A stretch of 64,000 nucleotides of DNA, taken from an uncultured Chloroflexia bacterium (GTDB lineage Bacteria; Chloroflexota; Limnocylindria; QHBO01). Positions 1 through 64,000 of this stretch are shown here, one piece after another (within the stretch, counting starts at the first letter, position 1; each line of letters opens with the position of its first letter). The notes below the pieces were generated by a model. It saw only the letters and a program-made list of their open reading frames with translations. It was not told the DNA's origin and did no database searches. The stretch lies in the NCBI GenBank assembly GCA_963812115.1, contig CAWEUD010000043.1, positions 123,535 to 187,534 on the forward strand, written 5' to 3'. Both the position numbers and the translations under genes were made by a program.

Positions 1-728
1 CGTCGCATGAAGACGCTCCAGACGCTGGCCAGCCGGCTGGTGACGGTCGTCTTCGCGCTCATCGCGCTGCTGATGGTCCTCTCGCAGTTCCAGGTCGACA
101 TCGGCCCGGCCATCGCCGGCTTCGGCGTGATCGGCATCGCCATCGGCTTCGGCGCGCAGACCCTGGTGCGGGACTGGCTCTCGGGGATCTTCATCGTCAT
201 CGAGAACCAGTACAGCGTCGGCGACGTGATCTCGATCGCCGGCGTGGACGGCATCGTCGAGGCCTTCAGCCTCCGACGCACTGTGCTCCGCAACCTGGAC
301 GGGACCGTCCACAGCGTGCCGAACGGTCAGATCGTGGTGGCGTCGAACATGACGCGCGGGTGGGCGCGCGTGAACCTCGACGTGTCGGTCGCCTACGACG
401 CGGATATCGAGGAGGTGTCCCGGGTGATCGATCAGGTCGGCGAGGAGATGCAGGCGGACCCGGCCTGGCAAGACAGGATCCTGGAGCCGCCGAAGGTGAT
501 GCGGGTCAACGCCCTGGGCGACTCGGCGGTGGCGCTCAAGGTGCTGGGACAGGTGCTGCCGGCCCAGCAGTGGGCGGTCACCGGGGAGCTTCGCAAGCGG
601 ATCCTCACGGCCTTCGCCCGCGAGAACATCGAGATCCCGTTCCCGCACCAGGTGCTGATCAGCCGGACTTCCAACGGCGGCCGCACGCATCCGACAGCGG
701 AGCCTGGAGCCAGGCCCGACAGCGAGGG

Positions 729-732
<4 letters not shown>
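1..732 (+). CDS. Mechanosensitive ion channel protein, MscS family; probably 5'-truncated by the window edge
   Basis: ORF 7..732 with the frame open back to nt 1. Hydrophobic TM segment followed by an MscS-like beta/C-terminal domain ([39 protein letters not shown]). Confidence 0.75.
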
Positions 733-2045
<1,313 letters not shown>

Positions 2046-2095
2046 CGGTTCGAGGATAGCACGCGCTCAGCGGGCCACGGATCTCCGCGCGAGGT

Positions 2096-2114
2096 TGCAC
2101 CAACCGCTGGTGCA
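2096..2114. promoter_or_regulatory. Perfect 7-bp inverted repeat TGCACCA-N5-TGGTGCA in the clpX/ogt divergent intergenic region; candidate operator
   Basis: Seen directly in the sequence, about 50 nt upstream of the clpX start and about 110 nt upstream of the proposed ogt start. Confidence 0.3.
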
Positions 2115-2224
2115 TGGACCACGATCGTTCCCGGACCGCGAATCACCACGATTTGGCCCCACCCACGGGGCAGAGCACCACCGACCGGCGTGAAGCGAGC
2201 GTCCTGGCGGAGAATCGTCGCGCC

Positions 2225-2755
2225 ATGCACCAGGGACCGGTGAATCATCGACCGAGACGAAGCGCCAGGAGCGCCGGAAGCGGCCGATCCGAATTGGCCT
2301 GCGCACCGCTCGATACGCCGATCGGGCGCCTGTGGATAACCGTGTCGGCCATCGGCCTCGTCAGCATCGTGCGCGGCGAGGTACCGCCGGCCGCCGTGCC
2401 GCGTGACCCCGATGCGTGCGCGTCCTCGGTTGCCCAGCTTGCGGCCTACTTCAGCGGACGCCTGCGCGAGCTCGACCTGCAGCTCGACCTGTCGAGCGCA
2501 TCGGCCTTCGATGCGGCCGTATGGCGTGCGGCACGCGAGATCCCCTACGGGCAGACGTCGTCGTACGGCGAGGTGGCGCTGATTGCTGGCCGACCCGGCG
2601 CCGCTCGCGCGGTCGGCGGCTCCATGGCGCGCTGCCCGCTGACGCCGGTCGTGCCCTGCCATCGGGTCATCCACGCGGACGGCAGCCTGGGTGGCTGGGG
2701 TGGCCAGGCCTGGATCAAACGCTGGCTGCTGGACCTGGAGCGCACAGGCGGATAG
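2225..2755 (+). CDS. ogt: Methylated-DNA--protein-cysteine methyltransferase (Ogt/MGMT)
   Basis: Active-site motif PCHRV and an N-terminal MGMT domain (LDTPIGRLWI). The long ORF 2114..2755 has been trimmed to the internal ATG at 2225, which gives a protein of about 176 aa. Confidence 0.85.
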   Translation: MHQGPVNHRPRRSARSAGSGRSELACAPLDTPIGRLWITVSAIGLVSIVRGEVPPAAVPRDPDACASSVAQLAAYFSGRLRELDLQLDLSSASAFDAAVWRAAREIPYGQTSSYGEVALIAGRPGAARAVGGSMARCPLTPVVPCHRVIHADGSLGGWGGQAWIKRWLLDLERTGG

Positions 2756-2809
2756 CCGCAACGTGCCCGGGCGACGCGCCGGCGGCCGGGGGTCCGCGAG
2801 GGACCGGCG

Positions 2810-3499
2810 TTACTTCTTCTTGGGTTCAGGCATGGGTCCGCGGCTGGCATCGGCCTCCGCGGCCTTGTCGGCGGACGGGACCGTGCCCTGCGCCTCCTGC
2901 GCCATGCTGATCAGCGACTCGGCGTGGCCGGAGAAGACCTCGTCCACCAGCCCGTACGCCTTCGCTTCCTCGCCGCTCATGAAGTAGTCGCGCTCGGAGT
3001 CCTTCTTGACCTTGTCGTACTCCTGCCCGGTGTGCTTGGCCAGGATGTGCATGAGGCGATCGGTGAGATGCAGCATCTCGCGCATCTGGATCTCCACGTC
3101 GGGGGTGTTGCCACGGAAACCACCCGATCCCTGGTGGATCATGATGCGGCTGTTCGGCAGCGCGTAGCGCTTGCCCGTGGCCCCCGCCGCCAGCAGCACC
3201 GCGCCCATGGAGGCCGCCTGGCCGATGCAGATGGTGCTCACCGGCGCCTTCAGGTACTGCATCGTGTCGTAGATCGCCAGCCCCGAGGTCACCACCCCGC
3301 CGGGCGAGTTGACGTAGAGGCTGATGTCCTTCTCCGGATCCTCGCTCTCCAGGAAGAGCAGCTGGGCGATGACCAGGTTGGCGATGTGATCCTCGATCGC
3401 ATCGCCGAGAAAGATGATGCGCTCCTTGAGGAGACGCGAGTAGATGTCGAAGGCCCGCTCGCCGCGGGCGCTCGACTCGATGACCATCGGGACCAGCAT
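2810..3499 (-). CDS. clpP: ATP-dependent Clp protease proteolytic subunit ClpP
   Basis: Sequence resembles E. coli ClpP across the catalytic region. The start is set at the internal ATG (MLVPMVIE, which matches the mature ClpP N-terminus). It is preceded by AGGAG with 7-nt spacing, lying over the tig stop codon. The longer ORF start at 3580 would overlap tig. Confidence 0.9.
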
Positions 3500-3503
3500 G
3501 CCA

Positions 3504-4874
3504 TTACTCCTGGGGGACGTCTGATTCGGAGGCTGCGTCGTCCTCGGGGGCCGATGTCGCCGTCTCCCCGGCGGATGCATCGGTCCCGAGCGCGCGCTCG
3601 ATGAGCGTGTCGACCAGTTTACGGTTGCGGATCGTCATCCGCAGGTAGCTGCGGGCGCGGCGGCTGCCGAGCGACTCGGCCAGCTTCGGGTCGTTGCCGT
3701 ACCGAGCGAGCTGCTCGTCGATCTCGGCGGTGATCTCCTCGTCGCTGGCATCGATCCCCTCTTTCTCGGCGATCGCCGACAGGACGAGCAGGACCTTCAC
3801 TCGACGGGACGCGGGTTCGCGCAGTTCGGCGGTCAGCTCCTCGGGCGACTGCTTCGAGAGCGCCAGGTACTGGTCCAGGCCGATGCGCTGCTGCGCGAGT
3901 CGATTGCGCAGCTCGTCGCGCATGATCTCGACCTCGTTGGCGATCATGACCTCAGGCAGCTCCACCGTCGCGTTCGACTCGGCGAAGTCGATGATCCGGT
4001 CGGCGTAGCTGTGGCGCGCCTCGTCCACCGCCCGGCGCTGCAGCGCGTCGCGAATCTCCGCGCGCAGCGCGTCCACCGACGCAACGTCGCCCGTCGACTT
4101 CGCGAACTCGTCGTCGACCTCCGGCAGGATCCGTTCGCGCAGGTCGAGCATCTCCACGTCGAAGTGCGCCTGCTTGCCCTGCAGCTCCTCGACACGGTAG
4201 TCGGCGGGGAAGGTGATCTCGAACCCCTTCGTGTCCCCCACCTTCAGGCCGATGAGCTGGTCCTCCCAGCCCGGGATCATGCGATCCTCGCCGACGACCA
4301 GCGGCAGCCGGTCGGCGCTGCCGCCCTCGAAGGGTTCCCCCTCGATGGTGCCGGCGAACTTCACGGCGGCCAGGTCGTCCTTGGCCGCCCCGCGGTCGTC
4401 GATCGGCCGCAGGGTCGCCTGCTCGGCCCGCAGCTCCTCGATCACGCCGTCCACCTGCTCGTCGGTGACCTCGGGCGTCTCCAGGGTGAACGGGTAGTCG
4501 GTGTAGGCACCCAGCGTCACCTCGGGCCGCACGGCGACGGTCGCCGTGAACTTCACCGCCTGACCCTCGACCACGGCCGCCGGGTCGATCTCGACCTCCG
4601 GCTGGTCGATGGGCAGGATGGTGGTCTGGTCGAGCGCCGCGTCGTAGCTCTCCCCCACCAGGTGCTCGATCGCCTCGGCGATGACCGACCCGCGACCGAC
4701 GAAGCGGTCGATCACGTGCCGCGGGGCCTTGCCGGGCCGGAAGCCGGGTACCTTCGTGCGCTCGGCGACGTGGCGGTACGCGGTGGCGAAGTGGCGGCCG
4801 ACCTCGTCGGGAGGGACCTCGATCTCGAGCTGGACCCGCGAGCCGGGCTGCGGGTTGGTGGATACGTTGACCAA
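3504..4874 (-). CDS. tig: Trigger factor (peptidyl-prolyl cis-trans isomerase)
   Basis: Full-length trigger-factor-like sequence ([19 protein letters not shown]... at the N-terminus). The 57-aa low-complexity extension up to the 5042 ATG looks spurious, and the probable start is a TTG near 4874. The start is uncertain. Confidence 0.85.
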
Positions 4875-5040
4875 GTTCTTCCTGCTGCTCCTGCGATGCT
4901 GGGGGACGCGTGCGCGAAGCGGTGAACCGTGGGGTGCGGGTCCGGGAGGTTCACTCAGTCTAGCCGACCGCCCGGGGATCGCGGTCGCCACGCGATCGGC
5001 CCTTGACCATCCTCCTCCCGGCCACGACCCTGTACGGGCC

Positions 5041-5889
5041 ATGGGGCGTATTCAGCGCAAGAGCGTCAGGGACCCGGACGAGGTTCGCGAGCTGCCAGGA
5101 CTGACGTTGAACCTGCTTCGGGTCGGGTCGCTGGAACTGGGGTACGGGACGGTGCGGCCGGGCTTCCGATGGTCTACCCACCTGCGCCAGGAGACCGATG
5201 CACCGCTCTGCCAGATCCACCATCTGCAGCTCCTGCTGTCAGGGGGATTTGCCGTCCAGATGGACGACGGCGAGTACGCGGAAGTGCAGCCGTACGAGGT
5301 CTTCGACGTTCCCCCGGGCCACGATGCCTGGGTGCTCGGAGACGAGCCGGCCGTCATCCTGGACTTCCTTGGAAACATCGAGCAGCTGGGGCGGCCCGCC
5401 AGCAAGGACCGCATCGTCACGACGCTGCTGATGACCGACATCGTCGACTCGACGGCGACCGCCAGCCGTCTCGGGGATGCGACCTGGAAGCAGAAGCTGG
5501 GCGAGCACAACCGGCTGGTCAGGTCTCGTCTCGAGCGCTACCTCGGCCAGGAGGTCAACACTACCGGCGACGGGTTCCTGGCGATGTTTGCCAGCGCCGT
5601 GGGCGCGATCCACTGTGCCGCCGCCATCCGCGACGCCGCTGCCTCGATCGGCCTGCCGGTGCGAACCGGGATCCATACCGGGGAGGTCGAGCTGCTGCCC
5701 GGCGACATCGGCGGCATCGCGGTGCACGCGGCCGCCCGCGTGATGGCGCTTGGCGGCTCATCGGAGATCATGGTGTCGTCTGCCACGCGCGGCCTGATCA
5801 TGGAGGCGGACCTGCGGTTCGAGACCCGCGGCGTCCGATCACTCAAGGGGTTGCCAATGCCGCTCGAGGTCTTCTCGCTGCTTGCCTGA
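5041..5889 (+). CDS. Cupin-domain protein fused to a class III adenylate/guanylate cyclase catalytic domain
   Basis: Cyclase homology domain sequence (LLMTDIVDSTA...GEHNRLVRSRL...NTTGDGFLAMF...RTGIHTGEV) follows an N-terminal cupin-like fold. The start is taken at the internal ATG at 5041, because the upstream part of ORF 4681..5889 is low complexity and overlaps tig. Confidence 0.8.
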   Translation: MGRIQRKSVRDPDEVRELPGLTLNLLRVGSLELGYGTVRPGFRWSTHLRQETDAPLCQIHHLQLLLSGGFAVQMDDGEYAEVQPYEVFDVPPGHDAWVLGDEPAVILDFLGNIEQLGRPASKDRIVTTLLMTDIVDSTATASRLGDATWKQKLGEHNRLVRSRLERYLGQEVNTTGDGFLAMFASAVGAIHCAAAIRDAAASIGLPVRTGIHTGEVELLPGDIGGIAVHAAARVMALGGSSEIMVSSATRGLIMEADLRFETRGVRSLKGLPMPLEVFSLLA

Positions 5890-5915
5890 AGCCCCGCGGC
5901 CCCCGTGCGCGGAGA

Positions 5916-5999
5916 TGGTGGGCGAGGCGAGATTCGAACTCGCACGTCTTGCGACACCGGCTCCTAAGGCCGGCGCGTCTGCCGTTCCGCCACTCGCCC
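5916..5999 (-). tRNA. tRNA-Leu (anticodon TAG)
   Basis: Hand-folded cloverleaf: 7-bp acceptor stem GGGCGAG/CTCGCCC, anticodon loop CTTAGGA, long variable arm, T-arm GTTCGAATC, encoded CCA. Confidence 0.8.
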
Positions 6000-6009
6000 G
6001 GCCCACATC

Positions 6010-6660
6010 CTACGAGATCGTGACTGGCGGCCTGGCCGCTACGATCGGCCGCGGTCCGACATGCCCGAGTACTCCTTCGCCGCCTCCTTGGGCGAATCGG
6101 GAGCACCCTGGCGCAGATCCAGGCCGCCGTCCGGCTTGCGACCGAGGATGAACTGGTCGACCGCCCGGCGCGTCAGCGCCGCAGTCACCAGCATCAGCGC
6201 CGCCTCGGCGGCCTTCCAGCCGGCACGCGACGGCCCCGGAGGCCCCTCGACCATCGCCTTCGCCAGCTCCTTGCGCGCCTTCTTGTTCTTCAGCGGCGCC
6301 AGGCGCCACTTGGCGACCTCCTCGGCCAGGGCGTCGCGCGCGTCGTGCGGCGCGTGGTCCCACGTCGTCGACCAGCGAGTCGACCCACTTCTTCATCGGC
6401 CTGGGAAGGGCGTCGTAGGCCTTCTCGGGCGCCGTCGGGCTGAGGCGCCGGCGGAGGAGCCGGGAGGTCCAGATCGGTCCACCGGTCACGAGGTAGAGCG
6501 CACCGGCTCCCACGCCGATGAAGAGCAGCGGGTTCTCCCGGAAGCGCGCCTTGAAGTCCAGCGCGTGGCGGACGCGCGACTGCAGCTGATCGGCGGTCTG
6601 CTCGACCTCGTTGCGCTGGGCGTCGACCTCTACCCGCGTTTCAGCAAGCGTTTCGCCCAC
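6010..6660 (-). CDS. Hypothetical membrane-anchored protein, DUF3618-like (N-terminal coiled coil plus one TM). The C-terminal half is low complexity and may be frameshifted.
   Basis: The N-terminal 110 aa look like a genuine conserved hypothetical (MGETLAETRVEVDAQRNEVEQTADQL...LLFIGVGAGALYLV). The C-terminal Gly/Arg-rich half looks like read-through. Confidence 0.5.
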   Translation of the reverse strand: MGETLAETRVEVDAQRNEVEQTADQLQSRVRHALDFKARFRENPLLFIGVGAGALYLVTGGPIWTSRLLRRRLSPTAPEKAYDALPRPMKKWVDSLVDDVGPRAARRARRPGRGGRQVAPGAAEEQEGAQGAGEGDGRGASGAVACRLEGRRGGADAGDCGADAPGGRPVHPRSQAGRRPGSAPGCSRFAQGGGEGVLGHVGPRPIVAARPPVTIS

Positions 6661-6730
6661 GTGATGTCCTCCTTCACCGCCGCGATGGTCTCCTCCGGCG
6701 GTCCGATGCGAATCTGCTTGATGCCGCGCA

Positions 6731-7189
6731 TCACGAAGACGGCCGACCAGTCCGAGCTGCAGCGCACAGCACGAAGAAGGCGGTCAGCCAGGCTGCCGTG
6801 AAGCCGAAGTAGGCGGGCACGGCGAAGATCGCGGCGGCGATCAGCAGGGCAATGATCACGAAGGCATTGACGACCCCCGCGATGGCGAAGCCGATGGCCA
6901 CCGCCACGAAGCCGGCCACGATGATGATGACCACGGCGATCTCGACCAGTGCGTCGAAGAGGGCCGCCATGGCCAGGATCAGCGCGACGTCGAGCGAGAT
7001 CAGGGCCAGGAACCCGAGCCCGGCAGCGATGCCGAGCATGATGGCCCCGTTCTTCGTCTCGGCCAGCATCTCGCCGATCTCCTGGCGGCCGCGGGTGATC
7101 TCGAGGCGAGCGAGCTGTACCAGCCCACCAACGAGGCGTCGCGCCAGCCCGGGGATGCTCTCCCGGCGCGGCTCTCCGGCTTGGGTCAT
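6731..7189 (-). CDS. Phage holin family protein (actinobacterial Holin-X-like, holin superfamily III), membrane protein
   Basis: 152 aa: LARLEITRGRQEIGEMLAETK followed by two or three TM helices, the typical Holin-X architecture. Sits in an operon with the DUF3618-like gene. Confidence 0.6.
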   Translation of the reverse strand: MTQAGEPRRESIPGLARRLVGGLVQLARLEITRGRQEIGEMLAETKNGAIMLGIAAGLGFLALISLDVALILAMAALFDALVEIAVVIIIVAGFVAVAIGFAIAGVVNAFVIIALLIAAAIFAVPAYFGFTAAWLTAFFVLCAAARTGRPSS

Positions 7190-7398
7190 CGTTCCTCCAT
7201 GGGGTGCAGCGTCATTGGCGACGCTTCCGAAAGTCTAGCAAGGCCCGGGCCGACTCCCCCGCCAGCCGTCCAGCGCGTTCCTCGGCTATCCTGCGCCTTC
7301 ATGGCGAAACGAGGACATCGGGCATCCAGCGACGCGGACGCGCCAGCGACGCGGCGCTGCACCGCCGGGTGGGCGAAGTCGGCGGACGGACGGCAGGG

Positions 7399-7948
7399 AT
7401 GGATCCGCGTGCCCTGCTCATTGGGGGCGTGCTCGTCATCGGCGCCGTGATCCTGGTGGTGGTGGTCCTCTTCGCGGGCGGTGGCAGCGGGGAGATCGGC
7501 GAGCGCCAGGTCGACCAGGGTGGCGGCCACATCGCGGATGGCAGCACGGGCGGGCCCTACAGCTCGACCCCTGCCACGTCCGGCCAGCACTGGAACACAC
7601 CTGCCAACTGGGGCGTCTACTCGCTTGCCAATCCGGCCGTCCAATCCCAGGTCATCCACAACCTGGAGCACGGCGGGATCGTGATCTGGTACCAGCCGGG
7701 GCAGACGTCGGAAGACGGACATCGCCGCCCTGACGAGCTACGTCCGGCAGCAGGTGCAGGCGGCGAAGTTCAAGGTGATCCTCTCGCCGTGGACCGGCGA
7801 GGACTTCGGCCACCCGATCGCCGTCACCGCCTGGAACTGGCTCCTCTACCAGGACAGCGCCGACGTCGACCAGATCCGCGCCTTCCTCGACGACCACTAC
7901 CAGCGTTCGCCGGAGCCCTATGGCGGGCCTGGGCAGCCCGCGGGCTGA
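7399..7948 (+). pseudogene. DUF3105 domain protein, interrupted by a +1 frameshift near 7722-7730
   Basis: One TM segment, then the DUF3105 core (HNLEHGGIVIWYQPG) in frame 1. The conserved C-terminus (KFKVILSPWTGEDFGHPIAVTAWNWLLYQD) is in frame 2, which ends at 7948. Confidence 0.7.
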
Positions 7949-8032
7949 GCGGATCCGGTCCGGACGGCGCCCCAGCCCGCGAGGTCATGGCCGCGCGGTT
8001 GGCGAACGCGCTGCCTGCCACCCGCCAGCGCC

Positions 8033-8230
8033 GACTACTTCACCGATGACGAAACCAGCGTCTTCGAAGGCGACATCAACCGGCTCGCCGCCTCGAAGAT
8101 GACAGCCGGCTGCGGACCGAAGACGTTCTGTCCGACCTCCACCGTCAGCCGAGGCGAGATGGCGACCTTCCTGCATCGCGCGCTGAGACGCCAGGCGGCG
8201 CAGGTTGACCGTCCCACCGACCTCCGGCAT
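8033..8230 (+). other. SLH-like (S-layer homology) motif remnant, in frame directly after the DUF3105 TGA stop, with no start codon
   Basis: Frame-2 translation gives DYFTDDETSVFEGDINRLAASKMTAGCGPKTFCPTSTVSRGEMATFLHRAL. This matches the SLH consensus F.D....H.A...I..L...GI..G...G.F.P...VTRAE.A..L.RAL. Confidence 0.4.
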
Positions 8231-8239
8231 CATCTCCGC

Positions 8240-8314
8240 GGGCGGCTAGCTCAACGGCAGAGCAAGTGACTCTTAATCACTAGGTTCAGGGTTCGAATCC
8301 CTGGCCGCTCACCA
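8240..8314 (+). tRNA. tRNA-Lys (anticodon CTT)
   Basis: Acceptor stem GGGCGGC/GCCGCTC, D-arm GCTCAACGGCAGAGC, anticodon stem AGTGA/TCACT around loop CTCTTAA, T-arm CAGGGTTCGAATCCCTG, encoded CCA. Confidence 0.8.
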
Positions 8315-8405
8315 ATTCCGCAACTTGGGCCCGCGGCGACGGCCGACGCCACGTCCGCCCACGCAGTCCTGCGCTCCTAGCGGTCGCCGGCGGCGGGGAC
8401 GCCCG

Positions 8406-10586
8406 TCACTTGAGCGCCACGACCTCCAGGTCGCCCTTCCGCCGGAGGATGCGGACGATCGCACCCACGGCCTGCTGCTCGAGCTCCAGGTCGATCGAGG
8501 CATCGGCTACCCGCAGACCTGCGATGCGCAGGGAATCGAGGAATGGCGGGAGCACGGCGTGGCGGAAGCGCACCTGCCGGCGCGCGGCGTCGATCTCCAG
8601 TCCAATGGCGGCCTGCAGCAGCATGAATACTGCTCCCGCCGACCACGCCTGCGGAGAGCAGGCAACGGGGTACCGAGTGGGTCCTTCGTGCTCCCGACGC
8701 GAGAACCCGCAGAAGAGCTCCGGCAGGCGGCCGAGGTCGAAGTGGCGGGCGGCATCGAACATGTCGGACAGGATGCGAGCAGCAAGCTCGGGAAACCCGT
8801 AGCGCGAGAGCCCCAGCGCCACCAAGGCGTTGTCGTGCGGCCACACCGAGCCGTTGTGATACGACATCGGGTTGTAGCGGGCCGATCCCGCCGCCACGGT
8901 GCGGACCCCCCACCCCGAGTACGAGGCGGGGCCAGTGAGCGTTTCCGCCAGGCGTTCGGCGCGCTCGGGGAGCGCGATCTCGGTCAGCAGGGCGTGCCCT
9001 GCGTTCGACGCGACCACCCGGCAAGGCCGCTTCTCTCCGTCCAGCGCCAGGACGTAGGTACCCAGCTCGTCGTCCCAGAAGGCATCGTCGAACTGCCTCC
9101 GGAGGGCCTTTGCGCGGCTGCGCAACCCGCTTGCCTGGTCGGGGCGCCCGAGCGCCTCCCGGATCTCTGCGGCACCGAGGAGCGCGGCGTACGCATAGCC
9201 CTGCACCTCGCAGAGGGCGATAGGCCCTTCGGCAAGGCGCCCATCGGCATGGAAGACCGAATCGGCCGAGTCCTTCCAGCCCTGCTGCGAGAGCCCGGCA
9301 TCGGCAGAACGCCGGTACTCGAGGAAGCCGTCGCCGTCGGGATCGCCATCGGCATCCATCCATTCGAGGGCGCGCTCCACGTGCGGGAACAGGGCGTTCT
9401 GCAGATCCAGGTCCGCCGTCTGGCGGAGGTGGGCGGCTGCGAGCATCACGAACAGCGGCGTCGCGTCCTGGCTCCCGTAGTAGCGCCCGAATGGCACCTC
9501 TCCCAACGCCGCCATCTCGCCTTCCCGCAGCTCGTGCAGGATCTTTCCCGGCGCAGCGTCCCGCTCACGATCGACCGATGGGGCCTGGGTGGCCGCAAGG
9601 AATGAGAGGACGCCGCGCGCCAGGCGGGGCTGGGCCCAGAGGCACTCGAGCGCGGTGATCAGCCCGTCGCGGCCGAACGGCGTGCTGAACCACGGGATGC
9701 CGGCGTACGGATACGGCCCGTGCGCGGTTCGCGAGGTGAGCATCGCCAGGTCGCTGGTGCTTCGATCCAGCCAATCATTGAAAATCTCGTTCGAGCTGGT
9801 GATGCGCGTCGAGCGACCCAGGATTCGGTCGTTGTGGCGCCGGGCTCGCGCAGCAGCGGACTCCCAATCCCGGGCGGCATTGGCTCGCCGACCGGATTCG
9901 CAGCGCACCACCACGTCGATGGTGGTGGCCGCGGCGTCGCGCAACTCGAGCTCGAAGCGTGCATGGGACGCGTCCAGCTCGGCGGGCGCCGGCGAAAACG
10001 CGATAAGCGTGCGGCGATCCACCCCGTCGAGGCCCCGGTACCGAACCGAGACGGTGTCGGAAGTGGCCGTCTCCGACACGATCCGGCCGCGCCTCGCCCG
10101 GCGCAGACCCCGGACCTCGAAGATGTCGGCGAAGTCAGCCCCGAACAGCAGGAGCAGGTCCATGGAGATCGGCCGGCGGGCGAAGCTGCGCACCACGAGC
10201 CGCTCGTGGCAGGCGCCGTTGAGCAGGACCTTCGACCGGCCGACGTGGACCTGGTTATGCGCGACGGCATCGGTCCCGGCCTCGTAGTCCGCGTTGGTGA
10301 GGTCGATCGAGACGCGCGCGTTGTCGGAACGTGTCGTCGCACCGAGCAGGAGCGGTGGGTGGCCGCCGAGGCGCAGGACCAGCCCGGAGAGGTGGCGAGT
10401 CCCGCGGTGGTAGATCCCCCCCTCGCCGTACGGCGAGGGGCGGATGTCGCCGAACCGATCGAAGACGGCGAAGGAGTCCCCGTCCTTGAGGACCTGATCG
10501 TGCTCCCGGTCCTGGTCCGCAACGGCGAGAACGTCGTACCGTCGGCCGGCCTCCGACGCCTCGGGATCAGAGGGGAACCGCGTCAT
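8406..10586 (-). CDS. Amylo-alpha-1,6-glucosidase family glycogen debranching enzyme (GDE_N + GDE_C)
   Basis: Sequence resembles bacterial/archaeal-type glycogen debranching enzymes along its length. The start is trimmed to the internal ATG (MTRFPSDPEA), and the gene overlaps the upstream GT4 gene by about 20 nt. Confidence 0.85.
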   Translation of the reverse strand: MTRFPSDPEASEAGRRYDVLAVADQDREHDQVLKDGDSFAVFDRFGDIRPSPYGEGGIYHRGTRHLSGLVLRLGGHPPLLLGATTRSDNARVSIDLTNADYEAGTDAVAHNQVHVGRSKVLLNGACHERLVVRSFARRPISMDLLLLFGADFADIFEVRGLRRARRGRIVSETATSDTVSVRYRGLDGVDRRTLIAFSPAPAELDASHARFELELRDAAATTIDVVVRCESGRRANAARDWESAAARARRHNDRILGRSTRITSSNEIFNDWLDRSTSDLAMLTSRTAHGPYPYAGIPWFSTPFGRDGLITALECLWAQPRLARGVLSFLAATQAPSVDRERDAAPGKILHELREGEMAALGEVPFGRYYGSQDATPLFVMLAAAHLRQTADLDLQNALFPHVERALEWMDADGDPDGDGFLEYRRSADAGLSQQGWKDSADSVFHADGRLAEGPIALCEVQGYAYAALLGAAEIREALGRPDQASGLRSRAKALRRQFDDAFWDDELGTYVLALDGEKRPCRVVASNAGHALLTEIALPERAERLAETLTGPASYSGWGVRTVAAGSARYNPMSYHNGSVWPHDNALVALGLSRYGFPELAARILSDMFDAARHFDLGRLPELFCGFSRREHEGPTRYPVACSPQAWSAGAVFMLLQAAIGLEIDAARRQVRFRHAVLPPFLDSLRIAGLRVADASIDLELEQQAVGAIVRILRRKGDLEVVALK

Positions 10587-11727
10587 CTTCTCTGGCTGAC
10601 AGCGATCGGTCGTGCTGCCGGCTTCCGTCGCTCCGCGCCTGCGGGCTGGGCGCGAAGGCACGCAGGGCGCGGACGGTCGACCTGCCGCTCGCCAGCGATG
10701 CGTCCTCGGCGATCAGCCGCTCGTAGACATCGAGATAGGCCGCGGCCATGGCGCGGACGTTGAACCGACGCTCGGCGGCGGCCCGCACGAGGCGGCGATC
10801 GAGTCCGATCACGTCGGGAAGCATCCGGACGGCTTCCTCCACGGTGTCGACGACCGCGCCAGAGACGCCCGGCTCCACGACCTCCGGCACCGAGCCGTGG
10901 CGGAAGGCCAACACCGGTGTGCCTCGGGCCATGGCCTCGACCATGACGAGGCCGAAGGGCTCCGGCCAATCGATCGGGAAGAGCAGGGCTGCCGCGCCGC
11001 CGAGGAATTCGTCCTTGCCCTCCTCGCCGATCTCGCCGACGAACTCGACGCCGGCGGCACCGAGCCTGGGCTCGATCTCCGCAGCGAAGTACGCGGCGTC
11101 CACGGCGTCGACCTTGGCGGCGATCTTCAGGGGAATACCGGTCGAGCGGGCGATCTCGATCGCGCGGTCGACGCGCTTCTCGGGACAGATGCGACCCAGG
11201 AAGGCGAGGTATCGGCCCGATTCGAAGCGTGGCTCGATGGCATCCATAGGGAGGCCGTGCGGAACGGTCGCACGCCACTGCAGCCAGGGCACCGGGGCGC
11301 GTTGGGCGTCCGAGATGGAGACCATCCGGGCCTCCCGGAACTCGGCGAAGAGGCGTTGGTAGTGCGGCAGATCCATACGGCCGTGCATGGTGGTGATCCA
11401 CGGCGTCGAGGAGCGGCGCATCAACGGCAGGTGAAGGGTGTCGAGGTGGAAGTGGATCAGGTCGTAGGCATCGGCGTCGGCGAAGACGCGCTCCACCTCG
11501 AGCATGTGCTCTGTCAGGTCGTCGCCGCCCTCGGGATCCAGCCGCAGGGCACGCTCGCGAGTGGCGATCAAGCGCGCCGTGGTCGTTGTGTCGCCGCTTG
11601 CGTACAGGGTGACGTCGTGCCCCTGCCGAACCAGCTCCTCTGTCAGATAGTGAACGACGCGTTCGGTGCCTCCATACGTCTTCGGTGGAACGCTCTCGAC
11701 GAGCGGTGAGACCTGCGCGATTCTCAT
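10567..11727 (-). CDS. Glycosyltransferase family 4 protein
   Basis: 386 aa with a GT-B fold GT4 signature (EPFGLVMVEAMARGTPVLAFRHGSVPEVV). Paired with the GDE-family gene. Confidence 0.85.
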   Translation of the reverse strand: MRIAQVSPLVESVPPKTYGGTERVVHYLTEELVRQGHDVTLYASGDTTTTARLIATRERALRLDPEGGDDLTEHMLEVERVFADADAYDLIHFHLDTLHLPLMRRSSTPWITTMHGRMDLPHYQRLFAEFREARMVSISDAQRAPVPWLQWRATVPHGLPMDAIEPRFESGRYLAFLGRICPEKRVDRAIEIARSTGIPLKIAAKVDAVDAAYFAAEIEPRLGAAGVEFVGEIGEEGKDEFLGGAAALLFPIDWPEPFGLVMVEAMARGTPVLAFRHGSVPEVVEPGVSGAVVDTVEEAVRMLPDVIGLDRRLVRAAAERRFNVRAMAAAYLDVYERLIAEDASLASGRSTVRALRAFAPSPQARSDGSRQHDRSLSAREDDAVPL

Positions 11728-11908
11728 ATCCCCCTGGTCAGCTCCATGCGGTTCGGCGATGAGGCGTATGGCATGGCGCGTGCCAGTTGCATCGCGTCGC
11801 GCGAGAGGACCGCCCCGATCCCGTGGTAGCCTTCGACGGCGACCCGGTCACGGTCTCGCACCCACGTCGGACCGCGCTCATTCGCCCCCGAAGGCCGAGG
11901 AAGACTGT

Positions 11909-13217
11909 CGTGCCCCACGTCCCAATCGAACGACACCAGCTGAGGAACGGGCTGCGCGTCGTGCTCTCACGCGGCGACCTGGCGCCGATCGTGGCGGTGA
12001 ACCTGTGGTACGACGTCGGCAGCAAGCACGAGAAGGCAGGCAAGACGGGGTTCGCCCACCTCTTCGAGCACATGATGTTCCAGGGCTCCGAACACGTCGC
12101 CAAGGGTGAGCACTTCGCCCTGGTGCAGGCCGCGGGAGGGACGCTCAACGCATCGACCTGGCTCGACCGCACCAACTACTTCGAGACGCTCCCGAGCCAC
12201 GAGCTGGAGCTCGGGCTCTGGCTCGAGGCTGACCGCCTCGCCTCGCTGCTGCCGGCGATGACCCAGGACAAGCTCGACAACCAGCGCGAGGTCGTCAAGA
12301 ACGAGCGCCGCTGGTCGGTCGACAACCAGCCGTACGGGACCTGGGACGAGAAGATCCAGGAGCTCGTCTACCCGGACGGGCATCCCTACCACCACTCGAC
12401 CATCGGCTCCATGGACGATCTCGACGCGGCGAGCCTGAGGGATGTCTCCGACTTCTTCGCGACGTACTACGCCCCGAACAACGCCGTGCTCACCGTGGCC
12501 GGCGACTTCGAGCCGGTCGCCGCCCTGGCGATGATCGAACGACACTTCGGACCGATCCCCGCCAACGCCTCGCTGCCGCCTGCCCCAGCCATGGAGGTGA
12601 CCCCACGCATCGGGCGTGAAGTTCGGGAGGTCGTCCACGACCGGGTCCCGCTTCCGCGCGTCTATCTCGCCCACCGCATGCCGGTCTTCGGCACCGATGA
12701 GTTCGAGGCGCTCATGGTCGCCGCCGATCTGCTCGGCTCCGGTCGTGCCTCGCGGATGTACCGCAGTCTCGTCAGGGAGCGGCAGCTGGCTGGCGACGTC
12801 AGCGTCTTTCCCTTCCCGATCGTGGGCGGTGCGTCGATGTTCACGCTCTGGGCCACGGCGCGCGAGGGCATCGAGGCCGATGCGCTCGAGGCCGCCCTGC
12901 TGGCCGAGATCGACCGCCTCGCGGCCGATGGTCCGTCCGACGAGGAGCTGGAGCGCGTCCGCAACCTCCATGCAGCGTCGGTGGAGTCGAGCCTGGAGCG
13001 GATCGCGGAGCGGGCCGATCGGATCTCGATGTACACCTGCCTCTTCGACGATCCGGACCGCATCAACAGCGAGGTGAGCCGCTACCTGGCGGTCGATGCG
13101 GAACGGGTCGTGGACGCGATGCGCGAGACGCTTCGGCCAGACAACCGGCTGGTCCTGACCTACCTGCCCGTCGCCGCGGAGCCGGGCGAGATACGTTCCG
13201 AGGAGGTGGTCACATGA
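11909..13217 (+). CDS. M16 family zinc peptidase (insulinase-like; active subunit with HxxEH)
   Basis: Inverted zinc-binding motif HLFEHMMFQG. The start is set at a GTG preceded by GAGGAAG. The N-terminus of the longer ORF 11787.. is low complexity. Confidence 0.85.
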
Positions 13218-14569
13218 GCCTGGCACCCAATCCGCTGCGGCCGACGCCAGGTGCACCGCGGCCGTATCGCTTCCCGGAATTCGACCGACGTCGGCTGCCG
13301 AACGGCCTGACGGTCTGGTCGGTCTCACTTCCCGGCGCCACCATGGTCAACGCTCACCTGCTGGTCGACGGCGGCGCTGCGGCGGAAGACGAGGAGCACG
13401 CGGGCGTCGCCTATCTGACCGCTCAGATGCTCACCACCGGAACGCGGCGACTCGACGCGTCCGCCTTCGCCGAGGCGACCGAGCGGCTGGGGATCGAGGT
13501 CAGCTCCGAGTCCAGCTGGGACTCCGCGCGGGCGGCGTTCCAGTCACTCCCCGAGCACCTGGAGGAAGGCTTTGGGCTGCTCGCAGAGATGATCCTGGAG
13601 CCCCGGTTCGACCCCGCGGAATTCACGCGGCTGAAGGCGGAGCGGCTGAACGACATCCTCCAGTCGCGGGCGGATCCCGGGCGATTGGCCGAGGAGATGT
13701 TCCTGCGCCACGTCTTCGATCCCGAGACCCCCTACCGGCGGCTCTCGGCCGGCACGCCGGAGAGCATCGCCGCCGTCACCCTCGACGACGTGCGAGCGCA
13801 CCACGCGGCGCACTGGCAACCGGGACTCGCGCACCTGATCGTGGCCGGAGCGGTCGATCCGGAGACGATCGAACGGCTGGCGCAGATGCGGCTCGGCGCC
13901 TGGGATGGCACCGGACCGGGGCATCGGACCTTCGAGACGCGGCCGGCCGGCGGCCGCCGGGTGGTCATCGTCGACCGTCCCGGTTCGGTCCAGAGCGAGC
14001 TGCGCATGGGGCATCCGGGCATCTCCCGCACATCGGATCGCTACTTCCCGGCCATGGTCATGGCGGCCATGCTCGGCGGCGTCTTCGGCTCGCGGCTCAA
14101 CATGCGACTTCGCGAGGAACTCGGCTACACCTACGGCGCCCGCGCGGGGTTCGATGCGCGCCGCGCGGCCGGTCCCTTCTCTGCAGCGGCCGCCGTGCAG
14201 ACCGAGGTGACCGCCGATGCGATGCGCGAGATGTTCGCGCAGCTGGAGCGGGTCAGGGCGGCCGCTCCGGAACTCGCGGAGCTTCGCGAGGTCCGTGACT
14301 TCCTGATCGGTGTGTTCCCGCTCCGCTTCGAGACGACCGGCGGTGTCGCCACGGCCATCGAGCCACTCGCCATCTACGGGCTGCCCGACGACTACTGGCA
14401 GACCTATCGTCGGCAGATCGAGGCGGTCGGACCGGACGACGTCGCCGCGGCCGCGCGGGACCTCATCCGTCCCGACGCTCTCCTCATGCTGGTGACCGGC
14501 GACGCCGCGCGCATTCGGGACGAGATCGAGGCCGCGCAGCTCGCCGAGGTGGAGGTGGTCAGCGCCTGA
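13214..14569 (+). CDS. M16 family peptidase, non-catalytic partner subunit (no HxxEH)
   Basis: 451 aa, M16-like throughout. ATGA overlap with the upstream M16 gene. Confidence 0.8.
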   Translation: MSLAPNPLRPTPGAPRPYRFPEFDRRRLPNGLTVWSVSLPGATMVNAHLLVDGGAAAEDEEHAGVAYLTAQMLTTGTRRLDASAFAEATERLGIEVSSESSWDSARAAFQSLPEHLEEGFGLLAEMILEPRFDPAEFTRLKAERLNDILQSRADPGRLAEEMFLRHVFDPETPYRRLSAGTPESIAAVTLDDVRAHHAAHWQPGLAHLIVAGAVDPETIERLAQMRLGAWDGTGPGHRTFETRPAGGRRVVIVDRPGSVQSELRMGHPGISRTSDRYFPAMVMAAMLGGVFGSRLNMRLREELGYTYGARAGFDARRAAGPFSAAAAVQTEVTADAMREMFAQLERVRAAAPELAELREVRDFLIGVFPLRFETTGGVATAIEPLAIYGLPDDYWQTYRRQIEAVGPDDVAAAARDLIRPDALLMLVTGDAARIRDEIEAAQLAEVEVVSA

Positions 14570-14581
14570 CGCGCACCCGCT

Positions 14582-16039
14582 TCAGGCGTCGTCGCGTCGC
14601 GGCCATCGGAGCAGGAACACCGCCGCCGGCGCGCGCTCCTCGAGCCGGACGATGCCACCCTGCGCCTCCATGGCGGCGCGGACGAGGTACAGGCCCAGGC
14701 CAAGGCCGCGACCGGAGTTCACGCGCTCGATGAAGAGGTGCTCCGCGACGTCGTCGCTCACCCCTGGGCCGGCGTCCCGCACCCGCAGCTCCGGTGCCAC
14801 GCCACTGCTGATCTCGACCGCGATCGGCTCGCCGTCGGTGGAGTAGCGATCGGCATTGGTGAGCAGGTTGGTGAGCGCCTGCTGGGTCAGCTGGAGATCG
14901 CCGACGACCAGCGGCTCGCCGCTGACGCTGATCTCCACCTCGCGGTCACTGCCGCTCGCCCGCAGCCGCTCCACGGATGCGGACGCGGCCTCCCGCAGGT
15001 CGAATGGCTGCAGATCGGCCTCGAGGCGGCCGGCCTCGGCGCGGGAGAAGAGCTCGAGGCGGTCGAGGATGGCGATGGCCGCGTCGACCGACTCCAGCGC
15101 GCGCTGGGCGTGCGACGAGGCGCCGGAGACGGCCGTGGTCGCGCGCGCGCCCAACTCGATGCGGGCCTTGGCCACGGCCAGCGGGTTCCGCAGCTCGTGG
15201 GCGACGAAGCTCGCGAAGCGAGAGAGTCGGCGGCGTTCGTCGACCTCCTTGCCGACATCTCGGAGGAGCAGCACGCAACCGCCGTCGGGGACCGGCGTCC
15301 CCTCGACGTCGACCAGCAGGTCCTTCCCGGACATCGGTAGGCGAATGATCATGCGGCGCCTGGTGACGGCGTCCCGGGCTTGCACCTGCGGCCAGTCGTC
15401 CATCGACAGCGGTTGCCCACGGTCGTCGCGCGGTTCCGCGAGACGACCCCACTCGTCCAGGGGACGGTCGTAGAAGCTGCGGCCGAAGGTGCGCAGCGCG
15501 GCGCGGTTCGCGTAGGTTCCCCTTCCATCGGCGGCGTAGACGATGAGCGGCTCCGGGATCGCCTCGGCCACCTCCTCGAGCCGCGTGCGCTCTCGCTCGA
15601 CCTGCTGCAGCGCGTTCTGCAGATCGCGTCGCGCCTCGTCGGCGGCGCTCCGCTCGCGATTCGCCATCTGCTCGGCGGCGACACTCATGTCCCGGGCCAG
15701 CCGGCTCTCGGTGTGCTGGCGCTCAGCGCGCATGGCCAGCAGGACGATCATCGGCGCGCCGACGACGAACAGGGTCACGCGCGCCAGGTTGGCAGCGCTC
15801 ACCAGCTCGTTCTGGACGACGATCCCCTGGGCGATCAGCGACCCGCCAGCGATGGCGTAGGTCGTGACGGCGGCGGCCGGTCCCAGCGTCAGACCGACGA
15901 GCGCGACCGCGAGCAGCGGCAGCACGGCGAACGTCGACTCCCCTGTCATCTCACCGAGCACCGCCCCGCCTGCGGCGGCCAGGGCGCCAAAGGCCACCCC
16001 GGTCAGGATGCGACCGACGCCGGTGCCGCCCAGGCTCAC
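14582..16039 (-). CDS. Sensor histidine kinase: multi-TM N-terminus, coiled coil, PAS-like, HisKA, HATPase
   Basis: C-terminal HisKA motif (FASFVAHELRNPL) and HATPase motifs (N box LTNLLTNADRY, G boxes). The proposed start is a GTG at 16039 that overlaps the TGA of the upstream J-domain gene (GTGA). The 330-aa Arg/Ala-rich extension of ORF ..17038 is rejected because it overlaps the J-domain CDS. No response regulator is adjacent. Confidence 0.8.
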   Translation of the reverse strand: MSLGGTGVGRILTGVAFGALAAAGGAVLGEMTGESTFAVLPLLAVALVGLTLGPAAAVTTYAIAGGSLIAQGIVVQNELVSAANLARVTLFVVGAPMIVLLAMRAERQHTESRLARDMSVAAEQMANRERSAADEARRDLQNALQQVERERTRLEEVAEAIPEPLIVYAADGRGTYANRAALRTFGRSFYDRPLDEWGRLAEPRDDRGQPLSMDDWPQVQARDAVTRRRMIIRLPMSGKDLLVDVEGTPVPDGGCVLLLRDVGKEVDERRRLSRFASFVAHELRNPLAVAKARIELGARATTAVSGASSHAQRALESVDAAIAILDRLELFSRAEAGRLEADLQPFDLREAASASVERLRASGSDREVEISVSGEPLVVGDLQLTQQALTNLLTNADRYSTDGEPIAVEISSGVAPELRVRDAGPGVSDDVAEHLFIERVNSGRGLGLGLYLVRAAMEAQGGIVRLEERAPAAVFLLRWPRRDDA

Positions 16040-17238
16040 GGCGAGGAGGCTCCGACCGCGGCCAGCTCCTGCCTGCCGTCGCGGCGACGCGCCTCGCGCT
16101 GCTGCCGGACGCGAGCACGGGCAAGGCGCTGCCGCGCGGCCCCGATGCGTCGGATCGGGTCTCCACCGATGCGCCGCCGATCGAGCGCCTCCGGATGCTC
16201 CCCGCGCGCAATCGCCGCCAGCAGCTCGGAGGCCCGGTCGAGCTGCCCCGCTTCGGTCAGCAGCTGCACCACGCTGAACCAGCGCGAGGCTTCGCGCACG
16301 GGCTCCCGACTGACCCGTTCCACGAGCTCGGCGGCGCGGCCGGGGTGGCCGGCACGACGGTGGGCGGAGATCGCTGCCCGGACGTCGGGGAAGCTGGCCT
16401 CCATCCCGAGCGCCTCGACGAAGTTCAGCAGCAGCTCCGCCGCCTCCGCCCGGTCCTCGGGCCTGCCGCGGCGCACGCGCTGGTCGCGGAACTCGGCGAG
16501 GAGAGCGCGCAGCTCGCGATCGACCCAGCGACGCGGAGGGCTCTCGGGCGTATACCGCTGCGCCATCTCCCGAAGGAAGCCCACGCCCCGCAGGTACGAG
16601 CCAGTGAACACGTACGCCTGGCGCATGCCGGCGCGGACGAGCGTCTCGTAGCCGCCGTCCAGGCGGAGCAGGCGCTCGAGCGTCCCCAGCCAGTCGTCGT
16701 AGCGGCCGCGTTCGCGATAGTACCCGGCTGCGTAGCGCAGCCAGTAGTGCTCGGCATGCTCGCGCCAGTCCTCGCCGGCGATGTGGTGTTCCACGATCCA
16801 GGCGCCCTGCTGCGCCGGGCCGGCCATGAAGACGTCGGCCGGGACCCGGAAGCCGGCCACGTTCCGCCACTGCGGCTGGTGCCAGCGGCTCGGCCGATCG
16901 GGCTGGATGAGTCGCGGCCGGGCGCGCGCGCGGGACGGCTCGTGGGGCTCGAGTGGCCATGGCAGCGTCGCTGCCTGTCCGCGCTCCAGGGCGTGATCGT
17001 AGTGCAGCCGGCGCAGGGGGTCGCGCAGCTCCGCCCACGCGCGGTTGAGGATCGACGTTCGCCGCGTCGCGAGGCCACCGGCAGTGCTGCGATCGGGATG
17101 GTGCCGCAGGACCGCCTCGCGGAACGCGCTCCGCAGCTCGTCGACGGTCGCGGACGGCTCGGCCCCCAGCACAGCGTAGAAATCGCGCTGCTCGAGCTGC
17201 GCGTCCCGACCCTCGTCGCCCACGGATCCACCGACCAT
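16036..17238 (-). CDS. J-domain (DnaJ N-terminal domain) protein with a large alpha-helical/TPR-like C-terminal domain
   Basis: J-domain signature DFYAVLGAEPSATVDELRSAFREAVLRHHPDR near the N-terminus. The ATG at 17238 is internal to the longer ORF 16036..18069, whose upstream part is antisense to cphB. About 400 aa. Confidence 0.7.
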   Translation of the reverse strand: MVGGSVGDEGRDAQLEQRDFYAVLGAEPSATVDELRSAFREAVLRHHPDRSTAGGLATRRTSILNRAWAELRDPLRRLHYDHALERGQAATLPWPLEPHEPSRARARPRLIQPDRPSRWHQPQWRNVAGFRVPADVFMAGPAQQGAWIVEHHIAGEDWREHAEHYWLRYAAGYYRERGRYDDWLGTLERLLRLDGGYETLVRAGMRQAYVFTGSYLRGVGFLREMAQRYTPESPPRRWVDRELRALLAEFRDQRVRRGRPEDRAEAAELLLNFVEALGMEASFPDVRAAISAHRRAGHPGRAAELVERVSREPVREASRWFSVVQLLTEAGQLDRASELLAAIARGEHPEALDRRRIGGDPIRRIGAARQRLARARVRQQREARRRDGRQELAAVGASSP

Positions 17239-17304
17239 CGGATGAGCATACGACGCCCGCTCCACGTTCGCCTCGCCACCGCCATTGGGTATGCTGCCGG
17301 GCAC

Positions 17305-18297
17305 ATGGCCGCCCAGTCTCGCCCCGGCCGTGCCCGCGCCGGGCACCTGCTGATCATCGGAGGCGCGGAGGACAAGCTGCGTCAGCGGCAGATCCTCTCC
17401 CGCTTCGTCGCGCTCGCCGGCGGCGGCGACGCGCGTATCGCGGTCATCTCGACGGCATCCTCCCTCGGCGACGAGGCGACCGACCTCTACCAGTCGCTCT
17501 TCCACCAGATGGGCGTTCCCGACGTCCGCGGCCTCCGCCCCCTGACCCGCGACGAGGCGAATGACGCAGAGGTCTGCGGTGCCCTCGACGACGCGACGGG
17601 AATCTTCATGACCGGCGGCAACCAGCTTCGCCTCTCGAGCGTGATCGGGGGCACGGCGCTCGGACGCGCCATCGTGGAACGGCACCGGCGCGGCTGCATC
17701 GTGGCGGGCACCAGCGCCGGCGCCTCGGCGATCAGCAGCCATATGGTCGCCTTCGGTACCAGCGGGCCGACCCCGAAGCAGCGCATGACGCAGATGAGCG
17801 CGGGACTGGGGCTCCTGCCGGGCGTGATCATCGACCAGCACTTCGAGCAGCGGAACCGCCTTGGACGCCTGCTCGCCCTGGTGGCCCAGTCGCCCGCCCT
17901 GCTGGGGATCGGCATCGACGAGGACACGGCAGCCCTCGTGTCGCCCGCGGGCGTGGTGGAGGTCATCGGCAAGGGATCGGTCATGATCCTCGACCCGGCC
18001 CGGATCCAGACCGATGCCTACGAGGTCAAGCGCCATCGACCGATGATGATCAGTGGCGTGGTCCTCCACTCACTGCCTTCAGGCTACCGGTTCGACCTGC
18101 GCAAGCGTCGCCTGCTGGCGCCGCTGCGTCCGGTCTCGGCCAGCGAGCGGGAGCTCGCCCAGCTAGACCGTGCCGGCGCGGTCACGCGTCGGCTCATCCG
18201 CCGCATCGCCGCGGAGGGCGCGGACGATACGGCCCCCGAGCGCGCCCGGCGTCGCGAGCTCTACGCTCGTCGCAAGGAAGAGGAGGCGAGCGAGTGA
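17305..18297 (+). CDS. cphB: Cyanophycinase (peptidase S51)
   Basis: 330 aa from the ATG at 17305 with S51 cyanophycinase motifs (HLLIIGGAED, IAVISTASS, catalytic-Ser region GTSAGASAI). The upstream part of ORF 16195..18297 is antisense to the J-domain gene. Confidence 0.85.
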   Translation: MAAQSRPGRARAGHLLIIGGAEDKLRQRQILSRFVALAGGGDARIAVISTASSLGDEATDLYQSLFHQMGVPDVRGLRPLTRDEANDAEVCGALDDATGIFMTGGNQLRLSSVIGGTALGRAIVERHRRGCIVAGTSAGASAISSHMVAFGTSGPTPKQRMTQMSAGLGLLPGVIIDQHFEQRNRLGRLLALVAQSPALLGIGIDEDTAALVSPAGVVEVIGKGSVMILDPARIQTDAYEVKRHRPMMISGVVLHSLPSGYRFDLRKRRLLAPLRPVSASERELAQLDRAGAVTRRLIRRIAAEGADDTAPERARRRELYARRKEEEASE

Positions 18298-21134
18298 CAT
18301 CGGGCCGCTCGCGCTCGAAGACGCCGAGGCCGATCTCGCGTGCCTCGGTCGCCAAGGCCGAAGCCGGGAAAGGGCGGCGCGCGCGGTCGTCGCCGGCGGC
18401 GAGCCTGCGCATCCTCGAGACGCGCGTCTACCGCGGCCCGAACTACTGGAACTACGAGCCCGCGATCAAGCTCATCGTCGACCTGGGCGTGCTCGAGGAC
18501 TTCCCTTCCAACACGATTCCCGGCTTCGTCGACGGCCTGCTCGACATGCTCCCCGGCATCGGGCAGCACTCGTGCTCCACGGGCAAGGCGGGGGGCTTCG
18601 AGCAGCGGCTGCGCGAGGGAACGTGGGCCGGGCACGTTGCCGAGCACATCGCCCTGCAGCTGCAGCGCGACGCAGGCACCGAGGTTGGTCGTGGCAAGAC
18701 CCGCAGCACCGGGGAGCCCGGACGCTACCACGTCGTCTACTCGTACGCGGAGGAGTCCGTCGGCCTGGCAGCCGGTCGCCTCGCCGTCCGAACCGTCAAC
18801 CACCTCGTCGAACCCGACCCCGACTTCGACTTCGTCGCCGATTTCGAGCGGCTCGTCCTGCTCGCCGAGCGCGCTGCGTTCGGACCCTCGACGCAGTCGA
18901 TCCTGGACGAGGCCGCGCTGCGCGACATCCCCTCCATTCGGCTCAACGAACAGTCGCTCGTGCAGCTGGGCCACGGGGTCCACCAGCGCCGGATCCGCGC
19001 CACCATGACCAGCCAGACCAGCTCGCTGGGCGTCGACATCGCGTCGGACAAGAAGCTGACGAACAAGCTGCTCGGCGGCGCCGGCGCCCCCGTGCCGCGC
19101 GCCAAGGTCGTGGGCAGCGAGGAGGACGCAGTCGCGGCGGCGATCAGCATCGGCTTCCCGGTGGCGGTCAAGCCGCTCGACGGCAACCACGGGCGCGGCG
19201 TCATGCTGAACCTGTCCGACGAGGGCGCCGTGCGAGCCGGCTACGCACACGCTCGCTCGGAATCGCGCCGCGGCGGCGTGGTGGTCGAGACGTTCCTGGC
19301 AGGCAATGACTACCGCTGCCTCGTCGTCGGCGGCACGCTGCGAGCGGTGGCACAGCGGGTGCCGGCCCACGTCGTCGGCGACGGCGAGCACTCGCTGAGC
19401 GAACTGGTCGAGCAGACCAACCTCGACCCGCGACGCGGCATCGGCCACGAGAAGGTCCTGACCCGAATCAAGGTCGACGAGGAATCGATCTCCTACGCCC
19501 GCGAGCAGGGGTTCGAGCTGAGTGACGTGCCCCCGCGCGGCGTCCGTGTCTTCCTCAAGCGCACCGGCAACATGAGCACCGGCGGGATCAGCATCGACCG
19601 GACAGAGGAGATCCACCCCGACAACGCCGAGATCGCCGAGCTGGCCGCGCGGGTGGTCGGGCTCGACATTGCCGGCATCGACTTCATCTGTCCGGACATC
19701 AGCGTCCCGGTGCGGGAAACCGGCGGCGGGATCGTCGAGGTCAATGCGGCGCCCGGGTTCCGGATGCACACCCACCCGACCGAGGGCGAGGCGCAGTACG
19801 TGGCCAAGCCGGTCATCGACATGCTCTTCCCGCCGGGTTCGCCATCGCGGATCCCGATCGTGGCGGTCACCGGCACGAACGGCAAGACGACGACGGCCCG
19901 GATGATCGCCCACGTCATGAAAGGCATGGGCCGCAAGGTCGGCATGACCTCCACCGATGGGATCTTCGTGGACGGACGGCCGGTGCGACGTGGTGACATG
20001 TCCGGGCCGCGCTCCGCCTCGACCGTGCTGCAGAACCCGAACGTCGACTTCGCCGTCTTCGAGGTGGCACGCGGCGGCATCCTGCGCGAGGGCCTCGGCT
20101 ACCAGCGCAACGACGTGGCGGTCGTCCTCAACGTGACCGGCGACCACCTTGGGCTGGGCGGGATCACCTCGCTGCGGCAGCTCGCCGCGGTGAAGCAGGT
20201 GGTCGTGGAGGCGGTCCCCCGCGACGGCGTGGCGGTGCTCAACGCCGACGACCCGCTGGTTGCGCCGATGGGGCGCCACTGCTCCGGCTCGGTGATCTAC
20301 TTCAGCATGAACGCCGAGAACGAGCTGGTGCGCCGTCAGGCCTCGCGCGGCCGGCGTGCCGTCACCCTCGAACCCGGTCACAACGGGGAGATGATCGTCC
20401 TGCGCCAGGGCCGCAAATCGATGCCGCTGGTCTGGACCCACCTCCTGCCGGCGACCTTCGAGGGCAGGGCGCGCATGAACGTCCAGAACGCACTTGCGGC
20501 GACGGCCGCGGCGTGGGCCGCCGGGGCACACCTGCACGACATCCGACAGGGCCTGCGGACCTTCACGACCAGCTACTTCATGGCGCCCGGCCGCCTCAAC
20601 GTGTTCGAGCTGGACGGCTACCGCGTGGTCGTCGACTACGCCCACAATCCGCCGGCGGTCGCGGCACTGGGAGAGTTCGTCGATTCGATGGCCAGGCCGT
20701 CGCCGGGTGGCAGCCGGCCGCTGGTGACGGGACGGCGGATCGGCGTCATCGCCACCGCGGGCGACCGGCGGGACGAGGACATCGTGGAGCTCGGCAGGAC
20801 GGCCGCGCGCTACTTCGACACGATGATCGTCCGCGAGGACGCCAATAGCCGCGGCCGCGCGCCCGGCGATACGGCTGCGCTGATCGAACGCGGCGCGCGC
20901 GAGGCGATGAGCGACGGAGCCCGCTGCGCGGAGGTGACCACCATGCTCGATGAGCTCGAAGCCACCCGCCACGCCCTGGACATGGGATCCGAGGGCGACA
21001 TCGTGGTGGTCTGCGTCGACCACGCCAACGACGTCTGGAAGGAACTGCAGCATCGACAGCACGGCGGATCGAGCGCTGGTGCCCCGGGCTTCCGGGCAGT
21101 GACCGGCCTCGCCGAGTCGGAGGTCGAGCTCTAG
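18294..21134 (+). CDS. cphA: Cyanophycin synthetase CphA (complete N, ATP-grasp G and Mur-ligase M domains)
   Basis: 946 aa: N domain (LRILETRVYRGPNYWNYEPAIKLIVDL), ATP-grasp (AVKPLDGNHGRGV, EVNAAPG), M domain P-loop VTGTNGKTTTARM. The GTG start overlaps the cphB stop (GTGA) and is preceded by GAGGAGG. Confidence 0.9.
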   Translation: MTSGRSRSKTPRPISRASVAKAEAGKGRRARSSPAASLRILETRVYRGPNYWNYEPAIKLIVDLGVLEDFPSNTIPGFVDGLLDMLPGIGQHSCSTGKAGGFEQRLREGTWAGHVAEHIALQLQRDAGTEVGRGKTRSTGEPGRYHVVYSYAEESVGLAAGRLAVRTVNHLVEPDPDFDFVADFERLVLLAERAAFGPSTQSILDEAALRDIPSIRLNEQSLVQLGHGVHQRRIRATMTSQTSSLGVDIASDKKLTNKLLGGAGAPVPRAKVVGSEEDAVAAAISIGFPVAVKPLDGNHGRGVMLNLSDEGAVRAGYAHARSESRRGGVVVETFLAGNDYRCLVVGGTLRAVAQRVPAHVVGDGEHSLSELVEQTNLDPRRGIGHEKVLTRIKVDEESISYAREQGFELSDVPPRGVRVFLKRTGNMSTGGISIDRTEEIHPDNAEIAELAARVVGLDIAGIDFICPDISVPVRETGGGIVEVNAAPGFRMHTHPTEGEAQYVAKPVIDMLFPPGSPSRIPIVAVTGTNGKTTTARMIAHVMKGMGRKVGMTSTDGIFVDGRPVRRGDMSGPRSASTVLQNPNVDFAVFEVARGGILREGLGYQRNDVAVVLNVTGDHLGLGGITSLRQLAAVKQVVVEAVPRDGVAVLNADDPLVAPMGRHCSGSVIYFSMNAENELVRRQASRGRRAVTLEPGHNGEMIVLRQGRKSMPLVWTHLLPATFEGRARMNVQNALAATAAAWAAGAHLHDIRQGLRTFTTSYFMAPGRLNVFELDGYRVVVDYAHNPPAVAALGEFVDSMARPSPGGSRPLVTGRRIGVIATAGDRRDEDIVELGRTAARYFDTMIVREDANSRGRAPGDTAALIERGAREAMSDGARCAEVTTMLDELEATRHALDMGSEGDIVVVCVDHANDVWKELQHRQHGGSSAGAPGFRAVTGLAESEVEL

Positions 21135-22744
21135 CTGCCGGCAGCCGCCACCAACTCGCCCAGCTGCTGTGGCGGGACCGCGTTGAATCCCTCGTCTCCG
21201 AGCCAGGAGAAGATTTCGCCGCGCTCGACGTGCGACATGACCGCCACGAGGTCTCCGCGCCGGGACCGCGAGAGCAGCGCCTGCAGCGCGGACAGCTCGC
21301 TGGGATGGGCCGGCATCTCGTCGCGGTAGCCGCCGTCGGCAGCACCGCGACGGAAGATCTCGTTCATCGCCTCCAGGTCCCGCCCGCGCAGGTAGTGACG
21401 CTTCTCGCAGATGACGACATCGTCGGCCCCCTGGCCGGCCAGCCGACCCAGGTTGTGCAGGACCTCATCGGTCCTGTCGCCGGCCGTGCCGAGCGCGAGC
21501 CGAACCTGACCGCGGCCGCCGACCAGCCCGCGGCAGACCTCCAGCAGCCCACGCAGCCCCGCTTCGTTGTGGGCGAAGTCGATCAGGACCAGCAGGCCAC
21601 CCCGCTCGTAGAGGTTCATCCGGCCCGGGTTGGCGACGCTGTCCTGGGTAAAGGTGCGCAGTCCCGCCCGGATCCGCGCCGGACGAATGCCCAGGGCGTC
21701 AGCCCCCGCAGCGGCAGCCAGCGCATTCGCCACGTTGTAGGTCGAGAGCCCGCCGAAGGTGACCGGTATCTCTGCCAGCGGAGCCAGCCGCAGGGGACGC
21801 CTTGCGCCGCGCAGCAGGGTCAGCCAACCGTCCTTCAGCACGGCGGCGCGACCGCCCGCTTCGAGCGCCTGGCGCACACCGTCCGCTTCCGGAGAGAGAC
21901 TGAACGCGTAGCGGGCAGCCCTCGTCCAGCGGCGCATCGCCCAGACCCGCTCGTCCTCCGCGTTGAGTACGGCCCACCCACTGCGCCGCGTGATGCGGAC
22001 GATGGCGCCCTTCACCTCGGCCAGCTCGTCGAGCGTGTCGATGCCCTGCAGTCCCAGGTGGTCGGCGCTCACGTTCGTGACGATGGAGACGTCGTTGGCG
22101 CCGTAGCCGATGCCGCGCAGGAGGATGCCGCCGCGCGCCGTCTCGAGGACGGCGAGGTCGATCCCATCCTCGGCCAGGACGCGACCGGCGCCACCGAAGC
22201 CGGTCCAGTCCCCCGCCTCCACCAACTTCCCGTCGACGAAGATGCCGTCGGAGTTCGTCATCCCAACCCGCCTGCCCGCCGTGGTGGCAATGTGGGCCAG
22301 CAGTCGGGTGGTCGTGCTCTTGCCGTTGGTCCCGGTGATCGCCACGATCGGCACGCGTGCCGCGGGGAGGCTCGGGAGCGGACCGAGCGCCATCGCCCGC
22401 AGGCCCCGCAGCTCGCGCCGTTCGCTGCTGGCACCCGCTGCGATGCGGGCCGCGGATGCCCCGACCGCCTGGGAGATCGTCCGCCGATGCCAGGGGTAGG
22501 CCACCAGGGCCCGCCGGCCGTCCGCAGATCCGCGCCGCGCGATGCGCGGCACGGGCAGGTCCAGGAGCGCGTGAAGACGCTGGACGGCCTCACCGGCGGC
22601 GACGCTCGTCTCGTCCGCCAGACCGGGCTCGATGGCGCCGAACTCGAGCTTGATCGCCGGCCGCCTGAAGAACCGGTTGGGGCCGTCGAGGACGCGCAGT
22701 TCCAGGAGCTCCACGTCGCCGTCCGAGCGCCCGTCCTGCGGCAT
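21131..22744 (-). CDS. Cyanophycin-synthetase-like Mur ligase family protein lacking the ATP-grasp domain (CphA N domain + M domain only)
   Basis: The N-terminal segment LELRVLDGPNRFFRRPAIKLEF parallels the CphA N domain. It is followed directly by the Mur-ligase P-loop ITGTNGKSTT, then DHLGLQ and a C-terminal Mur ligase domain. There is no ATP-grasp motif. The start is ambiguous (22744 MPQDG vs 22792), so coordinates are +/-1 to 48 nt. Convergent with cphA. Confidence 0.75.
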   Translation of the reverse strand: MPQDGRSDGDVELLELRVLDGPNRFFRRPAIKLEFGAIEPGLADETSVAAGEAVQRLHALLDLPVPRIARRGSADGRRALVAYPWHRRTISQAVGASAARIAAGASSERRELRGLRAMALGPLPSLPAARVPIVAITGTNGKSTTTRLLAHIATTAGRRVGMTNSDGIFVDGKLVEAGDWTGFGGAGRVLAEDGIDLAVLETARGGILLRGIGYGANDVSIVTNVSADHLGLQGIDTLDELAEVKGAIVRITRRSGWAVLNAEDERVWAMRRWTRAARYAFSLSPEADGVRQALEAGGRAAVLKDGWLTLLRGARRPLRLAPLAEIPVTFGGLSTYNVANALAAAAGADALGIRPARIRAGLRTFTQDSVANPGRMNLYERGGLLVLIDFAHNEAGLRGLLEVCRGLVGGRGQVRLALGTAGDRTDEVLHNLGRLAGQGADDVVICEKRHYLRGRDLEAMNEIFRRGAADGGYRDEMPAHPSELSALQALLSRSRRGDLVAVMSHVERGEIFSWLGDEGFNAVPPQQLGELVAAAGS

Positions 22745-22767
22745 GGCCGGCAGTATACTCACGCGCC

Positions 22768-23928
22768 ATGCCGATCCCGCCGGACCTGCCACAGGCCGTC
22801 AGGGCCCGATACCCGCGCTACCTGGCGGAGCTCGAATCCCTGGTCAACGTCGACTGCGGCTCGCACACGCCGCCTGGCGTCAATCGCATCGCGGATGCGG
22901 TGGCCGAGTCCCTCGCAGAGCTTGGAGCGAGCGTGGAGCGCCGCTCGCCGGAGCCCGGGCAGCCCCTCGGAGATCTCGTCATCGGCCGCCTCATCGGCGA
23001 GGGCTCCCGACTGCTGCTCATCGGCCACATGGACACGGTCTTCGAGCCCGGGACGGTGGCCGAGCGGCCGTTTCGGGTGGAGGGCGAACGGGCGCTCGGT
23101 CCGGGCACGAGCGACATGAAGGGCGGGCTGCTGGCGGGCCTGCACGCGGTGGCTGCGCTGCACGAGATCGGCATCCGGCCGACCATCACCTTCGTCGCGA
23201 ATCCGGACGAGGAGATCGGCTCGCCGTTCAGCACGCCGCACATCCGCGAACTGGTCCCCGAACACGATGCCGCACTGGTGCTCGAGTGTGCCCGGGCCAA
23301 CGGCGATATCGTCAGCGCACGGAAAGGCATCGCAGACCTGGAGGTCACCTTCACGGGCCGGGCCGCGCACGCGGGCGTGGAGCCGGAGAAGGGACGCTCC
23401 GCGATCCTGGCGGCTGCGCGCCAGGTCGTGGCGCTCGAGGACCTCAACGGTCGATGGCCGGGCGTCACGCTGAACGCCGGCGTGATCCGTGGTGGAACGC
23501 GCCCGAACGTGGTCGCCGCCGAGTGCCGGCTGACGCTCGATCTGCGTGCCGCGGCCGCCGACGCCTTCGATGCGGCCATGGAGGAAGTCGAGCGGCTGCT
23601 GCACTCCCCCTCCGTCGACGGCGTGCATGTCGAGCTGCAACGGCTGGCCGCGCACCCGCCGATGGAGAAGTCGCCGGCCACGGCCCGGCTGGCCGACCTC
23701 GCGCACGGCCTCGCAGCCGAGCTCGGGTTCGACCTTCGCGATGCCGCGACCGGGGGAGCGTCGGACGCCAACACCACCGCGGCCGCGGGGCTGCCGACAC
23801 TCGACGGGCTGGGGCCGATCGGGGGCGACGATCACTCTGCCGACGAGTGGCTGGACCTTTCGAGCGTCGTCCCGCGCGTGACGCTCCTCGCGGCGCTGAT
23901 AGCGTCGGCGGAGCGGGCGCTGGCCTGA
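22768..23928 (+). CDS. M20 family metallopeptidase (carboxypeptidase G2 / glutamate carboxypeptidase-like)
   Basis: 386 aa. Metal-binding motifs HMDTV, PGTSDMKGG and NPDEEIGS, and a dimerisation domain. Divergent from the G-less cphA paralog, with starts about 25 nt apart. Confidence 0.85.
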   Translation: MPIPPDLPQAVRARYPRYLAELESLVNVDCGSHTPPGVNRIADAVAESLAELGASVERRSPEPGQPLGDLVIGRLIGEGSRLLLIGHMDTVFEPGTVAERPFRVEGERALGPGTSDMKGGLLAGLHAVAALHEIGIRPTITFVANPDEEIGSPFSTPHIRELVPEHDAALVLECARANGDIVSARKGIADLEVTFTGRAAHAGVEPEKGRSAILAAARQVVALEDLNGRWPGVTLNAGVIRGGTRPNVVAAECRLTLDLRAAAADAFDAAMEEVERLLHSPSVDGVHVELQRLAAHPPMEKSPATARLADLAHGLAAELGFDLRDAATGGASDANTTAAAGLPTLDGLGPIGGDDHSADEWLDLSSVVPRVTLLAALIASAERALA

Positions 23929-23978
23929 CGGCAGCCGCGCGAGGGGGTTCGGTGAGCCCCGTGTAGAATCTGGGCTCC

Positions 23979-24428
23979 GTGAGCGATGACTTCCGCCACA
24001 GCACGCCCGTCCAGGTGCGGTTCCGCGACATCGATGCGTTCGGCCACGTGAACAACGCGGTCGTCTCCACCTACGTGGAGCTGGCGCGGGTAAGCTACCT
24101 GCGCGACGTGCTGAAGCTGGACCCGGTGGGGCCGCTGAACCGGATGCCGCTGATCCTGGGCATGATCAGGATCGACTACGAGTCTCCGATCTTCCTGGCC
24201 GACGCCGTGCAGGTCGGATCGCGCGTGGAGTGGATCGGCCGCAGCAGCATCTCGATGTCGCACCGGCTGGTTGCCGAATCCGGGCGCGACCTGGCGCGGG
24301 CGACATCGGTCCTGGTGGCGTACGACTACGGGCAGGCACGGCCCATGCCGGTGCCTGATGATTGGCGCACCGCGCTGGCCGCCCACGAGGGGCGCGCCCT
24401 GGAGCGCCCGCAGCAGGGAGAGGCATGA
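23979..24428 (+). CDS. Acyl-CoA thioesterase (hotdog fold, 4HBT/YbgC-like)
   Basis: 149 aa: RFRDIDAFGHVNNAVVSTYVELAR. GTG start. Its stop overlaps the lpd ATG (ATGA). Confidence 0.75.
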   Translation: MSDDFRHSTPVQVRFRDIDAFGHVNNAVVSTYVELARVSYLRDVLKLDPVGPLNRMPLILGMIRIDYESPIFLADAVQVGSRVEWIGRSSISMSHRLVAESGRDLARATSVLVAYDYGQARPMPVPDDWRTALAAHEGRALERPQQGEA

Positions 24429-25845
24429 CCGACGAGCGACGCTACGACCTCCTGATCCTCGGTGGCGGGATGAGCTACGTGGGCGCCATCCGCGCCGCCC
24501 AGCTCGGCCTGAAGGTGGGCCTCGTCGAGCGCGACGCGCTGGGCGGCACCTGCCTCAACCGCGGCTGCATCCCGTCGAAGGCGCTGCTCGAGACCGCCGA
24601 CCTGCTGCACCGGGTGACGGAGCAGGGCCACGAGTTCGGTCTCGCCGGCAGCGACGGCGTCTCCCTCGACTACGGCCCGCTCGGCGAGCGACGAGATGCG
24701 GTGGTCGAGAAGCACGTCCGCGGCGTCGAGTTCCTGATGAAGAAGAACGGCATCGACGTCCTGCACGGCCAGGGCACTCTCACCGGCCCGACCAGCGTGC
24801 GCGTCTCCGGGGGCGAGTCGGGCGAGCTCCAGGCGAGCGCCACCGACCTCATCCTGGCGACCGGCTCGGCGCCGCGCTCCCTGCCGGGACTGGAGCCGGA
24901 CGGCGAGCGGATCATCACCAGCGACGAGGCGCTCAAGCGCAACGACGTGCCGGCACGGGTGACGATCGTGGGGGCGGGCGCCATCGGCGTCGAGTGGGCG
25001 TCCATGTACCGCGACTTCGGCTCGGAGGTCACGCTGGTCGAGTTCCTGGACCGCGTGGTCCCCCTCGAGGACGCGGACGTCAGCAAGGAGCTGAACCGGG
25101 TCTTCCGCAAGCGCGGCATCGCGATCCACACCGCCTCGACGATCGACACCGAGAGCATCCAGCGCTCCGATGACGGGCTCACCTTCAGCGTCAAGGCCAA
25201 CGAGGGCGACAGGCGGACCGATGTAGGGGCGGACATCATCCTGGTGGCGGTCGGGCGCCGACCGCTGACCGATGAGCATCGGCCTGGAGCAGATCGACGG
25301 CCTGCAGATGGAGCGCGGCTACGTCAAGGTCGACGAGTACATGCGGACCGGCGTCCCGCACCTCTACGCCATCGGCGACATCGTGCCGGGCTTCGCCCTG
25401 GCGCACGTGGCGGCGCACGAGAGCGTGGTGGCGGTCGAGACGATCGCCGGGCACGACCCGGAGCCGGTCCGCTCGGACCTCATGCCGCGGGTCACCTTCT
25501 GCCGGCCGCAGATCGGCAGCGTGGGCCTGACCGAGGCAGAGGCGCGCGAGGCCGGCCACGAGGTGAAGACCGGCCAGTTCCCGTTCCGGGCGCTCGGCAA
25601 GGCGACCATCGTCGGCGAGATCGACGGCTTCGCCAAGTTCGTGGCCGATGCGGGCACCGGGATGCTGCTGGGCGCGCACATCATCGGCGCCGCACGCCGG
25701 CGACCTGCTGCCGGAGCCGACCCTGGCGCTGCTGGTGGAGGGGACCGCGGCCGAGATCGCCATGAGCGTCCACGCCCACCCGACGCTCCCCGAAGTCCTG
25801 GCCGAGGCCGCCATGGCGGTCGACGGCGACGCGATCCACGTCTAG
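24425..25845 (+). CDS. lpd: Dihydrolipoyl dehydrogenase (E3), with two apparent +1 frameshifts (about 25283-25290 and 25690-25700)
   Basis: The N-terminus (MTDERRYDLLILGGGMSYVGAIRAAQLG...GGTCLNRGCIPSK) is in frame 2, the middle (GIGLEQIDGLQMERGYVKVDEYMRTGVPHLYAIGD) in frame 3, and the C-terminus (HAGDLLPEPTLALLVEG...HAHPTLPEV) in frame 1. Confidence 0.8.
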
Positions 25846-25861
25846 GAGAAGGAGGCAGGCA

Positions 25862-26876
25862 GTGGCAACCACCGACACCAGGGCCCGCCACCTCGAGCTC
25901 GGCCTGACCGACGACGACGTGCTCGACATGTACCGCACGATGCTGCTGGCACGGGCCGTCGACGAGCGGATGTGGCTCATGCAGCGTGCCGGCAAGATCG
26001 CCTTCATCATCTCGGGCCAGGGCCACGAGGGGGCGCAGGTCGCCACCGCCTGGCCGCTGCGCAAGAACCAGGACTGGATGGCGCCCGTACTACCGCAGCA
26101 TCGCGTCGACGATCGCGTTCGGGATGAGCGCGGAGGACATCATCACCGCCCACCTGGCCAAGGGAGACGACGTCAGCTCCGGCGGACGCCAGATGCCGGG
26201 CCACTACGGGGCCGCGCCGTTCAACATCGTCAGCCTCTCGTCGCCGGTCGGGACGCAGGTCCTGCACGCGGTCGGGATGGCCATGGGTGCCTGGGTGCGC
26301 GGCGACGACGTGGTGGCGCTCACGACCTACGGCGAGGGGACCAGCAACCAGGGCGAGATCCACGAGGCGATGAACTTTGCCGGCGTCCACAGGCTGCCGG
26401 TCATCTTCGTCTGCGAGAACAACGGCTACGCGATCAGCGTCCCGCTCGAGAAGCAGGTTGGCGGGATGAGCGTGGCGGCGCGGGCGCAGGGCTACGGATT
26501 CCCGGGTGTTCGGGTCGACGGCTCGGACCCGCTGGCCTGCTACGCGGCCGCCAAGGATGCCCACGAGCGGGCACGTCGCGGTGATGGGCCGACCCTGATC
26601 GAGGCGCGGGTGGTCCGCCTGACCAGCCACTCCTCGGACGACGACCAGCGCCGCTACCGTGACCCCGCCGAGGTCGAGGCGCTCAAGGAGCAGGATCCGC
26701 TGGCGCGCTTCGGCGCGCAGCTGCGGAGCGCCGGCATCCTGGACGACGAGCGCGAGGACGAGCTTCGCGCGCAGATCAAGGCGGCGGTCAACGACGCCAG
26801 CCGTCGGGCGGAGGCGCGCCCGGAGCCCGATGTCTCGCAGGCCGCACGCCACGTGTACGCGGACGGGGAGGCCTGA
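25862..26876 (+). CDS. 2-oxoacid dehydrogenase E1 component alpha subunit (PDH/BCKDH-type), with a +1 frameshift near 26084-26087
   Basis: Frame 2 gives MATTDTRARHLELGLTDDDVLDMYRTMLLARAVDERM...NQDWMAP. Frame 3 continues YYRSIASTIAFGMSAEDII...TYGEGTSNQGEIHEAMNFAG (the TPP-binding region). There is an extra nucleotide inside gcgcccgtac. Confidence 0.8.
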
Positions 26877-26880
26877 GCCG

Positions 26881-27867
26881 ATGGCGACGCAGAACATCCT
26901 GGAGGCGATCCGCTCCGCCATGGACGAGGAGATGGAGCGCGACGAGCTGGTGATGGTGCTGGGCGAGGACGTGGGCAAGAAGGGCGGCGTCTTCGGGACG
27001 ACTGACGGCCTCTTCGCCAAGTACGGCGAGAAGCGGGTCCTCGACACGCCGCTGACCGAGGCCATGATCGCCGGAGCGGCCTGCGGCGCGGCGATGTACG
27101 GGCTGCGGCCCATCGCCGAGATGCAGTTCGCCGACTTCGTCTACCCCGCGTTCAACCAGATCGTCTCGGAGATCAGCCGCATGCGCTACCGATCCAACGG
27201 CACGTTCGGCCTGCCGATGGTGATCCGCATGCCGTATGGCGGCGGCGTGCACGGCGCCCTCTACCACTCGCAGTCGAACGAGGCGTACTTCACCTCGACG
27301 GTCGGGCTCAAGGTCGTGGCGCCCGGCACGCCGGCCGACGCCAAGGGACTGCTCAAGGCGGCGGTCCGCGACCCTGACCCGGTCATGTTCTTCGAGCACA
27401 AGAAGACCTACCGGCTCTTCAGGGCCGAGGTGCCCGACGGTGACCACCTGGTCCCCATCGGCGCTGCCGAGATCGCGCGCGCCGGGAAGGACCTGTCGAT
27501 CTTCTGCTACGGCTACATGCGCACCTGCGCCTTGGAGGCGGCGGAGACGCTGGCGCGCGAGGACGGCGTGGAGGCGGAGGTCGTGGACCTGCGCACGCTG
27601 CGACCGCTTGACACGGACACGGTCCTCGGCTCGGTGCGCCGCACCGGCAAGGCGCTCGTCGTCCACGAGGCGAACCGCTTCGGTGGATTCGGTGCCGAGA
27701 TCGCTGCGGAGATCGCCGAGAAGGCGTTCGAGAGCCTGGACGGGCCCGTGACGCGGCTGGCCGGACCCGAGGTTCCGGGCGTCCCCTACCACCACGACCT
27801 CGAGGAGTGGTTCATGCTGAACCCTGCCAAGATCGTGGACGCGGCGCGCGAACTCGCGGCCTACTGA
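26881..27867 (+). CDS. 2-oxoacid dehydrogenase E1 component beta subunit
   Basis: Intact 328-aa protein starting MATQNILEAIRSAMDEEMERDE, with transketolase-like pyrimidine-binding and C-terminal domains. Confidence 0.9.
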   Translation: MATQNILEAIRSAMDEEMERDELVMVLGEDVGKKGGVFGTTDGLFAKYGEKRVLDTPLTEAMIAGAACGAAMYGLRPIAEMQFADFVYPAFNQIVSEISRMRYRSNGTFGLPMVIRMPYGGGVHGALYHSQSNEAYFTSTVGLKVVAPGTPADAKGLLKAAVRDPDPVMFFEHKKTYRLFRAEVPDGDHLVPIGAAEIARAGKDLSIFCYGYMRTCALEAAETLAREDGVEAEVVDLRTLRPLDTDTVLGSVRRTGKALVVHEANRFGGFGAEIAAEIAEKAFESLDGPVTRLAGPEVPGVPYHHDLEEWFMLNPAKIVDAARELAAY

Positions 27868-27971
27868 CCGATGCTTGCCGGGCCCGGCGCTGTTCGCCAG
27901 ACTAGGACCGCAACCGACGATACCCGCCCGGCACCTGCTGCCGGTCACGAACTGAGGAGCCTGTAGAACCG

Positions 27972-29456
27972 ATGCCAACCACGATCAAGATGCCGCAGCT
28001 CGGCGAGTCGGTCACCGAGGGAACGATCGAGCGCTGGCTGGTCAAGGAAGGCGACAGCGTCGAGCAGTACGACCCGCTCTTCGAGGTCGTGACCGACAAG
28101 GTCAATGCCGAGGTGCCGTCGGAGGTCGCCGGCACCATCACCAAGATCATGGTCCCCGACGGCGAGACGGTCGCCGTCGGCACCCCCCTGGCCGAGATCG
28201 ATGCGGAGGGCGGCACCGCCCAGCCTGCCGAAGACCAGGGAGAGGCGGCCGCGGAGCAGGAGGCGCCCGCCGAGCAGGAGGCACCGGCCGAAGAGGAGCC
28301 ACCGGCCGAGCAGGAGGCGCCCGCCGAGGAGACACCGGCACCCCAGCCCCCGCCGCAGGAAGCGAACGAGCCGGCGAGTGAACCCGTGGCCGCCGCCGCC
28401 AGTTCGGAGACGAGCGGACCCCCCACCGACGCGTCGGTGCGCATGACCCCGGCCGTGCGCCGACTGGTGCGTGAGCACGAGATCGATATCAGCCAGCTGA
28501 ACGGATCCGGAGCCGGGGGACGCGTCACGCGGGACGACGTGCTGGCCTACATCGAGCGAGCGGAGCCGGGCCAGCCGCAGCCGCCCGCGCCGCCATCACC
28601 ATCGCCCGAGCAGCCAGCGCCCGCTGCGGCACAGGCAGCTCCCGTCGCAGCTCCCGCCCAGCGGCAGCAGGAGGCGGCACCCGAGCCGCAGCCACAGGCG
28701 CCGGCTGCCTCGTATACGCCGCCCTCGCCAACTCCGGCGCCGGCCGGCGGCGACCAGGAGATGCCGCTCTCGCAGATGCGCAAGGGCATTGCCGCCAAGA
28801 TGACGCGGGTCAAGCAGACCGTCCCCCACGCCTACACCGTGGTGGAGGTCGACATGGGCAACGTCGTGCGCTGGCGGGAAGCGAACCAGGCCGCCTACAA
28901 GGCGCGCGAGGGAATCGGCCTGTCGTACGTCGCCGTCGTGGTCAAGGCGGTGACCGAGACCCTGCGCCAGCATCCGACCGTGAACAGCCAGTTCGCCGAC
29001 GACAAGATCATCCTCAAGCAGGCCATGAACGTCGGCATCGCGGTCGCGGTCGACAACGGTCTGCTGGTTCCGGTCATCCACAATGCCGACCAGCTCTCGA
29101 TCAGCGGCGTGAACCACAAGGTCCAGGACCTCGCGGCGCGAGCGCGCGACAACAAGCTCAAGCTGGACGAGATCCAGGGCGGCACCTTCACGGTGAACAA
29201 CACCGGCTGGTTCGGGTCGGTCTCCTCGATGCCCATCGTCAACGCCCCCGAGGTGGCCATCCTCTCCATGGAGGCGATCGTCAAGCGCCCCATGGTCGTG
29301 ACCGTCGAGGGCGAGGACGTGATCGCCATCAGGCCGATGATGAACATGACCTGTTCGTTCGACCATCGTGTGCTCGACGGCGCGCAGGTCGGCGGCTTCC
29401 TGGCCGACGTCCGGAAGCGCCTCGAGGAGTGGGATCCCGAGACGTCCATCGGCTGA
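27972..29456 (+). CDS. Dihydrolipoamide acyltransferase (E2): lipoyl domain, peripheral subunit-binding domain, catalytic domain
   Basis: Lipoyl-attachment region (MPQLGESVTEGTIERWLVKEGDSV...VVTDKVNAEVPS), PSBD (PAVRRLVREHEIDISQLNGSGAGGRVTRDDV), and a catalytic His-containing C-terminus (DHRVLDG). Confidence 0.9.
   Translation: MPTTIKMPQLGESVTEGTIERWLVKEGDSVEQYDPLFEVVTDKVNAEVPSEVAGTITKIMVPDGETVAVGTPLAEIDAEGGTAQPAEDQGEAAAEQEAPAEQEAPAEEEPPAEQEAPAEETPAPQPPPQEANEPASEPVAAAASSETSGPPTDASVRMTPAVRRLVREHEIDISQLNGSGAGGRVTRDDVLAYIERAEPGQPQPPAPPSPSPEQPAPAAAQAAPVAAPAQRQQEAAPEPQPQAPAASYTPPSPTPAPAGGDQEMPLSQMRKGIAAKMTRVKQTVPHAYTVVEVDMGNVVRWREANQAAYKAREGIGLSYVAVVVKAVTETLRQHPTVNSQFADDKIILKQAMNVGIAVAVDNGLLVPVIHNADQLSISGVNHKVQDLAARARDNKLKLDEIQGGTFTVNNTGWFGSVSSMPIVNAPEVAILSMEAIVKRPMVVTVEGEDVIAIRPMMNMTCSFDHRVLDGAQVGGFLADVRKRLEEWDPETSIG
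28251..28340 (+). repeat. Five imperfect tandem 18-nt repeats encoding the AEQEAP-type Ala/Glu/Pro linker of E2
   Basis: gcGGAGCAGGAGGCgCCc units visible directly in the sequence. Typical flexible-linker low-complexity DNA. Confidence 0.6.
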
Positions 29457-29551
29457 GGAGGGCACAATCGGTGACCCTGAGCGAGCGGGCGTCGACCGCC
29501 GACGCGAGCGATCCGCTCGAGGGGCCATCGGCCGAGGCGCGCGATCGCGTC

Positions 29552-29569
29552 GATCCCCTGGCGGGGATC
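29552..29569. terminator. GC-rich hairpin GATCCCC-tggc-GGGGATC between the convergent E2 and alkD-like genes; possible bidirectional terminator
   Basis: Perfect 7-bp stem with a 4-nt loop. No T-run, which is common in high-GC genomes. Weak call. Confidence 0.2.
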
Positions 29570-29649
29570 CGGGCGCACTTCCCGGAGCCGGATGCGCCGG
29601 CTGGTGGGCGACGGCAACTACCGCCGGGTCGACGCGTCCGGGCGGCGCA

Positions 29650-30396
29650 TCACCTGAGCGGCCGCCGCGCGCGATAGGCGCGCATGAGGGCGGCGGCGTC
29701 GCCCTCTGGCAGGTGCTTCACCGCCTCCCGCATCGTCACGCCGGACGCCCGATCGGTGCGGGCGCCCAGCCACTGGACGACCTCGCTCGGCCGGCGCTTC
29801 CCCGCTTCGCGAAGGACCCAGCCGATCGCCTTGCGGATGAATGCCTCCTTCTCGCCAAGCATCGTGTCGGCGTAGCGCGTGAAGCGGCCCAGCGGCGCAC
29901 CGTCGCGCAGCGGACGCAGCTGCGAGAGCAGCGCCGAGCGGCGCACCCAGAAGTCCTCGTCGGCCGCCCATCGGTCCAGGACCGCGCCCGCGTCGGGAGC
30001 GCCGGCGCAGAGGGGGCCCACCACGTTGGCGGCCAGCGCGTCGACGTAGGCCCACGTGCGCGACTCGCGGATGAGCCGCTCGAGGAGCGGCAGGTCGGCG
30101 ACGCCGAGCAGCTGCCGATGGCGCTCCAGCAGGGTGACGGCCGCCATGCGTCGCTCGTGGACGGGCCGCTCCCAGAGTGCGGTCACCAATGCGACCAGCC
30201 GGTCGTGGTCGCCGATCGGCCACTCCACGGTGAAGGCGCGCACGGTCCGTTCGATCTGCGGCAAGGTGGCGCCGTGAAAGGCGAGGCTGCTCTTGAGATA
30301 CCGCTTCTCGTGCGCCGCGCGCTGCGCGGAACCCTGGACGGCGAGCTCAGCCTCCAGGGCGTCAGCGGCTGCGGCGGGATCGGTCGCCGGCTCCAT
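29650..30396 (-). CDS. DNA alkylation repair enzyme (AlkD-like HEAT-repeat family)
   Basis: 248 aa, alpha-helical repeat protein of the DNA_alkylation (AlkC/AlkD-like) family. Confidence 0.65.
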   Translation of the reverse strand: MEPATDPAAAADALEAELAVQGSAQRAAHEKRYLKSSLAFHGATLPQIERTVRAFTVEWPIGDHDRLVALVTALWERPVHERRMAAVTLLERHRQLLGVADLPLLERLIRESRTWAYVDALAANVVGPLCAGAPDAGAVLDRWAADEDFWVRRSALLSQLRPLRDGAPLGRFTRYADTMLGEKEAFIRKAIGWVLREAGKRRPSEVVQWLGARTDRASGVTMREAVKHLPEGDAAALMRAYRARRPLR

Positions 30397-30448
30397 GAAG
30401 GGAGTCTAGCGGGCGCCTGGGGGCCTTCGCGGGCACCCGGGCAGGACG

Positions 30449-31516
30449 TTGGGTAGACTCAAGGCCATGACCGATGCGCAGCGACCCGGCTTCAGCGGGC
30501 TCGACGAGCTGAGCGTCGTCACCAACCCGGTTGGCGGCCACGCGTCTCCGTCCGAGCTGATGTACCCCGGTGGCCCCGGCGTCGACGGTGGCCTGCTCGC
30601 CCCGGGCGACCCGCTGCCCGAGAACGCCGGCCCCGGCGGCCGACGGCCGGAGTGGCTGAAGGTGCGCGTGGGCGTCGGTGAGACCTACGCATCGGTCAGC
30701 CGACTGATGCGAGCAGAGGCACTCCACACGGTCTGCGAGGAGGCGCGCTGCCCGAACCAGGGCGAGTGCTGGGCGCTGGGCACGGCAACCTTCATGGTCC
30801 TCGGCTCCGTCTGCACCCGGAACTGCGGCTTCTGCGCCATCGACACCGGCCGCCCGCCGGAGACCGACACCGATGAGCCTCGCCGCGTCGGTGAGGCGGC
30901 GCGCGCCATGAACCTGAAGCACGCGGTCGTCACGATGGTCGCCCGCGACGACCTGCCCGATGGCGGGGCCGGGATCGTTGCGGAGACGATCTGCGAGATC
31001 CGGCGCCAGTCGCCAGCGACCAGCATCGAGGTCCTGATCTCGGACCTGAACGGCCGGCCCGATGACATCCGCACGGTGGTCGAGGCACGCCCCGAGATCC
31101 TGAACCACAACGTCGAGACCGTGCCGCGCCTGCAGCGCCCCGTGCGGCGCCGCGCGCGCTGGGAACGCTCCGTCTCCGTCCTCACCACCGGTCGCGCCGC
31201 GGCCCGCGAGATCGGCTACGACACCCTCGTCACGAAGACCGGGCTGATGGTGGGACTCGGCGAGACGTGGGACGAGCTGGTCGAAGCGCTGCGGCTTCTG
31301 CGCGACGCCCGGATCGACGTGCTGACCATCGGCCAGTACCTGCGTCCCTCCCGCCAGCACCTGCCCCTGCGCAAGTACTACACGCCTGCCGAGTTCATGC
31401 AGCTGCGCCGCATCGGCCTGGAGATGGGGTTCAGGCACGTGCAGTCCGGACCCCTGGTGCGCTCCTCCTACCACGCCGCCGAGCAGGTTCCGGGGCAGGC
31501 GGCCGCGGCCGTCTGA
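30449..31516 (+). CDS. lipA: Lipoyl synthase
   Basis: Two cysteine clusters: the auxiliary CEEARCPNQGEC and the radical-SAM CTRNCGFC. The start may be the ATG at 30467. Confidence 0.9.
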   Translation: MGRLKAMTDAQRPGFSGLDELSVVTNPVGGHASPSELMYPGGPGVDGGLLAPGDPLPENAGPGGRRPEWLKVRVGVGETYASVSRLMRAEALHTVCEEARCPNQGECWALGTATFMVLGSVCTRNCGFCAIDTGRPPETDTDEPRRVGEAARAMNLKHAVVTMVARDDLPDGGAGIVAETICEIRRQSPATSIEVLISDLNGRPDDIRTVVEARPEILNHNVETVPRLQRPVRRRARWERSVSVLTTGRAAAREIGYDTLVTKTGLMVGLGETWDELVEALRLLRDARIDVLTIGQYLRPSRQHLPLRKYYTPAEFMQLRRIGLEMGFRHVQSGPLVRSSYHAAEQVPGQAAAAV

Positions 31517-31536
31517 GCACCCGGGGCGACCACGCC

Positions 31537-32362
31537 ATGACCACCAGGCAGCCGATGCGCGATATCAGCGCTCCTCCCGCCGCAGCGCCGGAACCGCGCC
31601 GCCTGCGCCGACCGCGCCGCGACCTCCCGTACCGGCCGGCCAGCGACGAGCACCCGCTCCTGGCGGCGCACGGCGGGCGGCTCAGCGTCGAACGGCTCGG
31701 GACCGTTCCGTACCAGCCGACGTGGGAACTGCAGGACGAGCTGGCGCAGCAGCGTCGCGAGCGGCGCATCGGCGACCGGCTGCTGCTGCTCGAGCACTTC
31801 CCGGTCTACACCATCGGTCGCGGTGGTGACGAGGCGAACCTGCTCGCGTCCCGCGACCGGCTGCGGGAGATCGGCGCCGAGTTCGTCCGCATCGACCGCG
31901 GTGGCGACATCACCTTCCACGGGCCGGGCCAGCTGGTCGCGTACCCCATCGTCGAGCTGCACGACCCGCTCGATCTGCGCCGGTACGTTCGAGCGCTCGA
32001 GGCGGCGATCATCGACACGGCGGCGGCCTTCGGCGTGGAGGCTGAACGGGTGCCCGGCCTCACCGGGGTGTGGGTCGAGGAGCCGGCGCAAGCTGGCCGC
32101 CATCGGCGTCCGCGTCAAGCGCGGCGTCACGACCCATGGCCTGGCGCTCAACGTGAACACGGAGCTGCGCTGGTTCGACGAGATGATCCCGTGCGGCATC
32201 CCTGACAAGGAGGTCACCTCCCTCGCTCGCGAGATGGGCAGCCCCGTCCGCATGGAGCACGTCGAGGATGCACTTGCCGCCGCCCTGGCCCGGCACTTCG
32301 GTCTGCGCCTGGACGCCGGCCGCGGGGCCATTCCGGGTCCGGCCGGGGCCAGCGAGCAGTGA
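31537..32362 (+). CDS. lipB: Lipoyl(octanoyl) transferase LipB, with a +1 frameshift near 32080-32090
   Basis: Frame 1 gives MTTRQP...LLLLEHFPVYTIGRGG...ITFHGPGQLVAYPIVEL...GLTGVWVEEP. Frame 2 continues KLAAIGVRVKRGVTTHGLALNV...CGI. The catalytic Cys and Lys are present. Confidence 0.8.
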
Positions 32363-33057
32363 CAGGGCGCGACGAGGTGACCGTCGAGCGCCGCACCGGC
32401 CCGGCCGACCATGCGGCGCGCATCGAGATCGGCGCCTTCGGCCCGTGGCAGACGAACAGCTACCTGGTCTGGGACGGGCACTCGCCGCAGGCGCTGGTCC
32501 TGGATCCGGGCATGGGCGCCGCGGACCCCCTGATCGAACGCCTCTCCGCCAACGGCCTGCAGCTGCACGTCATCGGCAACTCGCACGGGCACATCGACCA
32601 CGTCTTCGACAACGCTCCGCTGAAGCGCGCCAGCGGAGCGCCGCTCGCCATCCACCCCGACGACGCCTACCGGCTGAGCCAGCCGAACAGCTACGGCTTC
32701 GAGGTCGAGCCGGTGACTGCCGAGCGCGAGCTGCGCGACGGCGAGCAGCTGCGCATCGGCGACCTCGTCTTCGACATCCTCCACACGCCCGGCCACACCG
32801 AGGGATCCGTCTGCCTCTACGAGGAGCGCCACGCCCTGCTGCTCGCGGGTGACGTGCTGTTCGCCGGCACCTACGGCCGCACCGACCTGCCCGGCGGCGC
32901 CGACGATGCCATGGTCGCCAGCCTCGCGCGGCTCGCGCGCGACCTCCCGGGCGACGTGCGGGTGCTGCCCGGTCATGGGCCGGAGACGACGCTGGAGCGC
33001 GAACGCCCATGGATGGAGCGCATCGCTCGCGCCGGCAGGCTGCTGATCCCCGGCTGA
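32359..33057 (+). CDS. MBL-fold metallo-hydrolase (hydroxyacylglutathione hydrolase-like)
   Basis: HGHIDH metal-binding motif, plus HTPGHT and a downstream Asp/His. The GTG start overlaps the lipB stop (GTGA). Confidence 0.8.
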   Translation: MTGRDEVTVERRTGPADHAARIEIGAFGPWQTNSYLVWDGHSPQALVLDPGMGAADPLIERLSANGLQLHVIGNSHGHIDHVFDNAPLKRASGAPLAIHPDDAYRLSQPNSYGFEVEPVTAERELRDGEQLRIGDLVFDILHTPGHTEGSVCLYEERHALLLAGDVLFAGTYGRTDLPGGADDAMVASLARLARDLPGDVRVLPGHGPETTLERERPWMERIARAGRLLIPG

Positions 33058-33137
33058 GCGAGCGCGCCGCGGCGAGTGCGACCTGCCGATACCGTCAGGG
33101 CTACGATGGACGCCAGCCACGACGAGGAGGAATCGGA

Positions 33138-33855
33138 ATGTCGAAGCTGCGGATCACCCGGCTGGGTCACGGCGGAGTCCTGTATCGATCCCCGGGCGAC
33201 AAGTGGGTCTGGGTCGACCGATGGACGACTGCGCCCAACTACCCCGATGCCTACCGCGAGCCGGAGCAGGTCGACGTCATCGCGCCGACCCACGGCCACT
33301 TCGACCACATCGGCGACGACGGCGTGGACGTCGTTGAGCTCGCCAAGGCATGGCGGGCAGCTGATCGCCAGCCACGAGATGAGCATCTTCTTCATCGGCA
33401 AGGGCATCGAGGGCGCGGTTGGCATGAACACCGGCGGCACGCTTCGAGGCGGCCGGCATCCGCTTCAGCATGGTCCCCGCCGTCCATTCCGGCGGCGCGA
33501 CCCTGAGCGACGTGGACCCGGCGGTGACCCGCGACCTCGGCTGCTGGGGCTGGGTCATCGAGTTCGAGGACGGCACCCGCGTCTACCACTCCGGCGACAC
33601 CGACGTCTTCGGCGACATGGCGCTGATCAGGGACCGATGGGCGCCGACCGATCGCGCGTGCTGCCCATCGGCGGCCACTACACCATGGGACCGGCCGATG
33701 CCGCGCGCGCGGTGGCGCTGTGCGGCGCGAGCACCGTCATCCCGGTCCACTACGGCACCTTCCCGATCCTGGCCGGCACGCCCGAGCGAGCTCGCCGCGG
33801 AGACCATGCGCGAAGGTGGTGGACGCTCGAGCCGGGCGAGACCTGGGAGGCCTGA
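33138..33855 (+). pseudogene. Metal-dependent hydrolase of the beta-lactamase fold (UPF0173-like), broken by at least four frameshifts
   Basis: Conserved pieces are spread over three frames: MSKLRITRLGHGGVLY...APTHGHFDHIGD; GGQLIASHEMSIFFIGKGIEGAVGMNTGGTL; MVPAVHSGGATL...GWVIEFEDGTRVYHSGDTDVFGDMALIRDRW; RVLPIGGHYTMGPADAARAVALCGASTVIPVHYGTFPILAGTP. Confidence 0.7.
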
Positions 33856-34529
33856 TGCCGGAGCGGAGATCACCGTCGCGCTCGAGGTCGGGCGAGAAGC
33901 GCGTCTTCGCCATCGCGCTGGACTGGCCCGGCTGGGCCCGCAGCGGCCGAGGCGAAGACGAGGCGCTGGAAGCCGCTGGCGGCGTACGCCGAGCGCTACG
34001 CCGCAGCCGTTGGCGAGCCGGAGCCTGGCCGATGAGCCTGCGTACGAGGTCGTCGAACGGCTGGCCGGCGAATCCGACACCGACTTCGGCGCGCCGGGCG
34101 TCGAGGCCAGCGGCGGACGACAAGGCCACTGGACGACGCCGAGCTGGAGCGTCAGGTGCGGACTGCTGCGCGCCGCATGGCGGGCCTTCGACGACGCCGC
34201 GCGCGACGCCGACGACGCATCGCTGCGGACCGGTCCGCGCGGCGGCGGCCGGGACGTGCGCGAAGATGACCGAGCCACGTGCTCGGAGGCGGAGGAGGCA
34301 TACCTCTCGAAGCTCGGCAGCCGCCGGCCTCGCCCGGTGCCCGAGGACCCCGCCGAACGCATGGCGCAGGTCCGCGAAGCCGGCATCGCCGCGCTGCGCG
34401 CCCGCGCCGCGGGAGGAGCCGGCGCAGCCGAGCCAGGTCCGCGAGCGCTGGATGCCGCGCTACTGCGTGCGCCGCTCGGCGTGGCACGCGCTCGACCACG
34501 CCTGGGAGATCCGCGATCGGATCGAGTGA
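33855..34529 (+). CDS. Hypothetical protein (DinB/DUF664-like ending?), frameshifted at least twice
   Basis: Coherent segments in two frames (GEKRVFAIALDWPGW...; AYEVVERLAGESDTDFGAPGVEASGGRQGHWTTPSWSVRCGLLRAAWRAFDDAAR...; ...RYCVRRSAWHALDHAWEIRDRIE). Confidence 0.35.
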   Translation: MPERRSPSRSRSGEKRVFAIALDWPGWARSGRGEDEALEAAGGVRRALRRSRWRAGAWPMSLRTRSSNGWPANPTPTSARRASRPAADDKATGRRRAGASGADCCAPHGGPSTTPRATPTTHRCGPVRAAAAGTCAKMTEPRARRRRRHTSRSSAAAGLARCPRTPPNAWRRSAKPASPRCAPAPREEPAQPSQVRERWMPRYCVRRSAWHALDHAWEIRDRIE

Positions 34530-34546
34530 CGCCCGTCGCAAGGGGC

Positions 34547-35127
34547 TCAGGGCCCGATGCGCAGCACCGATTCGACAACGATGTGGGCGACCAGGAGCCC
34601 CGCCACCGCGAGCGCCAGGAAGCCCACCAGCAGGTTGGCGGCACGTAGCCGGAGGCCGATGACCGCTTCGGTCGCGTCTGCCCCTGCGTCGCGTCGCAGC
34701 TCCAGGCGCAGCAGCGGGACCACGGCCGCCAGGAGCGCAACCAGGGGCGCCGCGATCAGCAGCAGGTCGAGCGGACGCATCCGGTTCATGGCCTCGTTGA
34801 CCGGCTCCATCAACGCGGAGAGGCCCGACAGGCCCAGCTCGTAGGTCAGGTACGACATACCGACGAAGATCAGCGTCGGGGCCAGGACGGCCGCGCCCGC
34901 CAGCGCCCAGCCGGTGGGATGCCGCCACGCAGGACCGATCACCATCTCAGCGCCTCCTTGCGCGATTGCGCGTCGCGCGGTACGGACACGCTCCCGAATG
35001 CCGCCGCGCGCCAGGTCCACGATGACTCGCGGGGGGCCAGGCCGGTTTCGTCGACCAGCGCCAGCAGCTCGTCGCCGTAGCGTTCGCGCCAGCGCGCGGG
35101 ATAGATGCCCAGCAGCAGCCGCTTCAT
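34547..35127 (-). CDS. Membrane protein encoded downstream of PadR (N-terminal YPARWRERYGDELLALVDE motif plus a TM C-terminus), with one frameshift near 34940-35020
   Basis: ORF 34939..35127 (MKRLLLGIYPARWRERYGDELLALVDETGL) and ORF 34547..35020 (hydrophobic TM helices) overlap in different frames. The N-terminal motif is typical of PadR-associated membrane proteins. Confidence 0.5.
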
Positions 35128-35429
35128 GCGCTCACCCGCTCAAAGCCGGCCTGGAGCGCGCTGCGCAGCGCCTCGAGCCGACGCTCCAAGACGCCCCGTC
35201 CGGCGGGCGTGATCCGGTACGGACGCCGGCGGCCCTCGGCGGGGAGCGCCTCCACCGTACCGGCCTCCTCGAGCCGGGTCAGCGCTCCGTACAGGGTCCC
35301 CGGGCCCAGCCGCACACCCGCGAAGCGCTCGACGTCGAGCAGCATGGCGTGGCCGTGCTTCGGGCCGCCGGCCAGGCTGATCAGCAGCAGCAGAGCCGGG
35401 TCGTTCTGTCCGTCAGTCCGATTGGGCAT
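35124..35429 (-). CDS. PadR family transcriptional regulator
   Basis: 101 aa winged-helix protein (LLLISLAGGPKHGHAMLLDVERFAGVRLGPGTLYGALTRLEEAG). Its stop overlaps the start of the downstream membrane protein. Confidence 0.85.
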   Translation of the reverse strand: MPNRTDGQNDPALLLLISLAGGPKHGHAMLLDVERFAGVRLGPGTLYGALTRLEEAGTVEALPAEGRRRPYRITPAGRGVLERRLEALRSALQAGFERVSA

Positions 35430-35509
35430 GGCGTGCTTCCTGTACTACGTGGCGCGTAGTATAGGCGGCATCTGCCGTCGCGCAACCCGGGCAGCCGTGA
35501 TCGGGCGGT

Positions 35510-36679
35510 TCAGCGCCAGATCGGCGCGTAGGGGTGCTGCCCGACAATGTGGTCCTCCTCCGCGAAGCGCTCGAAGCGGTATGGCCGCAGGTCGGCGACC
35601 CTGGCCTCTCCGTCGAGGATCAGCTCGGCCAGCGCCGCGCCGACGGCCGGCGCGATCTTGAAGCCGGTGCCCGAGAAGCCGCAATCCAGGTAGAAGCCCT
35701 CCGGGCCGGCCGGGCCGATGATCGGGTGCTGGTCGGGCGTGATGCCGTCCTGCCCGGAGTGAGCGCTGTGCAGCCCCGCATCTTCCATGGCCGGCAGGCG
35801 CCTGCTCAGCCGCTCGGCCGCCTTCTCCAGGAAGCCCGGCGCCGCCGCGTCGACCGGGGCGTCGGGCGAGCCGCCCAGCGGATTGCCGTCCTCCAGCGCA
35901 ACCAGCGTCAGCGAGTCTCCCTCGGGGCGCGCGTACATCGAGTTTGCGAAGTCGATGATGACCGGGTGGCGCGGCATCCGATCCGGCCGCCGGACGTAGG
36001 CGACGTCATGGCGCCAGACCTGGAGCGGCACTTCCACCCCCACCGACGCGGCCAGGGGGCCGGCCCATGCGCCAGCGGCGTTGACGACGATCGGCGCCTC
36101 GAAGCGGCCGCGGCTCGTCTCGACGCCGACCACGCGGTCGCCCTCGTGCAGGATCTCGGATGACCAGGCAGCGGGTCACGAGCCGCGCGCCACGCGCTAC
36201 GGCCGCGGTGATCAGGCTGGTGGTGGTCATGGTCGGGTCGGCGTAACCGGAGGTCGGCTCCCAGGCCGCAACCTCGACGTCGTCGACCACGGATCCCGGG
36301 CACCCGCTCGCGGACCTCGTCGGGGCCGATGAGCCGCGTGTCGATGCCCAGGCGCTGCTGCATCGCCACGTTCGCGCGCAGCTCCTCGACCTCATCGGGC
36401 GGGACCAGCTGCACGAAGCCGGTCTGCACGAAGCCCGCATCCCCGCCGACCCGCTCGCCCCAGTTGGCGAAGTAGCCGTGCGAGACCCAGGCCAGGCGCG
36501 CATCGGCCTCGACGTCGTAGTGCATGCGGACCAGGCCGCTGGAGCGCCCGGTGGCGCCGCCGGCCGCGGTGCTGCGCTCGAGGACGACGGCCTTGCATTC
36601 CGGCCGCGGCCAGGTGGAAGGCCAGCGATGCGCCATGGATGCCGGCGCCGATGATGATCGCGTCTGCTGTCTCAACCAT
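35510..36679 (-). pseudogene. FAD-dependent oxidoreductase (DAO family; sarcosine oxidase beta / glycine oxidase-like), with at least three frameshifts
   Basis: N-terminal Rossmann motif MVETADAIIIGAGIHGASLAFHLA (start ATG preceded by GGAGG at 9 nt). The middle (…GRSSGLVRMHYDVEADARLAWVSHGYFANW…) and C-terminal (…GVETSRGRFEAPIVVNAAGAWAG…GFYLDCGFSGTGFKIAP) segments are in different frames. Confidence 0.7.
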
Positions 36680-36759
36680 GGGCTGCATCCTCCATAGCGG
36701 GTGGGGGCCACCACAGGGCCGCCTGTCCTGCACCGGGCAGTGCGTTCGGCACCCTCGGG

Positions 36760-37644
36760 TCAGCGCGCGAGGTAGCTGATGTCGAAGGGTCGCGGCGCGA
36801 ATCCGAAGGCCGTCTCGAAGGCCTGGAGATCAGTGTAGTTGGGCCTGCCAAGGCTCTGGATCTGATCATGGCTGACCGGGAAGATCGGCAGGATGCGGTC
36901 GGTCACCGCGGTCAGCGCGCTGATGATCGGCAGCGGCATGTTCAGCTTCAGGCGGCGCTTGCCGGTGATCTCCATCACGCGATCGACGATCTGACGGTAG
37001 GTGAGGTAGTCCGGGCCGCCCAGCTCGTAGACGGTGCGGCCGCGGTCGGCGTCCACCAGGCAGCGCTCGATCGCTGCGGCCAGGTCGTCCACCGAGAGGG
37101 GCTGGAAGCGGGCCCGCCCGTCACCGGGAATCGCCACGATGCCCGGCGACCACCACGTCAGCGTCGTCTCGATGAGCCTGAAGAACCCGTCCCCCTCGCC
37201 GAAGAGCAGCGACGGACGCAGGATGACCCAATCGAGGTCGGAGCTGCGGACCAGCTCCTCGCCGCGCCACTTGCTGGCGAGGTAGCCCAGCTGCGGATCA
37301 TCGGTCACACCCATGGCGGACAGGTGCACGAAGCGCCGGACGCCCGCGGACGTCGCCGCCCGCACCGCGTTCGCCACGCCGCCGACGTTGATCGCCTCGA
37401 AGGTCCTGCCGCGCGTCTCGCGCGGGATCGCCACCAGGTGGACCGCTGCGTCGGTCCCTGCCAGCGCCGGCTCGAGGCCTTCGCCGGATTCGACGTCGGC
37501 TGGGTGCGCGGTGACGAGTTCGCCCCAGTCCGTGCGGCTAGCGCCGTCGCGCGACACTGCTCGAACGGCGTGCCCGGCCTCTTGGAGGCGGGCCACCAGG
37601 TGCCGGCCCACGAAGCCTGTTGCTCCGATCACCGCAACGTCCAT
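36760..37644 (-). CDS. NAD(P)H-binding SDR-family epimerase/dehydratase (NDUFA9/NmrA-like)
   Basis: MDVAVIGATGFVGRHLVARL Rossmann motif and a YxxxK region. The start is trimmed to the internal ATG. Confidence 0.8.
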   Translation of the reverse strand: MDVAVIGATGFVGRHLVARLQEAGHAVRAVSRDGASRTDWGELVTAHPADVESGEGLEPALAGTDAAVHLVAIPRETRGRTFEAINVGGVANAVRAATSAGVRRFVHLSAMGVTDDPQLGYLASKWRGEELVRSSDLDWVILRPSLLFGEGDGFFRLIETTLTWWSPGIVAIPGDGRARFQPLSVDDLAAAIERCLVDADRGRTVYELGGPDYLTYRQIVDRVMEITGKRRLKLNMPLPIISALTAVTDRILPIFPVSHDQIQSLGRPNYTDLQAFETAFGFAPRPFDISYLAR

Positions 37645-37733
37645 GCGCTCATCCTCCTCCTGAAACGTGCTACTGTCAAGGTGCACGTTATACGCACGGT
37701 GGACCGATCCGGATCACTCGCTAGAATCGGCGG

Positions 37734-38669
37734 ATGCCCCCAACGGACGAGGTCCTGGTCCACGCGCGCCAGCTGACGAAGCGCTTCGGCGACTTCACGG
37801 CCGTCGACGCGGTCGACTTCGACGTGCGCACCGGCGAGGCGTTCGGTTTCCTCGGGCCGAACGGGGCCGGCAAGACCAGCACGATGCGCATGATCGCCTG
37901 CTCGTCCCCCGTCACCAGCGGCGACCTTAGCGTGATCGGCATGGATCCGCGCCACCAGGCCCCGCAGATCAAGTCACGCCTCGGCGTGGTGCCGCAGATC
38001 GACAACCTGGACGCGGAGCTCACCGTTCGCGAGAACCTGGAGATGTACGCGCGGTACTTCGAGATCCCGCGCGAGCTCGCCCGCCAGCGCACCAGCGAGC
38101 TGCTCGACTTCGTCCAGCTCTCCGAGCGCGCGAACGACCAGGTCGACCCGCTGTCGGGCGGCATGAAGCGTCGCCTCACCATCGCGCGCTCGCTCGTCAA
38201 CGACCCGGAGATGGTGATCCTGGACGAGCCGACCACGGGCCTCGACCCGCAGGCGCGGCACCTCGTCTGGGAGCGGCTGTATCGGCTCAAGCAGCGCGGA
38301 CGGACGCTGATCATCACGACCCACTACATGGACGAGGCCGAGCAGCTCTGCGACCGGCTGGTGGTGATGGACAAGGCGAAGATCGTGGCCGAGGGTTCGC
38401 CGCGGGAGCTCATCGGCCGCTACTCCACCAGGGAGGTGCTGGAGATCCGCGTCACGGAGGCGGCGCGCGCCAGCCTGGACGGGCGCCTCGAGGGCATCGC
38501 CGAGCGGGTGGAGGAGCTGCCCGACCGCACCCTCCTCTACGTGACGGATGGCGAGGCGGCGCTCGACGCGGTCCACAAGCGCGAGATCCCGCTCGAGTCG
38601 GCGCTGGTGCGACGGTCGAGCCTCGAGGACGTCTTCCTGCGCCTCACCGGCCGGACGCTGGTCGAATGA
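37734..38669 (+). CDS. ABC transporter ATP-binding protein (NodI/DrrA-like exporter ATPase)
   Basis: Walker A GPNGAGKTST, signature LSGGMKRRL, Walker B ILDEPTTGLD. Confidence 0.9.
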   Translation: MPPTDEVLVHARQLTKRFGDFTAVDAVDFDVRTGEAFGFLGPNGAGKTSTMRMIACSSPVTSGDLSVIGMDPRHQAPQIKSRLGVVPQIDNLDAELTVRENLEMYARYFEIPRELARQRTSELLDFVQLSERANDQVDPLSGGMKRRLTIARSLVNDPEMVILDEPTTGLDPQARHLVWERLYRLKQRGRTLIITTHYMDEAEQLCDRLVVMDKAKIVAEGSPRELIGRYSTREVLEIRVTEAARASLDGRLEGIAERVEELPDRTLLYVTDGEAALDAVHKREIPLESALVRRSSLEDVFLRLTGRTLVE

Positions 38670-39460
38670 CGCTGGCCATCCAGGCAATCGCGCCCGCCGC
38701 GCGCGTCCTGCAACGCAACCTGTGGGTCTACCGCCGCAGCTGGCGGGGTTCCATCCTCGGCTCGTTCCTGACGCCGATGCTCTACCTGACCGCGATGGGA
38801 ATCGGGCTGGGCGGCCTCATCTCTCAGCGGGATACGACGGCATTCGGCGGCTACGACTACGTCCACTTCCTGGGCCCGGGGATCCTGGCGGCCACCTCGA
38901 TGCAGTCGGCGACGTTCGAGGCCAGCTTCCCGGTGATGGGTAAGATCGCCTGGCGACGCAACTACGAGGCCATGCTGGCCACGCCGCTGCAGGTCGGGCA
39001 CGTCCTGGCCGGCGAGCTGCTCTGGATCGGCTTCCGCGTCCTCACCATCTCGGTCGTCTTCCTGGTGGTGCTGACCATCTTCGGGATCCCCCGCTCGCCC
39101 ATGGCGCTGCTGGCCATCCCGTCAGCCATCCTGACCGGCCTCGCCTTCAGCTCGGCCGTGGTGGCGTTCAGCGCCACCCAGCGGAACTCCGAGGGCTTCA
39201 GCTGGCTGTTCCGCTTCGTGATCAACCCGCTCTTCATCTTCAGCGGGACCTTCTTCCCGCTCTCGGCCCTGCCGGAGCAGGTCCAGTGGGCCGCCGCCGC
39301 GACGCCGCTCTACCACGGGGTGGCGCTGATCCGCGGCACGATCCTGGACGATCCCATGTTCCTGGGTCCCTGGCCACTCCACGTGGCCTACCTCCTCGCC
39401 TTCCTTGCCGTGGGCGCCTACCTGGCCAACCGACTCCTGCAGCGCCGGCTGCTGAGCTAG
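38666..39460 (+). CDS. ABC-2 type transporter permease
   Basis: 264 aa with six TM helices. ATGA overlap with the ATPase gene. Confidence 0.85.
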   Translation: MTLAIQAIAPAARVLQRNLWVYRRSWRGSILGSFLTPMLYLTAMGIGLGGLISQRDTTAFGGYDYVHFLGPGILAATSMQSATFEASFPVMGKIAWRRNYEAMLATPLQVGHVLAGELLWIGFRVLTISVVFLVVLTIFGIPRSPMALLAIPSAILTGLAFSSAVVAFSATQRNSEGFSWLFRFVINPLFIFSGTFFPLSALPEQVQWAAAATPLYHGVALIRGTILDDPMFLGPWPLHVAYLLAFLAVGAYLANRLLQRRLLS

Positions 39461-39464
39461 ACCG

Positions 39465-40289
39465 ATGGCCGTCGTCACCCGCCGCCTTCCCTCTCCCGCG
39501 CCGATCCCCGCAGCCGTTGCATCGCTCATGCGCGCGCGGCTGCTCGTGCAGCGCAACGCGATGGTCTACCGCCACAGCTGGATCGTCATCGTCTCCGGCT
39601 TCTTCGAGCCACTCTTCTACCTGCTCGGCATCGGCTTCGGGCTGGGCACCATCATCGAGACGGTACGGATCGGACCCGGCTTCGAGATCCCGTTCGCCGC
39701 CTTCGTGGCCCCCGGGCTGCTGGCCATGTCGACCATGAACGGCGCGATCGCGGAGACGATCTTCAACGTGTTCTTCAAGCTGAACTACGAGCGGACGTAC
39801 GAGGGCATCCTGGCCACGCCGCTGGGGATCCGCGAGATTGCCATCGGCGAGCTGATCTGGTCGCTCTTCCGCGGCACGCTCTACGCCGGAGCCTTCGTCG
39901 GCGTGATGCTGGCCATGGGCCTGGTCTACTCGTGGTGGGTGGTGCTGGTGGTACCGGGCGCCATCCTGCTCGGCGCCGCCTTCAGCGCCGCCGGCCTGGC
40001 CACGACCTCGTTCCTGCGCACGGTGCAGGACTTCGACCTGCCGATGGGCCTGGTGGTGATGCCGATGTTCCTGTTCAGCGGCGTCTTCTTTCCGCTCAGC
40101 GTCTACCCCGATTGGGCTCGCTGGATCGTCGAGGCGCTGCCGCTCTACCGCGGCGTGCACCTGTTCCGTGGCCTGTCCACCGGCCTCGTGGACGCCACGA
40201 TGCTGTTCGACGTCGCCTACCTGCTGGCCTTCATGACCATCGGCCTGACGATCGCCATGCGCCAGATGGAGAAGCGCCTGGTGAAGTAG
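39465..40289 (+). CDS. ABC-2 type transporter permease (second subunit)
   Basis: 274 aa, paralogous to the upstream permease. Confidence 0.85.
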   Translation: MAVVTRRLPSPAPIPAAVASLMRARLLVQRNAMVYRHSWIVIVSGFFEPLFYLLGIGFGLGTIIETVRIGPGFEIPFAAFVAPGLLAMSTMNGAIAETIFNVFFKLNYERTYEGILATPLGIREIAIGELIWSLFRGTLYAGAFVGVMLAMGLVYSWWVVLVVPGAILLGAAFSAAGLATTSFLRTVQDFDLPMGLVVMPMFLFSGVFFPLSVYPDWARWIVEALPLYRGVHLFRGLSTGLVDATMLFDVAYLLAFMTIGLTIAMRQMEKRLVK

Positions 40290-40297
40290 GCCCCGGC

Positions 40298-40915
40298 CTA
40301 CTCGCGCCCGGTGAGCACCGGAAGCGCGGCCCGCACGTAGTCCGAGCCGGAGGCCACCGAGAGCGCGGTGGCGAGCACCATGGTCCAGTAGCCGGCGGTG
40401 AGGAACGCGGGCTCCTGGGCGAGCGACGCGAGCGGGCCGGCGGTCTGCGTGTCGAAGGCGAGCATCAGCATCCCCATCCCGAGCAGGGTCGCGAACGTCT
40501 TGCCCTTGCCCAGCGAGCGCGCGGGCATGACGACCGATGCGCTCGCCGCCACCAGCCGCACGCCCTGCACCACCAGCTCGCGGATCAGCAGCAGAGCCAC
40601 CATCCAGGTGGGCAGCAAGCCGACGTCGACCATGGCAACCAGCACGCCTGCCACCAGCACCTTGTCGGCGGTCAGGTCCATGAAGACGCCGAGCGGCGTC
40701 ACCTCGTTGCGGGCACGCGCGATCTTGCCGTCGACGAAATCTGTACTGGCCGCCAGAGCAAACGTGACGAAGGCGAGCAGGCCGGACCCGGGGAACCCGG
40801 CCAGCAGCAGCCCCGCCACGATCGGCGTGGCGGCGATGCGGCTCAGCCCCAGCAGGTTCGGCAGCGAGGTGAGGCGCGCGACCGGCTGTGACGCCCTGCG
40901 CTCAGTGCTGCGCAT
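40298..40915 (-). CDS. pgsA: CDP-diacylglycerol--glycerol-3-phosphate 3-phosphatidyltransferase (CDP-alcohol phosphatidyltransferase family)
   Basis: CDP-OH P-transferase motif region (DFVDGKIAR...GVFMDLTADKV). Confidence 0.85.
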   Translation of the reverse strand: MRSTERRASQPVARLTSLPNLLGLSRIAATPIVAGLLLAGFPGSGLLAFVTFALAASTDFVDGKIARARNEVTPLGVFMDLTADKVLVAGVLVAMVDVGLLPTWMVALLLIRELVVQGVRLVAASASVVMPARSLGKGKTFATLLGMGMLMLAFDTQTAGPLASLAQEPAFLTAGYWTMVLATALSVASGSDYVRAALPVLTGRE

Positions 40916-41558
40916 CCGTCTCCATCACCACCTTCTCGCCGATGCGTCGCTCGGTGCCGGCCCGCAGCCGGACGATGTTGTCGCGGTGCGATGCGATGAT
41001 CAGGACGCCGGCAATGCCAGCGTAGCCGACCGCGGGCCATCCGTTCAGGCCAAGCCCGGCAAAGGCCGCCGCCGCGAGCGGAGCGGCCACGCTCCCCGTG
41101 ATCGAGGCAGCCGACACGTAGCGCGTGCGCCAGATGACGAGCAGCATGAGCGGGACGAGCACAGCCACGGTCAGCGGCGTCAGGACCAGCAGGCCGCCGC
41201 CGGTCGTCGCCACGCCGCGACCGCCCCGGAAACCAATGAAGACGGACCAGTTGTGGCCCGCCACGGCGGCCAGCCCGGCGGTGGCGGCCACCCACTCCAC
41301 CGCCACGAACGCATCGGCCTGGTAGAGGAAGCGTGCAACGGCGATGGCAGCGGCGCCCTTGCCCACGTCGAGCAGGAGCACGACGGCGGCCCATGCCGGC
41401 CCGAGCGTGCGGAGGGTGTTCGTGGCGCCGGTGCGCCCCGAGCCGTGTCGGCGCAGGTCGATGCCGCCGGCCAGGCGGCCAGCGACGTTGCCGAACGGGA
41501 CGGCGCCGAGCAGGTAGGCGAGGAAGATGACGCCGGCCGCGCCCAGCGGGCCCGTCAC
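40902..41558 (-). CDS. plsY: Glycerol-3-phosphate acyltransferase PlsY
   Basis: PlsY motifs (HGSGRTGATN, FKGGRGVAT-like FRGGRGVAT). Confidence 0.85.
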   Translation of the reverse strand: MTGPLGAAGVIFLAYLLGAVPFGNVAGRLAGGIDLRRHGSGRTGATNTLRTLGPAWAAVVLLLDVGKGAAAIAVARFLYQADAFVAVEWVAATAGLAAVAGHNWSVFIGFRGGRGVATTGGGLLVLTPLTVAVLVPLMLLVIWRTRYVSAASITGSVAAPLAAAAFAGLGLNGWPAVGYAGIAGVLIIASHRDNIVRLRAGTERRIGEKVVMETDAQH

Positions 41559-41562
41559 GCGG

Positions 41563-41892
41563 TCAGCGGCTGGCGGCGGCGCGCGCCTGGAGCGATCTCA
41601 GCAGCCAGGCGAGCGCGAGCCAGGCGATGGCGACGGCTGCTCCCACGTAGAGGGCGAAGGGCATGCCGCTCGGCCACGCGATGGAGAACGAGATCAGCCC
41701 GGCGACCGCGCCACCGCCGAGCATCAGGAGCGGGAATCGGCCGCCCCAGAAGGCGAACTCGGCGCTCCGCGGTGCAGGTGGCCGCCTTCGCTGCTTCTGC
41801 GCCTTGAGCCGCTGTTGGGCACCGGCGGGCAGGGCATACGGATCCTGGTTCTTCGTCATGCGCTTGTATGCGCGTCGCTCGGCTCGTGACAT
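41563..41892 (-). CDS. Hypothetical small membrane protein (basic N-terminus plus two TM helices)
   Basis: 109-aa ORF in the same orientation as plsY and pgsA. No recognisable family. Confidence 0.4.
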   Translation of the reverse strand: MSRAERRAYKRMTKNQDPYALPAGAQQRLKAQKQRRRPPAPRSAEFAFWGGRFPLLMLGGGAVAGLISFSIAWPSGMPFALYVGAAVAIAWLALAWLLRSLQARAAASR

Positions 41893-41913
41893 CGGGGTCG
41901 AGTGTAGCGGCCG

Positions 41914-43278
41914 TCAATCGTCCTCGCGCACGCGCGGGCGCCGCGAGCCGGAGGAGCCCATGGCGCTGTGCACGTCCTCGACCTTGAGCTGGACGGGATC
42001 GGCGCCGAAGAAGGCGGTCAGCAGCCAGTCGATCCCGACGCGGACCTTGCGGTTGAAGCCCGGCGTCCGGCTCCAGTAGTAGCCACGCCACATGAACCAG
42101 GCCAGGATGCCCCGCACCTTGAACCCGAAGATGACGCCGACCCCGGTGTGGTGGCCGATGGAGGCGAGCTGGCCGAGCGGCTCGTAGCGAAACGCGTGCT
42201 GCGTTCGACCATCGATGCGGGCCAGGATGTTGTCGGCCAGCGTCTTCGCCTCCCGGACGGCGTTCTGGGCGGTCGGCGCGTAGGGTTCGTGGTCGGGCTT
42301 CGGGTTTGGGATGACGGCGCAGTCACCGATCGCCCACACGTCATCACGGCTGGTCTGCATGGTGGCCTGCGTGAGCACCCGACCGCCCTTGTCCACTTCC
42401 ACGCCGCAGTCGCGGACCACGGGCGCCGGGCGCACACCACCGGTCCACACCACCGTGCGGGTGGGGATCGTTTCGGTGCTCTCACCGTGCTGGACGACGA
42501 CCTCTCGCTCGCGGACCTCCTTGATCGCCGTCTGCAGCAGGACCCGGTAGCCGCGCCCTTCGAGCTGCCGCCGCGCGTACTCCCCCATCTCCGCGGACTG
42601 CTCACCGAGCAGCCGATCGCCGAGCTCCACGAGGACCGTCTGCACCTGCCGCTGCCCGATCTTGCGGTAGTAGCGGCGTCGCACGCGTCGCACGAAGTCC
42701 TCGAGCTCGCCGGCCGTCTCGACGCCGCTGAACCCGCCACCGCCGACGACGAACGTCAGCTGCGCGGCGCGCTCCGCCGGATCCTCCTCGAGCTCGGCGC
42801 GCTCGAACATCTCGATGATCCGGTTGCGCAGGCTGAAGGCATCGGCCAGCGTCTTCATCCCCATGGCGTACTCGTCGATGCCGGGAATGCCGAACGTGTG
42901 GGTCACGCCACCGAGCGCCAGGACGAGCCAGTCGTAGCCGAGCCGATGCAGGTCGCCGTCGCCGCCCAGGACCGTCACGACCCGCTGGTCGAGGTCGATC
43001 TGCTCGACATCGGCGGTGATGCACCAGGTGCTGGGTCGCTTCACCATGCCGCGCAGCGGCGCGACGACGTGGCGCGGCTCGAGGACGCCGGAGCACACCT
43101 CTGGCAGGAGCGGCGTGAAGAGCATGAAGTTGTCCTGGTTGACGAGCCAGATCTCCACGTCCTCGCGCTCGCCCAGGCGAGACTCGAGCGCCTTGACCGT
43201 CTCGACGCCGGCGAAACCCCCGCCGAGCACCAGGATTCTCTGCGGCCTGGGACCGGATGAAGTCGTCACGTCCGCCAT
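41914..43278 (-). CDS. ndh: Type II NADH:quinone oxidoreductase (NDH-2)
   Basis: Two dinucleotide-binding motifs ([10 protein letters not shown]; [12 protein letters not shown]). The start is trimmed to the ATG at 43278 (MADVTTSSG), because the upstream 82 codons are low complexity. Confidence 0.85.
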
Positions 43279-43369
43279 GGTGACAGGCTCGTCGAGCACT
43301 GCAAACGTCCGGCGCTGTGACCGACGCCCGATTTCGTGCCACCGCATCGGTCTGTACCATAGGCGGCCC

Positions 43370-46066
43370 ATGGACCGACCGATGCACGAGATCTTCGACC
43401 AGTTCAAGCACCAGCTCCCCGACATCGACCCCGTCGAAACGCAGGAGTGGATCGATTCGCTGGACGCGGTCGTCGACCAGGTGGGCGCCGAGCGCGCACG
43501 ATTCCTCCTCTTCAAGCTGCTCAAGCGGGCGCGGCAGCGGCAGGTTGGGTTGCCATCGCTGGTGCAGACCCGCTACATCAACACCATCTCGCCCGAACAG
43601 GAGCCGTACTTCCCCGGCGACGAGGCGATGGAGCACCGCATCCGGCGCATGATCCGCTGGAACGCGCTGGCCATGGTGCTGCGCGCGAACTCTCGCTTCG
43701 AGGGGATCGGCGGCCACCTGTCCACCTACGCCAGCGCCGCCAGCCTGTACGAGGTCGGCTTCAACCACTTCTTCCGCGGGCCCGATGGCGAAGGCAGCGG
43801 CGACCAGGTCTTCTTCCAGGGCCATGCCGCCCCCGGCATCTACGCCCGCGCCTTCCTCGAGGGGCGGCTGGACGAGGACAACCTCGACCACTTCCGCCGA
43901 GAGGCGCTGACCCCCCAGGGCCTCTCCTCGTACCCGCACCCGCGGCTGATGCCCGACTTCTGGCAGTTCCCGACGGTGAGCATGGGCCTCGGCCCCATGA
44001 ACGCGATCTACCAGGCGCGTTTCAACCGCTACCTGGCCGCGCGCGGCATCGCGGATACGAGCAGGAGCCGCGTATGGGCGTTCCTCGGGGACGGTGAGAT
44101 GGACGAGCCGGAGTCGATCGGCGCCCTCTCGCTCGCTGCGCGCGAGGGCCTCGACAACCTGGTCTTCGTCGTCAACTGCAACCTGCAGCGGCTCGACGGT
44201 CCGGTGCGCGGCAACGGGAAGATCATCCAGGAGCTGGAGGCGCTCTTCCGCGGCGCCGGCTGGCACGTCATCAAGGTCATCTGGGCCCGCGAGTGGGACG
44301 ACCTGCTGGCGCGGGACAAGGATGGCGTCCTGCTCAACAAGATGAACGAGACGCTCGATGGCGACTACCAGCGCCTCTCGGTGGCCGATGGGGCCTACAT
44401 TCGCGAGCACTTCTTCGGCCCGGATCCGCGGCTCGGTGCGCTCGTCGAGCACCTCTCCGACGAGGAGCTTGCCAAGCTGCGGCGCGGCGGCCACGACTAC
44501 CGCAAGGTCCATGCGGCCTACGCGGCGGCCGTCGAGCACGCTGGCGCACCAGTGGTGATCCTGGCCAAGACGGTCAAGGGCTGGACGCTGGGTCCCGGAA
44601 TCGAGGCCCGCAACGTCACGCACCAGGCCAAGAAGCTGACCCAGGACGAGCTGAAGGTCTTCCGCGATCGCCTTGAGCTGCCCATCCCGGACGACCAGCT
44701 CAAGGAGGCTCCCTACTACCACCCCGGAGCCGACTCGCCGGAGATCGAGTACATGCTCGAGCGACGGCGGCAGCTGGACGGCTTCCTGCCGCAGCGCTCC
44801 GTGCATCCGATGCCGCTGGCCAACGCCGCCGATGGCGCCTACCAGGAGCTCTTCGCGGGATCGGAGCGGGCCGCCTCGACGACCATGGCCTTCAGCCGCC
44901 TGGTCCGGAACCTGACACGCGACAAGCAGATCGGGGCGCGCATCGTGCCCATCATCCCGGACGAGGCGCGCACCTTCGGCATGGATCCGCTCTTCAAGGA
45001 GATCGGCATCTACAACCCGCTCGGCCAGCGCTACACGCCGGTCGACAAGGAGCTGCTGCTGTCGTACCTCGAGAAGGAGGACGGGCAGATCCTGGAGGAG
45101 GGCATCACGGAGGCCGGCGCCATGGCCGACTTCACCGCCGCCGGGACCGCCTACGCCACCCACGGCCAGCCGATGATCCCGTTCTACATCTTCTACTCGA
45201 TGTTCGGTTTCCAGCGAACCGGCGACTTCGCGTGGGCCTTCGGCGACGTCCGCGGCCGCGGCTTCATGATGGGCGCCACCGCCGGTCGCACGACGCTCAC
45301 CGGCGAGGGGCTGCAGCACGACGACGGCCACTCGCACCTGCTCGCCACCACGCTGCCCAACATCCGCGCCTACGACCCGGCCTTCGCCTACGAGCTGGCG
45401 GTCGTGGTGCGCGACGGCATCGGGCGCATGTACGGCGAGGCCGCCGAGGACGTCTTCTACTACGTCACCCTCTACAACGAGAACTGGGCGATGCCGGCCC
45501 GTCCCGATGGCGTCGACGACGGAATCCTGCGCGGGCTCTACCGCTACCGGGCCGCCGAGCGCGGGTCGCGGCGTGTCCAGCTGCTGGCGTCCGGCCCCAT
45601 CCTGCACCAGGCCCTGCGTGCCCAGGAGCTGCTCGCGGAGCGCTACGACGTGGCCGCCGACGTCTGGAGCGCTCCGTCGTTCCAGCAGCTGCGGCGAGAC
45701 GCGCTGCAGGTGGAACGCTGGAATCGGCTCCATCCCGAGAGCGAGCTGCGGGTTCCGTACCTCGTCGAACAGCTCGCCGGCACGGATGGGCCGATCGTTG
45801 CCGCCACCGACTACATGAAGGCCGTGCCGCACATGATCGCGCCGTGGCTCACCGACCGGCAGTACACCGTCCTGGGGACCGATGGGTTCGGCCGCAGCGA
45901 CACGCGCGAGGCGCTTCGCACGCACTTCGAGGTGAGTCCGGAGCAGATCGCCTACGCGTCGCTCCACGGCCTGTGCCTGACCGATCAGGGCAGCCGCGAG
46001 GAGCTGGTCCGGGCGCTAGGTGAGCTGGAGATCGACCCGGATCGGCCCGATCCGGTGCAGTCCTGA
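43370..46066 (+). CDS. aceE: Pyruvate dehydrogenase E1 component, homodimeric AceE type
   Basis: About 900 aa, AceE-like along its length (TPP-binding [10 protein letters not shown], transketolase-like domains). The start is trimmed to the ATG at 43370. Confidence 0.9.
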
Positions 46067-46078
46067 ATCGAGCCTTGC

Positions 46079-46615
46079 CTACTCCCCGGAGAGGCGCGGA
46101 ACTCGCCGCAGCCGCGTCCCGCACTCGCCGCAGAACAGGTAGGAGGCCTCCGCCAGCGAGCCACAGGTGGGGCAGTACGTGGGACCCAGCATGCCGAGCG
46201 CGGCCCGAAAGGCCGCGACGAGGGCTCGCAGCGTGCGCTCCACCACGGCCGGCAGGCCGCGACGCCGAAACCAGCCCGCCCGAGCGCCGTCGCCCTCCTC
46301 CGTGACAGCGTCGACGCCTGGTGGGGCCACGGCGCGGCGCTGCGCGACGCGGGCCCCTGGCGTCCACCCCGACAGGAAACGACTACGCGCGCGGTCGTAG
46401 GCCGCGCGCTCGGCAGGATCCGTGAGCATGTTCCGCACGGCGTTCACGACCCCCATCTCCTCATTCGCGCGCGGCGAGCGGTTACGGTCGGGGTGGAACC
46501 GGCGGGCGAGCCGCCGGCAGGCGGCCGAGACTTCCTCGCTGGAGGCTGAATCATCGAGCTGGAGGAGACGATAGACGTCGCGCTCCGGATGGTAGGGCAG
46601 CAGGCTGGGATGCAT
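46079..46615 (-). CDS. J-domain protein with a C-terminal CxxC...CxxC zinc ribbon
   Basis: J-domain (DVYRLLQLDDSASSEEVSAACRRLARRFHPDR) and C-terminal CPTCGS...CGECG. Confidence 0.7.
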   Translation of the reverse strand: MHPSLLPYHPERDVYRLLQLDDSASSEEVSAACRRLARRFHPDRNRSPRANEEMGVVNAVRNMLTDPAERAAYDRARSRFLSGWTPGARVAQRRAVAPPGVDAVTEEGDGARAGWFRRRGLPAVVERTLRALVAAFRAALGMLGPTYCPTCGSLAEASYLFCGECGTRLRRVPRLSGE

Positions 46616-46720
46616 GGGACGGGGGGATGGTAGCGGACATTGCGCACCGCCGCTCGGGCGCCATTTAACAAGCTGAGCTTCCTATTTTGCTAAGCGGGAT
46701 TGCCAATTGCGAATAAGGGG

Positions 46721-46749
46721 TTGACAACTGCATGCGCGAGCCGTATATT
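46721..46749 (+). promoter_or_regulatory. Near-consensus sigma70-type promoter: -35 TTGACA (46721-46726), 17-nt spacer, -10 TATATT (46744-46749), in an AT-rich island
   Basis: Read directly: ggggTTGACAactgcatgcgcgagccgTATATTgccg. AT-rich upstream (UP-like) tract at 46680-46720. About 50 nt upstream of a strong SD and the ATG at 46802. Confidence 0.6.
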
Positions 46750-46801
46750 GCCGTCGTACTTCACTGAACCGTAAGCGAACATCTTCAAAGTGAAGGAGCG
46801 A

Positions 46802-46960
46802 ATGGCAATGTTGGACTATCGAATGCACTACGCGGTGATGGCGACGCACGATCGCCTGCGCGCCCATCGCCAGCAGGAGATCACGCGCGACCGCGGCGTG
46901 CGGCGCATCTTCCGCCTGGTGGGCGGCCGGAGCGGCGCCCGCAGCGAATCAGGCCGCTGA
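46802..46960 (+). CDS. Small basic protein (52 aa), hypothetical; not present in the supplied ORF table (below the size cutoff)
   Basis: ATG preceded by AAGGAG at 5-nt spacing. Translation: MAMLDYRMHYAVMATHDRLRAHRQQEITRDRGVRRIFRLVGGRSGARSESGR. The stop lies 1 nt before the DUF2089 ATG. Confidence 0.5.
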   Translation: MAMLDYRMHYAVMATHDRLRAHRQQEITRDRGVRRIFRLVGGRSGARSESGR

Positions 46961-46961
46961 G

Positions 46962-47396
46962 ATGGCGCGCGACGTCATCTCCACGTGCCCCGTCTGCGAG
47001 GGCGAGCTGCTGATCACGCGTCTGCACTGCCGCAGCTGTGGCACCGCCCTCGAGGGCGAGTTCGGGGTCGGCCGCTTCGGTCGCCTCTCTCGCGAGCAGC
47101 TTGCGCTCCTGGAAAGCTTCCTAAGGGCGCGCGGCAACCTCAAGGAGATGGAGCGCGAGCTCGGCATCTCCTACCCCACCGTTCGCGGCCGCGTCGACGC
47201 GCTGGTTCGCGCGCTCGGCCTGGGCGACGGCGGGCTGCCCGCCGACGAGGACGACGAGCCGATCTCCGATGCGCAGCAGCCCGCGCCTGCTTCCGACGTG
47301 GCGGCGACACGCCGCGCGATCCTGGAGCGCCTCTCGCGCGGTGAGATCGACGCAGCCGCCGCGGCAGCCGAGCTCCGGTCGCTGGCGGAGAGCTGA
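46962..47396 (+). CDS. DUF2089 family protein (N-terminal zinc ribbon plus HTH)
   Basis: CPVCEGEL...CRSCGT zinc ribbon and the conserved LSREQLALLESFLRARGNLKEMERELGISYPTVRGRVDAL. Confidence 0.8.
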   Translation: MARDVISTCPVCEGELLITRLHCRSCGTALEGEFGVGRFGRLSREQLALLESFLRARGNLKEMERELGISYPTVRGRVDALVRALGLGDGGLPADEDDEPISDAQQPAPASDVAATRRAILERLSRGEIDAAAAAAELRSLAES

Positions 47397-47397
47397 G

Positions 47398-48385
47398 ATG
47401 GCCAGGTTCGTTCGCGTGCAGAACATCCGGCACACACTCGGCGCAGAGGGGCGTTTCGACCTGAAGGTCACCTCCGCAGACGTCCGCGTGCGCGGGAATG
47501 ATGGGGCGGACCTGAGCGTGCGGGCCACGTTCGAGATCCGCGCCGAATCCGAGCAGGAGGCCGACGAGATCTTCCGGCGCGTCCAGCTGCTGACCGAGGC
47601 CGGATCCGGGCGCGTCTCGGTCCAGGAACCGGACGGCGCGCCGTCGATGCGCGGAATGATCGACCGCCTGCTGCGCGGCCGCGGCGGCGTCGAGCTGAGC
47701 GTGGAGGTGGAGGTGCCCCAGGCTGCCGAGGTCCGGCTCGAGACCGTCTCCGGGGACGCGACCGTCGAGGGAATGCTCGGGGCGCAACGCTACACGACCG
47801 TCTCGGGCGACCTGTACCTCACCGACGCGGGCGGCAGCATGCGCGTGAACACGCGTGTCGGGCGACGTCACCGTGCGCGGTGAGCGAGCCATCTCGCTGC
47901 GCAGCGAGGCCGTTTCGGGGGACCTGAGCGTCGCGGTGCCACGCATCGAGACCTGCGCAGCCAGAGCGTCTCCGGTGACGTCGAGGTGGAGGGCGAGCTG
48001 GCACCGACGGGCGAGTTTCGCGCCGAGACGGTGAGCGGAGACGTATCGGTCGGGCTGCTGGGGGGCGCGAACCTTCGAGGTTCGCGGCATCTCGACCGAC
48101 ATCAGCAGCGACCTCGACCACCGAATCGAAGGGCGCCTGGATCGGCGGCGGGTGGTGGTCGGCAGCGGTGGTCCGACATTCGTCTTCAATTCCATGTCCG
48201 GTGACCTGAGCATCCGTCGGCCGAGGCGGGTGACGCCGTTGGCGCCGGATGCGCGACCTTCCGCTCCGACGGCGACGCTCCGGGCGCCGGACGAGGCGGA
48301 GCAGCTGGCCGTGCTGCAGGCTCTCGAGCGCGGCGAGATCGACGTGGACGAGGCGAGCCGGCGGCTGGGCGGCGGCGATGCGTGA
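47398..48385 (+). pseudogene. DUF4097 ('toastrack'/putative adhesin; LiaG/LiaX-YvlB C-terminal-like) repeat protein with at least three frameshifts
   Basis: Repeated beta-strand units ending VSGD(V/L) (…TVSGDATVEG…, TVSGDLYLTD, AVSGDLSVAV, SVSGDVEVEG, TVSGDVSVGL, SMSGDLSIRR) spread over three frames between 47398 and 48385. Confidence 0.7.
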
Positions 48386-48757
48386 CGAGCTGGGGACCAT
48401 CCTGCGCCTCGTGGCCGAGGGCAAGCTGAGCGCGGAGGAGGCCGCCCCCATCATCGAGGCGCTCCAGCGCCGGCAGGCGTACGACGCCCCGCAGGCGACG
48501 AGGCCGGCCACCGGGGTGAAGACCATGCCGGTCCCCCACGAGGACGCCGAGTGCGGATCCAGGTCACGGAGCGTGGACGTCACGTCGTGGACCTCCGCAT
48601 CCCCCTCGCGTTCGCGGCGGCCGCCGCACGGGTCGTTCCGGGGATCCCGGACACCTACGCAGCCATGATCGAGCAGGCGGTCGACAACGAGACCGCCGGG
48701 ATCATCGTCGACACCGAGGACGAAAGCGGTGACGGCGTCCTCATCAGCTTGGAGTAG
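48378..48757 (+). CDS. SHOCT/LiaX-N-terminal-like small protein, with one frameshift near 48540
   Basis: Frame A: MRDELGTILRLVAEGKLSAEEAAPIIEALQRRQ. Frame B continues …VRIQVTERGRHVVDLRIPLAFAAAAARVVPGIPDTYAAMIEQAVDNETAGIIVDTEDESGDGVLISLE. Confidence 0.5.
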
Positions 48758-48764
48758 CAGGACC

Positions 48765-51062
48765 ATGGACGTGACCACAGCCCCCGCGGCCGACGCCGCC
48801 CGGGCCTCCGGCCCCCGGCTGACGCGGCCGCTGCGGGAGCGCGACTTCCGCCTCGTGTTCGCCGGCGAGAGCATTTCGCTGCTGGGGGACCAGTTCCATT
48901 TCGTTGCCCTGGCCTGGCTGACCCTGCAGCTCACGGCCTCGGGCCTGGCGCTTGGCACGGTGCTGACCGTGGCCGCCGTGCCACGCGTCATCTTCATGCT
49001 CGTCGGCGGAGCACTCTCCGACCGGATGTCGCCGCGGACGCTGATGCTTGCTTCGAACGCGATCCGGGCCGCGGTCGTCGGCGTGGTTGCGGCGCTGGTC
49101 CTGACCGGCAACGCGCAGCTCTGGCAGCTGTACATCCTCGCCGGCATCTTCGGCATGGTCGACGCGTTCTTCTACCCGGCCATGAACACCATCGTGCCGA
49201 TGCTGGTTCGGGAGTCGCTCCTCTCTCCGGCCAACGCGCTGATCCAGGCGACGCAGCAGCTGTCCGGCCTGATCGGCCCGGCATTGGCGGGCGTCGTCAT
49301 CGCGGCCGTCGAGACCGGGCCGGCGTTTGCCATCGACGCCGTCTCGTTCGCCGTCGCGGCCGGAGCACTGCTGCTCGTCCGTGGCGGCCGACGCCTCCCC
49401 GCACAGGCCGCCGCCGAGGGCGAGCGATTGCTGGGCACGATCGGTTCCGGCGTCGCCTACGCGTGGCGCGACCCGCCCGTCCGCGCGCTGATCTTGCTGA
49501 CGGCTGCGTTCAACTTCGGGTTCATCGGGCCGATCGGCGTCGGCATTCCGTACCTCGCCGACCAGCGCTTCGGCGGCGGGGCGATCGCGTTCGGCGTGCT
49601 GATGTCCGCATTCGGCGCCGGAGCGCTCTTGGGCGCCATCCTGGCCGGCTCCCTGCGGCACGTCCCGCGGCTGGGCGCAGTGGTCATGGTCGTGGCTGCC
49701 ATCCTGGGCCTGGAGCTCGCGCTGCTCGGCATCGTGCCGAACCTGGCGCTGGCACTCCCGGTGGGCGCGACGATGGGCGTCGGGGTCGGCTTCATCAACG
49801 TCCGGGTCATCTCATGGCTGCAGGCGCGGACGCCGGAAGGCATGCGTGGCCGGGTCATGAGCCTCGCGATGCTCGGCTCGCAGGGCCTCGGCCCGTTCAG
49901 CCTCGTCGTCGCGGGTCTGCTCATCGAATTCGGGGCGGTCTCGGTCATGTTCGCGGTGGCCGGATCGATCATCGTCCTGGCTGTGCTGGCGGGAGTTCGT
50001 CATGGGGGTACCCGCGCAGATGCGCGACGAGGCAGCGTCATGACCGCGCTCGCGATCGAGGCCCGGGGACTGGTCAAGGAGTTCGAGCGCGGACGTCGCA
50101 CGACCTGGCAGCGGCTGCGCCGCAAGCCCGACCGCCGGGAGCGGTTCCGCGCCGTCGACGGCGTCGACCTGGAGGTGGCGCAGGGCGAGATCTTCGGCGT
50201 GCTGGGGCCGAACGGCGCTGGCAAGACGACGACCATGAAGATGCTGGCGACGCTCCTCGAGCCAACGGCGGGGAGCGCCCGAGTCCTCGGCCTCGACGTC
50301 GTCACCCAGGCGCGCGACGTTCGGCGCCGCATGGGGGCCGTCCTCTCCGACGGGCGCAGCCTCTACTGGAAGCTGACCGCCCGGGAGAACCTGGAGTACT
50401 TCGCCGCGCTGTACCACGTGCCGCCGGCAGAGGCCCGGGGACGCATCGACGGCGCGCTGCGCGCCGTCCGCCTGGAGGATCGCGACGAGGACTACGTGGA
50501 GCGCTTCAGCACCGGCATGCGCCAGCGGCTGGTGCTCGCCCGCGCCCTGCTCCCCGACCCGGAGCTGCTGCTGCTGGACGAGCCGACGGTCGGCCTGGAC
50601 CCACAGTCGGCGCGCGACCTTCGGGACCGCGTGCGCGAGCTGAAGGCGCAGGGACGGACGGTCCTGCTCACCACGCACTACATGGAGGAGGCCGATCAGC
50701 TCTGCGACCGGATCGCGATCGTCGACCACGGGCGCGTCGTGGCGCTGGACACGCCGGCGCGCCTGAAGCAGACGGTGGGCGCCACCGAGGTGGTGCGCCT
50801 GGAGGTCTCGCCCCTCGGGGACGGCACCTTGAACGGGCAGCTCGTTTCGCGCCTGGCGGGCGCGGGCCAGGTCGTCCAGCAGGAGCTCGGGACCGATGGA
50901 CGCCTCAGCATCACGGTCCACTGCCGCAGCGCCCGCGACTTCGTGCCGGCCGCCTTCGACGCGGCGCGCGCGGAAGCGGCGCGCATCGACCACGTCGAGG
51001 TGGTCCCGGTCACGCTGGAGGACGTCTTCATCTCGCTCACCGGCCGGGGGCTGCGAGAGTGA
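48765..51062 (+). CDS. MFS transporter (425 aa, DHA3/EntS-like) fused in frame, with no stop, to an ABC transporter ATP-binding domain (ATG at 50040)
   Basis: 12 to 14 TM MFS portion, then MTALAIEARGLVKEF…GPNGAGKTTT (Walker A), FSTGMRQRL (signature), LLLDEPTVGLD (Walker B). An ATGA lies at the junction in the +1 frame, so the fusion may be an artefact of an upstream indel. Confidence 0.7.
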   Translation: MDVTTAPAADAARASGPRLTRPLRERDFRLVFAGESISLLGDQFHFVALAWLTLQLTASGLALGTVLTVAAVPRVIFMLVGGALSDRMSPRTLMLASNAIRAAVVGVVAALVLTGNAQLWQLYILAGIFGMVDAFFYPAMNTIVPMLVRESLLSPANALIQATQQLSGLIGPALAGVVIAAVETGPAFAIDAVSFAVAAGALLLVRGGRRLPAQAAAEGERLLGTIGSGVAYAWRDPPVRALILLTAAFNFGFIGPIGVGIPYLADQRFGGGAIAFGVLMSAFGAGALLGAILAGSLRHVPRLGAVVMVVAAILGLELALLGIVPNLALALPVGATMGVGVGFINVRVISWLQARTPEGMRGRVMSLAMLGSQGLGPFSLVVAGLLIEFGAVSVMFAVAGSIIVLAVLAGVRHGGTRADARRGSVMTALAIEARGLVKEFERGRRTTWQRLRRKPDRRERFRAVDGVDLEVAQGEIFGVLGPNGAGKTTTMKMLATLLEPTAGSARVLGLDVVTQARDVRRRMGAVLSDGRSLYWKLTARENLEYFAALYHVPPAEARGRIDGALRAVRLEDRDEDYVERFSTGMRQRLVLARALLPDPELLLLDEPTVGLDPQSARDLRDRVRELKAQGRTVLLTTHYMEEADQLCDRIAIVDHGRVVALDTPARLKQTVGATEVVRLEVSPLGDGTLNGQLVSRLAGAGQVVQQELGTDGRLSITVHCRSARDFVPAAFDAARAEAARIDHVEVVPVTLEDVFISLTGRGLRE

Positions 51063-51903
51063 GCGGATCGGTCATCCTCGGCGACCTGCGCGCATTCGGC
51101 GCGGCGGCGATGAAGGAGTGGCGCCTCCTGCGCCGCTACCCGACCATGTTCATCGGGTTCCTGTTCTGGCCGATCGCGCTGCCGCTCTTCTACGTCATGC
51201 AGGCGCGCGGCTACGCGGGCGACAGCCAGGCCGCCATGGACGCGTTCGCCCAGCGCTCGGGGACGGTCGAGGTGGCCGGATTCCTGTTCCTGGGCTGGGC
51301 GGCCTACATGTGGATCAGCATGATCCTGTGGGGCCCGGGCACGGCGCTGCGCACCGAGCAGGTGCGCGGCTCGCTCGAGGCGCTCTTCATGACGCCCGTC
51401 TCGCGGCTGGTGATCCTCTTCGGGCCGATGGTCAGCCAGATCGTCTGGGCGCTCTGGATGTACGCGATGGTGGGCGGCACGATCACCCTCGTCTTCGGCG
51501 TGGAGGTCGGCCTCGCGGCAGCGCTGCGCGCCGTTGTCGTGATCGCCGTGGCCGTTCCCGCCCTGTACGGGCTCGGAGCGCTCTTCGCCGCGGTCGTGCT
51601 GCGCTTCGGCGAGGTGAGCGCGCTGGTGCAGGGCGTGCGCGGCATCTTCACCGTCTTCTGCGGCATGAGCTTCCCGATCATCGTCCTGCCCGAGTGGGGC
51701 CGGGCGGTGGCGCTGGCCCTGCCGCCCACCTACCTGATCGCCGACCTGCGGCGCGTGCTGCTGACCGGGGCCGACCTCGGCACGCTGCTCCCGGACCTGG
51801 CCGTGCTGCTGGCCTGGGCCTGGCCCTCTGCGCGCTGGCGGTCGTCGCCTTCCGCCGGACCGAGCGCTACGCCCGCCGCGGCGGCAGCCTGGCGCAGTAC
51901 TGA
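51059..51903 (+). CDS. ABC-2 type transporter permease, with one frameshift near 51830
   Basis: The GTG start overlaps the ATPase stop (GTGA). The TM-rich protein switches frames within its last 25 codons (…AWAW / GLGLALCALAVVAFRRTERYARRGGSLAQY). Confidence 0.75.
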
Positions 51904-51908
51904 AGCCG

Positions 51909-52735
51909 ATGAACGCCGAGCTGCGCGCCGCCCTGGCGATCGCGCGCAAGGAGCTGCAGATGGCCCGGCGCTACCCGCTGCAGCTGGTCAACGAGGTGCT
52001 CCAGCCGCTCTACCAGTTCCTGCTGCCCAGCCTGCTGCTGGGGGCCAGCCTTCCTGGTCGGCGGCCGCGCCATCGGCCTCGAGTCGGTCACCGGAACGGA
52101 CGACCTGGCCGGCTACCTGTTCCTCGGCATCGTGGTGAGCGGCCTGGTGGCGACGGCCTTCTGGGAGATGGCGTTCGGCCTGAAGCGCGAGATGGACGCC
52201 GGGACGCTGGAGCCGGCCTGGCTGACCCCCACGCGCCCGGAGACGCTGGTGCTGGGGCGTGCCATCTCCGGCCTGGCGGTCGCCAGCCTGGCCGGAGCCG
52301 TGCTGGTCATCATCGGCCTGACGGTCTTCGGTGCGACGGTCTCACCGGCCGTGCTGCTGGCGCTGCCCGCCCTGGTGCTGGCGCGTCTCAGCATGGTGGG
52401 CATCGGCTTCCTCGTCGCCTCGTCGGTGCTGCTGATCCGCGAGCCGAACTTCTTCGTGGACGCCACCAACTTCATGTTCTCCTCCGTGTCGGGCGTGGCC
52501 TTCCCGGTCGTCGTGCTGCCGGCGCTGCTGCAGCCGATCGCCTACCTGCTGCCCGACTACCTACGCGGTCGACCTGCTGCGGGTCTACGCCATGGGGACG
52601 CGGCCGCTGCTCGACGCCGCGCTCGAGTGGCTCGTGCTGGCCGTGATGCCCGCGCTGCTCATCTGGCTGGGCCGCGCGGTCTTCCTGCGCACCGAGCACC
52701 GGATGCGCGTTCGCGGCACGCTCGGCCAGCACTGA
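51909..52735 (+). CDS. ABC-2 type transporter permease, with two frameshifts (near 52050 and near 52560)
   Basis: MNAELRAALAIARKELQMARRYPLQLVNEV… continues in a second frame (…FLVGGRAIGLESVTGTDDLAGYLFLGIVVSGL…) and a third (…AVDLLRVYAMGTRPLLDAALEWLVLAV…). Confidence 0.7.
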
Positions 52736-53028
52736 CGACGGCGCCGACGACCGCCGGCGAGACGGCAGACAGCGGGTCGCGGCGGATGGTTGAATAGGCG
52801 GCCGAATGCCAAACGAACCACCGCGCCGCCCACGGGGGACCGAGGAGCGCCGCGTCGATCCCCTGCTGGAGGTCCGCGAGAAGCGGCGCGGCAAGCGCCC
52901 CGGCGACTCGTACGTCCGCATCGTTCGGCCCTTCGAGGACGAGTTCGAGCGATCCGATGAAGGGACGCTGATCGCATCGGAGAAGACGATCCTCGACCGC
53001 AGCGGATGGACCGCGGGCGCTGCGCGGC

Positions 53029-54887
53029 ATGCGCACCGCGCTCATCGGCCGGCCGATCTCGTCGGAGCGCGAGGAGCACGAGCGCCTCACCAAGCTGAAG
53101 GCCATGGCGGTCTTCTCCAGCGACAACATCAGCTCCAGTCCGCCTACGGCCCCGAGGAGATCATGCGCGTGCTGGCCCTGACCGGGGACGGCGGCCCTCA
53201 TCGCTGACCGTCCCGCTGGCGGCGCTCATCATCGTGATGCTGGCGATCGTCTCGCTCTCCTACCGCCAGACGATCAAGGCCTACCCCAACGGCGCCAGCA
53301 GCTACATCGTCGCCGGCGACAACCTGGGCGACGACGCCGGCATCCTGGCCGCATCGGCGCTGCTCATCGGTTACGTGGTGACGGTGGCGGTCTCCGTTTC
53401 GGCCGGCGTGGCGGCCATGACCTCGATCATCCCGGAGCTGTTCGACTACCGCGTCTACATCTCCGTGGCCGCGGTGGCGCTGCTCATGCTCGGCAACCTG
53501 CGCGGCATCCGCGAGTCGGGGACGATCTTCATGGCGCCCACCTACCTCTACATCACGGTGATGCTGGGGATCGTGGTGCTCGGATTCGGCCGCATGCTCT
53601 TCGGCGGCGGCCTGCCCCAGTACGACGGTCCCGCCGGCTGGAGCGAGCAGCTGGAGAGCGCCGGCGCGGCGCTCGGGCTCTTCCTGGTCCTGCGCGCCTT
53701 CTCGCAGGGCGCGGTGGCCCTGACCGGCGTGGAGGCGATCTCGGACGGCGTTCCGGCATTCAAGCCACCCGAGTGGCAGAACGCGCGCACCACGCTGACC
53801 TGGGCGGCGGCGATCTTCGGCATCATGTTCCTGGGCATCGCCGTGCTGGCCACGGCTTCCGGCATCGTCCCCGACCCCGACGAGCAGCAGACCGTGCTCT
53901 CCATGCTGGTTCGGCAACATCGCCGGATCGGGCTCGATCCTGATCCTGGCCCAGGTGGCCACGGCGCTGATCCTGGTGCTGGCCGCCAACACCAGCTTCG
54001 CCGACTTCCCGCGCCTCTCGTCCTTCCTGGCGCGCGACGGCTTCCTGCCGCGCCAGTTCGCCTTCCGCGGCGAGCGCCTGGCCTTCACCACCGGGATCGT
54101 GGCCCTCTCCGGCCTGGCGATCGCCTGCTGATCGTCGTCTTCCAGGCGAGCGTCTCCGGCCTGATCCCGCTCTACACGCTGGGCGTCTTCATCGCCTTCA
54201 CGCTGTCGCAGGGCGGCATGCTGATGCGCTGGTATCCGGCGGCGCGAGCGGGGATGGCGGCAGGGGCATGGCGATCAACGGCCTGGGCGCGCTCACCACG
54301 TTCGTGGTGATGCTGGTGGTCGGCTCATCCAACTTCTTCGCAGGGCGCCTGGCTGGTGGTGCTCCTGGTGCCGATGATGATGGCTGCTGCTCTCCGCCAT
54401 CCGGCGTCACTACCGCAGCCTGGAGCGGCAGCTCGAGCTCGACCGCATCCCCGAGGGCCGCGAGATAGCCGCCGAGCCGCTGGTGATCGTGCCGATCGCG
54501 CGGCTCGACCGCACGGCGCGCCAGGCGATCGCCTTCGCCAACTCGATCAGCGACCACGCCACGGCGGTCCACATCACCAACGACCCCGATTCGGCCAGCG
54601 AGCTGCGGGCGCGCTGGCCGGAGTGGGCCGGCAAGACGGAGCTGGTGGTGGTCGAGTCGCCGTATCGCGCCCTGGTCGGACCGCTGCTGCGCTACATGGA
54701 CGCGCTGCAGGCGCAGGATCCCGACCGCCCGGTGGTGGTGGTCCTCTCCGAGGTGGTGCCGCGGCACTGGTGGGAGAACCTGCTGCACAACCAGACCGCG
54801 CTGCGGCTCAAGCTGCGCCTCTTCAGCCGCCCGAACACCATCGTGGCCGACGTCCCCTACCACGTCGCAAAGGCCGCCGAAGGCTGA
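53029..54887 (+). pseudogene. APC-family permease of the KimA/YdaO type (N-terminal LIGRPISSEREEHERLTKLKAMAVFSSD motif, C-terminal cytoplasmic domain), broken by at least five frameshifts
   Basis: Start MRTALIGRP at 53029 in frame 1. The TM core is in ORF 53234..54310 (frame 2), and the C-terminal domain is in ORF 54483..54887. Confidence 0.7.
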
Positions 54888-54892
54888 GCGCG

Positions 54893-56132
54893 CTAGGCGA
54901 CGAACTCCAGCACGTTGATGGCGTAGATGCCGTAGGCGTGGACGACCACGCCGATGACCACCGCCGCCACCAGCCAGCCCGATGCACGCTCGCGGTAGGC
55001 CCAGCCAAGCAGGAGCATGATCACCGGCATGGCGTCCAGCGCGAAGCGGTAGCCGAACTGGGCGAAGCCCCACGAGCCGTGCATCACGTCGGGCAGCAGG
55101 ATCAGACCCGACGCTGGCCATGCGCCACGGGCACCAGCGGCTCGCGATCGCGGACGCGCCAGGCGGCCGCGGCCCAGAACAGGAACGGCGCTGACAGGGT
55201 GAACGACAGGCCGGTGATGTTCGGCCGCAGGAAGGGCGCCGCATCGACCCAATCGAAGCTCTGCAGCAGGATCGCGTACAGGTGGCGCGGGATGTAGAGC
55301 GGCGAGACGAGGCCGTGGCTGAACCACGGCTCATCGGTCACCACGCCGGACTCGCCCGACGGGATGCGGGCGTAGCCGAAGTCGAACGGCGAGCCGAAGC
55401 GGGCCAGGTTGTACCAGGCCAGCACCAGCGCCGGCAGGGCCAGGCCGGCGAGCAGCACAGCTGCGCGCGCGTCGGGCGACGCCAACCGTCGGCGTAGAAC
55501 GCCAGCAGGAGCGGCAGGGCCAGGCCGGTCGGCAGCCGGGAGCCGGCGGCCAGCCCCAGCAGGAGCCCGGCGGCCGCGGGCCAGCGGCGGCTGAGCGCGA
55601 CGTGCAGCGCCAGCAGCAGGAAGAAGACCGCCACCGTCTGCGCGAACAGGTGCGTCCCCGCCATGCCGGCGACCCACCAGTGCGTGGTGAAGGCAAAGCC
55701 AATGGTCAACAGCTGCCGCGCGCGGAACTCGACGCCGATGCGGCCGAGCAGCCAGAAGACGAGGGCGACGTTCGCCGCGCCGATGACCGCCGATGTCGCA
55801 TTCGAAGCCACCTCGCCAGCTCCGAGGAGGTTGGCCAGCGCGACGGCCGGCATGAGCAGGACGGCGGGCACCGGCGGGAAGGGCGAGTACTGCCCGCCGT
55901 CCGGCGCGGGGATCAGCTCCAGCCACGGACGATCGACCGGGATCGAGAGGCGGCCGTGCAGGAAGGCGTCGGCCAGCGGCACGAACGAGTCGCCTCCCGC
56001 AGTGGTGGGGCCGGTGAGCCAGTAGCTGATGAACGCCAACGCGGTGAGGACCGCGCCGGCGACCAGTTCCGGGGTCAGGCGGTCGGCAAACGTGCGCGGC
56101 AGAGGCGTATCGGCGACGGCTCCGGTGCTCAC
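54893..56132 (-). pseudogene. GT39/PMT-ArnT-like integral-membrane glycosyltransferase, with two frameshifts
   Basis: Three overlapping minus-strand ORFs (55338..56132, 55102..55926, 54893..55327) together encode a protein with about 11 TM helices and an N-terminal DxD-less loop typical of GT-C enzymes. Confidence 0.55.
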
Positions 56133-56195
56133 CGGCCGGCCGGGTGCACGGGCTCGGTCATGCGGTCTCGCATGATACGTGGCGGTTGTGGTCGC

Positions 56196-56696
56196 CTACT
56201 CGGTGATCGGCTCCAGCCGGAAGTAGTCTCCCTCCGCCAGGATGTGGCGGCGGGCAGCGCGATACAACAGGTTGCCGGGGAACGGCTGCTGCGTCCCGGT
56301 GACCAGGATCGCGGCGTCCCGCTCCGGCCCGGGTCCCAGCCGCATCGCCTGTAGGGAGATCCGGTCACCCGGCCGCCGCTCGACCACTGCCTCACCCGCG
56401 GCCGCCAGGTTCTTCGTCCACGCGGTCCGGCCGTTGGGATGCCCCACGTACCAGTGCCCGTCGACGGTGAGCATACCGGCGAGGATGGGCCTTGGCTTCC
56501 CGCTGCGCCGGCCCCGAATGTGGATGCGGGCCGTGATCCCCAGCCAGCCCATCCGCCAGAAGGGCCGGATCAGCGGGTCGAGGCGCGCGAGAAGCCAGTA
56601 GACGCCGCGAAGGACGAGGTGCCAGAAGCGGGATCGGCGGCGGCGCGATCCGTCACACGGCTTCATGCCGCGGGTCTCCTGCATCTCCTGCGCCAA
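56196..56696 (-). CDS. Nitroreductase-family deazaflavin (F420)-dependent oxidoreductase-like protein (DUF385, Ddn-like)
   Basis: …ITARIHIRGRRSGKPRPILAGMLTVDGHWYVGHPNGRTAWTKNLAAAGEAVVE matches the DUF385/Ddn split-barrel core. Confidence 0.6.
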   Translation of the reverse strand: MAQEMQETRGMKPCDGSRRRRSRFWHLVLRGVYWLLARLDPLIRPFWRMGWLGITARIHIRGRRSGKPRPILAGMLTVDGHWYVGHPNGRTAWTKNLAAAGEAVVERRPGDRISLQAMRLGPGPERDAAILVTGTQQPFPGNLLYRAARRHILAEGDYFRLEPITE

Positions 56697-56775
56697 CGGT
56701 CCGGGCAGCGGTGCTCACTCCATCCGCCGCGTGACCTCTCCCCGCGAAGAGCGCTGCTCCGACAACACGGGGTAA

Positions 56776-56851
56776 TGGCGCGCCTGGCAGGAGTCGAACC
56801 CGCAACCTTCTGATCCGAAGTCAGATGCTCTATCCATTGAGCTACAGGCGC
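56776..56851 (-). tRNA. tRNA-Arg (anticodon TCG)
   Basis: Reverse complement GCGCCTGTAGCTCAATGGATAGAGCATCTGACTTCGGATCAGAAGGTTGCGGGTTCGACTCCTGCCAGGCGCGCCA: 7-bp acceptor stem, anticodon loop CTTCGGA, encoded CCA. Confidence 0.8.
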
Positions 56852-56919
56852 ACGACCGGTCGCGTCAGGCGACCCCGGCAGGCATTCTAGCCGCCGTCGA
56901 ACGCACGAGCGACCGCTGC

Positions 56920-57747
56920 TCAGGACGAGGTGGCGCGCTCCGCGACGGGAATGGCGTCGGCGGGGCCGGAATCGCTGGCGGCACCGGCGTCCCGCAACAG
57001 CAGGCGGGAGATATGCCACAGACGTCCGTCGCGCTGCAGAATCTCGGCCTCCGCAGACGCCGTGAAGTGGCTGCCGTCGGCCGCACGCAGCATCACGTCA
57101 CCATTCCAGCGGCCGTCCGCGAGATAGCGGTTCCACGTGGCCTCCGTCCATTCCACCGCGTGAGCCACGATGTCGGCCACCCGCAGCGAGCGAAGCTCCT
57201 GTGCCTCGAGCCCCAGGAGACGCAGCGCGGCGCGCGACGCATCCAGCAGTCGGGATTCCTCGTCCGCCACCAGAACCAGATCGCCGTCGCCCCAGAGCGG
57301 CGCCGGGCGCCGCTCCAGCAATCGCGCCACCGCCTGCTCCAGGTCCTCGATGCCGAACGGTATCTCGAGTGCCGCGAGCAGGGCATCCGACTCGATCGCT
57401 TCGGCTTCGCCTCGCAACGCCTGCAGGTCGGCGGAGCAGATCAGCAGCGGGACCTGCTGGAGCAGCGGATCTGAGCGCACGGGTGCCAGCCACTGCCAGC
57501 CTTCCGGGTCGCGGCCACCGCCCTGGAGTCCCAGGTCGAGGACAATCACGTCCGGCCGCGTCTCGGCGATGGCGCTCGCCTCCAGGCCGTCGCCGGAGAG
57601 CGCGGTGACCTCGTACCCCGCCAGCTGCAGGATCTCGGTGACCACCGATCGCAGATCGACATGTCCCTCCACCAGCGTGATACGGGCCGATGTGCGAGTT
57701 GAAACGTCACCTTCCACGGCAACCTCCGCTGAGCCGTCGCGAGACAT
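56920..57747 (-). CDS. Response-regulator receiver domain protein with a C-terminal PAS domain (no DNA-binding output)
   Basis: REC-like region (…PDVIVLDLGL…LLICSAD…) followed by a PAS-like fold (…LVLVADEESRLLDASRAALRLLGLEAQEL…NGDVMLRAADGSHF…). Confidence 0.6.
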   Translation of the reverse strand: MSRDGSAEVAVEGDVSTRTSARITLVEGHVDLRSVVTEILQLAGYEVTALSGDGLEASAIAETRPDVIVLDLGLQGGGRDPEGWQWLAPVRSDPLLQQVPLLICSADLQALRGEAEAIESDALLAALEIPFGIEDLEQAVARLLERRPAPLWGDGDLVLVADEESRLLDASRAALRLLGLEAQELRSLRVADIVAHAVEWTEATWNRYLADGRWNGDVMLRAADGSHFTASAEAEILQRDGRLWHISRLLLRDAGAASDSGPADAIPVAERATSS

Positions 57748-57767
57748 GCAAGGACGCTACCCTGTTT

Positions 57768-57804
57768 CACCATATGTCTTCCGTCATACATCTTACATAT
57801 GGTG
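57768..57804. promoter_or_regulatory. Perfect 9-bp inverted repeat CACCATATG-N19-CATATGGTG in the divergent intergenic region between the REC-PAS and Crp/Fnr genes
   Basis: Read directly from the sequence. It occupies most of the 77-bp intergenic spacer. Confidence 0.4.
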
Positions 57805-57824
57805 CCAGGTGGTAGGGTTATTGC

Positions 57825-58559
57825 GTGGCTGTCCTGTCGCGCGATATCCGACACAACGTCATCCTGTCCGCCCTCCCGGAGCACGAGTTCTCGCGGGTTG
57901 CGGCAGACCTTCAGCCCGTGAGCCTGGAGCGCGGCTCCGTCCTGGAGCGCGAGGACTCCGAGATCGACTACGTCTACTTCCCCGTCACGGGCATCGCCTC
58001 CCTGCTGGCGGTGAGCCCCGACGGCGAATCGGTCGACACGACCATGGTCGGGCGGGAGGGGATGACCGGCCTGGCCGTCTTCCTGGGCACCGGGCAGATG
58101 CCGGTTCGCACCATCGTCCAGGTGTCGATGACCGGCGCACGCCTTCCCGCGGCGGCGCTCCGTGCAGAGCTGGAGCACGCGGGCAAGCTCCTGAGCCTGC
58201 TGCAGCGCTACACCCAAGTGGTGATGGTGAGCATGGCGCAGCTCATCCTCTGCAACCGGGCGCATCCACTCGACCAGCGCGCGGCGCGCTGGTTGCTGCA
58301 GGCTCACGAACGCGTCGAGGAGAGCCCGTTCGGCGTGACCCAGGAGTTCCTGGCGGAGATGATCGGCGTGCAGCGACCATCGCTCTCGGTGATCGTGCGT
58401 CAGTTCAAGGATGCGGGGCTGATCACCTACTCTCGCGGAAGCGTCCGCATCCTCGACGCCAAAGGGCTGCTGAACCGGGCGTGCAGCTGCATCACGGTCA
58501 TCCATGAGGAGGAACGGCGGCTCAAGGAGACGGCGGAGCACTACCGCCTGGGAACCTGA
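57825..58559 (+). CDS. Crp/Fnr family transcriptional regulator
   Basis: cNMP-binding beta-barrel plus a C-terminal HTH (…EFLAEMIGVQRPSLSVIVRQFKDAGLI…). Confidence 0.8.
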   Translation: MAVLSRDIRHNVILSALPEHEFSRVAADLQPVSLERGSVLEREDSEIDYVYFPVTGIASLLAVSPDGESVDTTMVGREGMTGLAVFLGTGQMPVRTIVQVSMTGARLPAAALRAELEHAGKLLSLLQRYTQVVMVSMAQLILCNRAHPLDQRAARWLLQAHERVEESPFGVTQEFLAEMIGVQRPSLSVIVRQFKDAGLITYSRGSVRILDAKGLLNRACSCITVIHEEERRLKETAEHYRLGT

Positions 58560-58594
58560 CCGCCCCCAGGGCGGCCCCATGGGAAACGCGCGGG

Positions 58595-58774
58595 CTAGTC
58601 GCGACCTGTGGACGGGCGGCTGACTGCCGGCTCAGTTCGCGAAACAAGGGCGGCCAAGCCCACGCCGAGTGCGATCAGCAGCACCCCCGCAAGATCCTGG
58701 GTGGAGGCGACGACGACCGTCAGGCCCAAGGCGGAGATGGCGAATCCGGCGATCAGTCCGAGCGCAGCACGCAT
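58595..58774 (-). CDS. Hypothetical small membrane protein (two TM helices); only the internal ATG version is credible
   Basis: MRAALGLIAGFAISALGLTVVVASTQDLAGVLLIALGVGLAALV. The upstream part of ORF ..58939 is Arg/Trp-rich and overlaps the PPC gene. Confidence 0.3.
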   Translation of the reverse strand: MRAALGLIAGFAISALGLTVVVASTQDLAGVLLIALGVGLAALVSRTEPAVSRPSTGRD

Positions 58775-58886
58775 GATGCCCTCCCGAGCGGTCCACCGGC
58801 GGCAGCTCGCCGGCTGAGCAACCATCGTGCGATGCCGGTTGGGCGTTGGGCGAGTGGCCCGATAGGGCCACCCGGCCCCGTACCAA

Positions 58887-59336
58887 CTACCAGAGCGCCA
58901 GGCCGGTGACCTCGTCGGGCGTCCGCACCAGATCGACACCGGTCATCTCGCGAATCGTGACCTCCGCGACCCAGACCTCGCAGCCGGCGAGCAGATGCCC
59001 GCCCACCGTGCCGCCGCTGCGGTCGGAGAAGTCGGCATGCGCGTGCAGGAAGGGCGTGCCGTCCCGCAGCGAGATGTTCCCGGCGAAGCCGCTCAGCTCA
59101 TGGTGGGAATCGCTCGAGTTCTCGACGTAGCGCTTGGCCTGCTGGTCGTAGTACGCGAACGCCGAGTGCTGCACGGCGCCGACCACGCTGACCCAGGCTG
59201 CGGAGACGTCGCGCTCGGCGCAGAACGCCTCGATCTCGCGTACGAGGTCACTGCCCGTCGCCAGCCGTCCCACGAAGGTCCGGCCAGGCTTCGCTTCCCA
59301 GAAGCGTGATTCCATGAGCTCTGTCTCTCCTCTCAC
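58887..59336 (-). CDS. PPC-domain (DUF296) protein
   Basis: …FVGRLATGSDLVREIEAFCAERDVSAAWVSVVGAVQ…LSGFAGNISLRDGTPFLHAHADFSD…GGHL matches the PPC/DUF296 fold. The GTG start overlaps the FtsX-permease stop (GTGA). An alternative ATG lies at 59315. Confidence 0.7.
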   Translation of the reverse strand: MRGETELMESRFWEAKPGRTFVGRLATGSDLVREIEAFCAERDVSAAWVSVVGAVQHSAFAYYDQQAKRYVENSSDSHHELSGFAGNISLRDGTPFLHAHADFSDRSGGTVGGHLLAGCEVWVAEVTIREMTGVDLVRTPDEVTGLALW

Positions 59337-61879
59337 TCGAAGTGCTTGAGCGCGCCGGTCACCGACATCCGAGCGGCCGAGCGCGCCGGGTAGATGCCGG
59401 CTGCGGACGCAATCGCGATGCCGAGCAGCACCACCGCGCCCATGATCGCCCAGGGCACCGAGAGGCCGGCGGCGAAGTCGCCGGGCGCGCCCAGCGACAC
59501 GGCGGCCCAGGCGACCAGCATCCCGACGCCCACGGCCACCAGCCCGCCGACCGTGCCGATGATGGCGGCCTCCGTCACGACCATGGCCTGCACCTGTGCC
59601 ATCGTCATGCCATGAGAACGCAGGATCGCGATCTCGCGCGAGCGCTCGACCACCCCCATCGCCAGCGTGTTCACGATCCCGAGGCCTCCGATCAGGACGG
59701 CCAGCAGCGCCAGCACATCGAACAGGCCGATCAGGCGGTTCAGCGAGCGACCCAGCTCATCCGCGAGGGAGGCCGCGGTCAATGGCTCGGCGGAGAGGCT
59801 CGCGGCCGTGGCCTCTACCTCCTGCTGGTACGCAGCGGGGCTGACGCCCTCGCGAGGGATCAGGGCCCAGAGCTCGGCGGTCGTCCCGCCAAAGACATCG
59901 CGGGCATCGGCCAGGCTGACGAGCAGTGCACCGTCCGCGGTTCGCGTCGGCAGCGAGTAGGCCACGATCCCGGCCACGCGGAACGCCGTCACGTCCCCGC
60001 CCGGCTGCGCCAGCGGCAGGGCGTCCCCTACCGCAAGCCCATCGCGGAGCGCCACCGGCTCCGGCACCAGGACAGCATGACCGGCGCGCAGCGCCTCGAA
60101 CGCCGCTCCGCGCCGGCCCTCCACGAAGATCAGCGCGCCCTGGTCCTGGTAGACGGTCGGATCGATGCCCGCCACCCATGCCTCGCGCGTCGCGCCAGCC
60201 GCACCATCGGGCAGGACGACGGCCGGAACCTCAACGATGGGCGTCGCCGCGCGCGTTCCTCCGATCGCCTCCATGCGCGGGCGCAGGTTCTCCACCTCGT
60301 CGGCCACGGTGAGGCGGATGGCGTAGCCACCGGGCAGGATGGAGCTGACCCAACGGTCGGCCGTGGCGCGGGCGCTGGCCGAGACCGCACTCAGGGCAAC
60401 CACGGCGGCCAGCCCAATGACCAGCGCACCGACCGTCAGGCCCGTCCGGACCCGGTCTCGCGCCAGGTTGGCGCGGCCCAGCAGGCCCTGCGCGCCGAAG
60501 AACCACTCGAACGGTCGGCCGACCAGCGCTGCCAACGGCTGCAGTAGGAAGCCAACGGCCACGGCGCCGAAGAGCAGGATTGCCGCAGCGACGAGCAGGG
60601 CTGCGGGCGACTGGTCACCGCGATCGAGCGGGTAAGCCACGAGCGCCACGACCAGGGCCAGCATTACCAGCCCGGCGATCGCAGGTAGCCGGTCCCGAAG
60701 CCGGCGGGCAGGGCCGCTGGAGGGCCGCAGCGCTTCGAGCGGCGAGACGCGCGCGGCCGCGAAAGCGGGTAGCAGCGAGGCGCCGACCGTGACCCCGGCG
60801 CCGATCACAAACGCGAGCGCCATGGCGCCGGCATTCACCGGCGCACCGGTGACGAGCAGCGCCCGCGTGCTGCGCAGGAACACGATCAGCAGCACCGCGA
60901 CCAACGCACCGAGCGCGATGCCGAGGATGCCGCCGGCCACCGACAGCACGGCGCCCTGCCGCAGGAAGAGGCCGAGGACCTGGCGCGACGTGGTCCCGGC
61001 CGCGCGAAGCAGGCCGATCTCGCGGATGCGCTCGCTCACCGTCATGGCCAGCGTGTTGGCGACCAGGAAGGCGCCGACCGCGACGGCGACCAGGCTGAAG
61101 AGGAAGGCGATGCCGGAGAACCCGGCCTGCGCCCGCGTCAGCTGTGCCTCTTCATCGGCCACCGTCTCGACCACGAAGGGTTCGCCCAGCGTCGCATCCA
61201 GCGCCGCCTGAACTTCATCCACGTGACCGTCGCCCACCTGGAGATCGACGTATCGGACGGGGACGGGCACGTCGAACGCCTCGGCGAGGAACCCGCGGTT
61301 GAGTACCACCACCGACCCGGACGAGAGTGCGCCGAAGCCAACATCATCGAGGAGGCCGATGATCCTGAGCGGCGGCACCTCGGGGCGGTGGCCGTCGAGG
61401 ATCAACTCATCGTCGATGGCGAATCCATTGTCGTAAGCCCATCGTGCGTTCACCAGCACTCCGTTGGGGACTCCCTGATCGAGGAATGTGCCCCCGACGA
61501 GGTGCGTGGGGCGAATTCGCGCCTCGTCAGGGGCGTCCAGGCCGACCAGCAGGACAGGGAAGACGCGGTCGTTGGCGCTCGGCGTGGTGCTGACCACACC
61601 CCGGCGCTGGGCAACGGCGGCTGCATTCATGACGCCGGGCACCTGTCGCAGCGAGCTAACCGCGCGGGGCGTGAAGCCACTGCCGTCGAAGGCCCGGACC
61701 CGCAGGTCCGCCGAGCCGTAGAGCTCCTGCGCGGCGCGCCGCACCGCATCCGTGGTGGCCTGGCTGGCGACGAGCGTGGCTGCCAGGATGGCGACGCCCA
61801 TGGCGACGCCGATCACCGTCAGGGTCGTGCGTAACGGCCGGGCGGCCAGGCTGCGCCAGGCCAGGCCGCCGAATCTCAT
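59333..61879 (-). CDS. ABC transporter permease with duplicated FtsX domains (MacB/YtrF-like, 848 aa)
   Basis: Two FtsX-type 4-TM modules, each preceded by a large extracytoplasmic domain. Intact. Confidence 0.85.
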   Translation of the reverse strand: MRFGGLAWRSLAARPLRTTLTVIGVAMGVAILAATLVASQATTDAVRRAAQELYGSADLRVRAFDGSGFTPRAVSSLRQVPGVMNAAAVAQRRGVVSTTPSANDRVFPVLLVGLDAPDEARIRPTHLVGGTFLDQGVPNGVLVNARWAYDNGFAIDDELILDGHRPEVPPLRIIGLLDDVGFGALSSGSVVVLNRGFLAEAFDVPVPVRYVDLQVGDGHVDEVQAALDATLGEPFVVETVADEEAQLTRAQAGFSGIAFLFSLVAVAVGAFLVANTLAMTVSERIREIGLLRAAGTTSRQVLGLFLRQGAVLSVAGGILGIALGALVAVLLIVFLRSTRALLVTGAPVNAGAMALAFVIGAGVTVGASLLPAFAAARVSPLEALRPSSGPARRLRDRLPAIAGLVMLALVVALVAYPLDRGDQSPAALLVAAAILLFGAVAVGFLLQPLAALVGRPFEWFFGAQGLLGRANLARDRVRTGLTVGALVIGLAAVVALSAVSASARATADRWVSSILPGGYAIRLTVADEVENLRPRMEAIGGTRAATPIVEVPAVVLPDGAAGATREAWVAGIDPTVYQDQGALIFVEGRRGAAFEALRAGHAVLVPEPVALRDGLAVGDALPLAQPGGDVTAFRVAGIVAYSLPTRTADGALLVSLADARDVFGGTTAELWALIPREGVSPAAYQQEVEATAASLSAEPLTAASLADELGRSLNRLIGLFDVLALLAVLIGGLGIVNTLAMGVVERSREIAILRSHGMTMAQVQAMVVTEAAIIGTVGGLVAVGVGMLVAWAAVSLGAPGDFAAGLSVPWAIMGAVVLLGIAIASAAGIYPARSAARMSVTGALKHFE

Positions 61880-61884
61880 GGGCC

Positions 61885-62631
61885 CTACAGTCCGAGGCCG
61901 GCCAGGCGCGCGATCAGCGGACGCGCCTCGTGGTCGCGTCGACGCCCCAGCTCGATCTCGTCCAGGACTGTGCCGTCCTGCACGACCAGGACTCGATCTG
62001 CGTAGGCAGCGGCCTGCGCGGCGTGCGTCACCAGCACGATCGTCTGACCAAGCCGGTCACAGGAGTCCCAGAGGAGGTCCAGGATCTCGATGCCGGTGGT
62101 GTAGTCGAGGTTCCCCGTCGGCTCGTCTGCAAGCAGGATCGCCGGACTGGTGGCCAGCGCTCGCGCCAGGGCTACGCGCTGCTGCTCGCCGGCGGATAGC
62201 TGATCGGGCCGGTGGGCCGCTTTGCTGGCGAGGCCCACCAGCTCCAGCAGCTCGTCGACGCGCTCCCGGTGCTGGGCAAGCGTGCCGCCGGCGATGATGA
62301 AGGGGAGGGCAACGTTCTCCGCCACGTTCAGCAGGGGGATCAGGTTGAAGAACTGGAAGACGAAGCCCGTCTTCGCCCGACGCGTCAACGTTGCGGCCTC
62401 ATCGTCCAGCTCGCTGATGTTGACCCCATCGATCATCACCTGCCCGCTGGTGGGGCGATCGAGGCCACCCAGCAGGTGGAGCATGGTCGACTTGCCCGAC
62501 CCGGAGCTGCCCATGATGGCCAGAAACTCGCCCTGCGCCACGGAGAGCGAGACGCCCCGCAGAACCTCCACCGATCCGAGACCGATTTGGTAGCGCTTGA
62601 CCAGGTCGCGCGCCTCAAGGATGGCCGGCAT
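61885..62631 (-). CDS. ABC transporter ATP-binding protein (MacB/LolD-type)
   Basis: Walker A GSSGSGKST, signature LSAGEQQRV, Walker B LLADEPTGNLD. Confidence 0.9.
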   Translation of the reverse strand: MPAILEARDLVKRYQIGLGSVEVLRGVSLSVAQGEFLAIMGSSGSGKSTMLHLLGGLDRPTSGQVMIDGVNISELDDEAATLTRRAKTGFVFQFFNLIPLLNVAENVALPFIIAGGTLAQHRERVDELLELVGLASKAAHRPDQLSAGEQQRVALARALATSPAILLADEPTGNLDYTTGIEILDLLWDSCDRLGQTIVLVTHAAQAAAYADRVLVVQDGTVLDEIELGRRRDHEARPLIARLAGLGL

Positions 62632-62679
62632 GCGGGAGCAGTCTAGTCGGATGTCACCCGGCGGGATGCCGCGTCCGGT

Positions 62680-63591
62680 CTAGAGGAAGTACGAAAGGAG
62701 CGATCCGAGAACGGTCTCGAAGATGCCGCTCGATGGAGATTCGCTCGCCTCCACGCGCAGCGATTCCCCGCTCGCCACCTCGACCGGCGGTTCCGTCGCC
62801 CCATCGAGGCTGCGAATTCGCGCCAGGGCGTGCTCAGCAGATGCCACTGCCGGCTGGGCCGCCACCAGGAGCGCTCCCCCGTCCAGCGGCTGGCTGGCAC
62901 GCGGCGCGGCGGGCGTCGCCACCCGCTGCACCGCGACCGCCGGGGCCGCGGTGGGCGCTGGCGCCGACGGAGCCGTTCCCCCGCCGGACCGTGGTGGCGG
63001 TGGCGTGGTCGTCGACGGTGGCGGTGGCGTGGTCACTGTCGCCGCCTGCATGAACAGCTCGGTGTAGAAGCGCGGGTTGCGCTGCTGGCCGAGGAAGTTG
63101 ACATTGTCGGCCGCGTAGGCTCCGACCCCGCCGTGCGTCCAGGACGGTTCCAGGACGTTGGCGCGGTGGCCCGGCGAGTTCATGAATCCCTCGTGGATGG
63201 CCACCGGCGAATCCGAATCGGTGTAGCCGTTGTTCCAGCCGATGTTCTCGCCGCCCCACTTGTACCGCAGCCCGTTGGTGTCGTACCAGTGATAGACCTG
63301 GTACGAGGTCCCCAGGATCACGTGGTCGAAGTAGCTTCGCTCGACCTGGTCCTTGCTCCGCCATCGGGCCAGCGAGACGAGCGTTCCATTCTGCTGGAGG
63401 GCTCGCAGGCCGTTGTTCACGCGCGCGCCGTTCATCAGCTGCCAGAGCGTCGCCTCGGCGCTGCCCTGGTTCCAACCGGTTGCCGGCGACGGGGCCCACG
63501 CCAGGAGGGCGGCCGCCATGAACGCGGTCCCGGCCAGGGCTGCAGCCCGGCGCAGGGCTCCCACCCCGTGGTTCTCGCGGTGTCGCGTCAT
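62680..63591 (-). CDS. Secreted CAP/SCP/PR-1 domain protein with a Pro/Thr-rich linker and a C-terminal tail
   Basis: Signal peptide (MTRHRENHGVGALRRAAALAGTAFMAAALLAWA), then the CAP core (…YFDHVILGTSYQVYHWYDTNGLRY…HEGFMNSPGHRANVL…GGVGAY…). The start is trimmed to the internal ATG. Confidence 0.7.
   Translation of the reverse strand: MTRHRENHGVGALRRAAALAGTAFMAAALLAWAPSPATGWNQGSAEATLWQLMNGARVNNGLRALQQNGTLVSLARWRSKDQVERSYFDHVILGTSYQVYHWYDTNGLRYKWGGENIGWNNGYTDSDSPVAIHEGFMNSPGHRANVLEPSWTHGGVGAYAADNVNFLGQQRNPRFYTELFMQAATVTTPPPPSTTTPPPPRSGGGTAPSAPAPTAAPAVAVQRVATPAAPRASQPLDGGALLVAAQPAVASAEHALARIRSLDGATEPPVEVASGESLRVEASESPSSGIFETVLGSLLSYFL
62993..63034. repeat. Two copies of the 18-nt unit GGTGGCGGTGGCGTGGTC separated by GTCGAC (encodes the TTPPPP-STTTPPPP linker on the minus strand)
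   Basis: Read directly from the sequence. Confidence 0.6.
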
Positions 63592-63766
63592 GCCAAGCTC
63601 CGGTCCTGCGTCGTGAAAGATCCTCCTCACCGTAGCCTCCGGGAACGGCCATAGCACTAGCGCTGTGGTCCGGGTAGGGGGCATGACTCCGACCCACGCG
63701 GGTACCACCGGCGGATGGGAGGATCGGCCCAACATGGGTGGCACGCCGATTGCGCGAGCAGCGGTC

Positions 63767-64000
63767 ATGAGCGAATCAATCGGGCGTCATCGATGGGCCA
63801 TCGCCGAGGGCTACATCCCATCAGGCAGCACCGGCCCGGACGGGACCATGACCAGCCACGAGACCGCCAGCATCCTCAACGCCGGTGAGTCCGACGCGCA
63901 CGTCGAGATCTGGATCTACCATGCCGATCGCGAGCCCGTCGGGCCCTACCGGGTGACGGTCGGGGCCCGGCGCACGGCCCACATCAGGTTTAACGACCTG
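63767..64000 (+). CDS. Sensory-rhodopsin-transducer-like (ASRT/DUF1362 family) protein, 3'-truncated by the window end
   Basis: Translation MSESIGRHRWAIAEGYIPSGSTGPDGTMTSHETASILNAGESDAHVEIWIYHADREPVGPYRVTVGARRTAHIRFNDL matches the ASRT beta-sandwich family. It is not in the ORF table because it runs off the window. Confidence 0.65.
   Translation, partial: MSESIGRHRWAIAEGYIPSGSTGPDGTMTSHETASILNAGESDAHVEIWIYHADREPVGPYRVTVGARRTAHIRFNDL

Follow-up and report, generated by a model that had tools for sequence, protein, structure and literature searches.

A conserved, near-consensus sigma-70-type promoter predicted upstream of a DUF2089–Toastrack operon in Candidatus Limnocylindria

In Bacillus subtilis, the liaI promoter of the liaIH–liaGFSR locus is weak and depends on the response regulator LiaR. 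A neighbourhood of DUF2089 and Toastrack genes has been proposed to be lia-operon-like, relaying membrane-associated signals to transcription (Ravi et al. 2024; PMC11237479), and the promoter of this module is not described in that work. Short DUF2089 proteins also recur beside leaderless-bacteriocin genes and ABC transporters in Firmicutes, as in the loci for enterocin DD14, bawcin and thucin A (PMC7332713, PMC10707071, PMC9484092). Our literature searches returned no functional study of DUF2089, no characterised member and nothing on Chloroflexota promoters, and no DUF2089 relative was found among solved structures.

Here we describe a locus within a 64-kb stretch of DNA (hereafter the window, at its full length of 64,000 nucleotides) that shares features with each of these systems. 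With the canonical sigma-70/sigma-A promoter, as represented by Escherichia coli rrnB P1 and the synthetic consensus, it has in common a perfect −35 hexamer, a 17-bp spacer, a TAnnnT −10 hexamer, an AT-rich 5′ tract and a predicted start about 7 nt past the −10. It departs from that model in having no TGn extension, an upstream tract that matches about 7/14 UP-element positions, a −35 that is invariant while the −10 drifts, neighbouring genes that seem to have −10-only, leaderless-type promoters, and a host from an uncultured class of Chloroflexota. As in the module of Ravi et al., a DUF2089 gene is followed by genes for a Toastrack and a SHOCT-like protein, with transporter genes downstream. 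By contrast, this operon begins with an extra, coupled gene for an arginine-rich protein of 50 aa, its Toastrack and SHOCT-like genes are frameshifted, and we saw in it no gene for LiaI-LiaF-TM, PspC or a sigma factor. The likeness to the B. subtilis lia locus lies in the Toastrack-type LiaG/LiaF-like proteins (a weak NCBIfam LiaG match) and in a presumed envelope-stress response. However, there is no two-component system here and the core promoter is near-consensus, and control by repression or derepression would therefore fit better than activation. Leaderless-bacteriocin loci likewise place the gene for a cationic peptide of about 45–50 aa by a DUF2089 gene, with ABC transporters downstream. 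Unlike those peptides, the one found in Limnocylindria is rich in arginine and looks hydrophilic by eye, with stretches of low complexity, rather than amphipathic or Trp/Lys-rich; the DUF2089 protein here has 144 aa instead of about 90–98 aa and is paired with Toastrack; and the locus is syntenic by aceE rather than accessory. Because of the peptide composition and the core-genome synteny, the bacteriocin parallel is unlikely to apply.

The plus strand of the window carries a −35 hexamer, TTGACA (46721–46726), that matches the consensus at 6/6 positions, and a −10 hexamer, TATATT (46744–46749), that matches at 5/6 and is without a TGn extension. Between them lies a 17-nt spacer, ACTGCATGCGCGAGCCG (46727–46743, plus strand), the sequence of which is unconserved; in context, the element reads AAGGGG-TTGACA-ACTGCATGCGCGAGCCG-TATATT-GCCGTCG. 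The original prediction of an exact TTGACA-N17-TATATT layout is thus borne out, with both hexamers and their spacing at 46721–46749. In a consensus scan, the promoter scores 11/12 at 17-bp spacing. Its TTGACA lies 87 nt 5′ of the ATG at 46808 and the promoter is oriented toward that gene, so that a −35 near TTGACA, a −10 with A2 and T6, a spacer within 17 ± 1 bp and a downstream gene with a ribosome-binding site are found together. Promoter geometry predicts a transcription start at 46756 (range 46755–46758, plus strand), 7 nt past the −10, and this position aligns with a semi-conserved CA[T/G] found 6–9 nt past the −10 in orthologues. We regard the element, with a probability of roughly 85%, as a primary-sigma (sigma-A/sigma-70-type) promoter that serves an operon conserved in Limnocylindria. 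This operon codes for the 50-aa peptide, for a DUF2089 protein (with a zinc ribbon, an HTH and a SHOCT-like tail) and for Toastrack and SHOCT-like proteins, and the MFS and ABC transporter genes that follow probably belong to it as well.

Transcription from this start would yield an A/C-rich 5′ leader of about 52 nt (46756–46807, plus strand), a figure that follows from the TTGACA-to-start-codon distance of 85–92 nt in most loci. The leader is conserved in length and contains a Shine–Dalgarno sequence, AAGGAG (46793–46798, plus strand), placed 9 nt before the ATG at 46808; its GGAG is almost invariant in the alignment. A leader of constant length beside a gene for a J-domain protein could in principle be the main control point, acting as a riboswitch, as an attenuator or as a thermometer that hides the Shine–Dalgarno sequence. 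In the window, CUUCAC...GUGAAG can pair and would partly cover AAGGAG, and one subclade has CTGG-TAGGAG-CCAG around the Shine–Dalgarno sequence. The leaders nevertheless show no conserved secondary structure: RNAalifold found 0 conserved pairs in 29 orthologous leaders, and the window leader folds less well than its shuffled counterparts (z = +1.15; 178/200 shuffles fold at least as well). At gathering thresholds, Rfam returned only three tRNAs in the whole window, and a permissive search of 46500–47000 gave two weak sub-threshold matches, to RT-15 and to a eukaryotic lncRNA model, neither credible. Given the absence of conserved pairs, the shuffle-like fold and the lack of a credible Rfam match, we consider control by a structured leader RNA improbable.

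To place the promoter among its relatives, we scanned one genome per species and obtained 59 loci that code for a protein related to DUF2089. Of these, about 49 come from Candidatus Limnocylindria or Chloroflexota metagenome-assembled genomes, at 65–81% amino-acid identity in DUF2089; a few of the records bear other taxon labels. Limnocylindria is a class within the phylum Chloroflexota, and the suggestion that the genome is actinobacteria-like does not hold. An alignment anchored on the hexamer comprised 47 sequences (the window and 46 other loci), and TTGACA occupies the same position in all 47. In three loci that have no small open reading frame, TTGACA-N17 is kept and lies about 60 nt ahead of the DUF2089 gene. 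More broadly, each of the 50 Limnocylindria-type loci that we examined has TTGACA ahead of the first gene of the operon, and so does a closer relative, L060, which is 86% identical to the window at the nucleotide level over the operon and has the promoter TTGACA-N17-TATTCT. The spacer is 17 nt long in 39/47 loci and 18 nt in 7/47, and its sequence has an information content near zero. In the −10 of the orthologues, the first base is T in 33 loci, C in 10 and A in 3, and both A2 and T6 are present in 46/47. A near-perfect −10 is accordingly a property of this genome (TATATT, 5/6), with TATTCT in L060 and TAnnnT generally. Across the relatives, the −35 is invariant whereas the −10 drifts. Invariant hexamer positions at fixed spacing, around a spacer that is free to vary, constitute the footprint of a primary-sigma promoter, and the conservation pattern points to a functional sigma-A/sigma-70-type promoter rather than a chance match.

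AT-rich spacers favour words that resemble TTGACA and TATAAT, and chance hexamers in AT-rich intergenic DNA, with no functional promoter, would be the simplest other reading. The promoter is, however, the sole sigma-70-like match at ≥10/12 on either strand of the 64-kb window. In composition-matched, first-order Markov simulations (n = 100), the mean number of sites at ≥10/12 was 0.09 and none reached 11 or more. A separate consensus scan of the 40–55 kb interval also returned this promoter as its one site, against 0.5 expected at a looser threshold. In 374 kb of DNA from the relatives, searched on both strands, the pattern TTGACA-N16-18-[T/C]AnnnT occurs 46 times, of which 43 are at this site. 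Such promoters are therefore rare locally, as had been proposed, and the search for further copies, in so far as it concerned the window, found none; the objection that the motif might occur frequently by chance is not borne out. Moreover, TTGACA is invariant in about 50 genomes that retain only 65–81% identity in DUF2089, while the 17-nt spacer is unconserved. Conservation effectively refutes the chance reading, to which we assign a negligible likelihood.

On the opposite strand, the promoter is flanked by a gene for a J-domain (DnaJ) protein with a C-terminal zinc ribbon (46079–46615, minus strand; Pfam DnaJ 3.2e-14, zinc-ribbon families below cut-offs). All NCBIfam DnaJ scores are far below cut-offs, and the protein is not a full DnaJ. 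The gene is conserved and divergent in 33 loci. A −10-like TACCAT (46627–46632, minus strand) lies 11 nt upstream of its ATG, and TA[CG][CG]AT is found 17–21 nt upstream of the J-domain ATG in 30/33 loci, in the form TACCAT or TACGAT at a distance given also as 12–13 nt. The aceE gene has a 20-nt conserved box, GCATCGGTCTGTACCATAGG, that ends 7–9 nt before the start codon. Neither aceE nor the J-domain gene has a Shine–Dalgarno sequence, and no conserved −35 was seen by eye at either; from this layout, both genes appear to use −10-only promoters of a leaderless or near-leaderless type. The order aceE, J-domain gene (divergent), peptide, DUF2089, Toastrack and SHOCT-like is kept in about 35 species-level genomes, and an MFS gene comes next after the SHOCT-like gene in about 20 loci.

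The spacer between the divergent genes is unusually poor in GC. The lowest-GC 180-bp stretch of the 64 kb is 46663–46842, at 47.8%, against 70.2% overall and 54.4% for the next lowest stretch. A figure of about 45% had been given for a 180-bp region; the interval concerned, 46620–46800, has 54.1% GC and its core, 46665–46795, has 46.6%, although no other dip in the window is as deep. A GC3-based gene caller covered 67% of the window and was left out of the intergenic statistics. Because it is the lowest-GC segment of the window, the dip might be read as horizontally acquired or mobile DNA that brought its own promoter. Yet it is confined to the intergenic spacer of about 190 bp and the first codons, with flanking genes of 67–75% GC, and the AT profile is common to the 47 loci. 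The 192-bp spacer has no second copy in the window and no flanking or terminal repeats, and no tRNA gene lies within 10 kb of the promoter. Since gene order is conserved in about 35 genomes, we reject the foreign origin that the original prediction had raised, and the odds of horizontal acquisition appear vanishingly small. The low-GC island is instead made up of the promoter, the leader, the ribosome-binding site and, back to back with them, the −10-only J-domain promoter, in a genome of 70% GC.

Directly 5′ of the −35 lies a semi-conserved, AT-enriched, UP-like block (46681–46720, plus strand). In the 47 loci, the 40 nt 5′ of TTGACA are 51–67% AT, as opposed to about 29% farther upstream, and the upstream consensus pattern ends in ...TTGC[T/C]A-[A/T]TT-nn-GAA-nnn-GGG-n-TTGACA. 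The UP-element consensus is nnAAAWWTWTTTTnnnAAAnnn, at −40 to −60. By manual count, the window tract agrees with this E. coli consensus at about 7/14 specified positions; the A/T-rich, UP-like tract noticed earlier is thus AT-enriched as described, but a poor match to that consensus. A CAATTG palindrome had been singled out as well, and is present at 46704–46709, where it overlaps the right half-site of the dyad described below; in L060, the closest relative, the corresponding letters are TAATTC, and the palindrome is not conserved.

Within the block, the window has a degenerate dyad, TGCTAA-GCGGGA-TTGCCA (46688–46705, no strand assigned), that is orthologous to a T[A/G]GCAA-N6-TTGC[T/C]A element present in many of the relatives. 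Its centre lies at about −59.5 relative to the predicted start, and about 60 nt upstream in the orthologues. A perfect palindrome is found in 6/59 loci and, in each of these, solely at this site; L020 (3732–3749) is an example. Best dyad scores average 3.51 of 6, compared with 2.82 ± 0.12 in shuffles, a difference inflated by the kinship of the sequences. The window dyad has two mismatches to the pattern and 4/6 complementary positions and, taken alone, is at chance level (3 matches against 1.1 expected). In other subclades the position is taken by different sequences. The helix–turn–helix of DUF2089, NLKEMERELGISYPTVR, is by contrast invariant across Limnocylindria; since its recognition helix does not vary along with the dyad, a comparison of the two lends no covariation support to binding by DUF2089. 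On sequence grounds, the dyad is a candidate operator or part of the UP-like block.

Classical psp operons depend on sigma-54, the promoters of which follow TGGCAC-N5-TTGC(W) with an obligatory GG-N10-GC. In several orthologues the dyad reads TGGCAA-N6-TTGCTA, which resembles TGGCAC-N5-TTGCW and could suggest that the operon is read from a sigma-54 promoter, as in the proteobacterial psp operon. The spacing is, however, GG-N11-GC, many orthologues have TAGCAA without the GG, and the window copy reads TGCTAA. In addition, the element is symmetric and operator-like, and among the genes that we examined near the locus we noticed none for an enhancer-binding protein, so we give a sigma-54 promoter hardly any credence. 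A CIRCE-like heat-shock operator for HrcA, common to the operon and the divergent J-domain gene, is just as implausible: CIRCE has 9-bp arms and a 9-bp gap (TTAGCACTC-N9-GAGTGCTAA), and although the outer half-sites TTAGCA/TGCTA resemble its ends in some orthologues and a DnaJ-domain gene adjoins, the arms and the gap of the dyad are 6 bp each, the inner CTC/GAG is absent, the window contains 0 matches at ≤3 mismatches, and the J-domain protein falls far short of the NCBIfam DnaJ cut-offs.

The first gene of the operon encodes the conserved arginine-rich peptide of 50 aa (46808–46960, plus strand), for which the start at ATG 46808 was chosen by comparison with the orthologues. A single nucleotide separates its stop codon from the ATG of DUF2089, a spacing indicative of translational coupling. 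Orthologues of 44–61 aa are encoded in 47 loci; in 46/47 the stop codon falls at −1 to +4 nt relative to the DUF2089 ATG, the other being L021 at 11 nt. The peptide evolves fast (33% mean column identity), is arginine-rich and hydrophilic by eye, and retains an N-terminal M-x-[D/E]-Y-R, an RV[F/Y]RL and a C-terminal GRR. It belongs to no known family, with no match in Pfam or NCBIfam. In a collection of 5.8 billion proteins it is represented by three clusters only, all unnamed, and the collection contains an identical protein of 50 aa with neither a name nor a Pfam match; an exact-sequence lookup of the window's own peptide returned no record.

The second gene encodes a DUF2089 protein of 144 aa with a zinc ribbon and an HTH (46962–47396, plus strand; Pfam DUF2089 1.2e-21, Zn_ribbon_DUF2089 9.6e-13, both above cut-offs), which is presumed to be the transcription factor of the module. 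We also considered DUF2089 as a mimic of sigma-70 region 4 that competes at the −35, and rejected this candidate, for which Pfam gave only generic HTH matches (HTH_30, IclR and Fis-type). The Toastrack gene (DUF4097, LiaG-like; 47398–48385, plus strand) follows, and then a gene for a SHOCT-like protein (N-terminal domain; 48378–48757, start approximate, plus strand; Pfam SHOCT-like_DUF2089-C 1.2e-8, above cut-off). MFS and ABC transporter genes come after the SHOCT-like gene, and the gene junctions of the operon are tight, at 0–4 nt. A DUF2089 zinc-ribbon/HTH protein thus adjoins Toastrack and SHOCT-like domains, and the downstream genes, described beforehand as stress-like, constitute a Lia/PSP-like module as defined by Ravi et al. 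(PMC11237479); the flanking J-domain/zinc-ribbon (46079–46615, minus strand) and DUF2089 genes are likewise where they had been placed.

In the window, the Toastrack gene is broken by three 1-nt indels and the SHOCT-like gene is also frameshifted. Compared with L060, the indels are at 47854 (+1), 47949 (−1) and 48070 (+1) in Toastrack and at 48464 (−1) in the SHOCT-like gene (coordinates approximate); there are no others over 1.84 kb, and all four lie outside long homopolymers. Toastrack is intact in L060 (328 aa) and in L001, and the SHOCT-like protein of L060 has 126 aa. The DUF4097 match is weak in the broken window copy and is annotated on the intact L060 gene, and with the L001 orthologue NCBIfam LiaG scores weakly (7.5e-9, below cut-off). 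The aceE, J-domain, peptide, DUF2089 and MFS genes are unbroken. Either genuine pseudogenising mutations or errors of local assembly may account for the four indels and, because two downstream genes are frameshifted, the module may be non-functional in this genome.

Taken together, these data describe a promoter that is real, conserved and near-consensus, yet an ordinary kind of element. In our model, RNA polymerase holoenzyme would contact the invariant TTGACA and the TAnnnT −10 at 17 bp, perhaps assisted by the AT-enriched upstream block, and would start transcription near 46756. The transcript would carry the unstructured, A/C-rich leader of about 52 nt and its strong Shine–Dalgarno sequence, and the genes of the operon would be translated as a tightly coupled series. 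From sequence we infer that the sigma factor is the primary one, that transcription starts at the predicted site and that the promoter is intrinsically strong. What survives of the original prediction is a real and rare near-consensus promoter ahead of a stress-type module; its foreign origin and its actinobacterial setting do not.

For an operon that has a near-consensus core promoter and codes for an HTH protein of its own, the most economical model of control is negative autoregulation. We propose tentatively, and as speculation, that DUF2089 may act through the upstream dyad or the −35 region to hold the promoter until Toastrack and SHOCT domains sense a membrane-proximal signal. A more elaborate version is a good deal less probable. 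According to this version, the invariant −35, the subclade-specific dyad and the coupled arginine-rich peptide would form an undescribed autoregulatory switch, in which DUF2089 at or near the −35 silences the promoter, capture by Toastrack/SHOCT at the membrane releases it, and the peptide is either a co-regulator or is exported or bioactive via the MFS/ABC transporters. If DUF2089 did bind at or next to the −35, TTGACA would be under two constraints at once, and its lack of drift, in contrast to the −10, would be explained. Were the peptide exported or bioactive, it would parallel the DUF2089-linked leaderless-bacteriocin loci of Firmicutes.

Candidatus Limnocylindria is an abundant, uncultured class of soil and freshwater Chloroflexota, and the promoter described here, which rests on footprinting across about 50 genomes, is one of few well-supported promoter predictions for it. 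It points to canonical −35/−10 recognition in Limnocylindria alongside promoters of the −10-only, leaderless type. For the uncharacterised DUF2089–Toastrack module, it pinpoints the regulatory region and an unnamed first gene, and the proposed Lia/PSP-like role of the module is now directly testable.

On the minus strand, a −10-like hexamer precedes the divergent J-domain gene (window 46627–46632); it is conserved in 30 of 33 loci, where it starts 17–21 nt 5′ of the ATG and reads TACCAT in most, with TACGAT or TAGGAT also found. The gene is not preceded by a Shine–Dalgarno sequence, and inspection by eye revealed no conserved −35 element for it. Taken together, these features suggest that the J-domain gene yields a near-leaderless transcript, initiated in a back-to-back arrangement with the DUF2089 operon's consensus promoter. 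Beyond the J-domain gene, a 20-nt box, GCATCGGTCTGTACCATAGG (about 43349–43368), lies upstream of aceE, ending 7–9 nt before the start codon (near 43370–43382), and is kept in about 20 Limnocylindria loci. Judged by its sequence, this box looks like the −10 element (TACCAT) of a leaderless mRNA with an attached conserved 5′ extension.

The first gene of the operon (46808–46960) encodes an arginine-rich peptide belonging to an unannotated family, members of which occupy the equivalent position in the fetched loci L001–L048. These peptides are 44–61 amino acids long (most 46–51) and share the motifs M-x-[D/E]-Y-R, RV[F/Y]RL and GRR. Their stop codon is no more than 4 nt away from the start of DUF2089 in 46 of 47 loci. 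No family for the peptide was found in Pfam or NCBIfam, and only three clusters of it were present in the protein collection.

Further along the operon, the Toastrack (DUF4097) gene and the SHOCT-like gene that follows it (47398–48757) carry four single-base indels relative to L060, a locus with 86% nucleotide identity to the window over the operon: 47854 (+1), 47949 (−1), 48070 (+1) and 48464 (−1). Both genes are unbroken in L060, encoding 328 and 126 amino acids, respectively. Among the neighbours examined in the window, the aceE, J-domain, peptide, DUF2089 and MFS genes are all intact, and long homopolymers are absent at the indel sites. The four indels reflect either pseudogenization or a local assembly error. 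The transporter end of the operon seems to be evolutionarily unstable: in the window, a 777-aa open reading frame (48729–51062) runs from an MFS transporter into an ABC-transporter ATPase without an intervening stop codon, and in L060 the MFS gene is reduced to a 73-aa remnant 5′ of the ABC gene.

A divergent intergenic region also accounts for the stretch with the second-lowest GC content in the window (57690–57869; 54% GC). It contains a 10-bp inverted repeat, CACCATATGT-N16-ACATATGGTG (about 57765–57800), which is likely to be an operator.

Among the fetched loci, the only other conserved promoter-like sites of this kind are two mutually orthologous TTGACA-N17-TATCTT sequences in L035 (about 852, minus strand) and L042 (about 635, minus strand), which lie on the strand opposite DUF2089, some 3.2 kb upstream of it. 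Distant DUF2089 genes in L051 (an Anaerolineales MAG), L052 (a Chloroflexota MAG) and L055 (an Armatimonadetes MAG) lie directly behind TTGACA-N17-TATACT or TATAAT promoters, located at about −52 relative to the start of DUF2089; L051 and L052 also have a TTGA(C)...(G)TCAA repeat overlapping both the −35 element and the spacer. The arrangement at these distant genes hints that promoters close to consensus are a general feature of DUF2089 operons.

Follow-up and report, generated by a model that had tools for sequence, protein, structure and literature searches.

The plus strand of the window, as we call the whole 64,000-nt stretch of DNA that was analysed, carries a four-gene operon at 46.8–48.76 kb. 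A 50-aa basic ORF is followed by a DUF2089 gene, a DUF4097/Toastrack gene and a gene for a SHOCT-like protein with a C-terminal domain X (SHOCT-X), and behind these lie MFS and ABC-2 exporter genes (Table 1). The operon probably specifies a cytoplasmic, self-regulating signalling module, a function that we infer, which is often co-transcribed with exporters. Taken as a whole, we consider it fairly likely that the operon is functional in nature in the Limnocylindria, that its proteins form a signalling assembly through SHOCT-like modules which regulates the DUF2089 factor, and that the frame breaks found in the window are consensus errors. Ravi et al. 2024 (mSystems, PMC11237479) described DUF2089/Toastrack/SHOCT-like neighbourhoods from computational analysis, and the present locus is one variant of these. 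An earlier sequence-only reading of this DNA had the domain calls and the gene order right, as well as the broad placement among Toastrack-type, presumed envelope-stress modules; every element was found again on the plus strand with refined coordinates.

Table 1. Features of the operon and its surroundings (positions are those of the window).
Feature	Position	Strand	Remarks
Divergent J-domain protein with C-terminal zinc ribbon	46079..46615	-	Pfam
Candidate operator	46660..46714	+	three C.AWTT.SGAA-like direct repeats directly 5' of the -35 box
Sigma-70-type promoter	46721..46749	+	TTGACA 46721-46726, 17-nt spacer, TATATT 46744-46749
Small ORF, 50 aa	46808..46960	+	pI 11.7, MLDYRMHYAVMATHDRLR...RRIFRL
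DUF2089 gene, 144 aa, intact	46962..47396	+	PF09862 + PF22747
Toastrack (DUF4097) gene	47398..48385	+	C-terminal SHOCT-like module; orthologues 326-336 aa
SHOCT-X gene	48378..48757	+	PF22746; 126 aa in orthologues
MFS_3 transporter gene	48765..50043	+	Pfam
ABC ATPase	50040-51062	+	Pfam
ABC-2 permease, first	51059-51903	+	deletion at 51813
ABC-2 permease, second	51909-52735	+	insertions near 52045 and 52555

The DUF2089 protein was correctly recognised as a zinc ribbon plus HTH protein, with both HMMs above their gathering scores (PF09862, HTH, 76.6 bits against a cut-off of 33.4; PF22747, zinc ribbon, 48.4 against 27.6) and all four zinc-binding cysteines in place. Its CxxC...CxxC zinc ribbon (C9, C12, C23, C26) and HTH are connected by an acidic linker to a SHOCT-like module at the C-terminus. 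Residues 1-88, which make up the DNA-binding half, are near-invariant in the five loci compared. A search for a solved homologue gave no significant match, the chain of a sigma-factor region 4 being returned at E=0.78. For the Toastrack gene the uncorrected ORF pieces have no Pfam match when taken singly. Rebuilt over three frame changes, the protein matches PF13349 at positions 5-246/247 (E=2.7e-15, 56.9 bits against 22.9) and contains six exact VSGD repeats (followed by A, L, V, L, V and V) in addition to one ISTD and one MSGD, in agreement with the at least six repeats counted before the three 1-nt indels were corrected. By fold, the assignment to Toastrack was made on the predicted structure of the orthologue P0002, which is 85% identical, and not on the broken window gene. 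This AF2 model (pLDDT 89) has 4QRK (E=5e-8), 3LYC, 3JX8, 4OPW and 3PET as its top PDB matches in Foldseek, with a target-normalised TM-score of 0.68 to 3PET. The maximum Kyte-Doolittle score of the Toastrack protein over 19 residues is 0.78, hence it has no transmembrane segment and should be soluble.

The SHOCT-X gene overlaps the Toastrack gene by 8 nt, and in its product an N-terminal SHOCT-like module is joined to the conserved 70-aa C-terminal domain X by a linker that varies and is often rich in His. In the AF2 model of SHOCT-X (pLDDT 79) domain X is predicted to fold as two strands, two helices and two strands. It matches no Pfam family, and a Foldseek search against the PDB gave nothing at E<=0.001 (best E=0.28), a result that the disordered linker of the full-length model may have blunted. 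Low-GC members of the SHOCT-X family align across domain X. DUF2089, Toastrack and SHOCT-X are all acidic, none has a transmembrane segment, and a SHOCT-like two-helix module of related sequence is present in each. For the SHOCT-like segments of all three, PF22746 is the best Pfam match, although only the N-terminus of SHOCT-X exceeds the gathering cut-off of 27 (34.3-35.2 bits), the C-termini of Toastrack (20.6 bits) and DUF2089 (12.9 bits) staying below it. Because a narrow HMM built from Limnocylindria SHOCT-X N-termini did not detect the modules in the other two proteins, profile-profile comparison was needed. With hhalign the DUF2089 C-terminus aligned to the Toastrack C-terminus with P=9.4e-8 and to the SHOCT-X N-terminus with P=2.3e-6, and the match between the Toastrack C-terminus and the SHOCT-X N-terminus was weak (P=1e-3, probability 21%). 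In one homologue (P0270) Toastrack, SHOCT-like and SHOCT-X parts are joined in a single ORF of 457 aa.

Compared with two intact orthologues the window shows four 1-nt indels: +C at 47854, -1 at 47949/50, +A at 48070 and -1 at 48464. Three of them lie in the Toastrack gene, where the original frame runs into a TGA at 47881-47883, and the last, a deletion, lies in the SHOCT-X gene, which confirms the frameshifts already noticed in these two genes. The sequence-only reading left the choice between a decaying module and locally poor sequence; we favour poor sequence. Most probably the four frame breaks are consensus errors of the assembly and not biology, an explanation that we base on the intact orthologues, the indels in unrelated genes, the insertion bias and the pattern seen in long-contig MAGs. 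Intact orthologues of 328 and 126 aa are present in syntenic contigs with 90% and 87% DNA identity, and the four indels are specific to the window. Altogether 21 such window-specific indels of 1-2 nt were counted from 47854 to 54385, in six protein-coding genes and at two intergenic sites; the six genes span at least two functional units, namely the operon and a separate amino-acid permease. More patches of frame breaks were found elsewhere in housekeeping-type genes that resemble Lpd, E1-alpha and LipB. In the same genes, frame breaks occur at 1.65 per 10 kb in long-contig MFD MAGs versus 0.06 in short-read MAGs. Pseudogene calls from this contig should not be trusted. Programmed frameshifting was rejected: neither close orthologue has the four indels, which comprise insertions as well as deletions and extend into neighbouring genes.

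Real decay would mean that Toastrack, SHOCT-X and the downstream transporters are true pseudogenes, left behind after the module lost its use. We regard this as unlikely. Four frame breaks within 610 bp and a premature TGA at 47881 would fit such a history, but breaks are equally found in the adjoining unrelated genes and, in the other patches, in genes of central metabolism. In bacterial pseudogenes deletions prevail and the events are larger. Here all indels measure 1-2 nt, and differences of this size from the related locus L002 comprise 17 insertions and only 5 deletions. The substitutions lean towards decay, with 82 nonsynonymous changes in the window lineage against 36 in its sister L001 (synonymous 212 against 196). 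This excess of unselected-looking changes falls mainly in ABC2b and the amino-acid permease, is not found beside indels (2 of 69 changes within 9 nt of an indel), and is identical to what relaxed selection would give; the indel-to-substitution ratio of ~1:3 is nevertheless very high for natural decay. Gene loss does happen at the locus, as L001, the closest relative, has truly lost most of its MFS gene, yet the DUF2089, Toastrack and SHOCT-X triad is kept in 73 of 73 relatives, and other long-contig MAGs are broken likewise at other positions, short-read MAGs almost never.

The promoter upstream of the small ORF matches the consensus at 11 of 12 positions and is the sole such match in the 9.2 kb scanned, where 0.3 would be expected by chance. 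TTGACA together with TAnnnT was seen at a constant distance from the operon in 73 related loci, 67 of which have the 17-nt spacer. When these 73 loci were anchored on the -35 box, the information content per position revealed the direct repeats of the candidate operator, which in the window start at 46660, 46681 and 46702 and so are phased by 21 bp. A weight matrix trained without the window gave its top tandem matches in the 64 kb only within these repeats (scores 25.7 and 23.7), the next-best locus scoring <=13. GCAA/CGAA repeats with the same 21-bp phasing lie 5' of TTGACA in two distant triad loci (L087, L089), and GCAA-type elements in a third (L095). The repeats are a candidate operator common to the operon and the divergent J-domain gene; they could alternatively be UP-like elements or part of the J-domain gene. 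The latter is syntenic in most Limnocylindria loci, is absent from triad loci of other lineages, is outside the conserved core and is possibly co-regulated with the operon. A role of the region in anti-phage defence was rejected, as PADLOC returned two matches at chance level only (E ~0.003, 14-16 bits).

In the mechanism that we propose, the single strong sigma-70-type promoter would drive the peptide, the DUF2089 factor, Toastrack and SHOCT-X, and in this lineage usually an MFS and/or ABC-2 exporter too. The two-helix SHOCT-like modules would bring the three acidic proteins together, perhaps on the cytoplasmic side of the membrane; the Toastrack sheets would provide a platform for docking, and domain X would be the end that senses or gives the output. 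Such an assembly would hold or release the DUF2089 factor, which may bind the phased repeats beside the -35 box and set the transcription of its own operon, of the co-transcribed exporters and perhaps of the divergent J-domain gene. The control would be analogous, within one locus, to that exerted by LiaF and LiaX, whose Toastrack domains restrain LiaFSR signalling. A more specific version, speculative and in our view rather improbable, is a one-locus partner-switch built on a single copy of the same SHOCT-like two-helix hairpin in each of three proteins, namely the transcription factor, the beta-helix scaffold and the small sensor. Exchange of these hairpins, perhaps taking place at the membrane and perhaps under the influence of the conserved 50-aa Arg-rich peptide, would decide the occupancy of the DUF2089 operator and the activation of efflux genes. 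If true, the locus would signal in a way that differs from two-component, anti-sigma and PadR-HAAS systems. To our knowledge there has been no experimental work to date on any DUF2089, SHOCT-X or soluble Toastrack protein. The locus offers a compact and testable system, with one promoter and its candidate operators, a near-invariant DNA-binding half and three small soluble proteins sharing one module, and could reveal the actual role of Toastrack and SHOCT-like domains.

Ravi et al. proposed Toastrack as a sub-membrane signalling platform and described associations of DUF2089 with SHOCT-like domains (PMC11237479). Our locus shares with their neighbourhoods the same DUF2089 architecture, the downstream SHOCT-like+X gene and a Toastrack gene in the same operon, both descriptions being computational. 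By gene order, the operon of DUF2089 and SHOCT-like+X is found here with the Toastrack gene lying between the two. In their four-gene context, a DUF2089 protein and membrane-anchored Toastrack(s) go together with a sigma factor and a HEAT-repeat-containing zf-HC2 anti-sigma receptor (PMC11237479); only DUF2089 and Toastrack are present here, the Toastrack protein is soluble and not membrane-anchored, and no sigma or anti-sigma genes were found within ~5 kb in orthologous loci. Further differences are the translationally coupled triad with its 50-aa ORF, the promoter with phased repeats and the variable MFS/ABC-2 exporters.

The exporter cluster, noticed before and now resolved into MFS_3, ABC ATPase and two ABC-2 permease genes downstream of SHOCT-X, follows with tight gene spacing, which suggests co-transcription with the upstream operon genes; no credible terminator was found between 46750 and 52735. 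A +1 insertion at 49996 artificially fuses MFS_3 with the next gene into an ORF of 777 aa; the L002 orthologue is a separate gene of 425 aa. Exporters follow in ~87% of the Limnocylindria loci (54/62) and are missing from 7-8 of the 62, where the small ORF is kept. In view of this variable linkage the exporters may not be the regulated output. The small ORF begins with a conserved MLDYR and has the RBS AAGGAG at 46793-46798. The peptide gene itself stands, its previously assumed start at 46802 being an in-frame ATG two codons upstream of the conserved one. Its stop codon is 1 nt ahead of the DUF2089 ATG, and an ORF of ~47-52 aa ending a few nt from the DUF2089 start was found in 80 of 84 loci, most of which keep the N-terminal motif. 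The ORF has a dN/dS of ~0.46 (NG86) and no Pfam match, and its Arg-rich peptide is hydrophilic, with a maximum Kyte-Doolittle score of -0.38.

This arrangement raises the question whether the locus exists for the sake of its small cationic ORF, with the operon serving to produce a small basic peptide, to regulate it and to export it or give resistance to it. In the Firmicutes leaderless-bacteriocin clusters of enterocin DD14 (ORF C) and bawcin (BawC) a DUF2089 gene is located between 43-48-aa peptides and ABC export genes, much as the conserved, strongly basic ORF here stands directly 5' of DUF2089 with exporters behind, and another lineage shows MFS_3, then a 66-aa ORF, then DUF2089. The DUF2089 proteins of those clusters, however, measure only 89-98 aa, and no Toastrack or SHOCT-X gene has been reported with them. 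Leaderless bacteriocins show a Trp/Lys-rich amphipathic pattern, which the Arg-rich, hydrophilic peptide lacks, making it not bacteriocin-like. Moreover, the Limnocylindria loci devoid of exporters retain the small ORF, and in other lineages and genomic contexts the triad occurs with neither small ORF nor exporters. We therefore hold a bacteriocin-like function to be very unlikely.

The sequence-only reading had gone further and seen in the locus a LiaX/YvlB-type protein split over genes, which is not supported in this form. LiaX is a single, surface-exposed or released protein of 533 aa that binds daptomycin; its gene is under LiaFSR control and lies beside those of PspC and holin-like proteins, and the beta-rich C-terminal domain of LiaX negatively regulates LiaFSR. 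YvlB has N-terminal SHOCT-like domains followed by Toastrack and is found beside a PspC homologue (Ravi et al. 2024, PMC11237479). A beta-rich Toastrack domain and helical SHOCT-like region(s) are common to all of these. In our locus, however, the domain order is reversed, the SHOCT-like module being C-terminal to Toastrack in one unsplit protein, DUF2089 has no counterpart in LiaX or YvlB, and the liaXYZ/yvlABCD partners are missing: PspC, holin-like, LiaF, histidine-kinase and response-regulator genes were found neither in nor beside the operon in annotated orthologous loci, nor were PspC, holin-like or LiaFSR genes in any locus inspected. The LiaX and LiaG cut-offs are missed more than ten-fold, with 19.2 bits against 350 for LiaX (NF038025), confined to Toastrack rungs at residues 151-219, and 28 bits against 285 for LiaG (NF049997), whose N-terminal membrane anchor has no equivalent here, as no hydrophobic segment is present. 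With LiaF and LiaG the locus has in common the Toastrack fold and the presumed restraint of a signalling protein, but those are membrane-anchored and act with LiaS/LiaR, whereas here there is no membrane segment and the regulator is a one-component-style zinc-ribbon HTH protein. Judged by HMM score for LiaX and LiaG and by domain order and gene context for YvlB, the locus is not a member of LiaX, LiaG or YvlB. A true envelope-stress effector of LiaX/YvlB type, divided over three genes, controlled by a LiaFSR-like system elsewhere and responding to lipopeptide-like or membrane-active agents, would agree with the common domain vocabulary, with the NCBIfam models of LiaG and LiaX being matched weakly in their Toastrack parts and with the label 'YvlB' given by JGI to some homologues, but is very improbable in the face of these differences and of a locus equipped with a transcription factor and a strong constitutive-type promoter of its own.

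The gene order DUF2089, Toastrack, SHOCT-X is the same in all 73 related Limnocylindria loci, and a close DUF2089 relative is encoded in 244 GTDB species genomes; the peptide patterns with which the genome collection was scanned were lineage-specific and yielded Limnocylindria-like loci only, the wider contexts coming from single look-ups. Within the Limnocylindria (Chloroflexota), an abundant class of uncultured bacteria of soils, the triad is fixed, and it turns up again in other phyla. DUF2089 and SHOCT-X are also found as a pair without Toastrack in low-GC and other lineages, either bare, as in L086 and L093, or together with a membrane-spanning paralogue, as in L091.

Between 46.7 and 52.7 kb of the window, which has about 70% G+C throughout, the genes are tightly packed on the plus strand. 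A single nucleotide separates the stop of the small ORF from the DUF2089 ATG and again the DUF2089 stop from the next ATG, the Toastrack and SHOCT-X genes overlap by 8 nt, and no credible terminator was found between the promoter and position 52735. Every element that the sequence-only reading had observed here (small ORF, DUF2089, DUF4097 and SHOCT-like genes, frameshifts, exporters following) was confirmed; the ATG it took as start, at 46802, is in frame with the small ORF and its conserved start. Within the Toastrack gene every single reading frame is interrupted and the separate ORF pieces gave no match to Pfam, so that the product of 330 aa is one stitched over three frame changes. It contains six exact VSGD motifs, in agreement with the at least six VSGD-type repeats noticed before, as well as ISTD and MSGD, and retrieves thousands of homologues, the best being full-length proteins (326–336 aa) of the Chloroflexota class Candidatus Limnocylindria with up to 85% identity.

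Features of the plus-strand gene row and of the region upstream (window positions)
Feature	Position	Strand	Remarks
J-domain protein with C-terminal zinc ribbon (DUF7577-like)	46079–46615	-	divergent from the operon promoter region
Near-consensus sigma-70-type promoter	46721–46749	+	TTGACA, 17 nt, TATATT; 11/12 positions match
Small ORF, 50 aa	conserved ATG 46808 (MLDYR...)	+	preceded by AAGGAG ribosome-binding site
DUF2089 protein, 144 aa	46962–47396	+	PF09862 76.6 bits, PF22747 48.4 bits, both above Pfam cut-offs
Toastrack (DUF4097) gene	47398–48385	+	PF13349 end-to-end match after stitching, E=2.7e-15
SHOCT-X gene	48378–48757	+	N-terminal SHOCT-like module, PF22746 34–35 bits; one frame correction required
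MFS_3, ABC ATPase and two ABC-2 permease genes	after SHOCT-X gene	+	gaps 0–8 nt

The four proteins of the module are soluble, with no membrane-spanning hydrophobic segment in any of them, and the DUF2089, Toastrack and SHOCT-X proteins are acidic (pI about 4.8–4.9). These three share a related two-helix module, present in one copy each at the C-terminus of DUF2089 (RRAILERLSRGEIDAAAAAAELRSL), the C-terminus of Toastrack (EQLAVLQALERGEIDVDEASRRLGG) and the N-terminus of SHOCT-X (DELGTILRLVAEGKLSAEEAAPIIEAL). PF22746 is the top Pfam match of all three copies (12.9, 20.6 and 35.2 bits, respectively), and profile-profile comparison linked them with P=9.4e-8, 2.3e-6 and 1e-3. The AF2 model of an orthologous Toastrack protein (pLDDT 89) consists of a long beta-helix, a disordered linker and two helices, with the Toastrack exemplars 4QRK, 3LYC, 3JX8, 4OPW and 3PET as best PDB matches. 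In the SHOCT-X model (pLDDT 79) two N-terminal helices and a disordered linker precede the compact domain X (two strands, two helices, two strands), which gave no significant match in PDB or Pfam. The linker (window about 48465–48550) is variable in length and frequently abounds in His, Gly and Glu, e.g. HEGHGGHAGEDHA, a composition possibly indicative of metal binding.

A scan of GTDB, with each species represented by a single genome, detected close DUF2089 relatives in 244 genomes, and the 80 loci fetched from it all belong to Limnocylindria or Chloroflexota MAGs, or to likely mis-binned ones. The order DUF2089, Toastrack, SHOCT-X was found in 73 of the 73 loci having enough sequence. In 80 of 84 loci a small ORF of 47–52 aa ends within a few nucleotides of the DUF2089 start; it has a conserved head (MLDYRLHYA..A.EDRLR), a basic tail (KR(I/V)FRL...GRR), a pI of 11.7, a dN/dS of about 0.46 and no match in Pfam. 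Residues 1–88 of DUF2089, comprising zinc ribbon and HTH (window 46962–47225), are virtually invariant over five aligned loci, in at least two of which (L003 and L005) Toastrack is only 57–60% identical to that of the window. For a small regulator, constraint of this strength is unusual, and it fits the conserved repeats upstream.

The TTGACA-17-TATATT site is the sole one of its kind in 9.2 kb, with 0.3 expected by chance. Positions upstream of the -35 box are conserved in 73 aligned loci, the rest of the intergenic DNA being unconserved, and they make up two copies of C.AWTT.SGAA with a spacing of exactly 21 bp; about 7 nt lie between the end of the proximal copy and TTGACA. When a weight matrix of the repeat, trained without the window, was run on the whole 64 kb, the best tandem scores were obtained solely at 46660–46714, and a third phased copy is suggested there. 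GCAA/CGAA elements with 21-bp phasing also precede a TTGACA box in the distant triad loci L087 and L089, and GCAA-type elements occupy the equivalent place before TTGACA in L095. Upstream synteny comprises PDH-E1 and the divergent J-domain gene, the latter syntenic in most Limnocylindria loci and absent beside the triad in other lineages. Since the phased repeats lie between this gene and the operon, it may be co-regulated.

Downstream of the triad, 62 loci carry MFS and ABC genes in 21 cases, MFS only in 24, ABC only in 7 (and in 2 more with an MFS remnant) and neither in 7 (and in 1 more with a remnant); the exporters are freely gained and lost across these loci. In L001, the closest relative, about 1.07 kb of the MFS gene has been lost by a natural deletion, leaving a 73-aa remnant (L001 7368–7589 versus window 48952–50019). 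An ORF of 777 aa in the window (48729–51062, plus strand) spans MFS and ABC ATPase as a result of the +1 insertion at 49996. The two genes (425–432 and 337–341 aa) are separate in relatives, where they overlap by 4 nt, and the 'MFS-ABC fusion' is an artefact of the insertion. Outside the class the triad genes overlap by 4 nt and lie in another neighbourhood, which has neither exporters nor small ORF (L087–L090, L095). DUF2089 and SHOCT-X form a pair without Toastrack in a low-GC genome (L086), and the pair is also located downstream of an MFS-HEAT fusion (L093). In a lineage with 49% GC (L091 3666–5390, also L092) MFS_3, a 66-aa ORF, DUF2089, a 200-aa paralogue and SHOCT-X follow in this order, the paralogue consisting of a SHOCT-like head, two predicted membrane helices and an X-like tail. 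This putative membrane-inserted form of SHOCT-X lends support to a role close to the membrane, and the recurrence of MFS and small ORF in this lineage may be meaningful. The SHOCT-X family comprises 604 clusters at 50% identity among 1.84 billion representative proteins. P0270, a metagenomic protein of 457 aa, holds Toastrack, SHOCT-like, SHOCT-like and X in one ORF; either a natural fusion or a missed stop codon could explain this, and on both readings it supports a functional link of genes three and four. The survey of contexts thus points to layers, with DUF2089 and SHOCT-X as conserved core, Toastrack as frequent insert, and small ORF and exporters as lineage-specific additions.

By its gene content the locus is a variant of a computationally defined and still uncharacterised kind of neighbourhood. 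Ravi, Anantharaman et al. (2024) (PMC11237479) defined Toastrack, recognised a zinc ribbon, an HTH and a SHOCT-like part in DUF2089, gave "DUF2089 -> SHOCT-like+X" as an entry for B. megaterium, and described the context of DUF2089, Toastrack, sigma and anti-sigma. In Actinobacteria they noted fusions of Toastrack to SHOCT-like as well as transport operons that contain Toastrack. In contrast to these contexts, the Toastrack of the window is soluble and its operon has no sigma/anti-sigma pair, couples all three SHOCT-like carriers and adds a small ORF and candidate operators. The likeness to LiaX/YvlB proposed from sequence alone holds for the family neighbourhood but not for a LiaX split over several genes: the locus is not a member of LiaX/LiaG/YvlB, with HMM scores more than ten-fold below cut-offs, a different domain order, and the partners PspC, holin-like and LiaFSR absent at the window locus. 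No link of the window locus to defence systems was found. A specialist would find nothing surprising here; conserved throughout the class, the module is a clean candidate to reveal the function of the DUF2089, Toastrack and SHOCT-like domains.

We propose that DUF2089, Toastrack and SHOCT-X would assemble through their SHOCT-like modules, perhaps on the inside of the membrane, the place suggested for SHOCT-like domains by Ravi et al. (PMC11237479). The two broad sheets of Toastrack would offer the platform, the signal would be received by domain X or its linker, and the state of assembly would decide the occupancy of the phased repeats by DUF2089, which in turn would set how strongly the operon is transcribed, along with the co-transcribed exporters in loci that have them and possibly the divergent J-domain gene. 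LiaX provides one experimental precedent for a Toastrack-type domain restraining a system that controls transcription. The 50-aa basic peptide could be a fourth subunit or modulator. Less probably it is a product for export, a reading modelled on leaderless-bacteriocin clusters, which likewise hold a DUF2089 gene and ABC exporters.

All four genes are intact in the syntenic contigs L001 and L002 (90% and 87% DNA identity to the window). A three-way alignment with these revealed four window-specific single-base indels (+C 47854, -1 47949/50, +A 48070, -1 48464). In the same alignment 21 window-specific indels of 1–2 nt span 47854–54385, past the end of the module, and none was found in 45016–47853. 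Indels also strike the MFS gene (49996) and each of the two ABC-2 permeases; an unrelated amino-acid permease contains about ten. Among 1–2-nt differences from L002, insertions outnumber deletions by 17 to 5. Frame segmentation of the whole window by codon usage, which recovered the known breaks, gave further patches at 25.3–26.1, ~32.1, 33.3–34.4, 35.0–36.3 and ~55.5 kb; the first covers an E1-alpha-like gene (2-oxoacid dehydrogenase) and a protein with the GGTCLNRGCIPSK motif, which we take to be dihydrolipoamide dehydrogenase, and a LipB-like gene lies at ~32.1 kb. As a control for assembly type, homologous genes in 85 related loci were sorted into two MAG classes, with 1.65 frame-break-like splits per 10 kb in 24 long-contig "MFD ... 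contig_N" MAGs, taken as long-read assemblies judging by names and lengths, versus 0.06 in 61 short-read-style MAGs.

Of the two explanations offered by the sequence-only reading, decay or locally poor sequence, the latter fared better. A poor consensus sequence probably accounts for the frame breaks, because these are spread over unrelated and housekeeping genes, are biased to insertions, have a uniform size of 1–2 nt and an indel-to-substitution ratio of about 1:3, and because of the assembly-type control. All these points speak against real gene decay. What counts against a simple error reading is the excess of nonsynonymous changes in the window lineage, 82 versus 36 in its sister L001 (about twice, with L002 as outgroup), synonymous changes being 212 versus 196; the substitutions of the window lineage do not adjoin indels. 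An excess of ~3:1 nonsynonymous to synonymous is expected for unselected changes, from errors and relaxed selection alike. On balance we regard decay as unlikely. The eye-catching frameshifts are thus most probably artefacts, and with a consensus of patchy quality, pseudogene calls from this contig are unsafe. Overall, frame-break patches beyond the module are located at 6.3–7.7, 25.3–26.1, 32.1, 33.3–34.4, 35.0–36.3 and 51.8–55.5 kb, and the broken genes there include others that by eye resemble an MBL-fold hydrolase, an FAD oxidoreductase, an amino-acid permease (the one with about ten indels) and a GT39-like glycosyltransferase.
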